Translations under genes and position numbers: made by a program
Notes under the pieces: generated by a model
Databases searched by the model: none
What the model saw: the letters and a program-made list of their open reading frames with translations, nothing else
Told to the model about the DNA's origin: nothing
Part shown: in pieces, positions 1-64,000 of the stretch
How positions within the stretch are numbered: the first letter of the stretch is position 1
How the letters are laid out: every line of letters begins with the position of its first letter
NCBI RefSeq assembly: GCF_044324785.1
Contig: NZ_CP172129.1
Origin: Escherichia coli
GTDB lineage: Bacteria > Pseudomonadota > Gammaproteobacteria > Enterobacterales > Enterobacteriaceae
Reading direction: 5' to 3' (one strand)
Length of the DNA: 64,000 nucleotides

Positions 1-978
1 GTGGATAAGTCCTCCGGTGAGCTGGTGACACTGACACCAAACAATAACAACACCGTACAACCTGTGGCGCTGATGCGTCTGGGCGTTTTTGTACCGACCC
101 TTAAATCACTGAAGAACAGTAAAAAAAATACACTGTCACGTACTGATGCCACGGAAGAGCTGACACGTCTTTCCCTGGCCCGTGCTGAGGGATTCGATAA
201 GGTTGAGATCACCGGCCCCCGCCTGGATATGGATAATGATTTCAAGACCTGGGTGGGGATCATTCATTCCTTTGCCCGCCATAACGTGATTGGTGACAAA
301 GTTGAACTGCCTTTTGTTGAGTTTGCAAAACTGTGTGGTATACCTTCAAGCCAGTCATCCCGCAGGCTGCGTGAGCGCATCAGCCCTTCCCTGAAGCGCA
401 TTGCCGGTACCGTGATTTCGTTTTCCCGTACCGATGAGAAGCACACCCGGGAATATATCACCCATCTGGTACAGTCAGCTTACTACGATACTGAGCGGGA
501 TATTGTGCAGTTACAGGCCGATCCCCGCCTGTTTGAACTGTACCAGTTTGACAGAAAAGTCCTTCTCCAGCTTAAGGCGATTAATGCCCTGAAGCGACGG
601 GAGTCCGCCCAGGCACTCTACACCTTTATAGAGAGCCTGCCCCGGGATCCGGCACCGATATCGCTGGCGCGGCTGCGTGCACGCCTCAATCTGAAGTCTC
701 CTGTATTTTCCCAGAACCAGACGGTCAGACGGGCAATGGAGCAGTTGCGCGAGATTGGATATCTTGATTACACGGAGATCCAGCGGGGGCGGACAAAATT
801 CTTCTGTATTCACTACCGGCGTCCCCGGTTAAAAGCGCCGAATGACGAGAGTAAGGAAAATCCGTTGCAACCTTCACCTGCGGAAAAAGTCAGTCCGGAG
901 ATGGCGGAGAAGCTTGCCCTGCTTGAGAAACTGGGCATCACGCTGGATGACCTGGAAAAACTCTTCAAATCCCGCTGA
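1..978 (+). CDS. repA: RepFIB replication initiator protein RepA (iteron-binding Rep); ORF begins with GTG at the window edge
   Basis: 325-aa translation matches the RepFIB RepA family as I recall it ([17 protein letters not shown]...); followed immediately by an iteron array. Confidence 0.85.
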
Positions 979-980
979 AC

Positions 981-1248
981 ATAAACTGTAGTCAGTGAAG
1001 AGCGCTCCTTTACTGACTACAGCTTATATTAACCGGTGCAGTGAGTGGTCTGCTCACTGCAGTTTATATTCTGTTTCCTGCAGTGCTGTCTGTAGCTGAG
1101 CTGCCATCTGCCTGTCCCTTACGTAAGTGATCCCGTAACCTGATGCTGAGGCATTGCTCCCTTCATAAAACATGACTTACTCACTACAGCTTATATACAT
1201 GCTCCAGCTTATGTTATGTCTGTTCTGCTGACCACAGCTTATATAAGG
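981..1248. repeat. RepFIB iteron cluster: direct repeats with core CAGCTTATAT (cores near 1018, 1058, 1187, 1206, 1236) plus one inverted copy at 981-1000
   Basis: Repeated motif ACTACAGCTTATAT seen directly in sequence downstream of repA; 981-1000 is the reverse complement of the iteron core. Confidence 0.8.
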
Positions 1249-1262
1249 AAGCGCGTATGCCG

Positions 1263-2003
1263 TCACCTCAGGGGAGGCAGTGTACGCAGGATCTCCGCAG
1301 CATCCCCCCCGTCACCTGTGAAAGGCACTGCCAGCGTGGCAGCCATATCCAGTGCAAACACTCTGGTATAAACCTCCATCGAACGTGGATCCCTGTGACC
1401 AGCCAGTGCCTGGATGACTTTCCGGGGCTGGCGGTGATAGAGCATGTGCATGATATAGCTGTGCCGGAAGGTGTGTGGTGTGACCGGAATCGAAAAGTGT
1501 ACTCCGTCAGCTTCGGCCCGTCTGACAGCCTGCTTCAGCCAGTTGCGCATGGTTTCGTCGGTCACGGCCCATAATGGTTCACGACGACGGGGCCGGGTGG
1601 TGATCATCCAGCTTTCCATCTGCCTGACATAGCTTATATCTGTCAGCGGAACCAGGCGCACTTCATCTTTTGGCGGGCGTCCGCGTCGCGCACGCACTTT
1701 TTCGGACAGGATCCGCACAAACGGTCTTACTCCATTCAGGTCAAATGATTCCGGCGTCAGCATCCGGGCTTCGCCAATACGCATTCCGGTATTCCAGAGG
1801 GTGGCGAACAGCATATGGTGACGCTGATCCGGCATATAGAAAAGAAGGGCACTCACTTCCGGGGCCAGCAGGTAGGCCGGTGTGGCCCCCGTGGAAGTGG
1901 CCATTCTTCTCAGGGAGAGCGCTGTTGCAAAATCCACCCCCGGCGCAATGGGTAACAGGGAGACGCGTTCTGGTGAATTCTGCAGGGGAATGACATTGTT
2001 CAT
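1263..2003 (-). CDS. int: Tyrosine site-specific recombinase (phage integrase family), RepFIB-associated int
   Basis: 246-aa ORF with the C-terminal catalytic region typical of tyrosine recombinases (HTFRHSY...LAGHRD...Y). Confidence 0.8.
1625..1645. repeat. Additional isolated iteron-like copy (GACATAGCTTATATCTG) lying inside the int coding region
   Basis: Same core motif as the iteron array. Confidence 0.5.
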
Positions 2004-2685
2004 GAGTTATTTTTCACGTAGCACACGCACTGTTTATGGATACAGGTATTCTGACCTGAACGCCCGGATCCTTCCACGACAATAAATCGCAGCGCGCGGA
2101 TCCTTTTGTTTGATTATCACGCATTATTGCGGGTAAAACCAAATACGTAAAGGCGCATTTTGCCGCTGGGATCCCGTCTTAAGCCAGTCATGGTGCGGGC
2201 TGAGGGCTGGTTTACTGTTTTTGGGAGAATTGGGGTAATGCCAGGACAGGCAGAAACGGAGAAAAAATCCTGCAGACGCCCTTAAAAGACAACTGAAAAT
2301 TTCTGACTCCATATTCCTCTGGTTTCAGACTGCTTAATCACATCATCAACCTGATACATAACAAACAGATTCTGTTCACAGAATGAACAATTAAGTAAAT
2401 GGTTAGATTATGCGAAAAAGTACAGATATTTCTCACCATCGTTATTGAATAATATGTCTTCACACAAACAATATTAATATTTTGAGTGTAAGCCCTGACT
2501 CAAAGAAAGAAATGTCTGTTTTCGGAATCAAAAATATATAGTTATCAAAATACATTAATTTCAAATTTGAAATTAATGTAAAACGATTTAGTAAATGTTA
2601 TGATATTATAAATCTACTCCTCCATGTTTAGAGGAGTATTTGCAGACTGGACGCTCTTATATAGTTACTTACCTTTATACATATT

Positions 2686-3594
2686 CTAACATAAGCATTT
2701 ACCAACCTTACAGGGAACAGACCATAGTAGTTTATATTTCCATTCAGGTCTGAATGCACCGATAGAATATATCATCTTTTTATTATTATCCTGACAATAC
2801 CTTCGCGCTTTATCTATATTCAGCCACATAAGGACACTTCCCGGACTTAGTTTCATGCAATTCTCATCATTCAGAACTGCACCATTTGGAACGTCATAAT
2901 AAACATTACATGAGCTTTCAGATTTCAGTACTATATCAATAGCACACGGTTTATTATCCCAGAATAGCACATGGCCAAACATAAGTTCTCGTAAGTGAGA
3001 AATAAACATTAACAGATTATCATATTCGTAGCAAGGTAGGGTACCTCCAAACCGGGAATGAAAAAGTGATATATAAGAGCTGGATATTTCTTTATCGGAT
3101 AACTGGCTTATACACTTAATCTCTCCGCCATTCCTGATAAATCGCTGGATTTCATTTCGGCGAGTTTTTTCAAATTTAGGTGAAAAAGATTCCTTTATAA
3201 TACAATTTTGTTTTTTTCTGGCTATTTTCCATGTTGCATTGATAATATTTTGTTTATTTATAATTGATAATTTATTAGTTTTATCCGGAAAAAAACATCT
3301 TGCATGTGGGGAAAAAGGAATTAATACCTCATCAGATGAAAGAGGATAAGACCTTCTTGCCATTATCCCAATTTGTTTTCCATTGCACAGAAAATATGAG
3401 CCTTTGATATCACCATCTTTTTCATAGTGAAAAAAATCAAACTTCCAGTCATGATGTATCATAAAGTATGAAACAACATCCGGATGCATGTTTACACTAC
3501 CACCGTATTTTTCAAAAGTTTTTTTGTACGTTTCGAATGTAGATGGTTTCCAGGCCGTAATAATGCGCTTTATATTTTTAATTGACAAAGTCAT
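2686..3594 (-). CDS. mig-14: Mig-14 family protein
   Basis: 302-aa AT-rich ORF; position next to hlyF-ompT matches the ColV-plasmid mig-14 arrangement; sequence resembles the Mig-14 family as I recall it. Confidence 0.65.
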   Translation of the reverse strand: MTLSIKNIKRIITAWKPSTFETYKKTFEKYGGSVNMHPDVVSYFMIHHDWKFDFFHYEKDGDIKGSYFLCNGKQIGIMARRSYPLSSDEVLIPFSPHARCFFPDKTNKLSIINKQNIINATWKIARKKQNCIIKESFSPKFEKTRRNEIQRFIRNGGEIKCISQLSDKEISSSYISLFHSRFGGTLPCYEYDNLLMFISHLRELMFGHVLFWDNKPCAIDIVLKSESSCNVYYDVPNGAVLNDENCMKLSPGSVLMWLNIDKARRYCQDNNKKMIYSIGAFRPEWKYKLLWSVPCKVGKCLC

Positions 3595-3656
3595 ATCCTC
3601 GGCGTTTTTATATATTATGAGTGCAACACCAACAATAATTCTGATTATGATAAATA

Positions 3657-4766
3657 TTATTTAAAATCAACTTCCATTTGTTGTTGAATTGAAAGGTGTT
3701 TTGTCGTTTCTATACAGTATTTAATATAATCAGTAAACTTTGGCGGTTTAGGCATTCCGATACTCAGTAGCTTGTCGTTACTGAAACAAACATTGAGCAT
3801 ACTGAACGCTCCATATAAACGAATGGCTTTTAACATAAGGCGTTCGTTACAGGGACCAAAAATATTTTTAAAATCATGACGGCTCATTGCCAGTATGTCA
3901 TAACTGACTTTAGTATATCTGTCTCCAACAGGATCACAGTTCAAAGCACGGGCTACAGCTTCGTCAATAGCAGAGAACGTCACACTACTTTCTTTACCTG
4001 CTGATATATGAACAATCTCACCATTAATTAACGAGCTTTCAAGCAACATTAGCAATGCATCAGCACAATAATCTACAGGGATAACATCTATTTTATCATC
4101 CAGAGAGCACATAAATTTTTGCAACATTAACCCCATTCTGAATACCCAGAAAATACTGGTTGAAGGTAAGCACCCTAAACGACTGTGGCCAACAATAATT
4201 GATGGTCGGGCAACCAACAAAGGTAAATCAGGACACTGCTTACGCATCAGATATTCTATTGTTGCTTTTGAATGCGTATACTCCACTAAATGTTCACCTG
4301 TTTCTGATGAAGCAGACTCTTCCTTAACTAGCGACCCCGTATGAGGTGTACAAGACATAGCAGTACCAACATGAAGGAAGCGTTTCAGTCCTGCCACTTT
4401 TGCCATTCTTCTTGCAAAAGCAAGTGTACCTGTAACATTCACATTCCATATAAAAGGATTATTACCAAAAGAAGCTATAGCCGCACAGTTTATAACATGA
4501 GTGACTTCATCAAGACGAGGATCCATGAGAAAGGCTTCCGGATTATTTAGATCCCCAGGCAAGATGTTATCATTAGTTAATGCATGCAACCTTTCCTCAC
4601 AAACATTAAATTTACGCATATTTTCTTTAATTCTTTCCAGTCCCGCTTGTGGAGTAGGTGCTCGTACTAAAAGTAGCAAATTTATATTATTACAGTTATC
4701 CAGCAGCTTATCCAGGACCGCGCCACCAAGAAATCCTGTTGCACCTGTAAGTAATAATAATTTCAT
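3657..4766 (-). CDS. hlyF: HlyF, SDR-family NAD(P)-dependent epimerase/dehydratase-like protein
   Basis: 369-aa ORF with N-terminal Rossmann motif TGATGFLG; matches ColV-plasmid HlyF. Confidence 0.85.
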   Translation of the reverse strand: MKLLLLTGATGFLGGAVLDKLLDNCNNINLLLLVRAPTPQAGLERIKENMRKFNVCEERLHALTNDNILPGDLNNPEAFLMDPRLDEVTHVINCAAIASFGNNPFIWNVNVTGTLAFARRMAKVAGLKRFLHVGTAMSCTPHTGSLVKEESASSETGEHLVEYTHSKATIEYLMRKQCPDLPLLVARPSIIVGHSRLGCLPSTSIFWVFRMGLMLQKFMCSLDDKIDVIPVDYCADALLMLLESSLINGEIVHISAGKESSVTFSAIDEAVARALNCDPVGDRYTKVSYDILAMSRHDFKNIFGPCNERLMLKAIRLYGAFSMLNVCFSNDKLLSIGMPKPPKFTDYIKYCIETTKHLSIQQQMEVDFK

Positions 4767-5198
4767 ATCTAACCTCTTTTGTTTTCATGTGATCATTATA
4801 AAAATAAATTATCTTACATAAACAATGATTAAACAAAATCAAGAGAGATTAAATGTAAAAACAATGTTTATTTTTATACGGCAGAATCCTTCAGGTTATT
4901 GCGTGTGTTTTTATTGGATGGTCTTCTTATTATTGACGAGTAATAGAATTATAATAAAGTTCATATTGTTAACATCGCTTATCAATTATTTTTATGTCGA
5001 TAACACTGTGTCGTTATGCATGAAGAGTGGCAGGGCAGCATCTTTAAAAATACAAGAGTTAACAGAAACACTTTTATCGTTGAGCACATATACCCTCCAC
5101 ATATTATAAAAAATCAAAAGACCACCATCAGAAGTGCTGGCCTTTTGTTTATCATATTTAAAGTGTCATGAAAAAGTTAAAAACAGGCATGCTTCAGG

Positions 5199-6158
5199 TT
5201 AAAAATAATACTTCAGACCAGCTGTGGTCATAAAGTTATAGCTTTCAATGCCTGCACCATTTTTGGTGTGATCAGATATATTCAAATTTCTGGAGTACAG
5301 AGAAGTATCACCTTTCTTATTAGTAATACGGTTCCATGTTCCTTCGACATAAACTTTAGCTGCAGGTGTAATATAATAACCAGCATGTAGTGAGACAGAG
5401 TAATAGTTCTGATTATTTACATCGCTACGATAGGTGATCCTTTTCTCAGGGTTGTAATGCTCATCATTATCCGATGCCTTCACCCATCCGCTATATTTGA
5501 AACTCCCCCCGAACTCAAAGCTATCATACCGATAATTACCGGTTAACCCTATATAGGGCATTTTAAAGTGTTGTTTGTAGCCTATAGCTCTTTCACCATC
5601 TGGAAATGATCCCGTTTCATCCCGGAAGCCTCCCTCACTACTATAGATATAAGAGCCTCCTTTTGCTGTAAAGCTATAACGATTTTCCTGGTAACCAGCC
5701 ATAAGACCTAACTGATAGTCTGGTTGATTCAGGAGCCATCCCTTAATATTCAGGTCGAATTCATTAGCAAAATTTAGACGGGTATTCGGATGTTTACTCT
5801 CATCAGTCCAGGTTCCGGGATTGCTCGTATCCAGCCAGTCCCTGTCCACCATATTGCCTCCACGACCAGCTAATGTTGTCCACCCTGAGGCACCGACAGA
5901 TACTCTGGGTAACAGATCCCAGTTAAATGCCCCCTTGACAATTGGCGCATTACTGTATTTCCAGTCCAGCTGGCTGGCTTTGCGCCCTTTTTCTTCAGGC
6001 AGATAAACCCGTTCTTTGGCCTTGCCACTTAAAGTGCCAAAATCAATCTCCGTACTGATTTTCTCCGGTGTAAAAGAAAGCCCAGTATCAGAAGCCAGTG
6101 CAGCAAACGCTACAGGAGCTGAGAGTGCAGTAGCAAGAATCTTTAAGTACATAGACAA
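5199..6158 (-). CDS. ompT: Plasmid-borne omptin outer-membrane protease (OmpT-like)
   Basis: 319-aa ORF with signal peptide and strong similarity to the omptin family (…NMVDRDWLDTSNPGTWTDES…AGLKYYF). Confidence 0.85.
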   Translation of the reverse strand: MSMYLKILATALSAPVAFAALASDTGLSFTPEKISTEIDFGTLSGKAKERVYLPEEKGRKASQLDWKYSNAPIVKGAFNWDLLPRVSVGASGWTTLAGRGGNMVDRDWLDTSNPGTWTDESKHPNTRLNFANEFDLNIKGWLLNQPDYQLGLMAGYQENRYSFTAKGGSYIYSSEGGFRDETGSFPDGERAIGYKQHFKMPYIGLTGNYRYDSFEFGGSFKYSGWVKASDNDEHYNPEKRITYRSDVNNQNYYSVSLHAGYYITPAAKVYVEGTWNRITNKKGDTSLYSRNLNISDHTKNGAGIESYNFMTTAGLKYYF

Positions 6159-6246
6159 GTTAACTCCATTCCACTCGTTTGTTTTTGATAAATATTTTTT
6201 TATTTACTCGTAGTAGTCAACTGAAAAATGCTGTTTTGTTTAACGT

Positions 6247-6645
6247 TTGTTTACAATGTGGCCACATGTCGCTTTATTTATTCCCTTTTATGTCAGAATA
6301 TCAGGGGAGTCAGTCAAACCCGGTATGATTACTGCCCCGGTCATCCATGTTCCAGAAAATATCAGGGCATACAGGGCGCTGGTAACTGCGAATAAGGCCC
6401 TGGTCGGACACTTTATGCCGGGAACGTCTGTAACGTGGAAACCGGTACCTTCTTCCTGGGGTTATTTTGTTAACTCTTATCTAAAGGGAGACAAAATGGC
6501 CAAATCCTGCGATTATGAAGCAATCAGGGTCTTTATTAGCGTTAATGTCGGCAAATATACCAATAACGCCATTACAGTTAATTATTCAGATAGCGTTTGT
6601 GCGACAAGACATTACCATTCGACGAAAATAAACTCAGGTGGTTGA
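6247..6645 (+). CDS. Hypothetical protein, divergent from ompT
   Basis: 132-aa ORF with no recognisable family; low coding confidence. Confidence 0.25.
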   Translation: MFTMWPHVALFIPFYVRISGESVKPGMITAPVIHVPENIRAYRALVTANKALVGHFMPGTSVTWKPVPSSWGYFVNSYLKGDKMAKSCDYEAIRVFISVNVGKYTNNAITVNYSDSVCATRHYHSTKINSGG

Positions 6646-7439
6646 TATCAGAAATCAACCGTGGCTCCACCTACAAAAAAAGTTGCTGGTTTATAAATCC
6701 CTCCTTTCTGATTAATAAGAAAACTAATAACATATGAGTGTGATTACTTGTTCAGATAAGTTAATTATCTTAGTGATTGATATTTATTTTGTTTCAGTGA
6801 AAATGATGCTTTTATTAGAAAATTTATAAATACCAAGTCGGTGGTGTTTATTAGTGTAATGGAGGGGAGTGCGTAAATCGTTCATGTAACACTTCCTTCC
6901 AATAATACTTTATAAATCAATAGATGTATGATTACTTATTTCCTGAAATATCATATATATTGCTATATTTCTTAACGAGATATTCTTATTTTATTGATAA
7001 TTGCATCTCTTTTATTTAATGTAAAGCTTTCTTATTAATCTTCTAATGTATTGCAAAATGGTAGATGCTGAGTAATCAACAGACTTGTATGTAAAGTCAA
7101 GATTAACGTTGCTAAAGCACGCATCAATTTTCTGATAAAAGGATGGGGTTGTTTTTTTCGATAAAAAAAATTCTTGTCTAACCACTGGTGAAATAAGATT
7201 ATTATTACCCCGAATTAATACTGAGCCTAACAATAGAATACAAAAAAAACAAAATGCTTTAAATAAGGGGAGCACTATAAGTTATCCTCTTTACTTTATG
7301 CTTACCAACTCATTTATGTTACTTTATAACATAACCCATCTTGCGTTGTAAACAGACTCGTTTTAGTTCCATGCACCTTTTGAGATCGTGACCAAATAAT
7401 GGCGTTAGTGATGTTCTTCCAGTGTCATATGGTTAAGTA

Positions 7440-7712
7440 GTTGATATGGCGTTCACTGTTATATTCTGACAACCAGTTTGCCGCCAGTTCCCGCTTTTCA
7501 TCCAGCGTTCTGAACAGACAAAAACCGAGTATTTTTGTTCGGTATGTCCGGTTAAAACTCTCGATAAAAGCGTTCTGCGCCAACTTACCTGATTGGGTAA
7601 TCTCCAGTTTTACTACATGTTTTTCTGCGCATTACGTCCGTGTTGGATAAAAAAAATCCTGGCCATAATCTATGCGAATCATAGCTGGATAGACATGGTT
7701 TTCCGCAATCCT
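7440..7712 (-). pseudogene. C-terminal fragment of an IS3-family transposase OrfB, cut by the IS629 insertion
   Basis: Minus-strand translation gives …AFIESFNRTYRT…NWLSEYNSERH…, a typical IS3-family OrfB C-terminus; abuts the IS629 left inverted repeat. Confidence 0.5.
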
Positions 7713-7766
7713 TGAACCGCCCCGGGAATCCTGGAGACTAAACTCCCTGAGAAAGAGGTAAACAGG

Positions 7767-8093
7767 ATGACTAAAAATACTCGTTTTTCCCCCGAAGTCC
7801 GTCAGAGGGCGATTCGTATGGTTCTGGAAAGTCAGGGCGAATATGACTCACAGTGGGCGGCAATTTGTTCCATTGCCCCAAAGATTGGCTGTACACCGGA
7901 GACTCTGCGTGTCTGGGTACGCCAGCATGAGCGGGATACCGGAGGCGGTGATGGCGGGCTCACCACCGCTGAACGTCAGCGTCTGAAAGAGCTGGAACGT
8001 GAAAATCGTGAACTGCGCCGCAGTAACGATATCCTTCGCCAGGCTTCCGCTTATTTTGCGAAGGCGGAGTTCGACCGCCTCTGGAAAAAATGA
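7767..8093 (+). CDS. IS629 transposase OrfA
   Basis: 108-aa HTH protein [19 protein letters not shown]… matching IS629/IS1203 OrfA. Confidence 0.85.
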
Positions 8094-8980
8094 TGCCACT
8101 GCTGGATAAGCTGCGTGAGCAGTACGGGGTCGGACCGCTATGCAGCGAACTGCATATTGCCCCGTCAACGTATTACCACTGTCAGCAACAGCGACATCAT
8201 CCGGATAAACGCAGTGCCCGTGCGCAGCGCGATGACTGGCTGAAGAAAGAGATACAGCGCGTATACGATGAAAATCACAAGGTATACGGTGTGCGTAAAG
8301 TCTGGCGTCAGTTGTTACGGGAAGGTATCAGAGTGGCCAGATGCACTGTGGCACGTCTCATGGCGGTTATGGGACTTGCCGGTGTTCTCCGTGGTAAAAA
8401 GGTCCGTACGACCATCAGCCGGAAAGCCGTTGTCGCAGGCGACCGCGTAAACCGTCAGTTCGTGGCAGAACGTCCTGACCAGTTGTGGGTGGCTGATTCT
8501 ACTTACGTCAGCACATGGCAGGGGGTCGTCTATGTGGCGTTCATCATTGATGTGTTTGCCGGATACATCGTGGGGTGGCGGGTCTCATCGTCTATGGAAA
8601 CGACATTCGTGCTGGATGCTCTGGAGCAGGCGTTATGGGCCCGTCGACCGTCCGGCACAGTCCATCACAGTGATAAAGGTTCTCAGTATGTATCGTTGGC
8701 CTACACACAGCGGCTTAAGGAAGCCGGATTACTGGCATCAACAGGAAGTACAGGCGACTCGTATGACAACGCGATGGCGGAGAGCATCAATGGCCTTTAC
8801 AAAGCGGAGGTAATACACCGTAAGAGCTGGAAAAACCGTGCAGAAGTGGAACTGGCCACACTCACGTGGGTGGACTGGTATAACAATCGACGATTGCTGG
8901 AAAGGCTGGGCCATACTCCTCCGGCAGAAGCAGAAAAAGCTTATTATGCTTCCATCGGAAACGATGATCTGGCAGCCTGA
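8090..8980 (+). CDS. IS629 transposase OrfB (DDE integrase-core domain)
   Basis: 296-aa ORF overlapping orfA by 4 bp; DDE region …[10 protein letters not shown]…[15 protein letters not shown]…. Confidence 0.85.
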
Positions 8981-9117
8981 GTTCACAGATAAAACACTCT
9001 CCAGGAAACCCGGGGCGGTTCACCTACAGAGTACCGCTACCACTTGTGAAGCTGGCAGATTCAGATTGTTTTCAATCGACAACGCCTCATAGTTAAAGTC
9101 ATCAACGACATTGAACG

Positions 9118-9835
<718 letters not shown>

Positions 9836-10412
9836 TTGATGGAGATATAAATGGCTCACTTTTTATCGGTTGTTGACGATACGTTTATCAAGTATACATG
9901 AAAATTTCTTCATACCAGCTATATGAGACGTTAAGACTAATAATCTTACTCCCAAAATGACTATGTTGTTGCAGTTTGGTTTATTGACTCTTGTCTATAG
10001 TTCACCGAATGCCAAGATGAGGGAGCGAGGAACTTTACTGTCTACGCCTCTCTTCCTGGTTACAAAGACAAGCGTAAAACTCACCATCCATTAGAACTAA
10101 AGGCACTTTCCTGAGCAGAGTTTTCATCTGCAAGATAAAAGCTATTTTACAGCCGTAAAGTCCAGTGAAACGAAAGAGAGGTTAGTGAATTAATTACTTG
10201 ATGTATTAAAGTATAATGGGCGTAGATAACACCTTAATACGAAATCTTGTCAGGCTTTCCCGGTAATTAGTAATACTGTTGAAACAAAGCGAGAGGGGGT
10301 TAGCCCAATTTACGCAAATAAATAATAATCTTGATTATGATTAATTCCAAATAAGTATATTTTTCCAGTAGATGCTGGGCATTAACTAAGAAAACCCAGA
10401 ATACCACTTTCA

Positions 10413-11621
10413 TTGTTATGGAAAACATGGACAATGTTAATGAAATATATTTCTCACCGCGCCATCATTTGTACCTTGACACTGTTGATCATTATTATCA
10501 CCGTTTTGTTCACCTTTCTGAGAAGCTCTGATGTGCCAGAATATATTACTGCCCCGGTGCGCAAAGGCGATATAGAAAATTCTGTTCTGGCGACAGGCCG
10601 TATTGATGCAATTGAACGGGTAAACGTAGGGGCACAGGTATCAGGGCAATTAAAATCACTGAAAGTGAAACAGGGCGACCATGTGACTAAAGGGCAGTTG
10701 ATTGCCGAAATTGACGACCTACCTCAGTGTAACGATTTGCGTAATGCCGAAGCTGCACTCAACGAAGTGAAAGCAGAACTTCAATCCAAGCAGGCGCTCC
10801 TGAAACAGGCTGAACTGCGTTTTAAACGCCAGCTCCGGATGCTAAGAGAAAATGCCAGCTCACACGAAGATTTTGAGTCTGCGGAGGCAATGCTTGCGAC
10901 CACTCGCGCTGAATTACATTCTCTGAATGCCAAACTGGTCCAGGCACAGATAGAAGTAGATAAGAAAAAGCTTGCCCTTGAATATACGCGAGTCGTAGCG
11001 CCAATGGATGGAATTGTTATTGCCATTGTCACTCAGCAAGGGCAAACCGTTAACTCAAACCAGAGTGCCCCAACAATTATTAAACTCGCTCGTCTGGATG
11101 TCATGACCATTAAAGCACAGATCTCCGAGGCTGATATAACCCGTATTTCTGTGGGGCAAAAAGCCCGCTTCTCTATCTTCTCCGAACCGGACAAGCACTA
11201 CAGCGCAACACTGCGTGCCGTTGAACTGGCACCAGAATCGGTAATGAAAGATGACTCTCTCGCCAGCAACACTTCAGCATCAGGCTCCGGAACTTCAAAT
11301 GCGTCCGTTTATTACAATGCTCTATTCGATGTGCCTAACCCAGAAAATCGACTTCGTATTGCCATGACTGCTCAGGTTACCCTGATTACTGATGAAGCCC
11401 AAAATACACTGCTGGTACCCATTCAGGCAGTGCACAGAAATGAGGGGAAGAAGCAACAGGTCCTGGTGCTGCCAGCAGATGGCAGGCTGGAACCCCGGAA
11501 TGTGAAAACTGGTATCACGAACAGCGTGGATATTCAGATCCTCGAAGGTTTAAATGTCGGAGAAAATGTCGTGCTGTCGCTGCCGGATAAGAAAGAGCCC
11601 GAAGAAAGGATTATGCTGTGA
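10413..11621 (+). CDS. etsA: EtsA, MacA-like periplasmic adaptor (HlyD/membrane-fusion family) of an ABC efflux system
   Basis: 402-aa ORF with N-terminal TM segment and coiled-coil adaptor architecture; first gene of a three-gene operon with 4-bp overlap to etsB. Confidence 0.8.
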   Translation: MLWKTWTMLMKYISHRAIICTLTLLIIIITVLFTFLRSSDVPEYITAPVRKGDIENSVLATGRIDAIERVNVGAQVSGQLKSLKVKQGDHVTKGQLIAEIDDLPQCNDLRNAEAALNEVKAELQSKQALLKQAELRFKRQLRMLRENASSHEDFESAEAMLATTRAELHSLNAKLVQAQIEVDKKKLALEYTRVVAPMDGIVIAIVTQQGQTVNSNQSAPTIIKLARLDVMTIKAQISEADITRISVGQKARFSIFSEPDKHYSATLRAVELAPESVMKDDSLASNTSASGSGTSNASVYYNALFDVPNPENRLRIAMTAQVTLITDEAQNTLLVPIQAVHRNEGKKQQVLVLPADGRLEPRNVKTGITNSVDIQILEGLNVGENVVLSLPDKKEPEERIML

Positions 11622-13558
11622 AAAAACTTATTGAGTTAAAAGGGGTTAGCCGAACTTATGGCAACGGAGATCAAACGCGGACCGTCCTGAAAAATGTCGA
11701 TTTGACAATCGTTGCTGGAGAAATGGTGGCAATCATTGGAGTCTCTGGCTCAGGCAAATCAACCTTAATGAACATAATGGGTTGCCTTGACGTACCCAAT
11801 AGAGGTGATTACTACATCGACGGACAAAATGCCGCCTGTCTTTCACCCGATGAGCTGGCTAGAGTGCGCCGGGAACACATTGGCTTTATATTCCAGCGCT
11901 ACCATTTGATACCTGATCTTAGCGCACTTGGTAACGTGGAGATCCCGGCCATTTACGCCAACAGCGAACGCGACAGCCGTCGGCAACGTGCAACGGCGTT
12001 GCTGGGCAGACTGGGACTGGAAGGACGTGAGCATCATAAACCTTGCGAACTTTCAGGCGGTCAGCAGCAACGCGTCAGTATTGCCCGAGCACTGATCAAC
12101 GGTGGAAAGATAATTTTGGCGGATGAGCCAACTGGTGCTCTGGATTCGCAATCCGGGCAAGAAGTGTTAGCCATTCTGAATGAACTTAATCGACGTGGTC
12201 ATACTGTAGTAATGGTGACCCACGATATGAAGGTCGCCCGGCACGCAAAGCGAATCATTGAGCTGTGTGATGGCGAAATCATCGCTGATAGTGGAGGTTG
12301 CGTATCTGCGACGGAAACACTACCAAAAACCAACAGAATCCGGCAAAGCTATTGGAAAACACTGCTCGATCGAACGCGTGAATCGATGCAAATGGCGCTA
12401 AAAGCGATGAAGACGCATCGCTTACGCACCACGCTTACCATGATCGGGATTGTTTTTGGTATCGCCTCCGTTGTCACTGTTGTGGCATTGGGTGAAGGAG
12501 CCAGGCAAGAAACACTGGAAGAGATTAAAAGTCTGGGGACAAACGTGGTCAGCATTTATCCCGGGCAGGATTTGTTCGATGACAGCATTGAGAGTATTAG
12601 AACATTGGTACCTGCTGACGCAAATGCACTGGCGAAGCAAGGGTTTATCGATAGCGTCAGCCCGGAAGTTAGCGCTTCAGACAACATTCGTTTTCTGGGT
12701 AAATCTGCGATAGCGTCCATTAACGGCGTTGGGCGGGAACATTTCCGGGTAAAAGGTATTGAGTTGTTGCAAGGGACTACTTTTAGAGACGATCGCAACG
12801 CTCTACAGGAAGTTATTATCGATGAGAATACTCGTAAGGCCATTTTCGACAACACAGGGTTACAGGCTCTGGGGCAAATAGTCTTTCTTGGTTCTGTACC
12901 AGCACGAGTGGTTGGCATCGCTAAAAGTAACAACCGTAGTGATGCATCAAATCGCATTACTGTGTGGATGCCTTACAGCACGGTGATGTACCGTATTGTG
13001 GGTAAACCAGTTCTGACCGGTATTAGCGTCAGGCTAAAAGACAATGTGGATAACGAGGCTGCAATCAGCGCTATCTCCCAACTATTAACCCGGCGTCACG
13101 GCATAAAAGACTTCCAGCTTTATAACTTTGAACAAATAAGAAAGTCTATCGAACACACCTCAATGACCTTCAGTATTTTAATTCTTATGGTCGCATGTAT
13201 CTCACTAATGATCGGCAGTATCGGGGTGATGAACATCATGTTGATTTCTGTAACGGAACGAACTCATGAAATTGGCGTACGAATGGCGGTTGGCGCGAGA
13301 CGCAGCGACATTATGCAACAGTTTATTATTGAGGCCGTATTGGTTTGCCTGATTGGTGGCGCACTCGGTATTGCACTGTCGTATATCACAGGTGCGCTCT
13401 TTAACGCTCTGGCGGACGGGATATTCGCAGCTATATATTCGTGGCAGGCTGCTGTTGCTGCATTTTTTTGCTCAACCTTAATCGGCATAATCTTCGGGTA
13501 TCTCCCAGCCCGCAAGGCAGCAAGGATGGACCCGGTTATTTCACTGGCCAGCGAATAA
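11618..13558 (+). CDS. etsB: EtsB, MacB-like ABC transporter (N-terminal ATPase fused to permease)
   Basis: 646-aa ORF with Walker A GVSGSGKST, ABC signature LSGGQQQR and C-terminal FtsX-like permease region. Confidence 0.85.
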   Translation: MKKLIELKGVSRTYGNGDQTRTVLKNVDLTIVAGEMVAIIGVSGSGKSTLMNIMGCLDVPNRGDYYIDGQNAACLSPDELARVRREHIGFIFQRYHLIPDLSALGNVEIPAIYANSERDSRRQRATALLGRLGLEGREHHKPCELSGGQQQRVSIARALINGGKIILADEPTGALDSQSGQEVLAILNELNRRGHTVVMVTHDMKVARHAKRIIELCDGEIIADSGGCVSATETLPKTNRIRQSYWKTLLDRTRESMQMALKAMKTHRLRTTLTMIGIVFGIASVVTVVALGEGARQETLEEIKSLGTNVVSIYPGQDLFDDSIESIRTLVPADANALAKQGFIDSVSPEVSASDNIRFLGKSAIASINGVGREHFRVKGIELLQGTTFRDDRNALQEVIIDENTRKAIFDNTGLQALGQIVFLGSVPARVVGIAKSNNRSDASNRITVWMPYSTVMYRIVGKPVLTGISVRLKDNVDNEAAISAISQLLTRRHGIKDFQLYNFEQIRKSIEHTSMTFSILILMVACISLMIGSIGVMNIMLISVTERTHEIGVRMAVGARRSDIMQQFIIEAVLVCLIGGALGIALSYITGALFNALADGIFAAIYSWQAAVAAFFCSTLIGIIFGYLPARKAARMDPVISLASE

Positions 13559-13561
13559 TAT

Positions 13562-14932
13562 ATGAAAATTTTATCATCGTTGACTTTATGCCTTATCACC
13601 GCACTCTGTTCAGGTTGCACAAACGTGCTGAAAAGTGACTATCGCGCTCCCGAAGTGAACTATCCCATCAACTGGACCAAGGGCGATGTGGACGGAAATA
13701 CATCCCCGTTTGACTGGGAAGAATTTAACGATCCTAATCTCGATAACTGGCTTCACCTGGTGATGACAAGTAATAACGACATAGCTATAGCTGCACTGCG
13801 GATACATCGGGCGCAGCTGGATGCGGAAAGAACAGGTATCACCAATACTCCTGCACTAAAGGCGGCACTGAGTATGGACGGAAAAAAACAGCTGAATAAC
13901 TCGTCCGGCTGGGCAAAAAGCGGTTCTGCCAGCCTTGGCACCAGCTATGAGCTGGATCTCTGGGGAAAAATTGCCCGTCAGCGTGATGTTGCTGAGTGGG
14001 CAGTCCATGCCAGTGAAGAAGATTTTCGCTCCGCGCGCCTGATGCTGCTTTCAGAGGCCAGCAATAATTACTGGCGTATCGGTTTTGTAAATCAACAAAT
14101 TACCACCCTCCAGCAGAGTATTGACTATGCAAAAGAGACGCTGCGTCTGGCCGAGGTTCGCTATCGTGCAGGAAATATCTCGTCGCTGGATGTGATTGAC
14201 GCGCAGCAAAACCTGCTCACGCAAGAGAACCAGCTTACAGGGCTACAACGAGAACATTCACAGCTACTCAATCAGCAGGCCGTTTTGCTCGGCACCGTGC
14301 CCGGTTGCCAGATAGTCGAGCCCACAACGCTGCCAAAAGGAAGCCTGCCTAAGGTCAATGCGAATATTCCTGCCAGCATACTGATGCGCCGGCCTGACAT
14401 AAGTGCTAAAGAGTGGCAGTTGCGTGAGGCGCTAGCTACGGTTGATATCAAGCGTAGCGAATATTACCCCACCTTCAACCTGACAGGCGCTTTGGGTACC
14501 AGCAGCGCTTCGCTACTGGCATTACTGCATAATCCGGTCGGTTCCGTAGGCGCTAACCTGACGCTACCGTTCCTGGAGTGGCGACAGCGGGACATAGAGG
14601 TAAAAATTGCCCGTAACGATTACGAACAGCGAGTGCTGGAGTTTAAACAGCTACTTTATAAGGCAATGAGCAGTATAGAGGACGCGCTTTCATTTCGTAA
14701 CCAGTTGCTGCTTCAGGAGACAAGACTCAGGGAAGAACTGGAACTTGCACGTAAGTCAGAGTGGTTAAACGAAGTTCGTTACCGGCATGGTGCAGTACGT
14801 ATTTCATTCTGGCTTGATGCTCAGGAAAAACGTCGTCAGGCGGAGCTGCGACTGGATGAAAACCGCTTCAATCAGTTGCAGAATCTAGCAAAAATTTATC
14901 TTGAGTTTGGCGGGGCATCAACCTTTCCTTAA
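13562..14932 (+). CDS. etsC: EtsC, TolC-family outer-membrane efflux protein
   Basis: 456-aa ORF with lipoprotein-like signal (…LCSGC…) and outer-membrane factor repeats. Confidence 0.8.
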   Translation: MKILSSLTLCLITALCSGCTNVLKSDYRAPEVNYPINWTKGDVDGNTSPFDWEEFNDPNLDNWLHLVMTSNNDIAIAALRIHRAQLDAERTGITNTPALKAALSMDGKKQLNNSSGWAKSGSASLGTSYELDLWGKIARQRDVAEWAVHASEEDFRSARLMLLSEASNNYWRIGFVNQQITTLQQSIDYAKETLRLAEVRYRAGNISSLDVIDAQQNLLTQENQLTGLQREHSQLLNQQAVLLGTVPGCQIVEPTTLPKGSLPKVNANIPASILMRRPDISAKEWQLREALATVDIKRSEYYPTFNLTGALGTSSASLLALLHNPVGSVGANLTLPFLEWRQRDIEVKIARNDYEQRVLEFKQLLYKAMSSIEDALSFRNQLLLQETRLREELELARKSEWLNEVRYRHGAVRISFWLDAQEKRRQAELRLDENRFNQLQNLAKIYLEFGGASTFP

Positions 14933-15254
14933 GTCTAATTGGGGACAACCAGGAGCAATAAGGAGTGAAAAATAGCCACAGCTGAAAACACCATAGCCAT
15001 TGACATTTGAGCTTTACCTGCTCTTGAAAACAAAAAATCACTGTTAAGCGCAATGCTATTCACTTCAGCAGAGCAGTATTGCGTGTCACGAGCATGTTTA
15101 CCATTCTGTGTAAATATCTTTTCTTAAAAGTGATCATCAAAGCAGTCATCAAACTCGATAAATATCCACCGGCATAGCGTAATGCCGAGCAATTAAGGAT
15201 CAATTGACCGCTCCTTAAACTGCGGCACTATAACGGCTTCTACAACAGGGAGCC

Positions 15255-15633
15255 GTTTTCTTGTGCATAGAAAACCCCCAGCTAGGCTGGGGGTTCCGGA
15301 AAGCTTTCAGCTTTGAGCCAGTTATTAAAACCCCTTTTGATTTGTTAAAACACCTTGCGGTCTGGCAACTGCAAGTGTCAAACAAGAAATCAAAAGGGGG
15401 TCCCAATGGGGAACGAAAAGAGCTTAGCGCACACCCGATGGAACTGTAAATATCACATAGTATTTGCGCCAAAATACCGAAGACAGGTGTTCTACAGAGA
15501 GAAGCGTAGAGCAATAGGCTGTATTTTGAGAAAGCTGTGTGAGTGGAAAAGTGTACGGATTCTGGAAGCTGAATGCTGTGCAGATCATATCCATATGCTA
15601 CAATGTTTGTCAAAGCTCAGTGAAAATGTCTAA
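15255..15633 (+). mobile_element. IS200 remnant: left-end hairpin plus the first ~75 codons of tnpA (15406-15633), 3' truncated
   Basis: Hairpin CCCCCAGCTAGGCTGGGGG followed by an ORF MGNEKSLAHTRWNCKYHIVFAPKYRR… matching IS200 TnpA, which diverges after …ADHIHML. Confidence 0.75.
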
Positions 15634-15728
15634 TCACTGGCTCATTATAAATGTCCATATATTGAAAAGGCCGCTGCGAAAATCCCTCCCGCAGCGGCCT
15701 CTTTAGCATAACGTCATTATGCGAACCA

Positions 15729-16670
15729 TCACTTAATGTTCTTCTCGCATTTTAAGAGAAATAGTAAATTTGTAGCAGTAAGATGAAGCATATAGCTTAC
15801 CAATTCTTCCGGAACCTCTTTAATATCAGCTCCTTGCCCATGACCTGCATTTTTGTTTCTGATGGTTGGAATTCCTGTTTCCAGCATTGTTTTCAGACTT
15901 GTGAACTGGCTTTGTAAATATGCCGGAATTAAATTTTGACTTAAACAGCTATTTATTAGTTTTGATGCTGTATCATTAGGACTATATTTCCAGTTATTCT
16001 TATCATGTATTGCTTTCATTATACTTTCAAATGATTTCAGACAATCATTTAGACATTCTTTATAACGCTTATGCCTGTAATGCTCATGCGCAGCAAGGAA
16101 TTCATCATTGGCGCCTTCAAACAAGGGTTCTCCACTTAAAAGAATCAGGGTTGGCTTTACGACATCAGCATGAATCAATTGAGAGTCTATCCTTATTATC
16201 TCTTCAGATTCAAACTGATAACCAACCCCATGTTCTCTAAACCTTTCATTTAGTTCAATAACTGCATCTCCAGGACTTTGACTTGTTATGTCTTTGAATT
16301 CATAATGGTTTTTCGCAACGTGGCTCACTAGTATCTGGAAGCATATTTCTATGAAATCTAGGCATTTCTCTGTATTTCTCTCTTTAAGGAAAAAGTCGAC
16401 AAGAGCGTCAAAGTCATTCTTTGCAAATTCCTTCAAAGAAAAAACACCATATTCCTTAGAAAGTATCTCATGGATATATGCATATACTTTGTCAGCTTCA
16501 TTTCTATACGATGTGTAGCGTTCATTAGAAGAGGGGAAGCCGATAGAATCAGTTATTATTTTAATTATTTGCACCCTGAGTGCATGTGGAATATTGTTAT
16601 ATTGATATACGTCATTTACTTCGCCACGAATTTTTCTTTGTCTCTTAGAATAAATATTAATAATTGCCAT
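15729..16670 (-). CDS. AbiJ-like protein with a C-terminal HEPN-type motif; candidate abortive-infection/defence gene
   Basis: 313-aa AT-rich ORF; C-terminal R-x5-H motif (IRNKNAGHG) typical of HEPN RNase domains; sits between IS remnants. Confidence 0.5.
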   Translation of the reverse strand: MAIINIYSKRQRKIRGEVNDVYQYNNIPHALRVQIIKIITDSIGFPSSNERYTSYRNEADKVYAYIHEILSKEYGVFSLKEFAKNDFDALVDFFLKERNTEKCLDFIEICFQILVSHVAKNHYEFKDITSQSPGDAVIELNERFREHGVGYQFESEEIIRIDSQLIHADVVKPTLILLSGEPLFEGANDEFLAAHEHYRHKRYKECLNDCLKSFESIMKAIHDKNNWKYSPNDTASKLINSCLSQNLIPAYLQSQFTSLKTMLETGIPTIRNKNAGHGQGADIKEVPEELVSYMLHLTATNLLFLLKCEKNIK

Positions 16671-16904
16671 GAAATAGCCTCAAGATTTTTTTACATGCTG
16701 TTCTGTGATACTTGCTGTTTGGCTCTTTGCACCGCGAAGCGGTTCGGGGTTCTGTGACACCCGAATTTTACCTCGGTTTCCTTTGTATATAATATCATTG
16801 AAGTTATTTGCATTTCTCAGAAATCTTCTCTGGCTTTGATTGCAATAGCCGAAAGATAGCGCACACATCGCCGTTGGTCAGTTAGTACGAGGTTTCCGCC
16901 AAGT

Positions 16905-18294
16905 TCACCTTTTACCAAAGATGGCCTCAGAGCTTCCCTGAAGCTTTATCATGGCTTCAAGTAGGTCATCTTCGTTCAGTGAGCGCTGAGATTTGTTGAT
17001 GCTAGGGGCGTGCCGTCTGCGGGAAGGCTCATCACCAGAACAAGGTAACGATTGTGAGCGATTATTGTCCCGTTTTCTCTGGACCTGACGGGCAACATCC
17101 AACACATGGCCAAGTCTCTTGTTATCTACAATGGCGACGGGATCAACCTCAGAAAGCCGGTCATAGGTGGAGTAGGGCAGCAGCACGCCATTTAGTCGCA
17201 GCTCCTTATGTCCGTCAGGATAATGCCAGACATCAATATACTTGCCGATGGCTCTTCGACTGTACTCGTTGTCCTCAATCAGATAGAGCATTTTATCGTA
17301 TTGTACAGTCAGATTTTTTGATACCCGGCGAGGCTCTCGCTAGGTAAATTCTGCATCAAGGTCATCGTCTAATGCCTGCGGCCGGTGCGCGTTAAAATCA
17401 TGCAAGGGTTCTTTGGCAAAGCGCCGGTTATAATCCTTCTGCAAATGCATTGGCCGCTTCTATTGTACAGATCCCCTTAAGCCTGAGCTCCTTAACGAGT
17501 CGGTCCTGAAGTGTCAAATGAGCACGTTCAACGCGGCCTTTTGCCTGGCTGGTTTCAGCACACAAAGGAGTAATATTAAGGCAGCGCATGGCCCTGGCAA
17601 ACTGGGTTTCGCCGGGGCCGGTGGTGGCGTGCTTATTATTGACTCTGAATACGCTGGCTTTATCGCTGTAGAGGATCATCGGTTTACCGTATTTCTCGAT
17701 ATAGCCACGTGTAGCTTCAAAATAGGTAAATGTGGACTCAGATTTCACAAACAGCAGGTGCATCAGGCGACTGGTGGCATCGTCAACATAGACCAGGGCA
17801 GAACAGGGTCGACCCCGGTTTTCAAACCAGTGGTGGTCGCAGCCATCAATTTGTATCAGCTCGCCAGTACAAGGACGCCGGTAACGAGGCTGATGAATTT
17901 TCGGTGCGCGTTGTCTGCGGGGAATCCAGAGTCCGGCCTTTATCATGAGACGTCGGATGGTTTCCTTTCCAAGGACCAGACCGTGAACTTCCTCCAGCTT
18001 TTCCCGCGCTAGCGTGGGGCCAAAATCACGGTAGTGCTCCCGGATTATACTGAGTGCCTGATCTGTCAGTGACGCTGGCAACAGACGGTTACCAGTGCGG
18101 CCACGACTCTGGTTGTTCATGCCAAGCGGCCCATACTGGCGATAACGTTTGAGCAGACGGCTGCAATGACGTGGCGTGATGCCCAGCATTTCGGCAGCCT
18201 GTCCAGGACGGATATTGCGATCGATGACATCCTGAAGGATTTTGAGGCGATTGATTTCTTTCACGGTGAACATTCCGGCGTCATTTATAGCCAT
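16905..18294 (-). pseudogene. DDE transposase (HTH plus integrase-core rve domain, IS481/ISNCY-like), split into two ORFs
   Basis: ORF 17428-18294 carries the HTH and DDE core (…LIQIDGCDHHWF…YSDKASVF…); ORF 16905-17291 is the C-terminal continuation in another frame. Confidence 0.55.
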
Positions 18295-18589
18295 AGAAAA
18301 CTCCTCATCAGGAAAAAGTGAGTCGTTGTCTAGACATAGGGATCTGAGAAACTATAGCCTGGACATTCCTAATGAGCCACAAATAGACATTAGCATTGAG
18401 CCTCTACAATGTTTGTGCGCACAATCTATCTTATGTTAAATAACATTGAATATTAACTTACTTCATGAAGCTTACTGCTTCTATTTCCACTTCTTTTTCT
18501 TATTAATCGCTCCCCTAATCCACGCATTCATCTGCTCTACAGGCTCTAAAATATTTTTTCTGAGTACTGAGCACAAACTGCTCCATAAA

Positions 18590-18800
18590 AAACAGACCAC
18601 AAGTTTGGGCATGATACTGATGTAGTCACGTTTTATTGTTTTCATGAAGCTCTCTGCTATTCCATTACTCACCGGACTCCGCACCGCCGTGTTCTTCGAT
18701 TTAAGTCCCAACATCCGAGCGAACTGGCGTGTTTCATTAACCCGGTAGTCAGAGTCAGCGGTCGAAAGACCTCCCAGGTAGCTACTCTGCATACCCACTA
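18590..18800 (-). mobile_element. IS2 fragment (3' part of insD)
   Basis: Minus-strand translation …[45 protein letters not shown]… matches IS2 InsD; DNA near-identical to 21510-21700. Confidence 0.7.
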
Positions 18801-18930
18801 TAATGCAACTATTCTCGTGACGTGTGTTTCAGCTCTCCCCCGGCTATGATACGAGATGGTATGGAGAGCCCTTCTGGGGCCACTGCCTGCACCAGATGCA
18901 ACAGGAAGCCTGATATGAATGCAATTTCTG

Positions 18931-20124
18931 TCAGGACAGGCGGGTAACTTTCTGTGGCCATGGATCAGGGAATACTCCACCCGACATCCACCACTGAATT
19001 TCTTCTTCAGTCAACAAGCAAAGGGATAAGGCATGTGTAAAATCATTAACTTCAGTGGCATTGCCAATGATAGTCAACTGACAGCAGCGATCGCCAAATC
19101 GCCCAGAGGCTGTGTCGATGTGTCGCTGTAGCGCTGAACGTTCTTCACGAGTTAAATTATTGTCAGTATGTTCCAGTACTCCAGCTTTCCAGTAGCCAAT
19201 GAGCGCCAGACTGATGCTTCCTGCTGACTGATTCCAGAGCAGGGCAAGATCATCTCTCCCGGGGAGCCAAAAAAAACCTTTACTGCGATAAACGCCCATG
19301 CCCATAAAGCGGTGACAGGTATCCCATAATCTTTGCGGATGGAATGGCCTGTCGTCCCTGATGACGCGCCATATAAGTTCCTCATTGTTGCACGGAGTAT
19401 CCATGTTTCCTACAAGTGCTTCCAGTTCACTGATGAGTAACTCAACACGGTCAAAATTGTAGTCCGGGATCGCCAGTAATGTGCTCAGTTCAATATTTCC
19501 CCATGATACCGCGAGCACATCCACGGAGGGGTTAAGTGGGTGTATGGCTTTTGCCACAGCGGAGATAATGTCAAAGGGCAGGCGGTCATTTCTGGTCAGC
19601 AGCAGCCTGTTGCAGAACATGATTTGCTCGGCCAGCAAATTCTCCAGGCCGCGTTTGTTATGCCGGAGATTTTCCTGAAGAGTGGGGATCAGTTTTTTCC
19701 CATCATTGTAATCTTCATGGAGCATGACAGTATCAACGAGTGTTAAAAACGCCTTCAGGCGTACACGTGAATGGCGACGCAGGTATTTGACCAGAGGAAG
19801 CGGATGACTGCTTCCGGAGGTTTCAATCAGCATCACATCCGGCTTGTTGTGATCAAGCAGGTGGTTAATTGCGAGATCCATCTTTTTGAGGCCTGCGGGG
19901 CTGCTGATGCTGTCTGCGGTGATACTTACGAAATTATTGTCTTTTGCATCTACAATATCTGTGTTGGCGATCAGCACGCCGTCCACATCCAGTTCGCTCA
20001 TGTCATTGACTATGACAGAGACTGAAAGCTGTTTTTCGTGTGCCTGTATGAGCAGGTTTTTCAGCAGAGTGGTTTTCCCTGCGCCGAGGAAGCCATTGAG
20101 AATGATGACAGATGTTGTTTCCAT
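18931..20124 (-). CDS. CobW/COG0523-family G3E GTPase (putative metallochaperone)
   Basis: P-loop GFLGAGKTT near the N-terminus (start taken at METTSVIILNG…) plus a CobW-like C-terminal domain; the 435-aa ORF in the track has an N-terminal extension unlikely to be translated. Confidence 0.65.
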   Translation of the reverse strand: METTSVIILNGFLGAGKTTLLKNLLIQAHEKQLSVSVIVNDMSELDVDGVLIANTDIVDAKDNNFVSITADSISSPAGLKKMDLAINHLLDHNKPDVMLIETSGSSHPLPLVKYLRRHSRVRLKAFLTLVDTVMLHEDYNDGKKLIPTLQENLRHNKRGLENLLAEQIMFCNRLLLTRNDRLPFDIISAVAKAIHPLNPSVDVLAVSWGNIELSTLLAIPDYNFDRVELLISELEALVGNMDTPCNNEELIWRVIRDDRPFHPQRLWDTCHRFMGMGVYRSKGFFWLPGRDDLALLWNQSAGSISLALIGYWKAGVLEHTDNNLTREERSALQRHIDTASGRFGDRCCQLTIIGNATEVNDFTHALSLCLLTEEEIQWWMSGGVFPDPWPQKVTRLS

Positions 20125-20869
20125 ATCAGCAGTACACCAGTTAGTTAGCGAGGAAGGCGCTTGGTGGTACAAAGAGCATCCGGATTGAATCGCATAACGT
20201 CGACGGGAGTTGTTGTCGTTTTTCCTGTGAGGTCTCAACCTGCCACAGAACGCACCGGACTTATTGGTATTTAGTCTCCATCAGCATAATTATCACCATT
20301 TTTATCTCCGGGGGAAGATTTGTTCTGAACAGGAGTGGGAGGTGTGACCTCCTGAAAGTAATTACAGATTGCTAGTTGTTGTATTTTTATTCGAATATGT
20401 CTCTTCGTATCAGTGATAGCACCTAGATAAAGTATATTCCGGGAGCGTTATCTGTTCTAGATATCAGAGAGTCAGTCATTTGTAAAAAAGAGAGCTGCAT
20501 CATTCTATTTTTCCTGTCTATTCACCCTGTTGTCGTATCTAAAAGACATCCGTTCCGAGGATGTCGGGCACCCGTTCTGTACTAAGATACATAGCTTTTG
20601 GGTCTGCACTATTTGGAACCGACAGAAGTCTGTCTGTGATATCCGCATTTTTCTGTGTGCGATATATTCCGAAAAACTTCAAACCACTTAAAAGAGGTGT
20701 TTCCGGAGGATAAGTTCGACCAGGGAATAGTGTTTCCTGGTAAGTGTGGCGGAGCCAGTTCACCAGGAGTATCTTTCTTATCCAGTTATACTGGATTTTA
20801 TTAGATGATCACCCTACCCTGCAGCAGTACGCTGACGGTGTTTTTTTGGGAGAACCATTATGAATAACG

Positions 20870-21336
20870 TCATCTTTGATTGGTATTTATCTAGGCAAAA
20901 ATTCATTCAACGTCCACTGCCAAGATGCAACAGGCAGAGTCCTTAACTGTCAGAATCCAAGTGCTCGAAATTATTCGAATTCCTTACTAATTCCTCCTAC
21001 ACAACTATTGTTATGGAAGCTTGCGAAGATGCTCACTATATGGCACGGAAATTTTCGGAAATGCGTCATAAAACAAAGCTAATACCTCCTCATTTTGTCC
21101 AACCCTTCGTTAAAATTAATAAAAATGATTTCTTTGAGGCTGAAACCATATGTGAAGTTACATCAAGCCATCAATGAGATTTGTAGCATTAGGAGCTGAA
21201 TCCCAGCAGAGGATTCCACTTTTCATCCGTCGTTGACAATGGCCTTGAAAAACGCCGTTACTCACCGTTCTCCTTCACGGTAATACGCAGTTATAGTTGC
21301 AGAGCAATGTAATGGATCTTTTATATTAAGAAATTG
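20870..21336 (+). pseudogene. IS110-family transposase N-terminal fragment, frameshifted and cut by IS2
   Basis: Frames give MNNVIFDWYLSR…/…GIYLGKNSFNVHCQDATGRVL…/…KLIPPHFVQPFVKINKNDFFEAE… resembling the N-terminal domain of IS110-family transposases; ends at the IS2 terminus. Confidence 0.4.
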
Positions 21337-21347
21337 TGGATTTGCCC

Positions 21348-22253
21348 CTATATTTCCAGACATCTGTTATCACTTAACCCATTACAAGCCCGCTGCCGCA
21401 GATATTCCCGTGGCGAGCGATAACCCAGCGCACTATGCGGATGCCATTCGTTATAATGCTCGAACGCCTCTGCAAGGTTCTTTGCTGCCGTTAACCCGTC
21501 TGGTTTGGGCATGATACTGATGTAGTCACGCTTTATCGTTTTCACGAAGCTCTCTGCTATTCCGTTACTCTCCGGACTCCGCACCGCCGTGTTCTTCGGT
21601 TCAAGCCCCAACATCCGGGCAAACTGCCGTGTTTCATTAGCCCGGTAGCATGAACCATTATCCGTCAGCCACTCTACTGGAGACGCCGGAAGCTCGTTGC
21701 CGAAGCGGCGTTCCACCGCTCCCAGCATGACGTCCTGTACTGTTTCACTGTTGAAGCCGCCCGTAGTAACCGCCCAGTGCAGTGCCTCACGGTCACAGCA
21801 GTCCAGCGCGAACGTGACTCGCAGTTTTTCTCCGTTATCACAGCGGAACTCGAACCCGTCAGAGCACCATCGTTGATTGCTTTCTTTCACGGCCACTTTG
21901 CCAGTATGTGCCCGTTTCGATGGCGGTACAGCGGTTTTTCGCTCAAGCAACAGCGCATTCTGGCGCATGATCCGGTAAACACGTTTGGCATTGATCGCAG
22001 GCATACCATCAAGTTCGGCCTGTCTGCGAAGCAGCGCCCATACCCGACGATAACCATACGTGGGCAGCTCTCCGATAACATGGTGTATACGGAGAAGCAC
22101 ATCCGTATCATCTGAGTGACGGCTGCGGCGACCATCTTTCCAGTCATCGGTTCGTCTGAGAATTACGTGCAACTGCGCACGCGACACCCGGAGACAACGG
22201 CTGACTAAGCTTACTCCCCATCCCCGGGCAATAAGGGCGCGTGCGCTATCCAC
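21348..22253 (-). CDS. insD: IS2 transposase InsD
   Basis: 301-aa ORF matching IS2 InsD ([30 protein letters not shown]…). Confidence 0.9.
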
Positions 22254-22576
22254 TTTTTTGCCCGTCCATATTCAACGGCTTCTTTGAGGAGTTCATTTTC
22301 CATCGTTTTCTTGCCGAGCAGGCGCTGGAGTTCTTTAATCTGCTTCATGGCGGCAGCAAGTTCAGAGGCAGGAACAACCTGTTCTCCGGCGGCGACAGCA
22401 GTAAGACTTCCTTCCTGGTATTGCTTACGCCAGAGAAATAACTGGCTGGCTGCTACACCATGTTGCCGGGCAACGAGGGAGACCGTCATCCCCGGTTCAA
22501 AGCTCTGCTGAACAATTGCGATCTTTTCCTGTGTGGTACGCCGTCTGCGTTTCTCCGGCCCTAAGACATCAATCAT
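22211..22576 (-). CDS. insC: IS2 InsC (HTH transposase-associated protein)
   Basis: [30 protein letters not shown]… matches IS2 InsC; the track ORF includes an upstream extension. Confidence 0.85.
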
Positions 22577-23187
22577 CTGTTCTCCAATGACTAGTCTAAA
22601 AACTAGTATTAAGACTATCACTTATTTAAGTGATACTGGTTGTCTGGAGATTCAGGGGGCCAGTCTAAGGTGCACGAATCCTAGAGGCAGAATGTTTCTC
22701 CACATGCTTGTGGAGAAACCGCCGCATTTTGCCCGTTCTGTACGATACACCGTAGCCAGAGATAAGATATTCTGTTGCTGTATGCTACATACATTACACT
22801 ATACGAAATCAGGTCTGTTCAATCAGTAAGGAAATAAACGGACAAACGTTATGTAACCCAGACAGAGATATATTGTCTGGGAAAATAGTGGCTTTTGTGG
22901 CGAAAACTAGTAAAACAGCAACCCGAACCACTTGATGTGCATCGTTTTTGATTATTCCCGTATACTCTTGCAGAAGGAGTTCTCCGTCGGGCTACTGTCA
23001 TGGTTAATGCGGGGAATATGGCGACAATACAACACACCTAAAAGAGTAATGGACAGATGAAGCGGTTTATTCATTTCCCATGATTCTGAGTACCTACCAA
23101 GTCTGAGTAACCACTTTTATACTTTTAATTTTCGTTCATTTAGCTATCGTTTAATTATTATCACATAGGATTCTGCCGTTTTTAACA

Positions 23188-23496
23188 ATGCAGGATAATA
23201 AGATGAAAAAAATGTTATTTTCTGCCGCTCTGGCAATGCTTATTACAGGATGTGCTCAACAAACGTTTACTGTTGGAAACAAACCGACAGCAGTAACACC
23301 AAAGGAAACCATCACTCATCATTTCTTCGTTTCGGGAATTGGACAAGAGAAAACTGTTGATGCAGCCAAAATTTGTGGCGGTGCAGAAAATGTTGTTAAA
23401 ACAGAAACTCAGCAAACATTCGTAAATGGATTGCTCGGTTTTATCACTTTTGGCATCTATACTCCGCTGGAAGCCCGGGTATATTGCTCACAATAG
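23188..23496 (+). CDS. iss: Iss (increased serum survival) lipoprotein, Bor family
   Basis: ORF MQDNKMKKMLFSAALAMLITGCAQQ… with lipobox; matches Iss/Bor; start may be the MKKML methionine at 23203. Confidence 0.9.
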   Translation: MQDNKMKKMLFSAALAMLITGCAQQTFTVGNKPTAVTPKETITHHFFVSGIGQEKTVDAAKICGGAENVVKTETQQTFVNGLLGFITFGIYTPLEARVYCSQ

Positions 23497-23533
23497 TTGC
23501 CCATCGATATGGGGAGCTCATCTGCACTGTTCA

Positions 23534-23792
23534 TTAATATACTTCTGGGCTCCCTACAGTTGTTTTTGCATAGTGATAAGCCTCTCTCTGAGGGAGGAAA
23601 TAATCCTGTTCAGCGATGTCTGCCAGTCGGGGGGGCTGCATTATCCACGCCCGAGGCGGTGGTGGCTTCACGCGGGGATGGGCAGATTGATCTGATATGC
23701 AACCGACGACGACCAGCGGCAACATCATCACGCAGAGCTTCATTTTCAGATTTGGGCCACCTTTTGATTTCTCGTTTAACTTTTGCAGTCAC
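23534..23792 (-). pseudogene. Lambda-type lysis-cassette remnant: Rz (i-spanin) C-terminal fragment with embedded Rz1 (o-spanin) lipoprotein ORF
   Basis: Minus-strand ORFs …GRRRLHIRSICPSPREATTASGVDNAA… (Rz-like) and MKLCVMMLPLVVVGC…KPPPP…WIMQPP… (Rz1-like, proline-rich lipoprotein) in overlapping frames, as in lambda. Confidence 0.65.
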
Positions 23793-24355
23793 CAGACTGT
23801 GATTTATTTTAACAAATCAATAGCTTTCATAAAATTCTCGAAGCTGAAAGCTTAACTGAACCAACCAGCCTGGCTGGTGTTTTCTAAAGACAAAAAGGCC
23901 ATCAGCAAAACACTGATAGTCTGAATCACCTTTATCAATCATGTATGAAGAAAATATGCGCAATTAGTTGACAGTGATTATCATTTTCATTAAAAAGAGC
24001 GCGTAGCATTCTTATTTCATGAGGAAATTTACCCGCCAACAACCTGAGTAGCGAAAGCTGTTCATCCCCAATATTTTTGCTGGCGGGTTCTTTTTTCTAC
24101 TGTCCTCCTCCCCAGAGGAAGCATTCCCATTAATCATTACTGGCGAGGAGGCAAGAGAAAAAGTCGGTTCTTTGTCCCTAAATAACAGCATCATTTCAGT
24201 CCATGCAAAATCTGATTTACCAGCTCACATAATAACCTGATGATACACAGTGTAAGTTCACAGAGATATTGCAATTGCCTCCGGATAAGTAAGGGGAGAT
24301 TGCACTATGCAAATGCAGCACCTGAGGTTGGCTATCCTAAGCAGCCGATTATGCG

Positions 24356-25406
24356 TTGAGGCTTTCAGTGATGGCTGATATAGCAACAATGAGAATGAAG
24401 GCTCTGCACTTCTGGGATAAACACGGTATTTCTGCAGCTTCTGAAGCCTTTGGCGTATCCTGCCGCACGCTTTACTGGTGGCGTCAGTTACTGATCAAGG
24501 GAGGACCTGAGGGGCTAATCCCGCACAGTAAGGCACCTCTGGTGCGACGAAAAAAGCACTGGCATCCCGATGTGCTGAAAGAGATTCGACGCCTCAGGAC
24601 AGAGCTGCCGAACCTCGGTAAAGAGCAGATTTTTGTTCGCCTGAAGCCCTGGTGCGCATAACGCCATCAGACCTGCCCGAGTGTTTCCACCATCGGCAGA
24701 ATGATCGCCACCGCACACGATAAAATGCGGATGATACCAGTACGTCTGAGCTCGCGGGGTAAGGCTCTGCTTGTCAAAAAGCGAACCACCACCCCCCCGC
24801 AGGCCAAAGCACTACCGTCCGGTAAAGACAGGAGAGCTCATTGGGATGGACGCCATTGAGCTCAGAATGGGTGAAATGCGTCGCTATATCATTACCATGA
24901 TCGACGAACACAGCGATTATGTACTGGCGCTGGCTGTGCCGTCGCTCAACAGTGATATCGTCAATCACTTTTTCAGCCGTGCAGCCCGGCTGTTCCCTGT
25001 CGGTATCAGCCAGATCATCACAGATAACGGGAAAGAGTTCCTGGGAAGCTTTGACAAAACGCTGCAGGAAGCCGCCATCAAACACCTCTGGACCTATCCC
25101 TACACGCCAAAAATGAACGCTATCTGTGAACGTTTTAACCGGGCATTAAGAGAGCAATTCATTGAATTTAATGAAATTTTACTCTTTGAGGATCTGGCGT
25201 TGTTTAACCTGAAACTGGCGGAATATCTGGCGCTGTATAACAGCAAAAGACTCCACAAGGCGCTCGCACTAACGACGCCCGTGGAATATATTTTAAAAGA
25301 GAACAAAAATTGCAATATGTGGTGGACCCATACACAGCAAACGCACAGGCCGCCCCGGTTGGGTAGATATGTGGGATGGCTGGTTCAGACTTCAGGATAT
25401 GGTTGA
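24356..25406 (+). pseudogene. Integrase-core (DDE) transposase, IS481-family-like, interrupted
   Basis: N-terminal HTH ORF 24356-24661 and DDE-domain ORF 24771-25406 (…ITDNGKEF…YTPKMNAICERFNRAL…) separated by a frame break. Confidence 0.55.
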
Positions 25407-26171
25407 GGCTGGTGATGAAGTCTCTTTATCAGGAGATCTGATCAAGAGACAGCCGCGCAGGGGGATTCACTATGCTGGATTCTTTTAACAAATTCTCCGC
25501 TAACCAAAAAATAGACTTTTTGCATTCGTAAATGCGTTAAGAGATAATTTTTAAAGTTCCATCAATCTCCCGGCCAGTTCGTCTCGCGGCATTACTCACT
25601 ATCCGCACAACTTCAGTAAGATCATGACTTTTTCAATCGTTATCTGTTGACCAAGCTTTGAAACCACTAGCGTCCCGTCAACCTGACCTGGAATCGTCTA
25701 GAACCGCCCATAGTTGTGAATTGGCTAGAGTGTGATGGAAAGCAACGCTAAACGACCTAGTCACACATTCTCTTTTCCCTAACAATGACCATTTAGTGAA
25801 ATAACGTATCCAAAATGATGACGTGAAAGCCTGATACTGGCAGCGAAAAGCCGAAAAAACTCACCTGGTCAGGAGCAAAAATCGGATTATTCGCCAACAG
25901 CGTAATATCAGCAGTAGTTCTCGACACGCTTGCGCTATAGACAGAGGATGAAACGCTGCTGGTCGGAGTTCTCTATACATTTTTGGCGACGGCAGAACCG
26001 CTCACCAATGCCTTAACGTCTATCAGCCTTCCGGTGAGTTGGAACAGCATGCTCAGCGTTTGCAAGATATTCTCCACGGTCTGTAGCAGCGTAGGTTTCA
26101 ATTTAAATATCCCCAGATAGCCCTCTGGGAGCTTCCCTTTTTATTAAGTTTTAATTACCGTTGCAATAGTT

Positions 26172-26200
26172 AAATGATATTGGTAATTATTATCATTAGC
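26172..26200. promoter_or_regulatory. Possible Fur box upstream of iroB
   Basis: AAATGATATTGGTAATTATTATCATTAGC resembles the Fur consensus GATAATGATAATCATTATC; about 440 bp from the iroB start, so weak. Confidence 0.3.
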
Positions 26201-26641
26201 ATTTGTGTCTGTGTTGTTTCTGGTAAGGCTGAAAGGGAACAAACATCGCCTGTACAACGGCGTTTTTACTTACAGACCAGCGAAGGCGAGACTATCAGGA
26301 TGATGCATCGTGTGTCTAAGAAATCACGGTTCTTTCCAGATTCGTTGTTCGGTCTAACACTGCACAAATGCGTCAGAACATCCCGGCGTAGCTGTCCGAC
26401 GCCATTTGGGCTGTTCAACAGGACAATGGCGCGTAAGCGTTAATGGAAGTGGGGATACGGAGTTCCCTGTTCACCTGTGTATGTCACGGAAAAGTCTCTG
26501 ACTGAGCTGTCCATAACGCTGGTGAAGCACAAATGGCGCAGCATCTGGTAAAGCAGGTTTAACGAAAAGTCGTGTCCTGCTGCTGGCATATGAGTGCGTC
26601 GACTGCCTGATTTAGATCGTCAAGCGGAGAGGGATTTTCTC

Positions 26642-27757
26642 ATGCGTATTTTGTTTGTAGGCCCGCCTCTCTATGGGCTGTTGTATCCTGTGCTGTCTCT
26701 GGCGCAGGCATTTCGCGTTAACGGTCATGAAGTGCTGATCGCCAGTGGAGGACAATTCGCACAAAAAGCGGCAGAGGCCGGGTTGGTGGTGTTTGACGCC
26801 GCACCCGGTCTGGATTCCGAAGCTGGTTACCGCCACCATGAGGCACAGCGGAAAAAAAGTAATATCGGAACCCAAATGGGCAACTTCTCATTCTTCAGCG
26901 AAGAAATGGCCGACCATCTGGTGGAGTTTGCCGGACACTGGCGGCCTGACCTCATCATCTACCCTCCGCTCGGAGTCATCGGGCCGCTGATTGCCGCCAA
27001 ATATGATATACCGGTCGTGATGCAAACCGTAGGCTTCGGCCATACCCCCTGGCATATCAAGGGTGTAACGCGTTCGCTCACGGACGCCTATCGTCGCCAC
27101 AATGTGGGGGCCACACCACGTGATATGGCCTGGATCGACGTAACACCGCCGAGTATGAGCATTCTGGAAAACGACGGTGAACCCATTATTCCGATGCAGT
27201 ACGTCCCGTATAACGGTGGCGCGGTGTGGGAACCATGGTGGGAGAGAAGGCCCGAGCGTAAACGTCTGCTGGTGAGTCTCGGCACTGTCAAACCGATGGT
27301 TGACGGCCTTGATCTAATCGCCTGGGTTATGGATTCTGCCAGTGAGGTCGATGCCGAGATCATCCTGCATATTTCAGCCAATGCGCGGTCCGATTTGCGC
27401 TCGCTGCCGTCAAATGTTCGCCTGGTTGACTGGATACCCATGGGTGTCTTCCTCAACGGCGCAGATGGTTTCATTCATCATGGCGGAGCAGGCAATACCC
27501 TGACAGCGCTACACGCTGGTATTCCACAAATCGTCTTCGGCCAGGGAGCCGATCGCCCGGTAAATGCCCGCGTTGTTGCCGAACGCGGCTGCGGGATTAT
27601 CCCTGGCGACGTCGGCCTGTCGAGTAACATGATCAATGCTTTCCTCAACAATCGCTCACTTCGCAAAGCCTCTGAAGAGGTAGCAGCGGAAATGGCGGCG
27701 CAACCCTGCCCAGGTGAAGTGGCGAAAAGCCTGATCACAATGGTACAGAAAGGGTAA
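26642..27757 (+). CDS. iroB: IroB, enterobactin C-glucosyltransferase (salmochelin synthesis)
   Basis: GT1-family glycosyltransferase (MRILFVGPPLYG… HHGGAGNT); first gene of the iroBCDE operon; start taken at MRILFVG. Confidence 0.9.
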   Translation: MRILFVGPPLYGLLYPVLSLAQAFRVNGHEVLIASGGQFAQKAAEAGLVVFDAAPGLDSEAGYRHHEAQRKKSNIGTQMGNFSFFSEEMADHLVEFAGHWRPDLIIYPPLGVIGPLIAAKYDIPVVMQTVGFGHTPWHIKGVTRSLTDAYRRHNVGATPRDMAWIDVTPPSMSILENDGEPIIPMQYVPYNGGAVWEPWWERRPERKRLLVSLGTVKPMVDGLDLIAWVMDSASEVDAEIILHISANARSDLRSLPSNVRLVDWIPMGVFLNGADGFIHHGGAGNTLTALHAGIPQIVFGQGADRPVNARVVAERGCGIIPGDVGLSSNMINAFLNNRSLRKASEEVAAEMAAQPCPGEVAKSLITMVQKG

Positions 27758-27770
27758 CCACTACACCTTC

Positions 27771-30700
27771 ATGATAATCATATGCCAGCACCCATCCAGG
27801 AGTCATGCATCCATAACAATGCGGGACCGGAGCGTGCTGGCTTTTTTGCGGAACGATCCGGCCAGTGGATCGTATTTTACAGACGGAGGAGGCTTAATGC
27901 CTGCGAATCACACTCCCACACCGGCTCAGTCATGGATAGTTCGCCTAGCGCGCGTGTGCTGGGAACGTAAGAAACTTAGTGTCATCGTGGTGGTAGCGTC
28001 AGTATCGACTATTTTGCTGGCTGCGCTGACGCCACTGCTGACAAGACAGGCTGTGAATGACGCACTGGCGGGCAATCCGGCCCGCCTGCCGTGGCTGGCC
28101 TGCGGGTTACTGTTGATCGCTTTTTTTGATTTCATCGGTAACTATGTGCGCCGTGGTTATGCCGGGATGCTCTCACTCTGGGTGCAGCATACCCTCAGAG
28201 GACGGGTATTCGACAGTATTCAGAAACTTGACGGCGCAGGCCAGGATGCGCTGCGCACCGGGCAGGTGATTTCACGGACCAACAGCGATCTGCAGCAGGT
28301 GCATACCCTGCTGCAGATGTGCCCGGTGCCGCTGGCAGTGTTCACTTATTACATTGCCGGCATTGCCGTGATGCTGTGGATGTCCCCTGCCATGACGCTT
28401 ATCGTCGTGTGCGTACTGGTATGCCTGGCGATCACCGCGCTTCGTGCGCGTCGTAGGGTCTTCGCGCAAACCGGGCTGGCCTCGGACCAACTGGCGAATC
28501 TCACCGAACATATACGCGAGGTGCTGGCACAGATCTCAGTGGTAAAATCCTGTGTGGCAGAGATGCGTGAAACGCACTGGCTCGATAGGCAGTCGCGGCA
28601 GATTGTGCGTGTACGCATCGGTGCGGTTATCTCGCAGGCGATGCCTGGGGCCACCATGCTGGCGCTACCGGTGCTCGGGCAAATCGTCCTGCTGTGCTAC
28701 GGCGGGTGGTCGGTCATGCACGGGCGGATCGATCTCGGTACCTTCGTTGCATTCGCCAGCTTCCTCGCGATGCTGACCGGGCCAACCCGCGTACTGGCAT
28801 CGTTTCTGGTTATCGCACAGCGCACTCAGGCGTCCGTGGAGCGGGTGTTTGCACTGATCGACACCCGTTCACAGATGGAGGACGGGACGGAGTCGATTAA
28901 CAGTCAGGTTGTCGGACTGGAACTGGAGAATATGAGCTTTGACTACCACCATGGCGACAGACATATCCTCAGCAATATCTCCTTTTCCCTGCGCGCCGGT
29001 GAAACCGTGGCGGTGGTGGGCGCATCGGGTTCAGGAAAATCGACCCTGTTGATGCTACTGGCGCGTTTTTATGATCCCTGCTCCGGAAAGATATGGCTCA
29101 ACACCAGCGAAGGCCGACAAAATCTTCGCGATATCAGACTGGAGGCGCTTCGTCGCCGGGTAGGCATCGTATTTGAAGATGCTTTTCTGTTTGCCGGTAC
29201 GGTGGCGGAAAATATCGCCTATGGCCACCCTCAGGCAACGGCGGACGACATTCGCCGTGCGGCAGCTGCTGCAGGAGCCAGCGATTTTATTAACGCCCTG
29301 CCGAAAGGCTTCGATAGCCTGTTAACCGAACGGGGTACGAATCTTTCCGGCGGGCAGAGGCAGCGAATAGCGCTGGCGCGGGCGCTCATTACTGCACCGG
29401 ACGTGTTAATCCTGGATGATACTACCTCAGCGGTTGATGCTGTTACGGAAGCGGAGATTAATACCGCGCTGGGTCGCTATGCTGACGAAGGGCATATGCT
29501 GCTGGTGATTGCCCGACGGCGTTCAACACTTCAGCTAGCCAGCCGGGTTGTGGTGCTGGATAAGGGCCGTATGGTGGATACCGGAACCCCGGCAGAACTT
29601 GAAGCGCGCTGTCCGGCGTTCCGCGCACTGATGACCGGCGACAGCGATTTTCTGGCCACGTCCCACAATAGCCACAACGAATTGTGGCCGGCTGAACCAG
29701 CGACACAAGACGATGTAACGGATACGGGGGATAAAGGTTTTGTCGCCCGTATGACCCGCGTACCGGAAAATGCAGTACAGCAGGCGCTGGCCGGTAAAGG
29801 TCGCAAAGTCACGTCACTACTGAAGCCTGTGGCGTGGATGTTCGTCATCGCCGCTCTGCTGATCGCACTCGATTCTGCGGCAGGCGTAGGGGTACTGATA
29901 CTGTTGCAGCACGGCATTGACTCCGGTGTCGCCGCAGGCGATATGTCGATCATCGGCCTCTGTGCCCTGCTCGCCCTGTGCCTGGTCATTGTGGGCTGGT
30001 GCAGTTATTCTCTGCAGACGGTCTTCGCCGCCAGAGCGGCGGAATCAGTTCAGCATTCGGTGCGCTTGCGCAGCTTCGGCCATATGCTGCGTCTTGGACT
30101 CCCCTGGCATGAAAAGCATGCCGATTCGCGTCTTACCCGCATGACCGTTGATGTGGACTCTCTCGCCCGCTTTCTGCAAAACGGCCTTGCCGGTGCGGCC
30201 ACCAGTCTGGTGACGATGTTCGCAATCGCCGCCACCATGTTCTGGCTCGACCCGTTCCTGGCGCTGACGGCATTAAGCGCAGTGCCAGTGGCCGCACTGG
30301 CAACCATGATTTATCGCCGCCTCAGTACCCCTGCTTATGCACAGGCACGGCTGGAAATAGGCAAAGTCAACAGCACCCTGCAGGAAAAAGTCTCTGGCCT
30401 GCGTGTCGTGCAATCGCATGGTCAGCAGGAACTGGAGGGCGCCCGGCTGCGCGCGTTATCGGAGCGTTTCCGCGCAACCCGTGTGCGAGCACAAAAATAC
30501 CTTGCAGTCTATTTTCCGTTCCTGACATTCTGCACCGAGGCCTCCTATGCCGCTGTTCTGTTAGTGGGAGCTTCGCAGGTCGCCGCTGGAGAAATGACTG
30601 CCGGGGTACTGGCGGCTTTCTTCCTGTTGCTGGGGCAATTCTATGGGCCAGTGCAGCAGTTATCAGGGATTGTCGACGCCTGGCAGCAGGCGACAGCCAG

Positions 30701-31556
30701 CGGCAAACATATTGATGAACTACTGGCGACAGAAGGCACTGAGAACCTCGGGTCCTCTTCGGTCCTCCCTGTCACCGGTGCACTGCATCTTGATGAGGTC
30801 ACGTTCAGTTATCCCGACAGTCACGAGCCAGCTCTGAACAAACTTACCCTGACGATCCCAGAGGGAATGGTTGTCGCGGTCGTCGGTCGCAGCGGTGCGG
30901 GTAAGTCGACGCTGATTAAGCTGATTGCCGGGTTGTATTTCCCCACGCACGGCAACATCAGAATCGGTGTGCAAATGCTCGATGATGCCTCGCTCACTGA
31001 GTATCGTCGCCAGATTGGGCTTGTCGATCAGGATGTAGCACTGTTTAGTAGTGATATTGCAGAAAACATTCGTTATTCACGGCCATCCGCCACCAATGAA
31101 GACGTTGAAATTGCCTCACAGCGGGCAGGGCTGTATGAGATGGTGTGCAATCTGCCGCAGGGATTCCGGACACCGGTGAATAACGGCGGAGCCGATCTGC
31201 CCGCAGGTCAGCGCCAGTTGATTGCGCTGGCCCGCGCGCAACTGGCGAATGCCCACATCCTGCTGCTCGACGAAGCCACGTCATGTCTGGATCGCACATC
31301 CGAAGAACGACTGATGTCATCGTTAACAGATGTCGTGCATGCCGGGAAGCACTCGGCGCTGATTGTTGCACATCGTCTGACCACCGCGCAACGCTGCGAT
31401 CTGATTGCCGTTATTGATAAGGGGTTACTTGCGGAATACGGAACCCACGAACAGCTGTTATCTGCGGGCGGCCTCTATACCCGCTTATGGCATGACAGCG
31501 TCAGCAGTACTGCTCTCCATCGCCAGCACAACATGAAGGAGGAAACCCCGGGATAG
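27771..31556 (+). CDS. iroC: IroC, ABC exporter with two fused transmembrane/ATPase halves (salmochelin export)
   Basis: Two Walker A motifs (GASGSGKST, GRSGAGKST) and two ABC signatures (LSGGQRQR, LPAGQRQL); an alternative start at MPANHTP (27897) is possible. Confidence 0.9.
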   Translation: MIIICQHPSRSHASITMRDRSVLAFLRNDPASGSYFTDGGGLMPANHTPTPAQSWIVRLARVCWERKKLSVIVVVASVSTILLAALTPLLTRQAVNDALAGNPARLPWLACGLLLIAFFDFIGNYVRRGYAGMLSLWVQHTLRGRVFDSIQKLDGAGQDALRTGQVISRTNSDLQQVHTLLQMCPVPLAVFTYYIAGIAVMLWMSPAMTLIVVCVLVCLAITALRARRRVFAQTGLASDQLANLTEHIREVLAQISVVKSCVAEMRETHWLDRQSRQIVRVRIGAVISQAMPGATMLALPVLGQIVLLCYGGWSVMHGRIDLGTFVAFASFLAMLTGPTRVLASFLVIAQRTQASVERVFALIDTRSQMEDGTESINSQVVGLELENMSFDYHHGDRHILSNISFSLRAGETVAVVGASGSGKSTLLMLLARFYDPCSGKIWLNTSEGRQNLRDIRLEALRRRVGIVFEDAFLFAGTVAENIAYGHPQATADDIRRAAAAAGASDFINALPKGFDSLLTERGTNLSGGQRQRIALARALITAPDVLILDDTTSAVDAVTEAEINTALGRYADEGHMLLVIARRRSTLQLASRVVVLDKGRMVDTGTPAELEARCPAFRALMTGDSDFLATSHNSHNELWPAEPATQDDVTDTGDKGFVARMTRVPENAVQQALAGKGRKVTSLLKPVAWMFVIAALLIALDSAAGVGVLILLQHGIDSGVAAGDMSIIGLCALLALCLVIVGWCSYSLQTVFAARAAESVQHSVRLRSFGHMLRLGLPWHEKHADSRLTRMTVDVDSLARFLQNGLAGAATSLVTMFAIAATMFWLDPFLALTALSAVPVAALATMIYRRLSTPAYAQARLEIGKVNSTLQEKVSGLRVVQSHGQQELEGARLRALSERFRATRVRAQKYLAVYFPFLTFCTEASYAAVLLVGASQVAAGEMTAGVLAAFFLLLGQFYGPVQQLSGIVDAWQQATASGKHIDELLATEGTENLGSSSVLPVTGALHLDEVTFSYPDSHEPALNKLTLTIPEGMVVAVVGRSGAGKSTLIKLIAGLYFPTHGNIRIGVQMLDDASLTEYRRQIGLVDQDVALFSSDIAENIRYSRPSATNEDVEIASQRAGLYEMVCNLPQGFRTPVNNGGADLPAGQRQLIALARAQLANAHILLLDEATSCLDRTSEERLMSSLTDVVHAGKHSALIVAHRLTTAQRCDLIAVIDKGLLAEYGTHEQLLSAGGLYTRLWHDSVSSTALHRQHNMKEETPG

Positions 31557-31659
31557 TTACTGGACACGTAATGTATTAAAAACACAGTCAGAAGCGGCGG
31601 TACCGTGAATAGCCGCTTTAATTATTTATACTGACATCCTTAATTTTTAAAGAGTATGA

Positions 31660-32889
31660 ATGCTGAACATGCAACAACATCTCTCTGCTATCGCCAGCCT
31701 GCGCAACCAACTGGCAGCGGGCCACATTGCTAACCTTACTGACTTCTGGCGCGAAGCTGAGTCGCTGAATGTTCCTCTTGTGACGCCAGTCGAAGGAGCG
31801 GAAGATGAGCGAGAAGTGACCTTTCTGTGGCGCGCCCGACATCCTCTGCAGGGCGTTTATCTGCGTCTGAACCGGGTGACGGATAAAGAGCACGTAGAAA
31901 AAGGAATGATGAGCGCCCTTCCCGAAACGGATATCTGGACACTGACACTGCGTTTACCCGCAAGTTACTGCGGCTCCTATTCGCTGCTGGAAATCCCCCC
32001 CGGCACTACGGCTGAGACGATTGCACTGTCCGGAGGCCGTTTTGCCACCCTTGCCGGAAAGGCCGATCCGCTAAACAAAATGCCGGAGATCAACGTTCGG
32101 GGAAACGCAAAGGAATCAGTGCTGACACTTGATAAAGCTCCCGCCCTGTCGGAATGGAACGGCGGCTTCCACACCGGACAACTGCTTACCTCCATGCGCA
32201 TTATCGCCGGGAAATCTCGCCAGGTTCGGCTCTATATTCCGGATGTTGATATTTCTCAGCCCCTCGGGCTGGTCGTGCTGCCCGATGGTGAAACCTGGTT
32301 TGATCACCTTGGCGTATGCGCGGCAATTGACGCCGCCATAAATAATGGGCGCATCGTGCCCGTGGCTGTACTGGGCATTGACAACATTAATGAACATGAA
32401 CGCACTGAGATACTCGGCGGGCGCAGCAAACTGATAAAGGATATCGCCGGACATCTGCTGCCGATGATTCGCGCTGAACAACCGCAGCGTCAGTGGGCAG
32501 ACCGTTCGCGCACAGTGCTGGCCGGGCAGAGCCTCGGCGGGATCAGTGCGCTAATGGGGGCTCGTTACGCACCGGAAACGTTCGGTCTGGTGCTCAGCCA
32601 CTCTCCTTCAATGTGGTGGACGCCAGAAAGAACCAGTCGACCAGGCTTGTTCAGCGAAACCGATACCTCATGGGTGAGTGAGCATCTGCTTTCTGCCCCA
32701 CCGCAGGGCGTACGTATCAGCCTGTGCGTGGGATCGCTGGAAGGTTCGACAGTGCCTCACGTTCAGCAGCTTCACCAGCGGCTGATTACCGCTGGCGTCG
32801 AAAGCCATTGCGCAATCTACACCGGTGGTCACGATTACGCATGGTGGCGCGGTGCACTGATTGACGGGATTGGTTTACTACAGGGTTGA
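31660..32889 (+). CDS. iroD: IroD, cytoplasmic salmochelin/enterobactin esterase (Fes-like)
   Basis: 409-aa ORF with esterase motif GQSLGG; position within the iro operon. Confidence 0.85.
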   Translation: MLNMQQHLSAIASLRNQLAAGHIANLTDFWREAESLNVPLVTPVEGAEDEREVTFLWRARHPLQGVYLRLNRVTDKEHVEKGMMSALPETDIWTLTLRLPASYCGSYSLLEIPPGTTAETIALSGGRFATLAGKADPLNKMPEINVRGNAKESVLTLDKAPALSEWNGGFHTGQLLTSMRIIAGKSRQVRLYIPDVDISQPLGLVVLPDGETWFDHLGVCAAIDAAINNGRIVPVAVLGIDNINEHERTEILGGRSKLIKDIAGHLLPMIRAEQPQRQWADRSRTVLAGQSLGGISALMGARYAPETFGLVLSHSPSMWWTPERTSRPGLFSETDTSWVSEHLLSAPPQGVRISLCVGSLEGSTVPHVQQLHQRLITAGVESHCAIYTGGHDYAWWRGALIDGIGLLQG

Positions 32890-32973
32890 GTTGACCCACA
32901 AACACTTTCAGGAAACGGTACAGACTTCCTGAATAAATCAAATAGTCACCTGCGGAAAAGGAATAATCATCAG

Positions 32974-33930
32974 ATGTATGCCCGCGAGTATCGCTCAACA
33001 CGCCCGCATAAAGCGATTTTCTTTCATCTTTCTTGCCTCACCCTTATCTGTAGTGCGCAAGTTTATGCGAAGCCGGATATGCGGCCACTGGGGCCGAATA
33101 TAGCCGATAAAGGCTCCGTGTTTTACCATTTCAGCGTCACCTCTTTCGACTCTGTCGATGGCACACGCCATTATCGGGTATGGACGGCCGTGCCGAATAC
33201 AACCGCACCGGCATCGGGTTACCCGATTTTATATATGCTTGACGGTAACGCAGTTATGGATCGCCTGGATGACGAACTGCTCAAACAATTGTCAGAAAAA
33301 ACACCGCCAGTGATCGTGGCTGTCGGGTATCAGACCAACCTCCCTTTCGATCTCAACAGCAGGGCTTACGACTATACGCCAGCAGCAGAAAGCAGAAAAA
33401 CAGATCTCCACTCAGGGCGTTTTAGCCGTAAGAGTGGTGGCAGCAACAACTTCCGCCAGTTACTGGAAACGCGTATTGCCCCAAAAGTGGAACAGGGACT
33501 GAATATCGATCGGCAACGCCGCGGCTTATGGGGGCACTCCTACGGCGGCCTCTTCGTGCTGGATTCCTGGCTGTCCTCCTCTTACTTCCGGTCGTACTAC
33601 AGCGCCAGCCCGTCGTTGGGCAGAGGTTATGATGCTTTGCTAAGCCGCGTTACGGCGGTTGAGCCTCTGCAATTCTGCGCCAAACACCTGGCGATAATGG
33701 AAGGCTCGGCGACACAGGGTGATAACCGGGAAACGCATGCTGTCGGGGTGCTGTCGAAAATTCATACCACCCTCACTATACTGAAAGATAAAGGCGTCAA
33801 TGCCGTATTTTGGGATTTCCCCAACCTAGGACACGGGCCGATGTTCAATGCCTCCTTTCGCCAGGCACTGTTAGATATCAGTGGTGAAAACGCAAATTAC
33901 ACAGCAGGTTGTCATGAGTTAAGCCACTAA
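32974..33930 (+). CDS. iroE: IroE, periplasmic salmochelin esterase
   Basis: 318-aa ORF with signal peptide and esterase motif GHSYGG. Confidence 0.85.
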   Translation: MYAREYRSTRPHKAIFFHLSCLTLICSAQVYAKPDMRPLGPNIADKGSVFYHFSVTSFDSVDGTRHYRVWTAVPNTTAPASGYPILYMLDGNAVMDRLDDELLKQLSEKTPPVIVAVGYQTNLPFDLNSRAYDYTPAAESRKTDLHSGRFSRKSGGSNNFRQLLETRIAPKVEQGLNIDRQRRGLWGHSYGGLFVLDSWLSSSYFRSYYSASPSLGRGYDALLSRVTAVEPLQFCAKHLAIMEGSATQGDNRETHAVGVLSKIHTTLTILKDKGVNAVFWDFPNLGHGPMFNASFRQALLDISGENANYTAGCHELSH

Positions 33931-33974
33931 ACACTGCCCGCTTTTACGCGGGCAGTACGCCTGAAACACTACGA

Positions 33975-36152
33975 TCAGAATGATGCGGTAACTCCGGCAT
34001 AGTAAGCCCGGCCTGGCTCGTTATAGGTATTCGCCCCTTCAGAAGATCGGAAGATCTGTTTATTGAGGATATTACTGACGCCGACATTAAGACGCAGATT
34101 TTTATTAATATCGTAATTGAAGTTCGTCCCCACCAGTGAATAAGCGCCCAGCTCTTTACCTGACAGACCGCCAGTATCTTCACTGCGGGTTTCCGCATGA
34201 GTACGCGGTTTTTGTCTGCCATATAACGTCCAGTTGACGCTGGCAGAAAACGCCTGGGTGATGGTCCAGTTAAGCGAGTTATTGATAGTATATTTCGGGA
34301 TGACCGACAGAGGATTACCGGTGTCTTTTTGCTCCGAAGTGATCATCCATGTGGCATTGGTATTCCAGTTCAGACGATCTTTCACCAGTGGGAAAGACAT
34401 ACTGGCTTCGATACCGTCCACCAGAGCTTTCCCGCCATTCTGCCACTTGAGGATATATGCGCCTGAAGCGGTTTGCCCGATAACGTTATCCCCGGCCACG
34501 ATCTTATTCTGGTAATCATTGCGGAAGTAGGTCACACTTGCGTGGTAATCTTCCCAGGTGAACTCCAGCCCAATTTCTTTATTGACGCTGATTTCCGGAT
34601 CGAGATCTTTATTACCGATCAGGTAGCACCCGCCTGATGTAATATCTTTTGGACAGCCATTGCCTTTCGAGTAGAGCAGATAGCCTTCACTGGATTGATA
34701 CAGGTTTGGGGCTTTAAAGGTTCGGGCAACCCCTGCTTTGACTTTGAAATAATCGCCCAATTCCTGCGAAAGATTCAGACTGGGGCTGAAGTTCCCGCCG
34801 GAGTCGCTGAGATAATCAAAGCGCAGGCCGGGAATGATATTCGTGCCAGGAACCGGCTCAATGTTATCTTCAATATACAGCGCACTGATTTGAGAATGAT
34901 TTTTACTGCTGCGATCCGCAGCAGAGCCAGAAATACCGCTGATATCACTGTCATTCACCGTCAGGCTGGTAGAGGAAGGATCATCGAGCTTATCGCGGTT
35001 CCACTCTGCACCAACGGTCAGCGTTTGATCAACCATCACATTCAAAGGAATATTAAGCTCGCCGCTGGTTCGCCAGGAACTCAGGCGATTGGTCGTAAAC
35101 TTTTCACCCGCTAAAATACGCCCTTCACCACCGCCGGATAATCCTTCATTCATGCGGGTATTATTGGTTTTCTCGTAATAAACACCAAAGCGACTTTGTC
35201 CCCAGTCCCAGATACCATTATGCGTAATGCCATAATTCTGTCGGTACAGGCGGTTCGTCTCTTTGCCGGATTTTGCCAGGCTTTCGGTAACTGCACTGGA
35301 AGAACTGTTTTGCGTATCGCCCGCATAGATATTCCCCTGGCGGCTATATCCGGCTTCGAAATCGAGAATCTGCTGCGGATTTAATTTCCACGAGACAACG
35401 CCGTTAATATCTTTGTTACGTACCCCTTCATGCCCGGCTGCGTTTTTCGTACCGACCGGAGAATTAATATCCCAACTGTCAGCATCCGTTTTATTCAGGT
35501 TACCATACAAACGCGTGGTAAGAGCATTACCAGCCAGAGGCCCACTAAGGCTGAAATTGGCGCGACGCGTAGCGCCCTCATCGCTACTTTCCGGCTGATT
35601 GGTGTATAACGACAGCGAACCGTGCCAGTCGTTGGTGGGACGTTTGGTAATGATGTTCACCACCCCCCCGGCTGCCCCCGAACCGTAGCGCGCCGCCGCA
35701 GGGCCGCGGATCACTTCAATACGCTCAACCTGTTCCGGTGGCACCCAGTTGGTGTCACCGCGGGTATCACGCTCTCCACGCCAGCTATAACGCACGGAGT
35801 TACGTGACGTCACCGGTACACCATCAATTAAAATTAAGGTGTTTTCCGGCCCCATACCACGAATATCGATCTGGCGGTTGTTACCGCGTGTGCCCGAGGC
35901 GCTATTGCCGGTAAGATTGACGCCAGGCATTTTACGAATAATATCTGAAAGGTCGTTTACCGGAGGGGTCTTTTTAATATCCTCGCTGGTAATAACCGAC
36001 ACGCCCGGCTGCTGTTTTAATACCTGCTCAGCGGTGGCTTCCACCACCAGAGTCTCGTCATTATCATCGTCGGAGGATTTGGCTACTGATACCTGGCTAT
36101 TCAACCCAACCAGGAGCACAGTTAGCGACCAGAGGATTTTGTTAATTCTCAT
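33975..36152 (-). CDS. iroN: IroN, TonB-dependent outer-membrane receptor for salmochelin/catecholate siderophores
   Basis: 725-aa ORF with signal peptide, TonB box (…DETLVVEA…), plug and barrel, ending in the terminal aromatic motif …GVTASF. Confidence 0.9.
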   Translation of the reverse strand: MRINKILWSLTVLLVGLNSQVSVAKSSDDDNDETLVVEATAEQVLKQQPGVSVITSEDIKKTPPVNDLSDIIRKMPGVNLTGNSASGTRGNNRQIDIRGMGPENTLILIDGVPVTSRNSVRYSWRGERDTRGDTNWVPPEQVERIEVIRGPAAARYGSGAAGGVVNIITKRPTNDWHGSLSLYTNQPESSDEGATRRANFSLSGPLAGNALTTRLYGNLNKTDADSWDINSPVGTKNAAGHEGVRNKDINGVVSWKLNPQQILDFEAGYSRQGNIYAGDTQNSSSSAVTESLAKSGKETNRLYRQNYGITHNGIWDWGQSRFGVYYEKTNNTRMNEGLSGGGEGRILAGEKFTTNRLSSWRTSGELNIPLNVMVDQTLTVGAEWNRDKLDDPSSTSLTVNDSDISGISGSAADRSSKNHSQISALYIEDNIEPVPGTNIIPGLRFDYLSDSGGNFSPSLNLSQELGDYFKVKAGVARTFKAPNLYQSSEGYLLYSKGNGCPKDITSGGCYLIGNKDLDPEISVNKEIGLEFTWEDYHASVTYFRNDYQNKIVAGDNVIGQTASGAYILKWQNGGKALVDGIEASMSFPLVKDRLNWNTNATWMITSEQKDTGNPLSVIPKYTINNSLNWTITQAFSASVNWTLYGRQKPRTHAETRSEDTGGLSGKELGAYSLVGTNFNYDINKNLRLNVGVSNILNKQIFRSSEGANTYNEPGRAYYAGVTASF

Positions 36153-36247
36153 ACCTATTCCCTAATAAATGCCTAACTTAAAATGTTTGATCGTTAAGCT
36201 CACATCCTTGCCAGATATTTTTTACTGCCATTATTGTTTTTATATAA

Positions 36248-36267
36248 GAATGATAATTAATATCATT
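36248..36267. promoter_or_regulatory. Fur box in the iroN promoter
   Basis: GAATGATAATTAATATCATT, about 100 bp upstream of the iroN start, close match to the Fur consensus. Confidence 0.6.
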
Positions 36268-37006
36268 TAGCAAAAAAAAAAGCAATCCCTCACAAGATAA
36301 ATATATCGATTTTTCATAAATATCAAATTGATATATAACATATGTTTTTTATTTCATTGCACTTGTCGATCATCGGGAATTTTGTCACAATTTCTCACGG
36401 ATAGTGTTCACATTGTTTCTGACCTGCATTTCAGGCGCGGGCGCTGCTTATGTATATAAGGGCCTGTGGTCGACGAATCAGCATAATCAGATCTTCCTGC
36501 GAGCAATTTCTTTCAGCGTATCAGGCAGCACTATCGGATTATCTACGTGCGTTTTTGATTCACATTGTGTGTGAAACTTCATACATCATGATTCGCTTTC
36601 CCTACTCAGTTCTGATGATTGTTTTTTATTCTATTAACACGGAGTTAAGATTCTACCCTCGGTGTCCTCATTATTAATGAGGAATGCTACCTATCTAAAA
36701 ACTGACCGAAACTTTGGGGCATCCCTGGAGGTTTCCAAGGAGAAAAAGGTGACAGTGATAGTGCCACATTGTGAGGAAATTCCTGAGAAACTCCTGGTTC
36801 ACACACATAATTCAGGAGTTTGCCATAGATAGTAACCAATTGTTTTATATTTTAAGACCATTAAATACGCGGCTACGATAGCGCTTTATATAATCATAAA
36901 CTGTAGAGATAAAATATCTGCTTCTCTGATAACACTAATTGAGTGTCTTAAACTAAGTAATTTCATTTTTCCCCCTTTAAAAGCAATATATGTGCAATAG
37001 TTGAAG

Positions 37007-38041
37007 TTAAAGCTGTGCTGCCAGAGTTGATAATAATTGTTCTGTCTGTTGCCATGATATGCATTCATCAGTAACAGACTGACCATACTCTAGCGGAAAA
37101 CTATCGGATTGTTTTCCATCTTGTAAAAAGCTTTCCACCATAATGCCAGCTACATATCCTGGTATTTTTTTCCGATTATCTATAACTTGACGTGCAACGG
37201 AAATTTGCCGTTTAGCCACTTTACCGCTATTACCATGGCTACAATCAATTATCAGACGATGGTTAATACCCTCATCATGCATTAATTTCACTGCCTTAGT
37301 TATATCAGACAAACCATAGTTAGGTTCTCTACCTCCACGTAATATTAGATGTCCATGTGGATTGCCATCGGTTAATAGTGTAGATATACTATTTGTTAAA
37401 GATGTCATATATACAATATGTTGTTCACGGGCTGCAATAATAGCGTCAATAGCTAAGTTAATATTTCCATCAGTACTGTTTTTAAATCCAACTGGACAAT
37501 GTAAACCAGACGCAAGTTGACGATGCGTTTGTGATTCAGTGGTTCTGGCACCAATAGCACCCCAACATATTAAATCAGCAATATAGGGAGTAAGAAAAGG
37601 ATCGAGGAATTCTGTAGCGGTTGCGACACGCATCGTTGTGATTGAAGACAAACACTGGCGAGCATATCGTATCCCTTTCTCAACATCATAACTTCCATTT
37701 AGATCAGGATCGTGCATTATTCCCTTCCAGCCTTTACGGGTTCGAGGTTTCTCAAAATAAGTGCGCATTACAATGTACATTTTCGATAAGTACTTATTCT
37801 GTAATACGAACAATCGCTTCGCATAATCAACTGCGGCCTGAACGTCATGGATTGAGCATGGACCAACAATCACAAGTAAGCGAGGATCTTTTCCCAGCAA
37901 AATATTCGCTATAATATCTCGTTGCAGAGAGATCCATGTTACGGTTTCTTCCGATACTGCGATTTCTTTATGAATCTCGCCCACAGTGGGTAAACTGCCA
38001 AGCAACTTCCCGCGGTAGATTAATTTACTAGCTGACTGCAT
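37007..38041 (-). CDS. Class I 3-deoxy-7-phosphoheptulonate (DAHP) synthase, AroG/AroF/AroH-like
   Basis: 344-aa ORF with DAHP synthase I features (…LLVIVGPCSIHD…IDCSHGNS…). Confidence 0.8.
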   Translation of the reverse strand: MQSASKLIYRGKLLGSLPTVGEIHKEIAVSEETVTWISLQRDIIANILLGKDPRLLVIVGPCSIHDVQAAVDYAKRLFVLQNKYLSKMYIVMRTYFEKPRTRKGWKGIMHDPDLNGSYDVEKGIRYARQCLSSITTMRVATATEFLDPFLTPYIADLICWGAIGARTTESQTHRQLASGLHCPVGFKNSTDGNINLAIDAIIAAREQHIVYMTSLTNSISTLLTDGNPHGHLILRGGREPNYGLSDITKAVKLMHDEGINHRLIIDCSHGNSGKVAKRQISVARQVIDNRKKIPGYVAGIMVESFLQDGKQSDSFPLEYGQSVTDECISWQQTEQLLSTLAAQL

Positions 38042-38244
38042 CTTGTCTCCTAAAAGCGCTATTTCAGACCATCAGTTGCACACAGTAGATGATAATGATA
38101 ATCATTTACTGTATAATTGGCAATATATGGGGATTCATAGTCATTTCTGAGATAATATACGTTAGGCCTTCTCTCCCGTACGGAAATCACTTGTTTTCCG
38201 TAAATTACCTGAATCTTAATCCCTGAGCTGCGGCTAGCTGTGGA

Positions 38245-38582
38245 ACTCACAAAAGCTGACCGGGCCGTGGCACAGCCTCTCTGCTGGCAGAACAGCGTAC
38301 TGCAGAAGTCGTCGTACTGCCGCTGGTCCCGGCATCAGGTCTGCCCGCAGATGGCACTTCTGCCACTGATCTGCCGGTGGAGCTGAACGGCATGACATAT
38401 CAGGCCTGCCGTGGGGATTTTGTGGTGCGCCTCGACGGCAGCACCTGTCTGCAGTTATAGAATAAAGAAGGCGGGGAGGTACGCAGGGAGGGCGATCCGC
38501 TGGAAGTGGCGTAGTGGCTGTAGGCCTGTAATGATGCAGGAATAGAAGTTCGTGTACAGGTTAATGAAAGCATCACCCCGTA
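38245..38582 (+). pseudogene. Decayed copy of the 3' half of the gene at 47720-48310, with in-frame stops
   Basis: DNA aligns with 47955-48310 at high identity but carries stop codons (…CAGTTATAGAATAAA…, …GTGGCGTAGTGGCTGTAGGCC…). Confidence 0.6.
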
Positions 38583-38600
38583 AAAACATGCCGGCACGGT

Positions 38601-38909
38601 TTACACATCATTCCATGGTGGCAGCCGGTTAACTTTCCTGCGCCACCAGTGGAAAGAGGCCATGAGCAGTCCGAACAAAAAACCACTCGTGATACTTATA
38701 ATAATGGCCTCACCTGCTACCATTCCTGACGGCCCCCAGTACATAAACCACATTGCACATCCCCAGGAAATACCCCATAAGCCCCCCATCAGCAGCGTAA
38801 CCTGCCAGAACGGCATAAAGGGCAATGGCGGAAGCCGGATACCCAGCCGCCAGAGAATACGCAGCAGAGGAGGAGCATAATTACTCCGCCACATCTTTTT
38901 GCTGTCCAT
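38601..38909 (-). CDS. Small membrane protein, paralog of 48330-48587
   Basis: 102-aa ORF with hydrophobic segments; 28 aa longer than the paralog at 48330-48587. Confidence 0.45.
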   Translation of the reverse strand: MDSKKMWRSNYAPPLLRILWRLGIRLPPLPFMPFWQVTLLMGGLWGISWGCAMWFMYWGPSGMVAGEAIIISITSGFLFGLLMASFHWWRRKVNRLPPWNDV

Positions 38910-39076
38910 CAGGGCAATTGCCCGGGCTTTTTTTGCTCAAAAGTCACAGGAGCACCTCCGTTCCATGATGTAAACGTGACACAACTTATTGTTATTGATT
39001 ATTATTATCATACCGTGATTATGTTGTCATGCACCTGTACACTGATAAAAGAAAGGGAGAACAGGAGGCTGGCTGA

Positions 39077-39384
39077 ACAACCAATCCGTTCGTCCAGTTC
39101 AATGGCGGCTATCAGGTTCTGCTCCGCAATGTACTCACGAATGCGCTTCCTGTCCTGGCTGGTCAGCATGGTCCAGAATATCTCCATCATTTACCGGCGA
39201 CTTTCCTGCTCATTTCATCCCGCCATGCAGCAGCGGAAGATTCGACCATGTCATGGGGAAGCACATCGCCGCGCTCGAGTTGCTGACGTCCTGCCTCAAC
39301 CTGGTCACGGAACCAGGTATTATGCTGCCGTTCCACGGTCTGGCGCATAAAATCCCGGATTAACTGAGAGCCATTACGGTCCAT
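39077..39384 (-). pseudogene. Remnant of the ParE/RelE-type toxin and RHH antitoxin pair (toxin truncated after ~40 codons; antitoxin frameshifted at its 5' end)
   Basis: DNA aligns with 52190-52580; the toxin ORF runs into unrelated sequence; a 1-bp difference (GCAGGGCCAT versus GCAGCGGCCAT) removes the antitoxin start. Confidence 0.65.
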
Positions 39385-39742
39385 GCTTTTTGCAGGGCCA
39401 TAAAAGCATCCTTCAGTTCAGCGTCAATTCTTAAACTCATATTAACCTGTGCCATTTATCACCCCGTCATTACCACGTATATACACAGTATATAACGATT
39501 CAGATATCGTCACTAGGATATGCCGCGCCAGCGGCATGGAAGGCGGCACTCCGCTGTTTCATATGATACCGCCGAAGCCCGATGTAAGCCGCTACAGTCG
39601 TCCGAAAGTCACCAGCCTCCTCCCCCCTGCCGTCATCCGTGCATCAGCTATGCACTGAGTATGCCTGCCCTTCCCTAGAGAATCCTGCTAGGCTTGCCAC
39701 ACTGATATATCTTGACTTTATGTAAACGATATGACACTTTAA

Positions 39743-39761
39743 CATGATAATGATTACCATT
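39743..39761. promoter_or_regulatory. Fur box upstream of cvaA
   Basis: CATGATAATGATTACCATT in the cvaA promoter region. Confidence 0.5.
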
Positions 39762-40065
39762 CTCTTTTAATATACAGAGAAACTAGGAAATAGATGAATG
39801 AGTTATGTTACTTTAATATTCTCTGACAATAACCTAAATCAGTTAGATTATTGTCATTTAATAAATAATGACATTCTTTCATCATAAATAAAAAGACTAT
39901 TGTTTATAATATTGTTCTCAGCATTATATGATTATTTATCCTGATAACTCTCCTATGCTGTATGTTTATATGATTTTCCTTGAAACATATAATGCAAATT
40001 TTCGATTTATTTTCCATCATTAATCCAGATAAACAACAAACTAATAGTATGCAAGGAGACATTAT

Positions 40066-41340
40066 TTGTTTCGCCAGGATGCTTTAGAAAACAGAAAAAT
40101 GAAGTGGCAGGGACGGGCAATATTACTTCCCGGAATACCACTGTGGTTAATCATGCTGGGAAGCATTGTGTTTATTACGGCATTTCTGATGTTCATTATT
40201 GTTGGTACCTATAGCCGCCGTGTTAATGTCAGTGGTGAGGTCACAACCTGGCCAAGAGCTGTCAATATATATTCAGGTGTACAGGGATTTGTTGTCAGGC
40301 AGTTTGTTCATGAAGGGCAGTTGATAAAAAAAGGGGATCCTGTTTATCTGATTGACATCAGTAAAAGTACACGCAATGGTATTGTCACTGATAATCATCG
40401 CCGGGATATAGAAAACCAGCTGGTTCGTGTGGACAACATTATTTCCCGTCTGGAAGAAAGTAAAAAAATAACGCTAGATACCCTGGAAAAACAACGTCTG
40501 CAATACACAGATGCGTTCCGTCGCTCATCAGACATTATACAGCGTGCAGAGGAAGGGATAAAAATAATGAAAAATAATATGGAGAATTACAGATACTATC
40601 AGTCAAAAGGACTGATTAATAAAGATCAATTAACTAACCAAGTTGCATTATATTATCAACAACAAAACAACCTTCTCAGTCTGAGCGGACAAAATGAACA
40701 AAATGCCCTGCAGATAACCACTCTGGAGAGTCAGATTCAGACTCAGGCAGCAGATTTTGATAATCGTATCTATCAGATGGAACTGCAACGACTCGAATTG
40801 CAGAAAGAACTGGTTAACACTGATGTGGAAGGCGAAATCATTATCCGGGCGTTGTCTGACGGGAAAGTTGACTCCCTGAGTGTCACTGTAGGGCAAATGG
40901 TCAATACCGGAGACAGCCTTCTGCAGGTTATTCCTGAGAACATTGAAAACTATTATCTTATTCTCTGGGTCCCGAATGATGCTGTTCCTTATATTTCGGC
41001 TGGTGACAAAGTGAATATTCGTTATGAAGCCTTCCCCTCAGAAAAATTTGGGCAGTTCTCTGCTACGGTTAAAACTATATCCAGGACTCCTGCGTCAACA
41101 CAGGAAATGTTGACCTATAAGGGAGCACCTCAAAATACGCCGGGTGCCTCTGTTCCCTGGTATAAAGTCATTGCGACGCCTGAAAAGCAGATAATCAGGT
41201 ATGACGAAAAATACCTCCCTCTGGAAAATGGAATGAAAGCCGAAAGTACACTATTTCTGGAAAAAAGGCGTATTTACCAGTGGATGCTTTCTCCTTTCTA
41301 TGACATGAAACACAGTGCAACAGGACCGATCAATGACTAA
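40066..41340 (+). CDS. cvaA: CvaA, colicin V secretion membrane-fusion protein (HlyD family)
   Basis: 424-aa ORF (TTG start as in the track) with N-terminal TM and HlyD-type adaptor; precedes cvaB. Confidence 0.85.
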
Positions 41341-42109
41341 CAGGAATTTCAGACAAATTATAAATCTGCTTGATTTGCGCTGGCAACGTCGTGTTCCGGT
41401 TATTCATCAGACGGAGACCGCTGAATGTGGACTGGCCTGCCTAGCAATGATATGCGGTCATTTTGGTAAGAATATTGACCTGATATATCTTCGCCGGAAG
41501 TTTAATCTCTCTGCCCGTGGAGCAACCCTTGCAGGAATCAATGGAATAGCGGAGCAACTGGGGATGGCCACCCGGGCTCTTTCACTGGAGTTGGATGAAC
41601 TTCGAGTCCTCAAAACGCCGTGTATTCTCCACTGGGATTTCAGTCACTTCGTCGTTCTGGTCAGCGTAAAGCGTAACCGTTATGTACTGCATGATCCGGC
41701 CAGGGGCATAAGATATATCAGCCGGGAGGAAATGAGCCGATATTTTACAGGCGTTGCACTTGAGGTCTGGCCCGGAAGTGAATTCCAGTCGGAAACCCTG
41801 CAGACCCGCATAAGTCTTCGTTCACTGATTAACAGTATTTACGGTATTAAAAGAACGCTGGCGAAAATTTTCTGTCTGTCAGTTGTAATTGAAGCAATCA
41901 ATCTGCTAATGCCGGTGGGGACACAGCTGGTTATGGATCATGCTATTCCTGCGGGGGACAGAGGGCTACTGACGCTAATTTCTGCTGCTCTTATGTTTTT
42001 TATATTACTCAAAGCTGCAACGAGTACGCTGCGCGCATGGTCTTCACTGGTTATGAGCACGCTCATCAATGTACAGTGGCAGTCGGGGCTGTTCGATCAT
42101 CTTCTCAGA
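41333..42109 (+). pseudogene. cvaB: cvaB 5' portion (C39 peptidase domain and first TM segments), interrupted by IS903
   Basis: [20 protein letters not shown]…ETAECGLACLAMI… reading frame ends at the IS903 left end after …LFDHLL. Confidence 0.85.
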
Positions 42110-43166
42110 GGCTTTGTTGAATAAATCGAACTTTTGCTGAGTTGAAGGATCAGATCACGTATCTTCCCGACAACGCAGACCGTTCCGTGGCAAAGCAAAA
42201 GTTCAAAATCACCAACTGGCCCACCTACAATAAAGCCCTCATCAACCGTGGCTCCATAACTTTCTGGCTGGATGATGAAGCTATTCAGGCCTGGTATGAG
42301 TCAGCAACACCTTCTTCACGAGGCAGACCTCAGCGCTATTCTGACCTTGCCATCACTACTGTGCTGGTCATTAAACGCGTATTCAGGCTGACCCTGCGGG
42401 CTGCGCAGGGCTTTATTGATTCCATTTTTTCTCTGATGAACGTTCCGCTACGCTGCCCGGATTACAGCTGTGTCAGCAGGCGGGCAAAGTCGGTTAATGT
42501 CAGTTTCAAAACGCCCACCCGGGGTGAAATCGCACACCTGGTAATTGATTCCACCGGGCTGAAGGTCTTCGGTGAAGGCGAGTGGAAAGTCAAAAAGCAT
42601 GGCCAGGAACGCCGCCGTATCTGGCGTAAGCTGCATCTCGCCGTTGACAGTAAAACACATGAAATCATCTGCGCTGACCTGTCGCTGAACAACGTTACGG
42701 ACTCAGAGGCCTTCCCCGGGTTAATCCGGCAAACCCACCGGAAAATCAGGTCAGCCGCCGCCGATGGCGCTTACGATACCCGGCTATGTCACGATGAACT
42801 GCGGCGTAAGAAAATCAGCGCGCTTATCCCTCCCCGAAAAGGTGCGGGTTACTGGCCCGGTGAATATGCAGACCGTAACCGTGCAGTGGCTAATCAGCGA
42901 ATGACCGGGAGTAATGCGCGGTGGAAATGGACAACAGATTACAACCGTCGCTCGATAGCGGAAACGGCGATGTACCGGGTAAAACAGCTGTTCGGGGGTT
43001 CACTGACGCTGCGTGACTACGATGGTCAGGTTGCGGAGGCTATGGCCCTGGTACGAGCGCTGAACAAAATGACGAAAGCAGGTATGCCTGAAAGCGTGCG
43101 TATTGCCTGAAAACACAACCCGCTACGGGGGAGACTTACCCGAAATCTGATTTATTCAACAAAGCC
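42110..43166 (+). mobile_element. IS903 (IS5 family), 1057 bp, flanked by 9-bp target-site duplication CTTCTCAGA
   Basis: Terminal inverted repeats GGCTTTGTTGAATAAATCG… at 42110 and …TTTATTCAACAAAGCC ending at 43166; direct repeats CTTCTCAGA at 42101-42109 and 43167-43175. Confidence 0.85.
42142..43110 (+). CDS. IS903 transposase
   Basis: 322-aa ORF filling the element; DDE-type transposase. Confidence 0.8.
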   Translation: MKDQITYLPDNADRSVAKQKFKITNWPTYNKALINRGSITFWLDDEAIQAWYESATPSSRGRPQRYSDLAITTVLVIKRVFRLTLRAAQGFIDSIFSLMNVPLRCPDYSCVSRRAKSVNVSFKTPTRGEIAHLVIDSTGLKVFGEGEWKVKKHGQERRRIWRKLHLAVDSKTHEIICADLSLNNVTDSEAFPGLIRQTHRKIRSAAADGAYDTRLCHDELRRKKISALIPPRKGAGYWPGEYADRNRAVANQRMTGSNARWKWTTDYNRRSIAETAMYRVKQLFGGSLTLRDYDGQVAEAMALVRALNKMTKAGMPESVRIA

Positions 43167-44495
43167 CTTCTCAGACTACCGCTGGCGTTTTTTGAACGCC
43201 GAAAATTAGGTGATATCCAGTCACGTTTTGACTCCCTTGACACATTGAGGGCCACATTTACCACCAGTGTGATCGGGTTCATAATGGACAGCATTATGGT
43301 TGTCGGTGTTTGTGTGATGATGCTGTTATACGGAGGATATCTCACCTGGATAGTTCTCTGCTTTACCACAATTTACATTTTTATTCGTCTGGTGACATAC
43401 GGCAATTACCGACAGATATCAGAAGAATGTCTTGTCAGGGAGGCCCGTGCCGCCTCCTATTTTATGGAAACATTATATGGTATTGCCACGGTAAAAATCC
43501 AGGGGATGGTCGGAATTCGGGGGGCACACTGGCTTAATATGAAAATAGATGCGATAAATTCGGGTATTAAGCTAACCAGGATGGATTTGCTCTTCGGAGG
43601 AATAAATACCTTTGTTACCGCCTGTGATCAGATTGTAATTTTATGGCTGGGAGCAGGCCTTGTGATCGATAATCAGATGACAATAGGAATGTTTGTAGCG
43701 TTTAGTTCTTTTCGTGGGCAGTTTTCGGAAAGAGTTGCCTCTCTGACCAGTTTTCTTCTTCAGCTAAGAATAATGAGTCTGCACAATGAGCGCATTGCAG
43801 ATATTGCATTACATGAAAAGGAGGAAAAGAAACCTGAAATTGAAATCGTTGCTGATATGGGGCCAATATCCCTGGAAACCAATGGTTTAAGCTATCGTTA
43901 TGACAGTCAGTCAGCACCGATATTCAGTGCTCTGAGTTTATCTGTAGCTCCGGGGGAAAGTGTGGCTATAACTGGTGCTTCCGGTGCGGGAAAAACCACA
44001 TTAATGAAAGTACTATGTGGACTATTTGAACCTGATAGCGGGAGGGTACTGATAAATGGTATAGATATACGCCAAATTGGAATAAATAATTATCACCGGA
44101 TGATAGCCTGTGTTATGCAGGATGACCGGCTATTTTCAGGCTCAATTCGTGAAAATATCTGTGGTTTTGCAGAGGAAATGGATGAAGAGTGGATGGTAGA
44201 ATGTGCCAGAGCAAGTCATATTCATGATGTTATAATGAATATGCCAATGGGATATGAAACATTAATAGGTGAACTTGGGGAAGGTCTTTCTGGCGGTCAA
44301 AAACAGCGTATATTTATTGCACGAGCCTTATACCGGAAACCAGGAATATTATTTATGGATGAGGCAACCAGTGCTCTTGATTCAGAGAGTGAACATTTCG
44401 TGAATGTTGCCATAAAAAACATGAATATCACCAGGGTAATTATTGCACACAGAGAAACAACGTTGAGAACTGTTGATAGAGTTATTTCTATTTAA
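43167..44495 (+). pseudogene. cvaB: cvaB 3' portion (remaining TM domain and ABC ATPase)
   Basis: Frame resumes …RLPLAFFERRKLGDIQSRF… after the IS903 duplication; Walker A GASGAGKTT, signature LSGGQKQR. Confidence 0.85.
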
Positions 44496-44664
44496 ACCAT
44501 AGAGGAATTACAAGCGTATGAGGAATATTTCTTCCTGTTATAATTCCTCGTTATGCTCAGATATCTGTTGGAGGTGGAATGGAAGATAGACAATCCACCA
44601 AGAAGAAATATCATTCTGTGTGGATTGTCCAATAACTGTTCTTTCTTATATTAAATAATACTAT

Positions 44665-44976
44665 TTATAAACAAACATCACTAAGATTATTTGGACTCCA
44701 ATTACACAATCTTCCCGCAGCATAGTTCCATGCTTCTGAAGGTATCCCTTCGGGTTTTTGCTTAATTGTTCCCCCTAAACCGGATGGAGACATTGCAGGA
44801 TTAGGTTTGTGAGTGGATGCATAGTCATATATTGCACCTCCAGCCACACCCCCAGCAGCTGCTCCAATTCCTCCTGCAACAAATTGCCCGGATAGTGTTC
44901 CTATAGCCATCGCAATATCACGCCCTGAAGCACCACCAGAAACAGAATCTAATTCATTTAGAGTCAGAGTTCTCAT
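44665..44976 (-). CDS. cvaC: CvaC, colicin V (microcin V) precursor with double-glycine leader
   Basis: 103-aa ORF MRTLTLNELDSVSGGASGRD… matching CvaC. Confidence 0.9.
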   Translation of the reverse strand: MRTLTLNELDSVSGGASGRDIAMAIGTLSGQFVAGGIGAAAGGVAGGAIYDYASTHKPNPAMSPSGLGGTIKQKPEGIPSEAWNYAAGRLCNWSPNNLSDVCL

Positions 44977-45190
44977 ATGATCTCCTTTTTATCTTATCGG
45001 ATATTGAATAATAATTATCACCAACAAAGTAACATATTGCAGACATTAATGCAGAGAAGCAAAATGTATGCATGGATAAAAAGTCCTTTCCTCTAAAAAC
45101 ACAATCATATATAGCTAATGCAATATATATTGCGGTGGCATTTATTATAAATGCAAATAACAACTCTAATTTTGTTCTTTTTCTATCCAT
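44954..45190 (-). CDS. cvi: Cvi, colicin V immunity protein
   Basis: 78-aa hydrophobic ORF directly upstream of and overlapping cvaC. Confidence 0.85.
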   Translation of the reverse strand: MDRKRTKLELLFAFIINATAIYIALAIYDCVFRGKDFLSMHTFCFSALMSAICYFVGDNYYSISDKIKRRSYENSDSK

Positions 45191-45237
45191 TACTTTTTAT
45201 CCCATTACTTTCTATCCCATTACCACACAAACACTAA

Positions 45238-45256
45238 CGATAATGATTATCGTTAA
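45238..45256. promoter_or_regulatory. Fur box in the cvi-cvaC promoter
   Basis: CGATAATGATTATCGTTAA about 50 bp upstream of the cvi start. Confidence 0.6.
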
Positions 45257-45308
45257 CATAGTCAAGAGTGAAGGGTAGGAGGCCCTCAACCCCCTATAAG
45301 GGGTCCGC

Positions 45309-46128
45309 TTGGAAAACGGATTTCCCCACGTCAAGAGAATTGATTTGAACGAGTGGCTTCGCTACAAACAGCTCCCGTTTGTGTGTGAAAAACCCCTCTC
45401 AACAGATCTCAACTCTGCACGATATCTACAGGAGATTGCTCCAAAAGGCAGTATCGTGTCTTTTAACTACCGATATAACCCCGTCATCGACATGATAATG
45501 CGTCTGAGAAATGAGAAGAAATTAGGTGAACTGCATTTCTTCTCAGCAGAATTTAATAAAAATTCTGCACTGACCCGCCATCACCTGACCTGGCGAGACT
45601 CCGCACAACAGAGCAAAAGCAGCGGTGCTCTGGGCGATCTATCCTGTCATCTGCTTGATTTATTTTGTTTTATAGGGGAAAGCCCGGTAGTGGTTCATGG
45701 GATCAAAACGGTAAAGGGGACACGTGGGTACAAAATCAGATGGTCAGGTTGAAGTGGATGATAACGGCTATGTAATGGGCAGTTCAGAAAAGGGAGCTTA
45801 TTTCAGAGTTCATGCCAGTAAATCGGAAACAGATCATAATTTGGGACTGCATATACAGCTTGTATTTGAAAATGGTGAAATCAGATATTCAACCCACCAT
45901 GAAAATCGCCTGCTCCTGATTCTATTTAATGATACGAATACGGAAACAATTGGCTTCGACGCTCTGAAACGCTTGCCTGATCCACCACGGGAGCTTCCAT
46001 TCTGGTCTGATTCGTTTATTCATCTTCATGACGACTGGTGTGCTCTTATTAAATATGGTCACTCGTCTCCTAAGCTGGCGGACCTGTCATCCGGCCTTCA
46101 TATACAGGAAATAATTGAGGCATTCTGA
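45309..46128 (+). pseudogene. Gfo/Idh/MocA-family oxidoreductase remnant (lacks N-terminal Rossmann domain, internal frameshift)
   Basis: ORFs 45309-45752 and 45724-46128 in different frames; first contains the conserved EKP motif region (…FVCEKPLS…). Confidence 0.45.
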
Positions 46129-46129
46129 T

Positions 46130-46399
46130 ATGGATACCATTCTTTTAACCGGGCTGTTTGCTGCATTTTTCACAACGTTTGCGTTCGCTCCCCAGAGCAT
46201 AAAAACTATCAGGACACGCAATACCGAAGGTATCTCCGTTGTTATGTATATCATGTTCCTGACAGGTGTAATCTCATGGATAGCGTATGGCATTATGCGA
46301 TCTGATTTTGCCGTACTGATCGCCAATATTGTCACACTGTTTCTGGCTGCACCAGTGCTTGTAATAACACTTATCAACCGCAGGAAAAAACACGTATGA
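46130..46399 (+). CDS. Small membrane protein with a PQ-loop (SemiSWEET-like) motif
   Basis: About 89 aa, three hydrophobic segments and an AFAPQ motif. Confidence 0.4.
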   Translation: MDTILLTGLFAAFFTTFAFAPQSIKTIRTRNTEGISVVMYIMFLTGVISWIAYGIMRSDFAVLIANIVTLFLAAPVLVITLINRRKKHV

Positions 46400-46662
46400 A
46401 TATTGCAATCATCGGCGCGGGTCCTGCCGGCATCATTTCTGCCCGTAATGCGATTAAAGCAGGTCACTCCGTGGTTCTGTTTGAGAAGAATACCCGAATT
46501 GGGGGGATCTGGAACCCCTGGAGTGGTGGCGCTTACCGTAATGCCTGTATGCAGAACTCTCGTTATACATTTCATTATACTGGCTTTCCCCCTGGCGATA
46601 TCGATGAACGAAGTTGGATGCAAATGTCAGATCGTGTGCGCCTGTTAGGGCGCGGCTGGTAA
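46396..46662 (+). pseudogene. N-terminal fragment of an FAD/NAD(P)-binding oxidoreductase
   Basis: Dinucleotide-binding motif IAIIGAGPAG followed by premature termination at 88 aa. Confidence 0.4.
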
Positions 46663-46717
46663 GAGAGCCTTATAGGCGCATTTGAAAAACCTCCGGCTAT
46701 GCCGGAGGATATTTATT

Positions 46718-47170
46718 TCATAATATTCTGAGCAGTCTTGCCGGGTTTCCTGCATAAATGCCTTTGTTCTCAATCGGTTTTACCACAACTGAACCCGCAC
46801 CAATAACAGCTCCGCTGCATATATACGGAGACAGAATAATGGCTCCACTGCCAACAGTAACCGAATCCCCCAGGGTAATGCTGATCCAGTTATCCGGTGA
46901 CGGATCTGGTGCTCCTGAACGAAACAGATCGTTGGCGAACGTCACGTTATGACCAATGAAGCAGTTCTCCCCCAGTGTTACGTTCTCACAAATAAACGTG
47001 TGCGACTGTATCCGGCTTCCACTACCAATGACACAGCCTTTCTGTATCTCAACGAAGGGGCCGACAAACACGTTGTCCCTGAGTTCACATTCATAAATGT
47101 TGACCGGTTTGACAATACGGACATTGGTCCCATAAATCACATCCCGGACAGCACATTCCATAAATTTCAT
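46718..47170 (-). CDS. Hexapeptide-repeat (left-handed beta-helix) acyl/acetyltransferase
   Basis: Repeated [LIV]-G-x-x-x-x hexapeptide pattern through the ORF. Confidence 0.55.
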   Translation of the reverse strand: MKFMECAVRDVIYGTNVRIVKPVNIYECELRDNVFVGPFVEIQKGCVIGSGSRIQSHTFICENVTLGENCFIGHNVTFANDLFRSGAPDPSPDNWISITLGDSVTVGSGAIILSPYICSGAVIGAGSVVVKPIENKGIYAGNPARLLRIL

Positions 47171-47462
47171 ACTCACACGTCCTTTAAATACAGATGACAC
47201 TTGCCGGAATTATACAGCCCAGATTCACTTGCTATGTTTCAGAATAGCTTATAAGCCGCACTTTTACCGATACTCAGCAACAAATCAGGTCTGGATCCAC
47301 TTCAGCCGGAAACCGGATCTGCGCGGCGGGGAACGGGCATACAATATGATAATTAAGCAACTTATATAAAACCATATCTGATATTATTAATAATAAATAA
47401 CACACAAATCATGCGGGATATGATTTTTATTTGTCAGAACATTATCAGATGGAGCGTGCAGG

Positions 47463-47723
47463 ATGGATGAAGAAAGGGTGTTTTCACTCAGCTATGAACA
47501 ACTGACCCGGTTTGCGGAAAAACGCATCCGGGAATGCAATCTGGACAGCCAGGGCGTAACTTATCTCTGCGAGTCAGCCAAAGCCGGAGCTGTGCTGATC
47601 TTCTGGCATGAACTGGCCATAAATGGCTATGCCTCAATGAATGCCATAAAGAGACAGGAGATCATTGACGCCGACCATCAGCGCCTCAGAAAGCTCATCT
47701 GGCCGGAGGATGACTGGAAATGA
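47463..47723 (+). CDS. Hypothetical protein (86 aa), first gene of an overlapping two-gene unit
   Basis: ORF with ATGA stop/start overlap to the next gene. Confidence 0.4.
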   Translation: MDEERVFSLSYEQLTRFAEKRIRECNLDSQGVTYLCESAKAGAVLIFWHELAINGYASMNAIKRQEIIDADHQRLRKLIWPEDDWK

Positions 47724-48310
47724 CTCAGAGCCGCCGACCGTCGCCACTGCAGCGAAGAATGCTGATTGTGCTGGCTGCCCTTGATGAAAAACGGCCAGGA
47801 CCCGTGCTGACGCGGGACATAGAACGGGTGCTGGAGCGAAGCGGGGAAGCCCCAGTCTACGGGCCAAACCTGCGCGCCTCCTGCCGTCGTCTGGAGGATG
47901 CCGGCTGGCTGCGTACCCTGCGCGCTCCGAACCTGCAGCTGGCAGTGGAGCTGACGGACGTCGGCCGGGCCGTGGCACAGCCTCTGCTGCTGGCAGAACA
48001 GGACCGCCTCCGGGCAGAACAGCGTGCGGCAGAAGTCGTCGTACTGCCGCTGGTCCCGGCAGCAGGTCTGCCCGCAGATGGCACTTCTGCCACTGATCTG
48101 GCGGTGCAGCTGAACGGCATAACGTATCAGGCCTGCCGTGGGGATTTTGTGGTGCATCTCGACGGCAGCACCTGTCTGCAGTTATGGAATAAAGAAGGCA
48201 GGGTGGTACGCCGGGAGGGCGATCCGCTGGAAGTGGCGCAGTGGCTGCAGGCCTGTCACGATGCAGGAATGGAGGTTCGCGTACAGATAAATGAAAGTGC
48301 CGCTCCGTAA
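47720..48310 (+). CDS. Hypothetical protein (196 aa), GC-rich
   Basis: Coupled to the upstream ORF; a decayed second copy exists at 38245-38582. Confidence 0.45.
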   Translation: MTQSRRPSPLQRRMLIVLAALDEKRPGPVLTRDIERVLERSGEAPVYGPNLRASCRRLEDAGWLRTLRAPNLQLAVELTDVGRAVAQPLLLAEQDRLRAEQRAAEVVVLPLVPAAGLPADGTSATDLAVQLNGITYQACRGDFVVHLDGSTCLQLWNKEGRVVRREGDPLEVAQWLQACHDAGMEVRVQINESAAP

Positions 48311-48329
48311 GAACACGCCTGTGCACGGT

Positions 48330-48587
48330 TTACACATCATCCCATGGTGGCAGCCGGTTAACTTTCCTGCGCCCCCAGTAGATAAACCACATTGCACATC
48401 CCCAGGAAATGCCCCATAAGCCCCCCGTCAGCACCGTGACCTGCCAGAACGGCATAAAGGGTAATGGCGGAAGCCGGATACCCAGCCGCCAGAGAATACA
48501 CAGAAGAGGAGGGGCATAATTGCTCCGCCACATCTTTTTGCTGTCCATCAGGGCAATGGCCCGGGCTTTTTTCTGCTCAAAGGTCAC
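48330..48587 (-). CDS. Small membrane protein (85 aa), paralog of 38601-38909 with a 28-aa in-frame deletion
   Basis: Hydrophobic ORF; aligns with 38601-38909. Confidence 0.4.
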   Translation of the reverse strand: MTFEQKKARAIALMDSKKMWRSNYAPPLLCILWRLGIRLPPLPFMPFWQVTVLTGGLWGISWGCAMWFIYWGRRKVNRLPPWDDV

Positions 48588-48715
48588 AGGAGCACCTCCG
48601 TTCCATGATGTAAACGTGACACAGCTTATTGTTATTGATTATTATTATCATGCTGTGGTTATGTTGTCATGCATCAGTACACTGACAAAAGTGCAAAAGA
48701 AAGGAAAACAGGCAG

Positions 48716-49051
48716 ATGAACAGAAAATATTATTTTAATAATATGTGGTGGGGATGGGTGACGGGGGGATATATGCTGTATATGTCATGGGATTATGATT
48801 TTAAATACAGATTACTGTTCTGGTGTATTTCTCTCTGCGGAATGGTTTTGTATCCGGTTGCAAAATGGTATATTGAAGATACAGCTCTGAAATTTACCCG
48901 GCCTGATTTCTGGAACAGCGGTTTTTTTGCTGATACACCTGGAAAAATGGGATTGCTTGCTGTTTATACGGGTACTGTTTTCATATTATCTCTTCCGTTA
49001 AGTCTGATATATATTCTTTCTGTTATTATAAAAAGGCTGTCTGTAAGATAG
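48716..49051 (+). CDS. Colicin Ia immunity protein
   Basis: 111-aa membrane protein MNRKYYFNNMWWGWVTGGYMLYMSWDY… matching colicin Ia/Ib immunity; convergent with cia. Confidence 0.85.
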   Translation: MNRKYYFNNMWWGWVTGGYMLYMSWDYDFKYRLLFWCISLCGMVLYPVAKWYIEDTALKFTRPDFWNSGFFADTPGKMGLLAVYTGTVFILSLPLSLIYILSVIIKRLSVR

Positions 49052-49072
49052 ACAGCCTGTCTTATATTTTAT

Positions 49073-50953
49073 TTAAATACCCCAGAACTTATTCGCTTTT
49101 TCCACAAGCGATTCATCAATCAGCGCACCGGTGACAGCCATCAGTAAACCATACCCGATAATGCCTAAAGCGCTTCCGGTAAGAATACTGAAGACCAGTG
49201 CAACAAGAGCCGTTGCGGCATTGCCTGCTATAATGGCTTCTGTTTTAACAAAAAGAGGACGCCAGTTCTCTGTCCGGACACCCTTACCAAACTCAGTGAT
49301 CCAGTCAGCAAGACTTGTAAATTTTCCTGCATATCCCAGTCCCCGACTGAATCTGTTCAGATTAGACGATATATCAGACAGCTTCACTGACTCAAGGGCT
49401 GCGGCAATCGCTGCACGATCTTTTGCATTAATTTTTTTGTTAATGTCAGCCCGGTACTTTTCATACGTTTTTAATGCCTCTTCAACATTACGTATTTTCT
49501 TCCCTTTAGCCTGCCCGGCCATCTCTCTGGCTAACTGCTCAGCTTTTGCACCATATTTTTCTGAAACTGATTTCAGGAACTCTGTTGTGAAATTAATTGC
49601 GTCTTTCGTTGCCTTCAGTTCATCCTGTTTTCTTTTCTCTTCCGCTATCTTCTGATTGATGCCGGCAAGCTGGTTACGGATATTCTCTTTTTCCTTCAAC
49701 AGGGCATTAAGAGCGTCATTTGCATGCTTTTGCTCATTTGTTCTGGCACTGAGGTTATTTCTCGCAGAATTTACCGCAGATTCAGCAGAGGTGATTTTAT
49801 TTCTGGCATCAAGCAATCTTTGCCGTAACTTATCCCATTCAGCAACTTCAGCATTATAAATTTTCTTGTCACCTTCCACATCCTCTGTCACCACCGGATT
49901 CCGGTCATTCAGAATATTGCGTTTATAGTCCAGACCGGAATGGGTCAGAAGATAATTCAGGTTTGCACGGTTATCGATGACTGCGCTGGTTGTGATTTTT
50001 ATCGTACCGGCAAATCTCGGATCACCGCTCACAACAATAGAATGATTTGTTGATGAACGCCCCGGGAATTTTTCAGGGGAAACTATCGTTTTGCCGTCAA
50101 GCGTGTTTTTCTGTTGCGTCAGCTGTTGCTCAGCTCTGGTTAATGCATTACGGGCCGTGTTAAGCGATTCCGTCACTGAACTGAGTTTATTCCGGGCCTC
50201 TGAAATGGCCCTGTCATTCCGTGTCTGCTGCCCGAGCAGACGGGCCTGTTGTGCATCAAGAACGGCAAGGGCTGCCCCGCCATTTTTTTCCAGCTCTGAC
50301 AACCGCGTGTCCAGAATACCTTTTCTGCGCTCGTATTCAGCAAGCATATCAGCGGCCTTCTTGTCTGCGTTCTGCGCATCCTTCTGCCGTTTTTCAGCCT
50401 GTTCGATTAACGACCTGGCCTCCCGGGGAGATATACGAAGAGAATCAGCATCAGCAAAGAGCATCCGGCTCTCTGTATGCAGCCGGAGGGCATCATATCC
50501 GGCGATTTCAGTACGGAATCCGTATTCTCTCAGCTCTGCCTGCAGGAGTCTGAACTCCTGTCGTGTAATATCAGCGGCATCTGCGTTTCCGGCACGGAGT
50601 GTTTTCAGTGTGTTTTCATCTTTTTCCCTTGCAGCAATCGCCGCAGAGAGGCGTTTTGCGGCTTCAGTACGCTTATTCTCATTCTCTTTCTGCTGCGCGC
50701 TGAGCGTCATTTTGTACGCTGTGATTTCCTTGTCCCTTTTTTCGATATCACTTCGGGTTGGGGAATCATCGACCCACTCGTTTCCGCCCCAGATGGTTTT
50801 GTTCCCGAAGGAACTCCATGCAGGCGGGGTACCATGAAAGACATCGACACGTGGAGGGTTTACATAAATATCAACGGCCATAATTTCATGGCCATCTGAA
50901 TCATACCCCAGCGATTCTGCACCGGGATTTGTAATACGTACAGGGTCAGACAT
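49073..50953 (-). CDS. cia: Colicin Ia (pore-forming colicin)
   Basis: 626-aa ORF MSDPVRITNPGAESLGYDSDGHEIMAVDIYVNPPRVDVFHG… with long coiled coil and C-terminal hydrophobic channel domain. Confidence 0.9.
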   Translation of the reverse strand: MSDPVRITNPGAESLGYDSDGHEIMAVDIYVNPPRVDVFHGTPPAWSSFGNKTIWGGNEWVDDSPTRSDIEKRDKEITAYKMTLSAQQKENENKRTEAAKRLSAAIAAREKDENTLKTLRAGNADAADITRQEFRLLQAELREYGFRTEIAGYDALRLHTESRMLFADADSLRISPREARSLIEQAEKRQKDAQNADKKAADMLAEYERRKGILDTRLSELEKNGGAALAVLDAQQARLLGQQTRNDRAISEARNKLSSVTESLNTARNALTRAEQQLTQQKNTLDGKTIVSPEKFPGRSSTNHSIVVSGDPRFAGTIKITTSAVIDNRANLNYLLTHSGLDYKRNILNDRNPVVTEDVEGDKKIYNAEVAEWDKLRQRLLDARNKITSAESAVNSARNNLSARTNEQKHANDALNALLKEKENIRNQLAGINQKIAEEKRKQDELKATKDAINFTTEFLKSVSEKYGAKAEQLAREMAGQAKGKKIRNVEEALKTYEKYRADINKKINAKDRAAIAAALESVKLSDISSNLNRFSRGLGYAGKFTSLADWITEFGKGVRTENWRPLFVKTEAIIAGNAATALVALVFSILTGSALGIIGYGLLMAVTGALIDESLVEKANKFWGI

Positions 50954-50993
50954 TCGGTATCTCCTTCATCCGCTGAGGAAAACAAATGAATTA

Positions 50994-51024
50994 ACTGCTT
51001 ACGTATGTGGATACATATACAGTA
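50994..51024. promoter_or_regulatory. Probable SOS operator (tandem overlapping LexA boxes) in the cia promoter
   Basis: On the cia strand: TTGACA …17 nt… TACTGTATATGTATCCACATACGTAAGCAG, containing CTGT-N8-type half sites. Confidence 0.55.
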
Positions 51025-51138
51025 TTAATTTATTAAGGAGAAAATGGCATGTCAAGATTTAATGATAGTGATTATCATTAACATGAAGTGATTTTACGTC
51101 TGGATAACGTAAATGATTGCGGTATACAGGCCAGGCGG

Positions 51139-51987
51139 TCAGATTTTCAGCCGTGCCTGTTCCTGCAGCAGTTCCAGATGATATGCAGCAATAGCGTTTA
51201 CCACCCCTGCCGTCATCCGTGCGTCGGCGATCGCTGAGTGTGCCTGCCCTTCCCAGGTCAGTCCGGCCTGGCTGGCAGCACAGGCCAGTGAAATCGTGCC
51301 ATAGCGGTTGGTGGCCCCATAATATCCTGCAGCCAGCTCCATCGCACAATATACCGTCAGTTCTTCCAGCCAGTCAGCCGGATCGCTATGTGCGGCAGCA
51401 GTCTGTTTCAGAATGCGGATGTCGAACCGGGCATTAAAGATAATTACTGGTCGGTCCCCGATTGCATGACGCAGTTGCCGCGCCACATCTGTCCATGATG
51501 GTGCGCCGCAGAGAGCCTGCTCGCTGATACCATGCACAGCGGCGGCCTGCGCCCCGATGGCGACCGTGGGCTTCAGCCTGGTTTCAAATACCACCTGACC
51601 GGACGCATCGGTCAGGCCGATTTCCAGAGCTTCCGCGGTATTGTCCAGTCCTGTCGTTTCAGTATCCAGAAAGAGCGGTGCCAGACTCAGCCAGTCATAT
51701 GCCTGCCGTGCCATCCGGCCACTGGTGCTGTTAAGTCTGGATAAAACGGAAAGTCGCTGGCCAGCCAGAAGTTGTTTACTCGTCAGTGGGCGTTTCTCAC
51801 GCATCGGAACACAGTCTGCAATTCGGTATACAGCGAACCTGCCACCATAAGTGTTTTTATACCACTTAACCGGCTCAGCACCGGGGGCTGGCTTCATTCT
51901 GAATTCATCGCGCAGCCGTTCTTTCGAGAAACACCTGTCTTCGGCAATCGCCTGCGCACGTCTGGTGGCCAGCTCATCATTATTCAT
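51139..51987 (-). CDS. DnaQ-like 3'-5' exonuclease (DEDDh) domain protein with an N-terminal extension
   Basis: 282-aa ORF with Exo I motif (…LFLDTETTGLD…) and later H/D motifs (…HSAIADARMTA…). Confidence 0.6.
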   Translation of the reverse strand: MNNDELATRRAQAIAEDRCFSKERLRDEFRMKPAPGAEPVKWYKNTYGGRFAVYRIADCVPMREKRPLTSKQLLAGQRLSVLSRLNSTSGRMARQAYDWLSLAPLFLDTETTGLDNTAEALEIGLTDASGQVVFETRLKPTVAIGAQAAAVHGISEQALCGAPSWTDVARQLRHAIGDRPVIIFNARFDIRILKQTAAAHSDPADWLEELTVYCAMELAAGYYGATNRYGTISLACAASQAGLTWEGQAHSAIADARMTAGVVNAIAAYHLELLQEQARLKI

Positions 51988-52032
51988 GGTTCTTGCATCT
52001 CCGTCAGACCTTTTTATATCCGGACAGCCCCT

Positions 52033-52314
52033 CTATGGCCACTTCTGTGCAGTATGCAATACACGCAGGATATACACTTTTCCCCACTGGCTGTCGACCT
52101 CATAAACCAGAACAAAATGCGGGTGAATAACCAGTTCCCGGGTACCTTCCACACGACCGTTGCGGCCTTTATACGGCTGCCCGGCCAGGCTGCTGGCTGA
52201 ATAACCAATCCGTTCGTCCAGTTCAATGGCGGCCATCAGGTTCTGCTCCGCAATGTACTCACGAATGCGCTTCCTGTCCTGGCTGGCCAGCATGGTCCAG
52301 AATATCTCCATCAT
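52033..52314 (-). CDS. RelE/ParE-superfamily type II toxin
   Basis: 93-aa ORF overlapping the upstream antitoxin by 4 bp; ParE/RelE-like C-terminus (…HPHFVLVYEVDSQWGKVYILRVLH…). Confidence 0.65.
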   Translation of the reverse strand: MMEIFWTMLASQDRKRIREYIAEQNLMAAIELDERIGYSASSLAGQPYKGRNGRVEGTRELVIHPHFVLVYEVDSQWGKVYILRVLHTAQKWP

Positions 52315-52580
52315 TTACCGGCGACTTTCCTGCTCATTTCATCCCGCCATGCAGCAGCGGAAGATTCGACCATGTCATGGGGAAGCACATCGCCGCGCTC
52401 GAGTTGCTGACGTCCTGCCTCAACCTGGTCACGGAACCAGGTATTATGCTGCCGTTCCACGGTCTGGCGCATAAAATCCCGGATTAACTGAGAGCCATTA
52501 CGGTCCATGCTTTTTGCAGCGGCCATAAAAGCATCCTTCAGTTCAGCGTCAATTCTTAAACTCATATTAACCTGTGCCAT
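52311..52580 (-). CDS. Ribbon-helix-helix type II antitoxin
   Basis: 89-aa ORF MAQVNMSLRIDAELKDAF… upstream of the toxin. Confidence 0.6.
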   Translation of the reverse strand: MAQVNMSLRIDAELKDAFMAAAKSMDRNGSQLIRDFMRQTVERQHNTWFRDQVEAGRQQLERGDVLPHDMVESSAAAWRDEMSRKVAGK

Positions 52581-53190
52581 TTATCACCTCGTCATTACTA
52601 CGTATATACACAGTATATAACGATTCAGATATCGTCACCAGAATATGCCGCGTCAGCGGCATGGAAGGCGGCACTCTGTTGTTGCATATGACACAGGAGT
52701 AAAACCGCCGAAGCCCGGCGTAAGCCGGTACGGACTGATAGATTTCACCTTACCCATCCCCAGCCCTGCTAGGCCATATCCGCTTTCAGCCATGATAAAG
52801 CTTCTGTGCGCGGTCGGAGTGGTCCCGACGAGGGTTTACCCGAAGTCGGGGCGTATCTCCGCGTTAGCGGGCCGTCAGGGCCGCTTACGAGCGTGTACTC
52901 AATACTTTCAGCGAGAAGACTGACAGCCATGATGGAGTATAGTTACAACATTCATAATTAAAAGCGACTCTGTTCCGGCCCGAAGGGCCGGGGCGGGGCC
53001 GCTTTTCAGTTATGAGGGAGGGGCTTTGTGGTTTCAGTTCTGCGCTGGTTCGGGGTTTTTCTGGAGGTTGGTTTTGTGTGTTGTAACTAAAGTGGCTCCG
53101 GTTGGGGCCCGCCGTTTACGGTGGGAGGTGCATATCTGTCTGTCCACAGGACAGGCAGTGAATAGGTTTTCTTTTTAAATGAATGTAATT

Positions 53191-53228
53191 GGGGAGCCCG
53201 CAGAATTCGGAAAAAATCGTACGCTAAG
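53191..53228. repeat. 38-bp Tn3-superfamily terminal inverted repeat (GGGGAGCCCGCAGAATTCGGAAAAAATCGTACGCTAAG)
   Basis: GGGG…ACGCTAAG pattern overlapping the tnpA stop. Confidence 0.8.
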
Positions 53229-56190
53229 GTTTTCCGGGCATCCGTAAGGGCCGAAACTTCCCGTCTTCCAGTCTGCGGCTCTGCCGCCAGACGTAATCGC
53301 CGGTTAGGTTGATGTGCTCCCAGCCCAGCGGCGACAGGAATTGCAGCAGCTCGCCGTCCACCGGCTTGCCGGCCTCGACCAACCCCTGGGTGGCGCGTTC
53401 CAGGTACACCGTGTTCCACAGCACGATAGCCGCCGTCACCAGGTTGAGGCCGCTGGCCCGGTAGCGCTGCTGCTCGAAGCTCCGATCCCTGATTTCCCCA
53501 AGGCGGTTGAAGAACACCGCCCTGGCCAGCGAGTTGCGCGCCTCACCTTTGTTCAGGCCGGCATGCACGCGGCGGCGCAGTTCAACACTTTGCAGCCAGT
53601 CCAGGATGAACAGCGTGCGCTCGATCCGGCCCAGCTCGCGCAGGGCCACGGCCAGTCCGTTCTGGCGCGGGTAGCTGCCGAGCTTGCGCAGCATCAGCGA
53701 GGCGGTGACGGTGCCCTGCTTGATCGAGCTGGCCAGGCGCAGGATGTCGTCCCAGTGGGCACGCACGTGCTTGATGTTCAGGGTGCCGCCGATCAGCGGG
53801 CGCAACGTCGGGTAGGCTTGCACGCCCTGCGGCACGTACAGCTTGGTTTCGCCGAGGTCGCGGATGCGCGGCGCGAAGCGGAAGCCTAGCAGGTGCATCA
53901 GGGCAAAGACGTGATCGGTGAAGCCGGCCGTGTCGGTGTAGTGCTCCTCGATCCGCAGGTCGGACTCGTGGTACAGCAGGCCGTCGAGCACATAGGTGGA
54001 ATCGCGGACGCCGACATTCACCACGCGGGTGCTGAACGGCGCGTACTGGTCGGAGATATGGGTATAGAACAGCCGTCCCGGCTCGCTACCGTACTTCGGG
54101 TTGACGTGCCCGGTGCTCTCGCCCCGGCCACCCGCGCGGAAGCGCTGGCCATCGGAGGATGAGGTCGTGCCGTCGCCCCAGTGGGCGGCAAAGGCGTGGC
54201 GATACTGGTGGTTGACCAGCTCGGCCAAGGCCGCCGAATAGGTTTCGTCGCGGATGTGCCAGGCTTGCAGCCAGGACAGCTTGGCGTAGGTCAGGCCGGG
54301 GCTCGACTCGGCCATCTTGGTCAGCCCGAGGTTGATCGCATCACCGAGGATTGCGGACAGCAGCAACGTCCTGTCTTTGGCCTCGGCCCCGTCCTTCAAG
54401 TGGGTGAAGTGGCGGCTGAAGCCCGTCCAGTCGTCCACGTCCATCAGCAGTTCGGTGATCTTGATGCGCGGCAGTAACTGGCTGGTTTGGTCGATCAGCG
54501 CCTGCGCCCGATCCGGCACCGCCGCATCCAGCGGGGTGATTTTCAGCCCTGACTCGGTGAGGATGGCATCGGGCAGCTCGTTGTCCTTGGCCAGGCGGGT
54601 GACGGTGGCCAACTGCTCGTCCAGCAGCTGCAAACGCTCTTCCAGGTACTGGTCGCTGTTCGGGTTGATCGCCAGGGGCAGGGCCTGCTCGCGCTTGAGT
54701 GCGGCGAACTTCTCGGCCGGCAGCAGGTAGTCGTCGAAGTCGCGGAACTGCCGCGAGCCCTTGACCCAGATGTCGCCGGAGCGCAGGGCGTTCTTCAGCT
54801 CGGACAGGGCGCAGATTTCGTAGAATTTCCGGTCGAGGCCTTCCGGGGTGATCACCAGCGGCTTCCAGCGCGGCTTGATGAAGGCCGTGGGTGCATCGGC
54901 CGGCACCTTGCGCAGGTTGTCGGCGTTCATCTCACGCAGGGTCTGCACGGCTGCCAGCACGCCTTGCGCGGCCGGCGCGGCGCGCAGTTCCAGCACCTCC
55001 AGCAAGGCCGGCGTGTAACGGCGCAGGGTGGCGAAGTTCTCGCCGACCAGGTGCAGGTGGTCGAAGCCTTCCGGCCGGGCCAGCAGCTCGGCCTCGCTGA
55101 CGCTCTCGGTGAACTCGTCCCAGGGAATCACCGCCTCGATGGCGGCATAGGGGTCGCTGCCGCTTTCCTTCGCTTCCAGCAGCGCCTGGCCGATCCTGGA
55201 GTACAGGCGCACCTTGTCGTTGATCGCCTTGCCCTGCTTCTGGAACTGCTGCTGATGCTTGTGCTTCGCGCCGCTGAACAGCTTGACCAGGATGCGGTCA
55301 TGCAGATCGACCAGCTCATCGATCACGGTCGCGGTGCTCTCCAGCACCACGGCGGCCAGGGTCGCGTAGCGGCGCTGCGGCTCGAACTTACCGAGGTCTT
55401 TGGGCGTCATCTGCCCACCCTCGCGGGCCAGCTTGAGCAGGCGGTTCTGGTGGATGTGCCGGCCCAGGCCTTCGGGCAAGTCCACCAACTGAAATGTCTT
55501 CAGCCGCTCGATGTGTTCCAGCATGTGCCGAGAGTTGGGTTTCAGCGGTGCCTGGCGCAGCCAGGTCAACCAGGTGATGCTGCTGCCGGCCTTGAGCTTC
55601 AACAGCTCGTCCAGCTTGGCCCGATGCGAGTCCGTGAGTGGTTCGACCAGGGCGCGGTAGACCCGCCGATTGGCTCGCGCAATGGCTTCCGAGCAGGCCC
55701 GGTCAATCACGCTCAGCGCCGGCAGGATGCGTCGTTTCTGCCGTAGGCTCTCCAGGGCCTGACCGGCCAGCAGCAAGCCTTTGTCGGTCTGCTGGGCCAG
55801 CTCGGTTAGCTCGCGCACCAGGGCGCGGAAGTCGGACAGGCCGAACGGGGCCAGTTGCAGGTAGGTGCGCAGTTCCTGGGCATGCTCGCGACGGGTCACG
55901 TCGCGCTCGCCGTACTTTGCCCAGCTCGCCGGCTCGGCCTGGACTTGCTTCGCCACCCACAGGATGACCGGCTCGGGCAGCTCGCTGTCGGTTCCCAGCG
56001 CGTAACCGGGGTAGCGCAGCAGGCAGAGCTGCACGGCGAAGCCGAGGCGGTTGGCGTCGCCGCGTCGCTGGCGGATCAGCGACAGGTCGGAGTCGTTGAA
56101 GGTGTAGTAGCGGATCAGGTCATCCTGGCTTTCCGGCAGCGCAAGCAGGGTGTCCCGCTCCGTGGCCGAGAGGATCAAGCGACGCGGCAT
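53224..56190 (-). CDS. tnpA: Tn21-family transposase TnpA
   Basis: 988-aa ORF with DDE transposase of the Tn3 family. Confidence 0.9.
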
Positions 56191-56193
56191 GTG

Positions 56194-56754
56194 TCAGTCG
56201 TCCGTGCGGAGGTACTGGTAGAGGGTTTCCCGGCTGATGTTGAACTCGCGGGCAAGCTGCGCCTTGGGCTCGCCGGCCGTCGCTCGCTGCCGCAGGGTAG
56301 CAGCCTGCTCATCGGACAGGGCTTTCTTGCGGCCCCGGTACGCGCCACGCTGCTTGGCCAAGGCGATGCCCTCACGCTGCCGCTCGCGGATCAGGGCGCG
56401 CTCGAACTCAGCGAAGGCCCCCATCACCGACAGCATCAGGTTGGCCATCGGCGAGTCCTCGCCAGTGAACACCAGGCCCTCCTTCAGGAACTCGATGCGC
56501 ACGCCGCGCTGAGTCAGCTTCTGTACCAAGCGACGCAGGTCATCGAGGTTGCGGGCCAGCCGATCCATGCTGTGCACCACCACTGTATCGCCTTCGCGGA
56601 CGAAGCTCAGCAGCGCTTCGAGCTGGGGGCGCTGGGTGTCCTTGCCCGATGCCTTGTCGGTGAACACCTTGCTCACCTGGGTTTGTTCCAGCTGGCGTTC
56701 CGGGTTCTGGTCAAAGCTGCTGACCCGGACGTAGCCGATGCGGTGCCCCTGCAC
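56194..56754 (-). CDS. tnpR: Tn21-family resolvase TnpR (serine recombinase)
   Basis: 186-aa ORF MQGHRIGYVRVSSFDQNPERQ… with catalytic serine region and C-terminal HTH. Confidence 0.9.
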   Translation of the reverse strand: MQGHRIGYVRVSSFDQNPERQLEQTQVSKVFTDKASGKDTQRPQLEALLSFVREGDTVVVHSMDRLARNLDDLRRLVQKLTQRGVRIEFLKEGLVFTGEDSPMANLMLSVMGAFAEFERALIRERQREGIALAKQRGAYRGRKKALSDEQAATLRQRATAGEPKAQLAREFNISRETLYQYLRTDD

Positions 56755-56929
56755 GATGTCTCCTTGGTTGAAGGCGGCTTAAGTGCACTTTCTGTTCCGT
56801 TGTGCCTCAAAGCCCATTTCTGTCAGGCTGAAATCTATAACCTTCGCGGGCATGTGTCAAAAAATGGGAAAGCAGACTCTATTCTGACGAAGCGGCGCGG
56901 CCCTGCCTGACATCAAGTTAGGGTATGCC
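56755..56929. promoter_or_regulatory. res (resolution) site region between tnpR and tnpM
   Basis: Position immediately upstream of tnpR as in Tn21; sub-sites not individually mapped. Confidence 0.5.
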
Positions 56930-57280
56930 TCAACCTGACGGCGGCGAATCACAAGCGTCCGGTTTGACGCTGGTTTCGGTCGCAGTGCTGGCCCGCGCCT
57001 GGAAGCGCTGATAGCACTCCAGCCCGCAGAAATGCTCCACGTACTCGGCCCCTTCCGGCGTGAAGGCGGCATCGAGCGGGATTTCCTTGCAGCACACGCA
57101 GCAACTGGTGCTCGGTTCATTGGCGTTCATGGTGGTGTTCCTCCATTGGTTGACGAAGCCGACGAAGGCCGCCGCCGGCATCGGCCTGGCGAACAGGAAA
57201 CCCTGCACCGTGTCGCAACCCGCCTGCCGCAACCACGCAAGGCAGTCGGGTGTTTCCACACCCTCGGCTACCACCTCCAT
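56930..57280 (-). CDS. tnpM: TnpM (urf2M), Tn21 transposition modulator
   Basis: 116-aa ORF starting [19 protein letters not shown]…, ending adjacent to res and beginning at IRi. Confidence 0.7.
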
Positions 57281-57305
57281 TGTCGTTTTCAGAAGACGGC
57301 TGCAC
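57281..57305. repeat. IRi, 25-bp inverted repeat at the intI1 end of the class 1 integron
   Basis: TGTCGTTTTCAGAAGACGGCTGCAC. Confidence 0.8.
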
Positions 57306-57482
57306 TGAACGTCAGAAGCCGACTGCACTATAGCAGCGGAGGGGTTGGATCCATCAGGCAACGACGGGCTGCTGCCGGCCATCAGCGGACGCAGGGAGGA
57401 CTTTCCGCAACCGGCCGTTCGATGCGGCACCGATGGCCTTCGCGCAGGGGTAGTGAATCCGCCAGGATTGACTTGCGCTGCC

Positions 57483-58496
57483 CTACCTCTCACTAGTGAG
57501 GGGCGGCAGCGCATCAAGCGGTGAGCGCACTCCGGCACCGCCAACTTTCAGCACATGCGTGTAAATCATCGTCGTAGAGACGTCGGAATGGCCGAGCAGA
57601 TCCTGCACGGTTCGAATGTCGTAACCGCTGCGGAGCAAGGCCGTCGCGAACGAGTGGCGGAGGGTGTGCGGTGTGGCGGGCTTCGTGATGCCTGCTTGTT
57701 CTACGGCACGTTTGAAGGCGCGCTGAAAGGTCTGGTCATACATGTGATGGCGACGCACGACACCGCTCCGTGGATCGGTCGAATGCGTGTGCTGCGCAAA
57801 AACCCAGAACCACGGCCAGGAATGCCCGGCGCGCGGATACTTCCGCTCAAGGGCGTCGGGAAGCGCAACGCCGCTGCGGCCCTCGGCCTGGTCCTTCAGC
57901 CACCATGCCCGTGCACGCGACAGCTGCTCGCGCAGGCTGGGTGCCAAGCTCTCGGGTAACATCAAGGCCCGATCCTTGGAGCCCTTGCCCTCCCGCACGA
58001 TGATCGTGCCGTGATCGAAATCCAGATCCTTGACCCGCAGTTGCAAACCCTCACTGATCCGCATGCCCGTTCCATACAGAAGCTGGGCGAACAAACGATG
58101 CTCGCCTTCCAGAAAACCGAGGATGCGAACCACTTCATCCGGGGTCAGCACCACCGGCAAGCGCCGCGACGGCCGAGGTCTTCCGATCTCCTGAAGCCAG
58201 GGCAGATCCGTGCACAGCACCTTGCCGTAGAAGAACAGCAAGGCCGCCAATGCCTGACGATGCGTGGAGACCGAAACCTTGCGCTCGTTCGCCAGCCAGG
58301 ACAGAAATGCCTCGACTTCGCTGCTGCCCAAGGTTGCCGGGTGACGCACACCGTGGAAACGGATGAAGGCACGAACCCAGTGGACATAAGCCTGTTCGGT
58401 TCGTAAGCTGTAATGCAAGTAGCGTATGCGCTCACGCAACTGGTCCAGAACCTTGACCGAACGCAGCGGTGGTAACGGCGCAGTGGCGGTTTTCAT
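57483..58496 (-). CDS. intI1: Class 1 integron integrase IntI1
   Basis: 337-aa [52 protein letters not shown]…. Confidence 0.95.
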
Positions 58497-58651
58497 GGCT
58501 TGTTATGACTGTTTTTTTGTACAGTCTATGCCTCGGGCATCCAAGCAGCAAGCGCGTTACGCCGTGGGTCGATGTTTGATGTTATGGAGCAGCAACGATG
58601 TTACGCAGCAGGGCAGTCGCCCTAAAACAAAGTTAACCCGGAACCAAAATT
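58497..58651. other. attI1 recombination site and cassette promoter region (5'-conserved segment)
   Basis: …GCCCTAAAACAAAGTTA… junction immediately before the first cassette. Confidence 0.7.
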
Positions 58652-59125
58652 GTGAAAGTATCATTAATGGCTGCAAAAGCGAAAAACGGAGTGATTGGTT
58701 GCGGTCCACACATACCCTGGTCCGCGAAAGGAGAGCAGCTACTCTTTAAAGCCTTGACGTACAACCAGTGGCTTTTGGTGGGCCGCAAGACGTTCGAATC
58801 TATGGGAGCACTCCCTAATAGGAAATACGCGGTCGTTACTCGCTCAGCCTGGACGGCCGATAATGACAACGTAATAGTATTCCCGTCGATCGAAGAGGCC
58901 ATGTACGGGCTGGCTGAACTCACCGATCACGTTATAGTGTCTGGTGGCGGGGAGATTTACAGAGAAACATTGCCCATGGCCTCTACGCTCCATATATCGA
59001 CGATTGATATTGAGCCGGAAGGAGATGTTTTCTTTCCGAATATTCCCAATACCTTCGAAGTTGTTTTTGAGCAACACTTTAGCTCAAACATTAACTATTG
59101 CTATCAAATTTGGCAAAAGGGTTAA
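58652..59125 (+). CDS. dfrA5: Trimethoprim-resistant dihydrofolate reductase cassette, DfrA5-like (possibly DfrA14)
   Basis: 157-aa ORF with GTG start, [40 protein letters not shown]…; first cassette after attI1. Confidence 0.8.
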
Positions 59126-59202
59126 CAAAGCTATGCAATTGACGGTAAAAAGCTTCGTTCGCTTCGCTTGCTACGCTTCTTACCGCAATTGATAACGGCG
59201 TT
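59126..59202. other. attC (59-base element) of the dfrA cassette, followed by about 21 bp of 3'-conserved segment before IS26
   Basis: Imperfect palindrome ending in core GTTAGAT; then GCACTAAGCACATAATTG (start of 3'-CS) abutting the IS26 end. Confidence 0.6.
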
Positions 59203-59223
59203 AGATGCACTAAGCACATAATT

Positions 59224-60383
<1,160 letters not shown>

Positions 60384-60553
60384 TACGCCTATTTTTATAG
60401 GTTAATGTCATGATAATAATGGTTTCTTAGACGTCAGGTGGCACTTTTCGGGGAAATGTGCGCGGAACCCCTATTTGTTTATTTTTCTAAATACATTCAA
60501 ATATGTATCCGCTCATGAGACAATAACCCTGGTAAATGCTTCAATAATATTGA

Positions 60554-61426
<873 letters not shown>

Positions 61427-61535
61427 CTGTCAGACCAAGTTTACTCATATATACTTTAGATTGATTTAAAACTTCATTTTTAATTTAAAAGGATCTAGGT
61501 GAAGATCCTTTTTGATAATCTCATGACCAAAATCC

Positions 61536-61573
61536 CTTAACGTGAGTTTTCGTTCCACTGAGCGTCAGACCCC
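61536..61573. repeat. 38-bp terminal inverted repeat of Tn2/Tn3 (bla end)
   Basis: CTTAACGTGAGTTTTCGTTCCACTGAGCGTCAGACCCC. Confidence 0.9.
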
Positions 61574-61575
61574 TT

Positions 61576-61960
61576 ATGGCAGAGCAGGGAAAGGAATTGC
61601 CGGGCTATGTGCAACGGGAATTTGAAGAATTTCTCCAATGCGGGCGGCTGGAGCATGGCTTTCTACGGGTTCGCTGCGAGTCTTGCCACGCCGAGCACCT
61701 GGTCGCTTTCAGCTGTAAGCGTCGCGGTTTCTGCCCGAGCTGTGGGGCGCGGCGGATGGCCGAAAGTGCCGCCTTGCTGGTTGATGAAGTACTGCCTGAA
61801 CAACCCATGCGTCAGTGGGTGTTGAGCTTCCCGTTTCAGCTGCGTTTCCTGTTTGGGGTCGTTTGCGGGAAGGGGCGGAATCCTACGCTAAGGCTTTGGC
61901 CAGCGATATTCTCCGGTGAGATTGATGTGTTCCCAGGGGATAGGAGAAGTCGCTTGATAT
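61576..61960 (+). pseudogene. N-terminal fragment of an IS91-family-like transposase (zinc-ribbon domain), truncated by IS26
   Basis: ORF …GRLEHGFLRVRCESCHAEHLVAFSCKRRGFCPSCGARRMAESAALLVDE… with Cys/His cluster typical of IS91-family N-termini; ends at the IS26 terminus. Confidence 0.5.
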
Positions 61961-62780
61961 GGCACTGTTGCAAATAGTCGGTGGTGATAAACTTATCATC
62001 CCCTTTTGCTGATGGAGCTGCACATGAACCCATTCAAAGGCCGGCATTTTCAGCGTGACATCATTCTGTGGGCCGTACGCTGGTACTGCAAATACGGCAT
62101 CAGTTACCGTGAGCTGCAGGAGATGCTGGCTGAACGCGGAGTGAATGTCGATCACTCCACGATTTACCGCTGGGTTCAGCGTTATGCGCCTGAAATGGAA
62201 AAACGGCTGCGCTGGTACTGGCGTAACCCTTCCGATCTTTGCCCGTGGCACATGGATGAAACCTACGTGAAGGTCAATGGCCGCTGGGCGTATCTGTACC
62301 GGGCCGTCGACAGCCGGGGCCGCACTGTCGATTTTTATCTCTCCTCCCGTCGTAACAGCAAAGCTGCATACCGGTTTCTGGGTAAAATCCTCAACAACGT
62401 GAAGAAGTGGCAGATCCCGCGATTCATCAACACGGATAAAGCGCCCGCCTATGGTCGCGCGCTTGCTCTGCTCAAACGCGAAGGCCGGTGCCCGTCTGAC
62501 GTTGAACACCGACAGATTAAGTACCGGAACAACGTGATTGAATGCGATCATGGCAAACTGAAACGGATAATCGGCGCCACGCTGGGATTTAAATCCATGA
62601 AGACGGCTTACGCCACCATCAAAGGTATTGAGGTGATGCGTGCACTACGCAAAGGCCAGGCCTCAGCATTTTATTATGGTGATCCCCTGGGCGAAATGCG
62701 CCTGGTAAGCAGAGTTTTTGAAATGTAAGGCCTTTGAATAAGACAAAAGGCTGCCTCATCGCTAACTTTGCAACAGTGCC
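61961..62780 (+). mobile_element. IS26 (820 bp), copy 2, inverted relative to copy 1
   Basis: GGCACTGTTGCAAA at 61961 and TTTGCAACAGTGCC at 62767-62780. Confidence 0.95.
62024..62728 (+). CDS. tnp26: IS26 transposase Tnp26
   Basis: Protein sequence identical to copy 1. Confidence 0.95.
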   Translation: MNPFKGRHFQRDIILWAVRWYCKYGISYRELQEMLAERGVNVDHSTIYRWVQRYAPEMEKRLRWYWRNPSDLCPWHMDETYVKVNGRWAYLYRAVDSRGRTVDFYLSSRRNSKAAYRFLGKILNNVKKWQIPRFINTDKAPAYGRALALLKREGRCPSDVEHRQIKYRNNVIECDHGKLKRIIGATLGFKSMKTAYATIKGIEVMRALRKGQASAFYYGDPLGEMRLVSRVFEM

Positions 62781-63238
62781 CTCTTGTCCTCGTCCGGTAA
62801 GAAGTCGGGATTGACGGCATTGCGGGACACCACATCAACGGCGCGTCCGAACATTCGCGACAGCCTGCGCTCAAACGGACATTGATCAACCGATAGGCTG
62901 TGAACAGCGCCAAGTTGCTGCCCCATTGACGGCCACGCTTTGAGCAAATCCGCTCCAGACAGATCAGCCGCCGGTACTCCCGGAATTGCCGTTATCACCA
63001 AGCATGCACCCTCCTGTTCCTCCTGCCAGTTGATGACCTCGGGGCAAGCCACACCTCGACCTTTGAGCCAAATGAGGCGGTCACGCTCTCCAGCGAGCTC
63101 ACCGCGGCGGGAAGCAGGTGCGATTTTCGCGAAGGCATGCCCGTCACCACGTCGAAAAACAAAATCACCAGATTCTCCGCCTCTGACAGGCAACCAGTCA
63201 GAATGCGATTCACCAAAAAAAATATTAGTTCGATTCAA
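62781..63238 (-). pseudogene. strA: strA / aph(3'')-Ib, 5' portion only (about 153 codons), 3' end removed by IS26
   Basis: MNRTNIFFGESHSDWLPVRGGESGDFVFRRGDGHAFAKIAPASRRGELAGERDRLIWLKG… then …DEDK fused to IS26 sequence. Confidence 0.9.
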
Positions 63239-63298
63239 TGGAGGTTCCTTCAGTTTTCTGATGAAGCGCGAATATAGAGAAATATCCCGAATGTGCAG

Positions 63299-64000
63299 TT
63301 AACGAATTCTTGCGGTTTCTTTTAGCGCCGCCAATACCGCCAGCCCGTCGCGCAAGGGGCGCGGCTCGTGTGTGCGGATGAAGTCAGCTCCACCTGCGGC
63401 GGCGGCAAGCTCTGCAGCGAGTGTCGCGGCCCCGACATCCCCCGGACCACGGCCTGTGAGCGCGCGCAGAAAGGATTTGCGCGAAACAGACAGAAGCACC
63501 GGCAAATCGAAGCGCAGCCGCAATTCATCGAACCGCGCCAGCACCGAGAGCGAGGTTTCGGGAGCAGCCCCCAGAAAAAACCCCATGCCGGGATCAAGGA
63601 CAAGGCGGTTGCGTTTGATACCGGCACCCGTCAGCGCCGCGATGCGCGCGTCAAAGAACGCCGCAATGTGATCCATGATGTCGCCAGCGGGTGCCTCGCG
63701 CCGATCTGCCTGCCCGTCTTGCACCGAATGCATAACGACGAGTTTGGCAGATGATTTCGCCAATTGCGGATAGAACGCAGCGTCTGGAAAACCGCGAATA
63801 TCATTGAGATAGGCCACACCACGCGACAAGGCATAGGCTTGCGTCGCGGGTTGATAACTGTCGAGCGAGACGGGAATGCCATCTGCCTTGAGCGCGTCCA
63901 GCACCGGCGCGATACGCTCGATTTCTGTGTCGGACGAAACAGGCGCGGCGTCGGGGTTGCTGGATGCCGGACCGAGGTCGATCACATCTGCCCCCTCGGC
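63299..64000 (-). CDS. sul2: Sul2 sulfonamide-resistant dihydropteroate synthase; 5' end lies beyond the window
   Basis: …DLGPASSNPDAAPVSSDTEIERIAPVLDALKADGIPVSLDSYQPATQAYALSRGVAYLNDIRGFP…; the reading frame continues to the window edge. Confidence 0.9.
   Translation of the reverse strand, partial: AEGADVIDLGPASSNPDAAPVSSDTEIERIAPVLDALKADGIPVSLDSYQPATQAYALSRGVAYLNDIRGFPDAAFYPQLAKSSAKLVVMHSVQDGQADRREAPAGDIMDHIAAFFDARIAALTGAGIKRNRLVLDPGMGFFLGAAPETSLSVLARFDELRLRFDLPVLLSVSRKSFLRALTGRGPGDVGAATLAAELAAAAGGADFIRTHEPRPLRDGLAVLAALKETARIR

Follow-up and report, generated by a model that had tools for sequence, protein, structure and literature searches.

The colicin Ia gene (cia) of this Escherichia coli plasmid is very probably transcribed from a sigma-70 promoter which is held off by two independent repressors, LexA and Fur. 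Colicin Ia is predicted to integrate both signals, DNA damage and iron. [quoted passage not shown]

Plasmid context and colicin loci

The window, meaning the whole 64-kb stretch of DNA that was analysed, was compared with known plasmids. Its first 51 kb are collinear with the E. coli plasmid pCFS3313-1, and collinearity with pSF-088-1 extends from 35.5 to 62.8 kb; the two are IncFIA/FIB/FIC ColV-type virulence plasmids. The genes repFIB, ompT, the ets genes, iss, iroBCDEN, a DAHP-synthase gene, cvaA-cvaB, cvaC-cvi, iia-cia, an exonuclease gene, yacAB and a Tn3-family/class 1 integron resistance region were found. Within this resistance region, a blaTEM-1 segment is flanked by two 100% identical inverted copies of IS26 (59224-60044 and 61961-62781). 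The sole large difference between pCFS3313-1 and the window is a stretch of 1057 bp at 42110-43166. The features of both colicin loci are:

49073..50953, minus strand: cia, colicin Ia, 626 aa; aligns to PDB 1CII over residues 23-624 (1268 bits); same annotation in 100% identical plasmids
48716..49051, plus strand: iia, colicin Ia immunity, 111 aa; called 'colicin 1A immunity protein' in the annotation of identical plasmids
49034..49058, both strands: terminator-like hairpin between the convergent cia and iia (terminator scan)
48616..48649, plus strand: promoter-like site of iia, GTGACA-18-TATTAT (promoter scan), overlapped by a 16/19 Fur-like box at 48631-48649
39746..39764, plus strand: Fur box over spacer and -10 of the promoter-like site of cvaA (ATGACA-18-TACCAT, 39731..39760; promoter scan); 17/19 (minus strand) and 16/19 (plus strand)
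45239..45257, minus strand: Fur box over spacer and -10 of the cvi/cvaC promoter (TTGACT-17-TATCGT, 45265..45237; promoter scan); 17/19
41333..44495, plus strand: cvaB in two pieces, 41333-42109 (5') and 43167-44495 (3'); apart from the insertion it is collinear with the intact gene of pCFS3313-1
42110..43166, plus strand: IS903-type element of 1057 bp; its inverted ends measure 18 bp and the duplicated target (CTTCTCAGA) 9 bp; identity of 99.8% to an IS903B-annotated element of CP098992.1

The immunity gene iia is convergent with cia, which is the arrangement of toxin and immunity gene required of a colicin Ia operon (cia/iia). The stretch that had been placed upstream of cia in the original prediction is indeed present, on the minus strand and 5' of the colicin Ia ORF.

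For colicin V, two earlier claims were confirmed. Fur-box-like sequences had been proposed for the promoters of cvaA and cvi, and at each of them a match of 17/19 was detected. No LexA site was found near these two Fur boxes with the LexA matrix described below (best score 8.0 bits). Repression of both promoters by Fur was described by Boyer and Tai 1998, as cited in PMC3438092. The exporter had been regarded as disrupted, and IS903 does lie within cvaB, after codon 259 of 698. The CvaB product is cut after native residue 259, so that 439 of the 698 residues are lost at the C-terminus, including the ATPase domain. The intact CvaB ABC exporter required of a colicin V system is not encoded in the window. 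Judged from the sequence, this plasmid should not support colicin V export unless a homologue on the chromosome takes over.

Upstream of cvaA, a segment of approximately 1.4 kb (38228-39595) is paralogous, with 85-95% identity, to 47933-48691 and 52186-52731. It resembles an 'empty' copy without the 3.5-kb block iia-cia-exo-yacB, the two flanks of which it matches, and it holds a second yacA copy that is annotated in pS88. Upstream of the two yacA copies, near-identical palindromes with the sequence TACTGTGTATATACGT(A/G)GTA are located at 52596-52615 and 39471-39490. Their scores with the LexA matrix are 13.0 and 6.7 bits, and they are more likely an antitoxin operator than a LexA site.

The cia promoter and its predicted LexA operator

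Upstream of cia, the original prediction had described TTGACA followed by overlapping LexA-box-like sequences; TTGACA and one LexA box were recovered on the minus strand (51055..51050 and 51024..51005). The elements of the promoter are:

51050..51055, minus strand: perfect -35 hexamer, TTGACA (promoter scan; 10/12 matches together with the -10 at a 17-bp spacer)
51027..51032, minus strand: -10 hexamer, TAAATT (promoter scan), invariant in 58 promoters
51005..51024, minus strand: single LexA box, TACTGTATATGTATCCACAT, approximately -4 to +16 from the inferred start (LexA matrix, 13.7 bits)
50993..51002, minus strand: orphan half-site-like sequence containing CAG, GTAAGCAGTT, the 'second box' of the original prediction (half-site +3.4 bits, full 20-mer -8.4 bits)
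51064..51082, minus strand: Fur box, GTTAATGATAATCACTATC, approximately -62 to -44 from the inferred start (17/19 to the consensus GATAATGATAATCATTATC)
50961..50965, minus strand: Shine-Dalgarno sequence AGGAG, 7 nt 5' of the ATG at 50953 (read from the sequence)

The sequence TACTGTATATGTATCCACATACGTAAGCAG (51024..50995, minus strand) follows downstream of TTGACA, the 17-bp spacer and TAAATT. The -35 hexamer is invariant in an alignment of seven plasmids. The start site of cia is predicted at about 51020. No second upstream promoter overlapping the Fur box was found on the cia strand by the promoter scan.

For the detection of LexA sites a symmetric 20-bp matrix was used. It was built from 20 LexA sites of the E. 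coli chromosome, rather than from a curated file, and contained no colicin sites; the training sites scored between 12.7 and 26.3 bits. With 13.7 bits, the cia box lies within this range and is the fourth best site of the window. Four sites of at least 13.6 bits were detected in the window vs. 0.33 expected from 200 first-order Markov simulations. A search with the LexA consensus (CTGTATATATATACAG, at most 3 mismatches) gave 3 matches in the window vs. 0.13 expected. As an internal positive control the box GACTGTACAAAAAAACAGTC was used, which is located at 58507-58526, 11 bp upstream of the ATG of intI1, and was recovered by the matrix with 15.5 bits. We take it to be the published LexA site of the class 1 integron integrase promoter, which is known for SOS control.

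The left half of the cia box is perfect and reaches the training maximum of 14.7 bits. In the right half, CAG is replaced by CAC and the score is -1.0 bits, lower than all half-sites of the training set; some training sites likewise are without one of the canonical trinucleotides. The box begins 2 bp past the -10 hexamer and overlaps the predicted start site. All other 20-mer offsets across the cia promoter score below 0 bits. The SOS-type operator proposed for this promoter was borne out by the matrix scan, in the form of one box. As far as the sequence can tell, LexA has just this one box at cia, its left half being perfect and its right half degenerate.

Two further matches to the LexA matrix were noted elsewhere in the window. 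One of them (15.6 bits, 37474-37493) is located within the DAHP-synthase gene and is probably due to chance. The other, CACTGTTTATGGATACAGGT at 2028-2047 (14.1 bits), lies 25 bp upstream of a tyrosine recombinase gene (1263..2003, minus strand) beside repFIB. It may belong to an SOS-controlled plasmid recombinase or may be a chance match.

The natural variation of the promoter was examined with a metagenome scan, using an invariant 20-mer, together with plasmid loci. This resulted in 58 intact promoters with 24 haplotypes. Fur box, -10 hexamer and left LexA half are nearly invariant across these promoters from plasmids and metagenomes. In all 24 haplotypes the LexA box is the best match at the same position, with scores from 10.5 to 20.1 bits. 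The allele of the window is, at 13.7 bits, near the bottom of the natural range. Its right end, CCAC, is the minority form: it was found in 113 PLSDB plasmids, whereas at least 569 carry precisely the CCAT haplotype.

Of the eight columns that are commonly polymorphic in the 58 cia/cib promoters, six are clustered at 51001-51007, just past the CCA of the LexA box, and all of these are transitions. This stretch could reflect selection on the transcript rather than LexA binding. A predicted hairpin at the 5' terminus of the mRNA is kept, with differing registers, in 7 of 7 folded sequences, among them both major haplotype families (..CATATACGTAAG.. and ..CATGTATACAAG..). Many IncI1 plasmids and metagenome contigs carry the full Fur and LexA promoter before a cib remnant, which ends approximately 20 codons in (L017, L048, L051, L008). 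For one haplotype with such a remnant, mutation of the CTG of the LexA box to ATG was observed.

The Fur box of cia and comparison with known promoters

The Fur box of cia is located 8 bp upstream of the -35 hexamer and was missed in the original prediction; it lies 4 bp outside the interval reported there. With 17/19 matches it is tied in the consensus scan with the boxes of cvi, cvaA and the DAHP-synthase gene as best in the window, and no site of at least 17/19 occurred in 200 simulations. Matches of at least 15/19 were found 24 times in the window vs. 0.25 expected, with both strands and overlapping registers counted. The search with the consensus and at most 3 mismatches gave 13 matches vs. 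0.03 expected. Among these Fur-like sequences are matches of 15/19 or 16/19 approximately 95-460 bp upstream of iroB and iroN. The cia box reaches 17/19 in 22 of the 24 haplotypes and 16/19 in the other two; across the 58 promoters only two of its columns vary, both with low frequency.

The original prediction assigned the two bacteriocins to different stress signals, DNA damage for colicin Ia and iron starvation for colicin V. LexA on cia and Fur on colicin V were retained from this proposal. The separation of the signals was not, because the Fur box of cia is as good as those of cvaA and cvi, and because cia mRNA transcribed from the identical promoter of pS88 rises under iron limitation.

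The plasmid pS88 (pECOS88, ColV-Ia) has the same gene order, yacA-yacB-exo-cia-iia, and its cia promoter is 100% identical to that of the window over 206 bp. In contrast to the window, where cvaB carries IS903, cvaB of pS88 is intact. Up-regulation of cia, cvaA, cvaB and cvaC in iron-poor media was reported for this plasmid (PMC3438092, Lemaitre 2012). The amount of cia mRNA increased 5.1-fold with dipyridyl (p=0.105, not significant), 21-fold in serum (p=0.023), 6.0-fold in urine ex vivo and 70-fold in vivo (PMC3438092). The expression of dinB, an SOS gene that served as reference in these experiments, changed 0.69-2.36-fold, and cvaA, cvaB and cvaC were up 13-44-fold in the three ex vivo conditions (PMC3438092). 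Read-through from the exonuclease gene upstream of cia was considered as source of the control of cia and was rejected: in pS88 this exonuclease gene, yacC, changed 0.38-0.95-fold while cia rose 5-70-fold (PMC3438092).

Another 17/19 Fur box of the window (38091-38109) precedes the DAHP-synthase gene by 50 bp. This gene corresponds to ORF123 of pS88. For ORF123 an iron-induced increase of more than 100-fold was reported (PMC3438092). The Fur-like box of the iia promoter recurs with identical sequence at 772-790 of L010, an IncI1 ColIb plasmid, and the window has a paralogous copy at 38991-39009. Iron control of immunity by this box is unsupported. The iia promoter is identical over 180 bp in pS88, where imm mRNA did not respond to dipyridyl (1.10-fold) and increased 5.6-fold in serum (PMC3438092).

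Over the 129 positions that run from Fur box to ATG, the colicin Ib promoter Pcib of pCol1B9 from S. Typhimurium SL1344 is identical to the window at 127. Fur box, -35 hexamer, spacer, -10 hexamer, left LexA half and start codon are common to both, as is the 5' UTR save one base (A/C). The other difference is located at the right end of the LexA box, CCAT in Pcib (15.2 bits) and CCAC in the window (13.7 bits). The toxin encoded by pCol1B9 is colicin Ib, that of the window colicin Ia. Upstream of Pcib, yagA and other genes of the IncI1 plasmid follow, whereas in the window the exonuclease gene is directly adjacent. Compared with pCol1B9, 4.27 kb comprising yagA and its neighbours are absent between exonuclease gene and colicin promoter. 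The junction, with a shared TAAA, is located at 51096-51093. The Fur box lies 11 bp downstream of it, so that the regulatory module was kept in full.

For Pcib, strong induction by mitomycin C was shown with a Pcib-luc fusion and for the ColIb protein; induction by DTPA was comparable and the combination of both was maximal (PMC3879352, Nedialkova 2014). Like the Fur box of cia, which does not overlap the core hexamers, the Fur site of Pcib is placed upstream of the -35 hexamer, and Fur was called the second lock of this promoter (PMC4675545, Spriewald 2015). According to Gillor 2008, as cited in PMC4675545, the colicin Ib promoter contains one LexA binding site. The LexA site of the colicin Ia and Ib promoters was traced to a sequence paper from 1986, as cited in PMC3879352 and PMC4675545. 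A survey from 2025 describes Fur in addition to LexA sites for bacteriocins targeting iron receptors (PMC12546727). In a limited literature search, no paper with direct mitomycin C induction data for colicin Ia was found.

Colicins E1, A, K and others possess dual overlapping SOS boxes (Gillor 2008, as cited in PMC4675545). As in these colicins, the LexA operator of cia sits just 3' of the -10 hexamer of a strong colicin promoter. Unlike them, the cia promoter has one LexA-scoring box, and the second lock would be Fur instead of a second LexA dimer. The cia promoter also differs from those of cvaA and cvi. There, the Fur box covers spacer and -10 without a LexA site nearby; here, it is placed upstream of the -35 hexamer and combined with LexA.

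Proposed dual control of cia and alternative explanations

An operator of two overlapping LexA boxes, as suggested in the original prediction, would be bound cooperatively by two dimers as in colicins E1, A and K, and cia would be controlled by SOS only, apart from the Fur-controlled colicin V. The 28-bp stretch in fact opens with CTG and closes with CAG, the half-site GTAAGCAGTT is positive on the matrix, the sequence AAGCAG downstream of the LexA box is invariant in the 58 promoters, and dual boxes are present in most colicin promoters (PMC4675545). However, the 20-mer of the candidate second box (51012..50993) scores -8.4 bits, a value reached by 3.5% of the 20-mers of the window, and does not exceed 0.7 bits in any of the 24 natural haplotypes, whereas the two boxes of ColE1, tested as control with the same matrix, reach 20.8 and 14.8 bits. 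The offset to the first box is 12 bp and not 15 bp as in ColE1. In one metagenome variant a 2-bp deletion lies between the LexA box and the downstream CAG, and the literature gives Pcib one LexA site only (see above). Exclusive SOS control is contradicted by the 17/19 Fur box and the published iron induction. Overlapping boxes could not be substantiated, and we consider this explanation highly improbable.

It might also be assumed that the CCAC box is too weak to matter and that cia on ColV plasmids is in practice an iron-starvation gene under Fur only. The negative score of the right half-site and an allele among the weakest of the 24 haplotypes point in this direction, as does the rise of cia in pS88 without a rise of dinB (PMC3438092). 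Nevertheless, the left half-site is perfect, the total score is still within the range of the chromosomal training sites, and a box over the start site is ideally placed to repress. Moreover, Pcib, only one base apart in the box, responds to mitomycin C (PMC3879352). Control of cia in practice by Fur only is very unlikely. Chance resemblance of the LexA-like and Fur-like sequences would be favoured by AT-rich intergenic DNA with alternating purine-pyrimidine runs. Per 64 kb, however, only 0.33 LexA sites of at least 13.6 bits and 0 Fur sites of at least 17/19 are expected. Both sites flank one strong promoter and are conserved in 58 promoters, and the published expression data fit. The probability that the two sites are accidental is negligible.

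Repression by LexA and Fur together thus remains the preferred explanation. One LexA dimer on the 20-bp box covering the predicted start site would block RNA polymerase, and this block would be lifted by RecA-stimulated cleavage of LexA in the SOS response. Fe2+-Fur would occupy the 19-bp box centred near -53. From there Fur probably extends across AT-rich DNA as far as the -35 hexamer, so that upstream contacts of RNA polymerase would be prevented until iron is low. Either signal alone should result in partial expression, both together in maximal expression. Of this model, anatomy, scores and conservation come from the present analysis, whereas the binding of LexA and Fur to the cia promoter, the position of the start and the way in which Fur represses are deduced or drawn from the published work on pS88 and Pcib. 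The extent to which the CCAC allele may weaken LexA binding is likewise deduced. Some observations argue against it. A Fur box upstream of the -35 hexamer and not over the core promoter is atypical for Fur repression, the right LexA half is degenerate and belongs to a minority allele, and the effect of dipyridyl alone on cia of pS88 was not significant.

The minority allele CCAC stands beside an untouched Fur box. If repression by LexA were weakened by it, colicin Ia would mainly be governed by iron and, with cvaB destroyed, would be the only exportable iron-responsive bacteriocin of the plasmid. We regard this as rather unlikely.

For the plasmid of the window, the annotation is to be corrected: colicin Ia is predicted to respond to DNA damage and to iron limitation, while colicin V would be controlled by Fur only and would not be exportable unless another exporter replaces CvaB. 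Since colicin V lacks export by CvaB, colicin Ia is probably the sole bacteriocin exported from this plasmid in the iron-limited host.

Follow-up and report, generated by a model that had tools for sequence, protein, structure and literature searches.

Gene identity and neighbors

The window, a 64,000-nt stretch of the E. coli contig NZ_CP172129.1 (assembly GCF_044324785.1), carries yacC on its minus strand. The gene lies between the colicin Ia gene and a ParE/RHH toxin-antitoxin (TA) pair, the position given for it in a preliminary description of this DNA. The features of the locus are as follows.

49073..50953, minus strand: cia (colicin Ia), downstream neighbor of yacC (ORF and annotation)
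51139..51987, minus strand: yacC coding sequence, two-domain 3'-5' exonuclease (282 aa plus stop, ATG start, intact ORF)
51988..52032, minus strand: yacB-yacC spacer, 45 nt, with GGAG upstream of the ATG, in frame with yacB (from sequence)
52033..52314, minus strand: yacB, ParE-I toxin, 93 aa (PF05016, ParE_toxin, E 4.3e-17; annotated YacB; PMC6614396)
52311..52580, minus strand: yacA, ParD-I RHH antitoxin, 89 aa (weak RHH/RelB matches; annotated YacA; PMC6614396)
52603..52619, minus strand: perfect palindrome TATATAC-TGT-GTATATA in the yacA promoter region (from sequence)

yacC is already known and long annotated, and nothing at the sequence level sets the window copy apart from that of pS88. 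The pS88 protein WP_001057989.1 ('3'-5' exonuclease') is 100% identical to it and is encoded in the same yacA-yacB-yacC-cia order, and other ColV/ColIa plasmids have copies with 100% DNA identity that bear the same annotation. The pS88 gene, pS88103, is called yacC and its product is annotated 'putative exoribonuclease' (PMC3438092); the name is also in use for IncC and IncP-1 genes. IncI1 copies are 96-99% identical and follow repA in the order yacA-yacB-exonuclease, with a 39-nt gap before yacC, which bears out the earlier suspicion of a conserved 'yac' gene of the IncI type. Near-full-length yacC is present in ~12% of complete E. coli genomes. Homologs are found on IncI1, IncL/M (86% identity), IncC (50%) and IncP-1 plasmids, and the layout of an N-terminal domain (N-domain) followed by an exonuclease is kept among relatives down to ~30% identity. 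By its sequence, the protein belongs to the YacC family on two counts: its gene is nearly identical to those called yacC, and it has both domains. The dN/dS of yacC is 0.13-0.16 against its IncI1 and IncL/M orthologs, and the gene is under purifying selection.

A literature search for yacC and plasmid DnaQ-like exonucleases returned annotations only, and no functional, biochemical or genetic study. The main text of the IncI, IncL and pESBL Tn-seq/RNA-seq papers does not mention yacC. The silence of the Tn-seq work on IncI and IncL plasmids fits non-essentiality and carries no positive information on role.

The three yac genes are adjacent and co-oriented, and a terminator scan of the yacB-yacC spacer predicted none. 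In pS88 the transcript ratios of yacA, yacB and yacC move together, while that of cia differs (PMC3438092). It appears that yacC probably shares a transcript with yacAB in IncI1 and IncF plasmids. cia is predicted to have its own promoter, with a promoter-like TTGACA-17-TAAATT ahead of it at 51055..51027 and a LexA-like box (1 mismatch) nearby at 51007-51024. The palindrome at 52603..52619 is a candidate YacA operator; it also resembles a LexA box (pattern match, 2 mismatches). Upstream of yacA the window has a Tn3-family/integron resistance island, where pS88 has the IncFII repA.

A second, decayed copy of the locus lies elsewhere in the window.

39062..39595, minus strand: yacA' (frameshifted), 5' part of yacB' and promoter region (94.7% identity to 52186-52731)
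39624..39675, minus strand: remnant of the 3' part of a second yacC, 52 nt, codons ~245-262 (88% identity to 51204-51254, E 5e-12)

yacA' holds a 1-nt frameshift and yacB' is truncated, while the palindrome is identical to that of the intact copy. A fragment of a second yacC does exist beside the decayed TA genes, as had been described, although it lies at 39624-39675 rather than 39600-39660 and breaks the collinearity with the intact copy. An origin by simple deletion inside yacABC was rejected, because the yacC remnant is upstream of yacA'.

The exonuclease domain

51139..51678, minus strand: DEDDh exonuclease domain, aa 104-282, with a long C-terminal helix at its end (PF00929, PADLOC, phrog, Foldseek)
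51658..51666, minus strand: Exo I motif, D108-T-E110 (alignment to epsilon and relatives)
51421..51423, minus strand: Exo II catalytic D189, in the motif NARFD (alignment to epsilon and relatives)
51223..51240, minus strand: Exo III motif, H250-x4-D255, the 'h' subtype (alignment to epsilon and relatives)

The preliminary description had placed a DEDDh exonuclease in the C-terminal two-thirds of the protein, with a boundary near aa 100, and a profile search agrees with this. Pfam RNase_T (PF00929) matches aa 106-262 (E 3.4e-15; 57.4 bits, cutoff 24 bits), the DEDDh (DnaQ/RNase T-type) domain spans residues ~105-265, and aa 1-103 have no match. The PADLOC DEDDh profile (6.6e-29) and phrog_192 (1.8e-36) also match. 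Residues D108/E110/D189/H250/D255 align with D12/E14/D103/H162/D167 of E. coli epsilon. The DEDD catalytic set is complete, and all five are at least 90% conserved in 42 relatives. The AF2 model (pLDDT 96.9) predicts an RNase H-like alpha/beta fold. Its best PDB match by Foldseek is Pol III epsilon, 2gui (E 8e-9, TM(target) 0.79), and 1j53 is matched at a similar E of about 1e-8; further matches are ExoX, the DinG exonuclease domain, a CRISPR-associated DnaQ domain, RNase T and ERI-type structures. Profile, catalytic residues and fold all place YacC in the DEDDh (DnaQ/RNase T) superfamily PF00929, and the protein is most likely an active enzyme.

Orthology to a characterized housekeeping exonuclease is not seen. 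DnaQ, ExoX and RNase T were each rejected as identities for YacC, since the scores are far under the NCBIfam cutoffs (TIGR01406, 55.3 against 222.7; NF004316, 52.8 against 196). YacC shares the DEDDh residues and the RNase H-like fold with E. coli Pol III epsilon (DnaQ) at about 23% identity. The alignment to the 243-aa epsilon stops near residue 180, whereas YacC ends in a single helix at 282; YacC lacks the C-terminal alpha-/clamp-binding segment of epsilon, and epsilon lacks the basic N-domain of YacC. Unlike epsilon, YacC is plasmid-borne and accessory. ExoX and the CRISPR-associated DEDDh/DnaQ enzymes (Cas2-DnaQ) are stand-alone or fused 3'-5' DNA exonucleases that trim 3' overhangs, and 4fzx and 8h2f are among the top structure matches, at only about 21-24% identity; YacC differs from them in its N-terminal domain and has no adjacent cas genes. 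Phage 186 Orf81, the P2-like 'DNA polymerase exonuclease subunit' (phrog_192) and N15 gp41 have ~37% identity to the exonuclease domain. Genes of the Orf81 type, like yacC, sit on a mobile replicon, within its replication/early operon. In phage 186 and N15 the protein has no basic N-domain, while Vibrio telomere phages have the two-domain form.

The choice between DNA and RNA as substrate is not readable from the sequence. The 'putative exoribonuclease' of pS88 would be an RNase T/Orn-like enzyme, a view in keeping with PF00929, which takes in both RNases and DNases, with the RNase T and ERI-type fold matches, and with a weak match to an Rv2179c-like profile. The best sequence and structure matches, however, are DNA enzymes (epsilon, the PolC exonuclease, ExoX and the CRISPR-associated DnaQ domain), and the gene neighborhoods are made up of DNA-metabolism genes. 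YacC thus most likely prefers DNA, and an RNA substrate is distinctly unlikely.

The same profile hits raise the question of a defense or exclusion nuclease directed at incoming phage or rival-plasmid DNA, given the PADLOC 'DEDDh' match, a match to the candidate system PDC-S48 (5e-22), and a colicin and a TA system as neighbors. These matches span the generic exonuclease domain only (9-168 of the 411-position PDC-S48 profile), and neither a full-length match nor the partner genes required for PADLOC DEDDh or PDC-S48 membership were found. The neighbors are cia and yacB rather than cas genes or a sensor partner, phages themselves carry homologs, and a processive 3'-5' exonuclease would act without evident self/non-self discrimination. 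A defense role is therefore highly improbable.

The N-terminal domain

51679..51987, minus strand: N-terminal domain, aa 1-103, basic alpha/beta, with no family assignment

The first ~100 residues had been called uncharacterized, and the searches leave them so. The N-domains of 39 family members gave no Pfam match at E <= 1, BHD_1, BHD_2 and BHD_3 included, and a PDB sequence/profile search with the N-domain gave no usable match. With only the N-domain as query, a word-index protein search recovered same-family fragments and pseudogenes, and no new domain partners.

The N-domain has a net charge of +9, and its charge is positive in 41 of 41 relatives, in contrast to the net negative charge of the exonuclease domain. 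It is conserved from ~30% identity upward, it and the catalytic domain have equal dN/dS values, and some relatives have two tandem copies. A conserved, strongly basic domain under purifying selection is a new observation for this family, and the domain probably binds DNA. For aa ~17-68 the best structural match by two methods is to the Rad4/XPC beta-hairpin domains (BHD), with marginal scores and among PDB fold neighbors only; the predicted fold weakly resembles these DNA-binding domains. Like the N-domain, the BHD is a small alpha/beta unit that can occur in tandem; it has no sequence similarity to the N-domain and is not nuclease-fused in Rad4/XPC.

Linkage to the toxin-antitoxin pair

ParDE-I (YacAB) is the immediate upstream neighbor of yacC, and it is possible, if quite unlikely, that YacC is a functional third part of yacABC. 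It would then process DNA ends arising from gyrase poisoning by ParE-I and so enhance or temper killing, or it would affect toxin or antitoxin expression. yacC is adjacent to the pair on the same strand, with a 45-nt spacer and no terminator; the order is kept in IncI1 and IncF plasmids, and the pS88 transcripts change similarly. The spacer keeps the frame of yacB, and ParE and YacC are fused in a natural variant (P0001). ParE-I expression induces the SOS response (PMC6614396), and in a Salmonella plasmid a different ParDE pair lies next to a kfrA-exonuclease arrangement.

The comparison across relatives argues against a third component. yacAB lies beside a yacC-family gene in 1 of 13 species-level loci, which come from a narrow N-domain alignment and are biased towards Gammaproteobacteria; the linkage is missing from the other 12. 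Genes of the family occur without yacAB in IncL/M, IncC and other plasmids, in ICEs and in a telomere phage, so that YacC is mostly found without ParDE-I, and yacAB is also found without yacC. In an IncFIA plasmid, the ORF that follows yacB is no YacC remnant. The fusion variant arises from one in-frame stop-to-Gln change, present in a few sequences of 98% identity. ParDE-I is defined and works as a two-gene system, a definition that excludes YacC, and when cloned alone it stabilizes plasmids and gives tolerance (PMC6614396). By the literature and by the natural occurrence of yacAB without yacC, and on these grounds only, no third gene is needed for TA function. The IncI1 plasmid pESBL, for which no ORF is listed between repZ and yafA, is even so described as very stable, in line with this independence. 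A family-wide three-component module is not what the loci display: the TA linkage is confined to the IncI1/IncF lineage, a local arrangement rather than a conserved partnership, which is a new observation. The exonuclease-TA linkage had been read as a possible sign of plasmid maintenance or anti-phage/anti-plasmid functions; the idea that it is informative in itself is thus not supported. An anti-phage or anti-plasmid role is likewise unsupported.

Gene neighborhoods of relatives

More widely, yacC is associated with genes for replication and partition, kfrA in particular. In at least six lineages KfrA is encoded directly upstream of the gene or elsewhere in its cluster; ParA is encoded near the yacC-family gene in several relatives, and RepL in the same cluster as one relative. 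A tyrosine or serine recombinase gene is adjacent in IncC, in two ICE/plasmid lineages, on a Marinobacter contig and in IncP-1. In a Vibrio telomere phage, helicase-primase, protelomerase and ParAB genes flank the yacC homolog, and phage 186 Orf81, an exonuclease-only homolog, is part of the operon for early replication, with the annotation 'not essential'. The neighborhoods are heterogeneous and all typical of plasmid backbones, and the clustering with KfrA, Par and recombinase genes is descriptive and may reflect the general packing of maintenance genes.

Some neighborhoods suggest an establishment or anti-defense factor, one that would break down 3'-ended nucleic acids of host immunity, such as guides, spacer precursors or msDNA, or act on the strand that enters by conjugation. 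In two ICE/plasmid lineages the gene adjoins ArdC beside a relaxase, and in one of these an ArdB/KlcA-type anti-restriction gene and an orphan methyltransferase are also adjacent. The IncL/M homolog comes after a run of small unknown ORFs. uvrD is near the homolog in IncC and in a Methylotuvimicrobium plasmid, and UvrD of the recipient reportedly assists the conversion of single strands to double strands (PMC10085688). The resemblance of the exonuclease domain to CRISPR-associated DEDDh trimmers points the same way. In IncI1 and IncF, however, yacC is found beside the replicon, outside the leading region that carries ssb, psiB and ardA. The early-conjugation RNA-seq study says nothing of yacC in its main text, and its plasmid, pESBL, has no ORF listed between repZ and yafA, the position of yacABC. 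No known anti-defense family matches YacC, and most neighbors are replication or partition genes. We consider this role unlikely.

Plasmid-borne Y-family polymerases (MucAB, ImpCAB, UmuDC-like) are a further set of neighbors, for which YacC might act in trans as a proofreader or end-trimmer. mucAB adjoins the homolog in IncL/M, a UmuC-like gene is 1.8 kb upstream in Methylotuvimicrobium buryatense, and a Y-family polymerase gene is 5 kb from yacC in IncI1. The nearest folds are proofreading exonucleases, and the BHD domains that the N-domain resembles sense lesions and mismatches. Such proximity is seen in only 3 of ~15 lineages, though, and the IncL/M genes are convergent and not co-operonic. 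No such polymerase gene adjoins yacC in the window, and YacC lacks an epsilon-like C-terminal polymerase-binding tail, all of which makes a proofreading role very improbable.

A model for YacC function

We propose, with a rough probability of 0.55, that YacC is a non-essential, replicon-borne 3'-5' DNA exonuclease of two domains, independent of the TA pair and encoded distally in the yacABC unit. yacC is an accessory backbone gene of enterobacterial plasmids. The acidic C-terminal DEDDh domain would remove nucleotides at free 3'-OH ends by two-metal catalysis. Nucleic-acid binding is the most likely task of the basic N-domain, with duplex DNA or a single-strand/duplex junction as the probable ligand, and the domain would hand the 3' end to the active site. 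In this plasmid yacC would be transcribed last in a yacA-yacB-yacC unit and would therefore be under YacA/YacAB autoregulation. The most likely role is to trim 3' DNA ends on intermediates of the replicon's own replication, recombination or transfer, and YacC may provide a maintenance or establishment function that the plasmid can do without and that does not depend on the TA pair.

A more specific version, tentative and rather unlikely, is that the YacC family is a dedicated mobile-element enzyme with a specific function of its own, not described so far, that would measurably alter plasmid establishment, stability or mutation rate. The N-domain might recognize distorted or junction DNA whose 3' end is then trimmed, together with KfrA or the machinery for segregation and replication; otherwise YacC might disarm a host defense that relies on 3'-ended DNA.

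Significance

The window holds a known, annotated gene in its usual place, and as a finding this is ordinary. The analysis offers corrections: the TA linkage is lineage-specific, the wider association is with replication and partition genes (kfrA), and the N-terminal 100 residues form a conserved basic domain, probably DNA-binding, that no domain database describes. yacC is among the commonest plasmid genes with a clear enzymatic domain and no assigned role. The main resistance-plasmid groups (IncI1, IncF, IncL/M and IncC) have homologs in their backbones, and if yacC affects plasmid establishment, stability or mutagenesis, it would have a bearing on the spread of antibiotic resistance.

Identity and transcription of yacC

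yacC, which encodes a DEDDh-type exonuclease, has the following neighbours, and the immunity gene of colicin Ia is also on its downstream side:

49073..50953, colicin Ia gene cia, downstream of yacC
51139..51987, minus strand, yacC, intact ORF of 282 codons
52033..52314, ParE-family toxin gene yacB, upstream of yacC
52311..52580, RHH antitoxin gene yacA, upstream of yacC

The preliminary description had placed the exonuclease between cia and the ParE/RHH pair, which is its position. The gene is YacC itself, and since it is known, annotated and in its usual place, the finding is ordinary. pS88 (pECOS88) carries the 1.8-kb segment with yacC at 100% identity, as do many more ColV/ColIa plasmids of the IncFIB/FII type from E. 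coli and Salmonella; in them its genes are annotated as yacA, yacB and '3'-5' exonuclease'. The pS88 transcriptome paper lists pS88103 as 'yacC, putative exoribonuclease' (PMC3438092). IncI1 plasmids have the order repA-yacA-yacB-exonuclease, with 96-99% protein identity. The name yacC has also been given to an IncC gene with 50% identity, arranged as int-yacC-ter-kfrA-uvrD (PMC8169936), and to a gene between resA and traC2 in IncP-1 plasmids (PMC3104523). A match is present in 1039 of 5426 complete E. coli genomes, 653 of which have at least 80% of the gene, mostly plasmid-borne, and 2678 plasmids in PLSDB encode at least 80% of a YacC homologue. No functional study of yacC was found in the literature searched.

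In its local setting yacC has the look of a third gene on the yacAB transcript. A 45-nt spacer with GGAG and no predicted terminator separates it from the co-oriented yacB, and in pS88 the expression of yacA, yacB and yacC shifts together, unlike that of cia (PMC3438092). The yacA promoter probably drives yacC in the present plasmid. The yacB stop codon and the spacer (51988-52035) are in frame with yacC, and a stop-to-Gln variant gives a 384-aa ParE-YacC fusion (P0001, 98% identical), rare and seen in a few public assemblies. The yacA promoter region (52596-52619) contains a perfect 7-3-7 palindrome, TATATAC-TGT-GTATATA (52603-52619), which also fits a LexA-box pattern at two mismatches and is kept in the second, decayed copy of the neighbourhood (39473-39490). 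It could serve YacA as an operator, act as a weak SOS box, or do both; ParE-I reportedly induces the SOS response (PMC6614396). Just past the yacC stop codon, ahead of the cia promoter, is an AT-rich 8-bp inverted repeat (51092-51114; ATTTACGT...ACGTAAAT); it has no T-tract and so is not a typical terminator. Transcription may read through from yacC into cia.

The exonuclease domain

YacC belongs to the DEDDh superfamily, as first described. An RNase_T/DEDD exonuclease domain covers residues 106-262 (Pfam; E 3.4e-15, 57 bits vs a 24-bit cut-off), and the DEDDh subtype's set of five catalytic residues is complete: D108 and E110 (LDTETTGL), D189 (NARFD), and H250 and D255 (HSAIAD). They align to D12/E14/D103/H162/D167 of E. 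coli epsilon, the DNA polymerase III subunit, and across 42 aligned relatives, which reach as low as about 30% identity, their conservation is 90% or higher. An AlphaFold2 model based on 42 diverse homologues has very high confidence (pLDDT 96.9, pTM 0.87). Foldseek superposes the C-terminal domain of this model on Pol III epsilon (E 8e-9, TM 0.79 on target), with further matches to ExoX, the S. aureus DinG exonuclease domain, a CRISPR-associated DnaQ domain, PolC and RNase T. Orthology to epsilon is rejected: YacC scores below the cut-offs of DnaQ-type models (e.g. TIGR01406, 55 bits vs 223; NCBIfam) and lacks the alpha-binding tail.

With these residues and this fold, YacC is very probably an active metal-dependent 3'-5' exonuclease. 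Its substrate would probably be DNA ends, because the nearest sequence and structural relatives and the DNA-metabolism neighbours point to DNA over RNA; an RNA substrate is quite unlikely. A defence or exclusion nuclease is scarcely probable, since the PADLOC matches are to the generic domain only, and YacC is not part of any defined defence system.

The N-terminal domain

Residues 1-103 are as uncharacterised as first noted: they have no Pfam match (39 family members searched) and no PDB sequence match, and none of the Foldseek matches listed above extends over them. In the model they start with a helix, followed by a small five-stranded sheet with short strands and one helix; a helical hairpin then connects to the exonuclease domain. 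This part is a true conserved domain rather than a linker, since it aligns across the family (L25, P33, C59 and Q72 near-invariant), has the same dN/dS as the catalytic domain (0.11-0.16), has a net positive charge in each of 41 relatives (median +9, pI 9.8) and occurs in tandem. In two relatives, P0181 and P0226, its core motif (...L+..+G.+P....P......LY...DC...) is duplicated ahead of the exonuclease domain. Across the 41 relatives the exonuclease domain, by contrast, is net negative (median -10, pI 4.8). The basic N-domain may well provide substrate binding or targeting. It cannot be filed under BHD, the Rad4/XPC beta-hairpin DNA-binding domain, which its predicted fold weakly resembles. 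Three family proteins (P0123, P0126, P0150) have unrelated C-terminal extensions.

Neighbourhoods of YacC relatives

The toxin-antitoxin linkage is lineage-specific and is lost across the wider family. In a scan of 13 loci (one genome per species, seeded with the N-domain), yacAB is present in one and a KfrA_N gene lies within 3 kb in five, counts that are descriptive. yacAB also occurs without yacC, and plasmid records at 90% identity or more number 1841 for YacB vs 1291 for YacC. It is unlikely that YacC is a true component of a three-part toxin-antitoxin system: Kamruzzaman and Iredell characterised yacAB as ParDE-I, a system that stabilises plasmids when cloned alone (PMC6614396). For pESBL, an IncI1 plasmid described as extremely stable, no ORF is listed between repZ and yafA. 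The preliminary description had named, as grounds against its reading, orthology to a housekeeping exonuclease together with unconserved linkage; the orthology is absent and the linkage is indeed unconserved, so that half of that objection stands.

The KfrA_N association is, descriptively, wider. KfrA_N genes are directly upstream of, or clustered with, YacC-family genes at L008-L010 (5039-6858), L012 (4891-6876), L025, L026, L032, L004 and L006/L027, with overlapping start and stop codons in several of these loci. Three species-level loci, a 270-kb plasmid from Salmonella and a Logan metagenome contig encode a KfrA_N protein directly upstream of the exonuclease, often with an overlap at the start codon. 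The Enterobacter plasmid homologue (72%) is within a kfrA gene cluster, and the IncC order is int-yacC-x-ter-kfrA-uvrD. Other lineages have integrase-ParA-x-exonuclease, RepL-x-x-exonuclease, KfrA-like-exonuclease-CsrA-ParAB or SprT-resolvase-exonuclease, and a Vibrio telomere phage has Cro-helicase/primase-x-exonuclease adjoining a protelomerase and ParAB. Phage 186 Orf81, an exonuclease-only homologue, is in the early replication operon and annotated 'not essential'. Since plasmids, ICEs and phage-plasmids repeatedly carry the gene in clusters for replication and partition, and given the Orf81 context, YacC may be an accessory, non-essential factor for its replicon's own DNA transactions, in replication, recombination/resolution, segregation or establishment (probability about 0.5).

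Two ICE/plasmid lineages have the exonuclease beside ArdC and near a TraI_2 relaxase, one of them with an ArdB/KlcA-type gene. These neighbours would fit an establishment or anti-defence factor, which is nonetheless unlikely: yacC is replicon-proximal in IncI1/IncF and goes unmentioned among the early-induced genes of a conjugation study, although the plasmid of that study lacks yacABC. The IncL/M homologue (86% identical) follows small unknown ORFs and is convergent with mucAB. umuDC-, mucAB- or impB-like genes lie 0-5 kb from the homologue in three otherwise different replicons, L031 (2388-4111), L003 (5872-7559) and L002 (8642-). Such adjacency, in 3 of about 15 lineages, is what a trans-proofreader for plasmid Y-family polymerases would show, a role that is very unlikely for YacC.

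The second copy and flanking regions

Self-comparison shows that 38228-39595 repeats 47933-48691 and 52186-52731 at 85-95% identity, with 38228-39051 corresponding to the former and 39062-39595 to the latter. The second copy thus duplicates the DUF6404...yacBA neighbourhood minus imm, cia, yacC and the 3' part of yacB. The yacC fragment noticed earlier beside this remnant is a 52-nt piece (39624-39675) matching codons ~245-262 (88% identity, E 5e-12). It is upstream of yacA', the antitoxin remnant, on the 'wrong' side, so the remnant did not arise from a collinear yacABC by internal deletion alone, and more than one rearrangement is implied. yacA' has a one-base frameshift; its pS88 counterpart is annotated as intact.

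A GC-rich patch (47500-48500, 60-65%) adjoins the DUF6404 gene, has several long overlapping ORFs on both strands, and is duplicated at 38228-38653 (85% identity). Its 196-aa ORF (47720-48310) had no family match. A resistance island (53224-63985) starts about 640 bp upstream of yacA, where pS88 has the IncFII repA region:

53224-56190, Tn3-family transposase
56194-56754, serine-recombinase (resolvase-type) gene
57483-58496, class 1 integron integrase
58652-59125, dfrA
60566-61426, blaTEM
63299-63985, sul2

Significance

What is established for YacC is at the level of sequence, structure prediction and neighbourhood, from which we infer the functional steps. The modest additions are a conserved, basic, database-orphan N-domain, a lineage-specific toxin-antitoxin linkage, and recurrent kfrA, recombinase and replication-gene neighbours. 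They are leads rather than discoveries, the neighbourhood associations being descriptive, and the remaining interest is in what so widespread a plasmid gene does.

Follow-up and report, generated by a model that had tools for sequence, protein, structure and literature searches.

The locus examined here raises the question of what is left of a class 1 integron that runs into a copy of IS26 shortly after its only gene cassette, how the missing part was lost, and whether the remaining platform can still exchange cassettes. In the 64,000-nucleotide stretch of Escherichia coli DNA that was analysed (the window), the integron spans positions 57281-59224, as read from the sequence, and IS26 follows directly at 59225-60044. 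The structure is the already known and widely spread dfrA5-IS26 atypical class 1 integron, a named signature in epidemiology since 2010, which the preliminary description did not recognize. We are highly confident that it is this known integron, with the 3'-conserved segment (3'-CS) deleted by IS26, now located on a ColV/ColIa plasmid with its platform intact.

Anatomy of the integron and its junction with IS26

The following elements were recognized, in window coordinates:

57281-57305, + strand: IRi, the 25-bp inverted repeat at the intI1 end of a class 1 integron (exact match to TGTCGTTTTCAGAAGACGGCTGCAC)
57483-58496, - strand: intI1, full-length class 1 integrase of 337 aa, R32/H39 variant (NCBIfam NF011946, catalytic residues, DNA identity)
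58381-58409, + strand: cassette promoter Pc, weak variant PcW, TGGACA-N17-TAAGCT, without TGN extension (pattern match)
58500-58525, + strand: inactive P2, TTGTTA-N14-TACAGT, without GGG insertion (pattern match)
58509-58524: LexA-box-like CTGT-N8-ACAG, overlapping P2 and the intI1 promoter region (pattern match)
58560-58632, + strand: attI1 recombination site, crossover G58632/T58633 (read from sequence)
58633-59200, + strand: dfrA5 gene cassette, 568 bp, with ORF 58652-59125 (GTG start, 157 aa)
59120-59206, + strand: attC (59-base element) of dfrA5, 87 bp, inverse core GGTTAAC, core site GTTAGAT
59201-59224, + strand: 3'-CS remnant, 24 bp, TTAGATGCACTAAGCACATAATTG (longest 3'-CS prefix present in the window)

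The preliminary description stated that intI1 and attI1 are retained and recommended inspection of intI1 for inactivating changes. Both elements are present. The intI1 ORF of 1,014 nt encodes 337 amino acids that match the NCBIfam integron-integrase equivalog NF011946 over positions 1-337 of 337 (799.5 bits), the catalytic residues R146, K171, H277, R280, H303 and Y312 are all in place, and the gene has the same DNA sequence as its counterpart in pO26-CRL, which is annotated as WP_000845048.1. The CTGT-N8-ACAG motif at 58509-58524 presumably serves as a LexA box. The insertion point for cassettes reads AAAACAAAG|TTAACC at 58632/58633, with attI1 adjoining intI1 and the cassette starting at G|TTA. 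Up to position 58635, the 5'-CS is 99.9-100% identical to that of integrons with other cassette arrays.

The Pc variants are those defined in Table 1 of PMC2791841. An active P2 requires a spacer of 17 nt (PMC2791841); with its 14-nt spacer, the P2 of the window is inactive. A generic promoter and terminator scan of 58300-59400 returned no match; PcW fails the 4-of-6 rule of that scan, which makes it uninformative on Pc. These features predict low-level expression of dfrA5 and competence for recombination when IntI1 is made.

Where a single dfrA cassette had been described, one cassette is indeed found, and it can be specified as dfrA5. Its ORF scores 302.5 bits with the NCBIfam profile trim_DfrA1_like of the DfrA1-like family of trimethoprim-resistant DHFRs (cutoff 250), and many records with identical DNA annotate the product as DfrA5, WP_001317507.1. 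The unit consists of one ORF plus an attC and is bounded by G|TT crossovers, as is proper to a gene cassette. Folding of the attC bottom strand gives a long, imperfectly paired hairpin, the 3' arm of which has two bulged bases; the fold energy, with a z-score of -1.0, is not better than that of shuffled sequence, and the fold was used for architecture only. The site is identical in the three integrons that were aligned, i.e. those of the window, pO26-CRL and pNT1F34-tetX4. A hybrid promoter reading outward from IS26 into attC was looked for by eye, and there is no convincing -10 element at 16-18 nt.

Directly after the attC end GTTAGAT the sequence reads GCACTAAGCACATAATTG, followed at 59225 by IS26 opening with GGCACTGTTGCAAA. 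Counted, as is customary, from TTAGAT onward, the 3'-CS remnant covers 59201-59224. The preliminary description was right in recognizing a short 3'-CS remnant, its length being 24 bp instead of about 21; the string that it quoted forms the last 18 of these 24 bp, and the boundary with IS26, which it drew after 59223, lies at 59224/59225. The three aligned integrons are identical through ...GTTAGATGCACTAAGCACATAATTG. After the 24 bp, pNT1F34-tetX4 continues with CTCACAGCC...ATGAAAGGCTGG into qacEdelta1 and then reaches an IS26 of its own, whereas the window and pO26-CRL pass from the 24 bp straight into IS26. This alignment identifies the sequence after attC as 3'-CS, and the attempt at refutation on this point failed. 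No further 3'-CS, qacE or sul1 sequence was detected in the 64-kb window; alignment and search agree with the earlier statement that IS26 abuts the start of the 3'-CS and that qacEdelta1 and sul1 are removed.

With a typical clinical integron such as In2 of Tn21, the window has in common its 5'-CS (IRi, intI1, Pc, attI1), the way in which the cassette is built and the first bases of the 3'-CS. Unlike an integron with a complete 3'-CS, it is missing qacEdelta1, sul1 and orf5, and no tni remnant is in view; of the 3'-CS with qacEdelta1 and sul1 that defines the clinical (sul1-type) form, 24 bp are left. The IRt and tni remnant found at the far end of that form would be located past position 64000; in relatives the last IS26 is followed by truncated tniA. 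In pNT1F34-tetX4, which also carries dfrA5, IS26 lies inside qacEdelta1, its insertion point being 186 bp further in than in the window.

The 8 bp that abut IS26 are CATAATTG, positions 17-24 of the 3'-CS. Normal insertion of IS26 creates an 8-bp target duplication (PMC4196232). IS26 copy 1 is bordered on its two sides by different sequences, CATAATTG and GCCGATAT, and so lacks such a duplication; this is what a deletion, or a later exchange between IS26 copies, would be expected to leave.

The downstream resistance array and the carrier transposon

Downstream of the integron the window contains:

59225-60044, - strand: IS26 copy 1, 820 bp, tnp26 at 59277-59981 (3' end facing the integron), with perfect 14-bp inverted repeats and an IS6-family transposase
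within 60045-61960, + strand: Tn2 fragment with the 3' part of tnpR and blaTEM-1 at 60566-61426 (NCBIfam blaTEM)
about 61576-61960, + strand: short ISCR2-type fragment (NCBIfam ISCR clade Ia)
61961-62780, + strand: IS26 copy 2, identical to copy 1 and inverted
62781-63238, - strand: first 154 codons of strA (aph(3'')-Ib), cut by IS26 copy 2 (NCBIfam APH(3'')-Ib profile, positions 1-154 of 267)
63299-64000, - strand: sul2, cut by the window end, 228 of 271 codons visible (NCBIfam Sul2 profile, positions 44-271 of 271)

The two insertion sequences have the features that define IS26, namely a length of 820 bp, 14-bp terminal inverted repeats and an IS6-family transposase; the window contains four matches to the 14-bp repeat, against 0 expected by chance. 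Positions 60045-61960 are 100% identical to pO26-CRL, where TEM-1 is annotated, and the segment appears to be the first part of a Tn6029-like array. In Tn6029 the order is IS26, a Tn2 fragment with blaTEM-1, IS26, an RSF1010 fragment (repA/C-sul2-strA-strB) and IS26. Compared with this layout, IS26 copies 1 and 2 and the blaTEM-1 segment are identical to those of pO26-CRL, strA is truncated, strB is missing, and the window ends before a third IS26. The proposal that sulfonamide resistance is supplied separately by sul2 is borne out, sul2 lying downstream as the sole sulfonamide gene in the window.

At its left flank IS26 copy 2 keeps CTTGATAT, and its right flank lies inside strA. The same IS26 in plasmid p1 of E. 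coli EcPF20 (NZ_CP071442.1) has CTTGATAT on both sides, and relative to that plasmid 1,190 bp are missing from the window, comprising strB and the 3' 113 codons of strA. The exact IS26/strA junction gave no match in either sequence collection searched. This comparison suggests that a second IS26 deletion, private to the window lineage, removed strB and the 3' part of strA, a loss that probably abolishes streptomycin resistance.

Upstream, the integron is flanked by transposon sequences:

53188-56742, - strand: Tn1721/TnAs1-like transposition module, with Tn3-family transposase and serine recombinase (NCBIfam)
53188-53225: 38-bp terminal inverted repeat of this module
53224-56190, - strand: Tn1721/TnAs1-like tnpA, 988 aa
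56194-56754, - strand: Tn1721/TnAs1-like tnpR, 186 aa
56907-57280, - strand: Tn21-type sequence flanking the integron, a tnpM/urf2 remnant (identity to pO26-CRL)

The transposition module is about 77-79% identical to Tn21 tnpA/tnpR of pO26-CRL and 99.99% identical to EcPF20 p1, whose transposase carries a TnAs1-family annotation. Identity between the window and pO26-CRL is 99.98% from 56907 on, and an ORF at 56930-57544 bears an EAL-domain tail (NCBIfam). As to Tn21 linkage, the tnpM side (56907-57280) is Tn21, whereas tnpR and tnpA are Tn1721-like at about 78% identity. The carrier is a Tn1721/Tn21 hybrid transposon, in which the change from Tn1721 to Tn21 sequence falls within the res region, after 56742 and before 56907. 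The integron is unable to move alone; no tni genes are in view, and its mobility depends on the carrier. The rest of the window is a ColV/ColIa IncF virulence plasmid; genes identified on it are those for colicin Ia and a MacB-like ABC exporter, cvaA/cvaB and the iro genes.

Descent, distribution and loss of the 3'-CS

The closest published element is that of pO26-CRL, pO26-CRL125 and pO111-CRL115, which like the window has intI1, attI1, a lone dfrA5 and exactly 24 bp of 3'-CS. In pO26-CRL the IS26 is in the same orientation, the Tn2/blaTEM-1 fragment and a second, inverted IS26 follow, and Tn21 tnpM lies beside IRi. From IRi to the end of IS26 copy 2 (57281-62780) the window is 100% identical to pO26-CRL (NC_013728.1) over 5,500 bp. 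The two differ on either side of this stretch: the left transposase and resolvase genes are Tn1721-like in the window and Tn21 in pO26-CRL, and the sul2-strA segment after the second IS26 is inverted and truncated in the window, with loss of strB. The hosts also differ, a ColV/ColIa IncF plasmid for the window as opposed to an IncFIB/IncI-type plasmid for pO26-CRL and IncZ/I1 plasmids for pO26-CRL125 and pO111-CRL115 (PMC3817090). Among ColV/ColIa IncF plasmids that carry this resistance region, EcPF20 p1 is 99.99% identical to positions 53188-62782, a stretch that takes in the hybrid transposon sequences, the integron and both IS26 copies of the window, and it has the same colicin Ia/yacAB backbone. 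EcPF20 p1 carries in addition the Tn1721 tet(A) module and intact strA-strB, both absent from the window.

The identity to pO26-CRL bears on whether the window junction could be independent of the published lineage, created by a new IS26 event at a preferred target. The same 8-bp target has been used independently at least once elsewhere. The 5,500-bp identity, however, runs across the cassette, both IS26 copies and the boundary of the Tn2 fragment, which argues for common descent, and we regard a separate origin as extremely improbable.

The structure was sequenced by Dawes et al. in 2010, who reported a typical 5'-CS, a complete dfrA5 cassette, a 3'-CS deleted except for 24 bp, and IS26; by PCR they found it in 31 bovine and human E. 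coli strains, with linkage to Tn21 tnpM-tnpR-tnpA in 20 of the 31 (PMC2939871). The same integron was described in pO26-CRL, pO26-CRL125 and pO111-CRL115 by Venturini et al. in 2013 (PMC3817090), and later papers treat dfrA5-IS26 as an often-reported genetic signature (PMC7355456, PMC4908116). Together these publications cover the 24-bp remnant, dfrA5, the Tn21 linkage and Tn6026 (PMC2939871, PMC3817090, PMC7355456, PMC4908116). In the window this signature is found as a junction at 59224/59225, identical to that of pO26-CRL and downstream of the dfrA5 attC. Venturini 2010 is reportedly a further source of the "24-bp" signature, named along with Dawes 2010 and Venturini 2013.

The distribution of the junction was examined with an 84-bp probe consisting of the 24-bp remnant and the first 60 bp of IS26, counting only rows with 100% identity and 100% coverage. 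BLAST found it in 42 plasmid records and in 34 complete E. coli genome records, 1 of them chromosomal. With dfrA5 present at 99% identity or more in about 154 plasmid records, roughly a quarter of the sequenced plasmid-borne dfrA5 cassettes occur in this truncated arrangement. Looser counts were discarded: a coverage of at least 80% of a 1,004-bp query gave 97 plasmids and 80 genomes, numbers inflated by joined BLAST pieces, and at least 80% coverage of the 84-bp probe gave 2,187 records from BLAST alignments extended through mismatches. An exact-pattern scan for a 32-nt junction in genome and metagenome contig collections returned 0 matches and is uninformative, one collection holding a single genome per species and IS26 breaking metagenome assemblies.

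The recurrence also bears on whether the junction is real. The window contains two identical IS26 copies, and repeats of this kind cause misjoins in short-read assemblies, by which a contig ending in the 3'-CS could be wrongly joined to an IS26 copy. Against such an artefact, the junction recurs base for base in the 42 plasmid and 34 genome records, which come from many laboratories; the same 5.5-kb arrangement is present in pO26-CRL, and PCR products across the dfrA5-IS26 junction have been sequenced from several strains (PMC2939871). The concern about a chimeric junction, raised in the preliminary description, is dispelled by the exact recurrence, and we give an assembly error practically no weight.

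As to how the 3'-CS was lost, the closest relatives provide the far end. The last IS26 of the array in EcPF20 p1 has a tniA flank CATCGGCGTAG..., and the far IS26 abuts the truncated tniA, with flank CATCGGCG..., in EcPF20 p1 as well as in three plasmids with a single IS26. In these three plasmids the lone IS26 lies between the 24 bp and the same tniA flank as in EcPF20 p1. The window itself ends at 64000 inside sul2, and the deletion end point in tniA is the putative one taken from these relatives. Alternatively, IS26 might have entered by plain insertion or inversion, with the qacEdelta1-sul1 remainder of the 3'-CS surviving elsewhere on the plasmid. There is a precedent in pK254-qnrS of Klebsiella michiganensis, where both halves of the target are found next to two inverted IS26 copies and CATAATTG is duplicated. 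The absence of any more 3'-CS, qacE or sul1 from the 64 kb and the tniA flank of the far IS26 in the closest relatives, where 3'-CS would otherwise be met, make this very unlikely, and the literature likewise calls the loss a deletion (PMC2939871, PMC3817090, PMC4908116).

Anatomy, identity to published elements and recurrence of the junction are direct observations; for the deletion we infer the following mechanism and order of events. A clinical class 1 integron with a lone dfrA5 would originally have occupied the In2 position of a Tn21-type mercury transposon. An IS26-mediated adjacent deletion would then have removed an interval that begins at 3'-CS position 25 and ends within tniA, with loss of qacEdelta1, sul1, orf5 and most of the tni region, leaving IS26 abutting CATAATTG. 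IS26-bounded segments, consisting of aphA1, a Tn2 fragment carrying blaTEM-1 and an RSF1010 fragment carrying sul2-strAB, may subsequently have been added beside the resident IS26 by the targeted conservative route of IS26 movement (PMC4196232), giving rise to Tn6029/Tn6026. Recombination between IS26 copies would produce variants, and spread would proceed by plasmid transfer and recombination in repeats. In the window lineage the Tn21 transposition genes would have been swapped for Tn1721-like genes at the res site. The single-IS26 forms may be ancestral or derived, and the array could also have preceded the deletion.

The window is a further occurrence of a known structure and presents no new biology; specific to it are the ColV/ColIa version with the Tn1721/Tn21 hybrid and the private IS26 deletion. 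The arrangement combines trimethoprim resistance with blaTEM-1 and sul2, to which relatives add strAB and aphA1, on virulence plasmids that are common to human, livestock, companion-animal and environmental E. coli. Standard 5'-CS/3'-CS PCR fails on this structure (PMC2939871), which escapes detection because the 3'-CS primer site is gone.

The IS26 target and cassette exchange

The junction probe is blind to the cassette, and two records were found in which the identical 24 bp-IS26 junction, orientation of IS26 included, is preceded by other arrays. One is an IncA plasmid of Serratia marcescens, with aadB-aadA2 before the junction. The other is pK254-qnrS, with aac(6')-Ib-cr-arr-3-dfrA27; here IS26 has the same CATAATTG target, position and orientation as in the window, after dfrA27, whereas the cassette array differs and the reciprocal half and the target duplication are kept. 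After its second IS26, which is inverted, pK254-qnrS reads CATAATTGCTCACAGCC..., a 3'-CS start repeated ahead of aadA16. The presence of CATAATTG on both sides points to an in-situ insertion of IS26, independent of the dfrA5 lineage. Additionally, two E. coli IncF plasmids have only the reciprocal junction, in the order IS26-CATAATTGCTCACAG-qacEdelta1-sul1-chrA-padR-IS6100. Near-matching IS26 flanks were also inspected and set aside; their surroundings are unrelated (msr(E), mef(B), a diguanylate cyclase gene), and the resemblance of one of them to the target, at 14 of 17 positions, may be due to chance.

From these junctions IS26 has used CATAATTG at least twice in the same orientation, possibly three or four times. 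We consider it possible, at somewhat less than even chance, that CATAATTG is a recurrent, i.e. preferred, target of IS26. Dawes et al. argued against a hot spot (PMC2939871); in the light of the present data a hot spot may be considered again. A literature search for the CATAATTG target together with IS26 yielded an unrelated primer only, and this side result on target preference may be new. If it is true, the 24-bp/IS26 signature has more than one origin and needs the dfrA5 attC beside it to be diagnostic; independent hits on the same 8 bp call for a little caution in inferring common descent from the junction by itself. For the Serratia array, replacement of cassettes by IntI1 on an inherited truncated platform would be an equally good explanation.

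IntI1 recombination does not need the 3'-CS. With intI1, attI1, attC and the GTTAGAT core apparently intact, both capture and excision of cassettes by the integron are plausible; since the 3'-CS has no role, the earlier suggestion that cassettes may continue to be captured is reasonable. Conversely, the integron could be a dead relic that has lost cassette exchange despite an intact-looking intI1, for example by tight LexA repression or missing context, and nearly all records with the junction do hold the same single dfrA5, which gives little sign of turnover. Such a loss of function seems unlikely to us: all parts for recombination are intact, IntI1 being able to act without a 3'-CS is established knowledge, and the R32/H39 form of IntI1, associated with weak Pc promoters, is the most excision-active variant (Jove et al., PMC2791841). 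The one record with aadB-aadA2 before the same junction could reflect a replacement of cassettes; if the Serratia array did arise in this way, it would constitute comparative evidence of a truncated platform that is still active.

Separate IS26 insertions at one 3'-CS target

The plasmid pK254-qnrS (NZ_OM938014.1, retrieved segment L012) carries an IS26 insertion at the 8-bp target used in the window, and this is a separate event from the one in the window. The common target, CATAATTG, corresponds to positions 17-24 of the class 1 integron 3'-CS, and IS26 is inserted there in the same orientation in both (compared with window 59201-59238). Both target halves are kept in pK254-qnrS, each beside one of two inverted IS26 copies; the first comes after the dfrA27 attC and the second lies ahead of a 3'-CS fragment and aadA16. 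A third context of the same target is found in NZ_CP147528.1 and NZ_CP147531.1 (segments L013 and L014), which possess the reciprocal junction only, the cassette side being gone, in the gene order IS26-CATAATTGCTCACAG-qacEdelta1-sul1-chrA-padR-IS6100-mphR(A).

Junctions at the IS26 target (coordinates within segments)
L012 738-1600: IS26/target junction of pK254-qnrS
L012 9702-10560: IS26/target junction of pK254-qnrS
L013/L014 4241-5103: reciprocal IS26 junction

The dfrA27-aadA16 array of pK254-qnrS contains two copies of the initial ~106 bp of the 3'-CS (L012 1558-1655 and 2500-2615), one on each side of aadA16; it looks as if aadA16 was integrated at a secondary site immediately upstream of the qacEdelta1 start.

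Related junctions and minimal forms

An IncA plasmid of Serratia marcescens (NZ_OW849492.1, segments L004 and L011) harbors an aadB-aadA2 array preceding the identical 24 bp-IS26 junction (L004 2381-2600), and the reciprocal target half is absent from this plasmid. The junction represents either another independent IS26 insertion or a truncated platform in which the cassettes were replaced. A minimal version of the dfrA5-IS26 structure, in which one IS26 joins the 24-bp 3'-CS remnant to truncated tniA, occurs on plasmids from E. coli GPEC874, 2022E04-002 and MS1685 (segments L008, L009 and L010, 2501-4600). Either this form is the ancestral product of the deletion, or it descends from a version whose Tn6026 was lost through IS26-IS26 recombination.

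Additionally, the IS26 flank CACTATGCAAATAGTTG upstream of msr(E) in NZ_LT985250.1 (segment L015, 1495-1523) agrees with the target region of the 3'-CS, CACTAAGCACATAATTG, in 14 of 17 positions, which could be chance or a hint at an IS26 target preference.

Surroundings of the integron in the window

The transposition module adjoining the integron (window 53188-56907) is Tn1721/TnAs1-like, with ~78% identity to Tn21, and meets Tn21 tnpM within the res region. The closest relative, EcPF20 p1, harbors a tet(A) module that the window lacks. Compared with EcPF20 p1, the window also has a 1,190-bp deletion at IS26 copy 2/strA: strA is joined to IS26 copy 2 at codon 154 (62767-63238) and strB is absent, and streptomycin resistance was probably lost in this plasmid. 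A search of 72,556 plasmid records and 5,426 complete E. coli genomes gave no match to this junction.

The gene for the colicin V exporter, cvaB (41315-44495), appears split in two.

Window features in the cvaB region
41315-42124: cvaB N-terminal part
42142-43110: IS5-family transposase gene, between both cvaB parts
43245-44495: cvaB C-terminal part

Between blaTEM-1 and IS26 copy 2 lies a short piece of a transposase gene of the ISCR2 type (ISCR clade Ia; 61576-61960), and the equivalent segment of pO26-CRL has an identical sequence.
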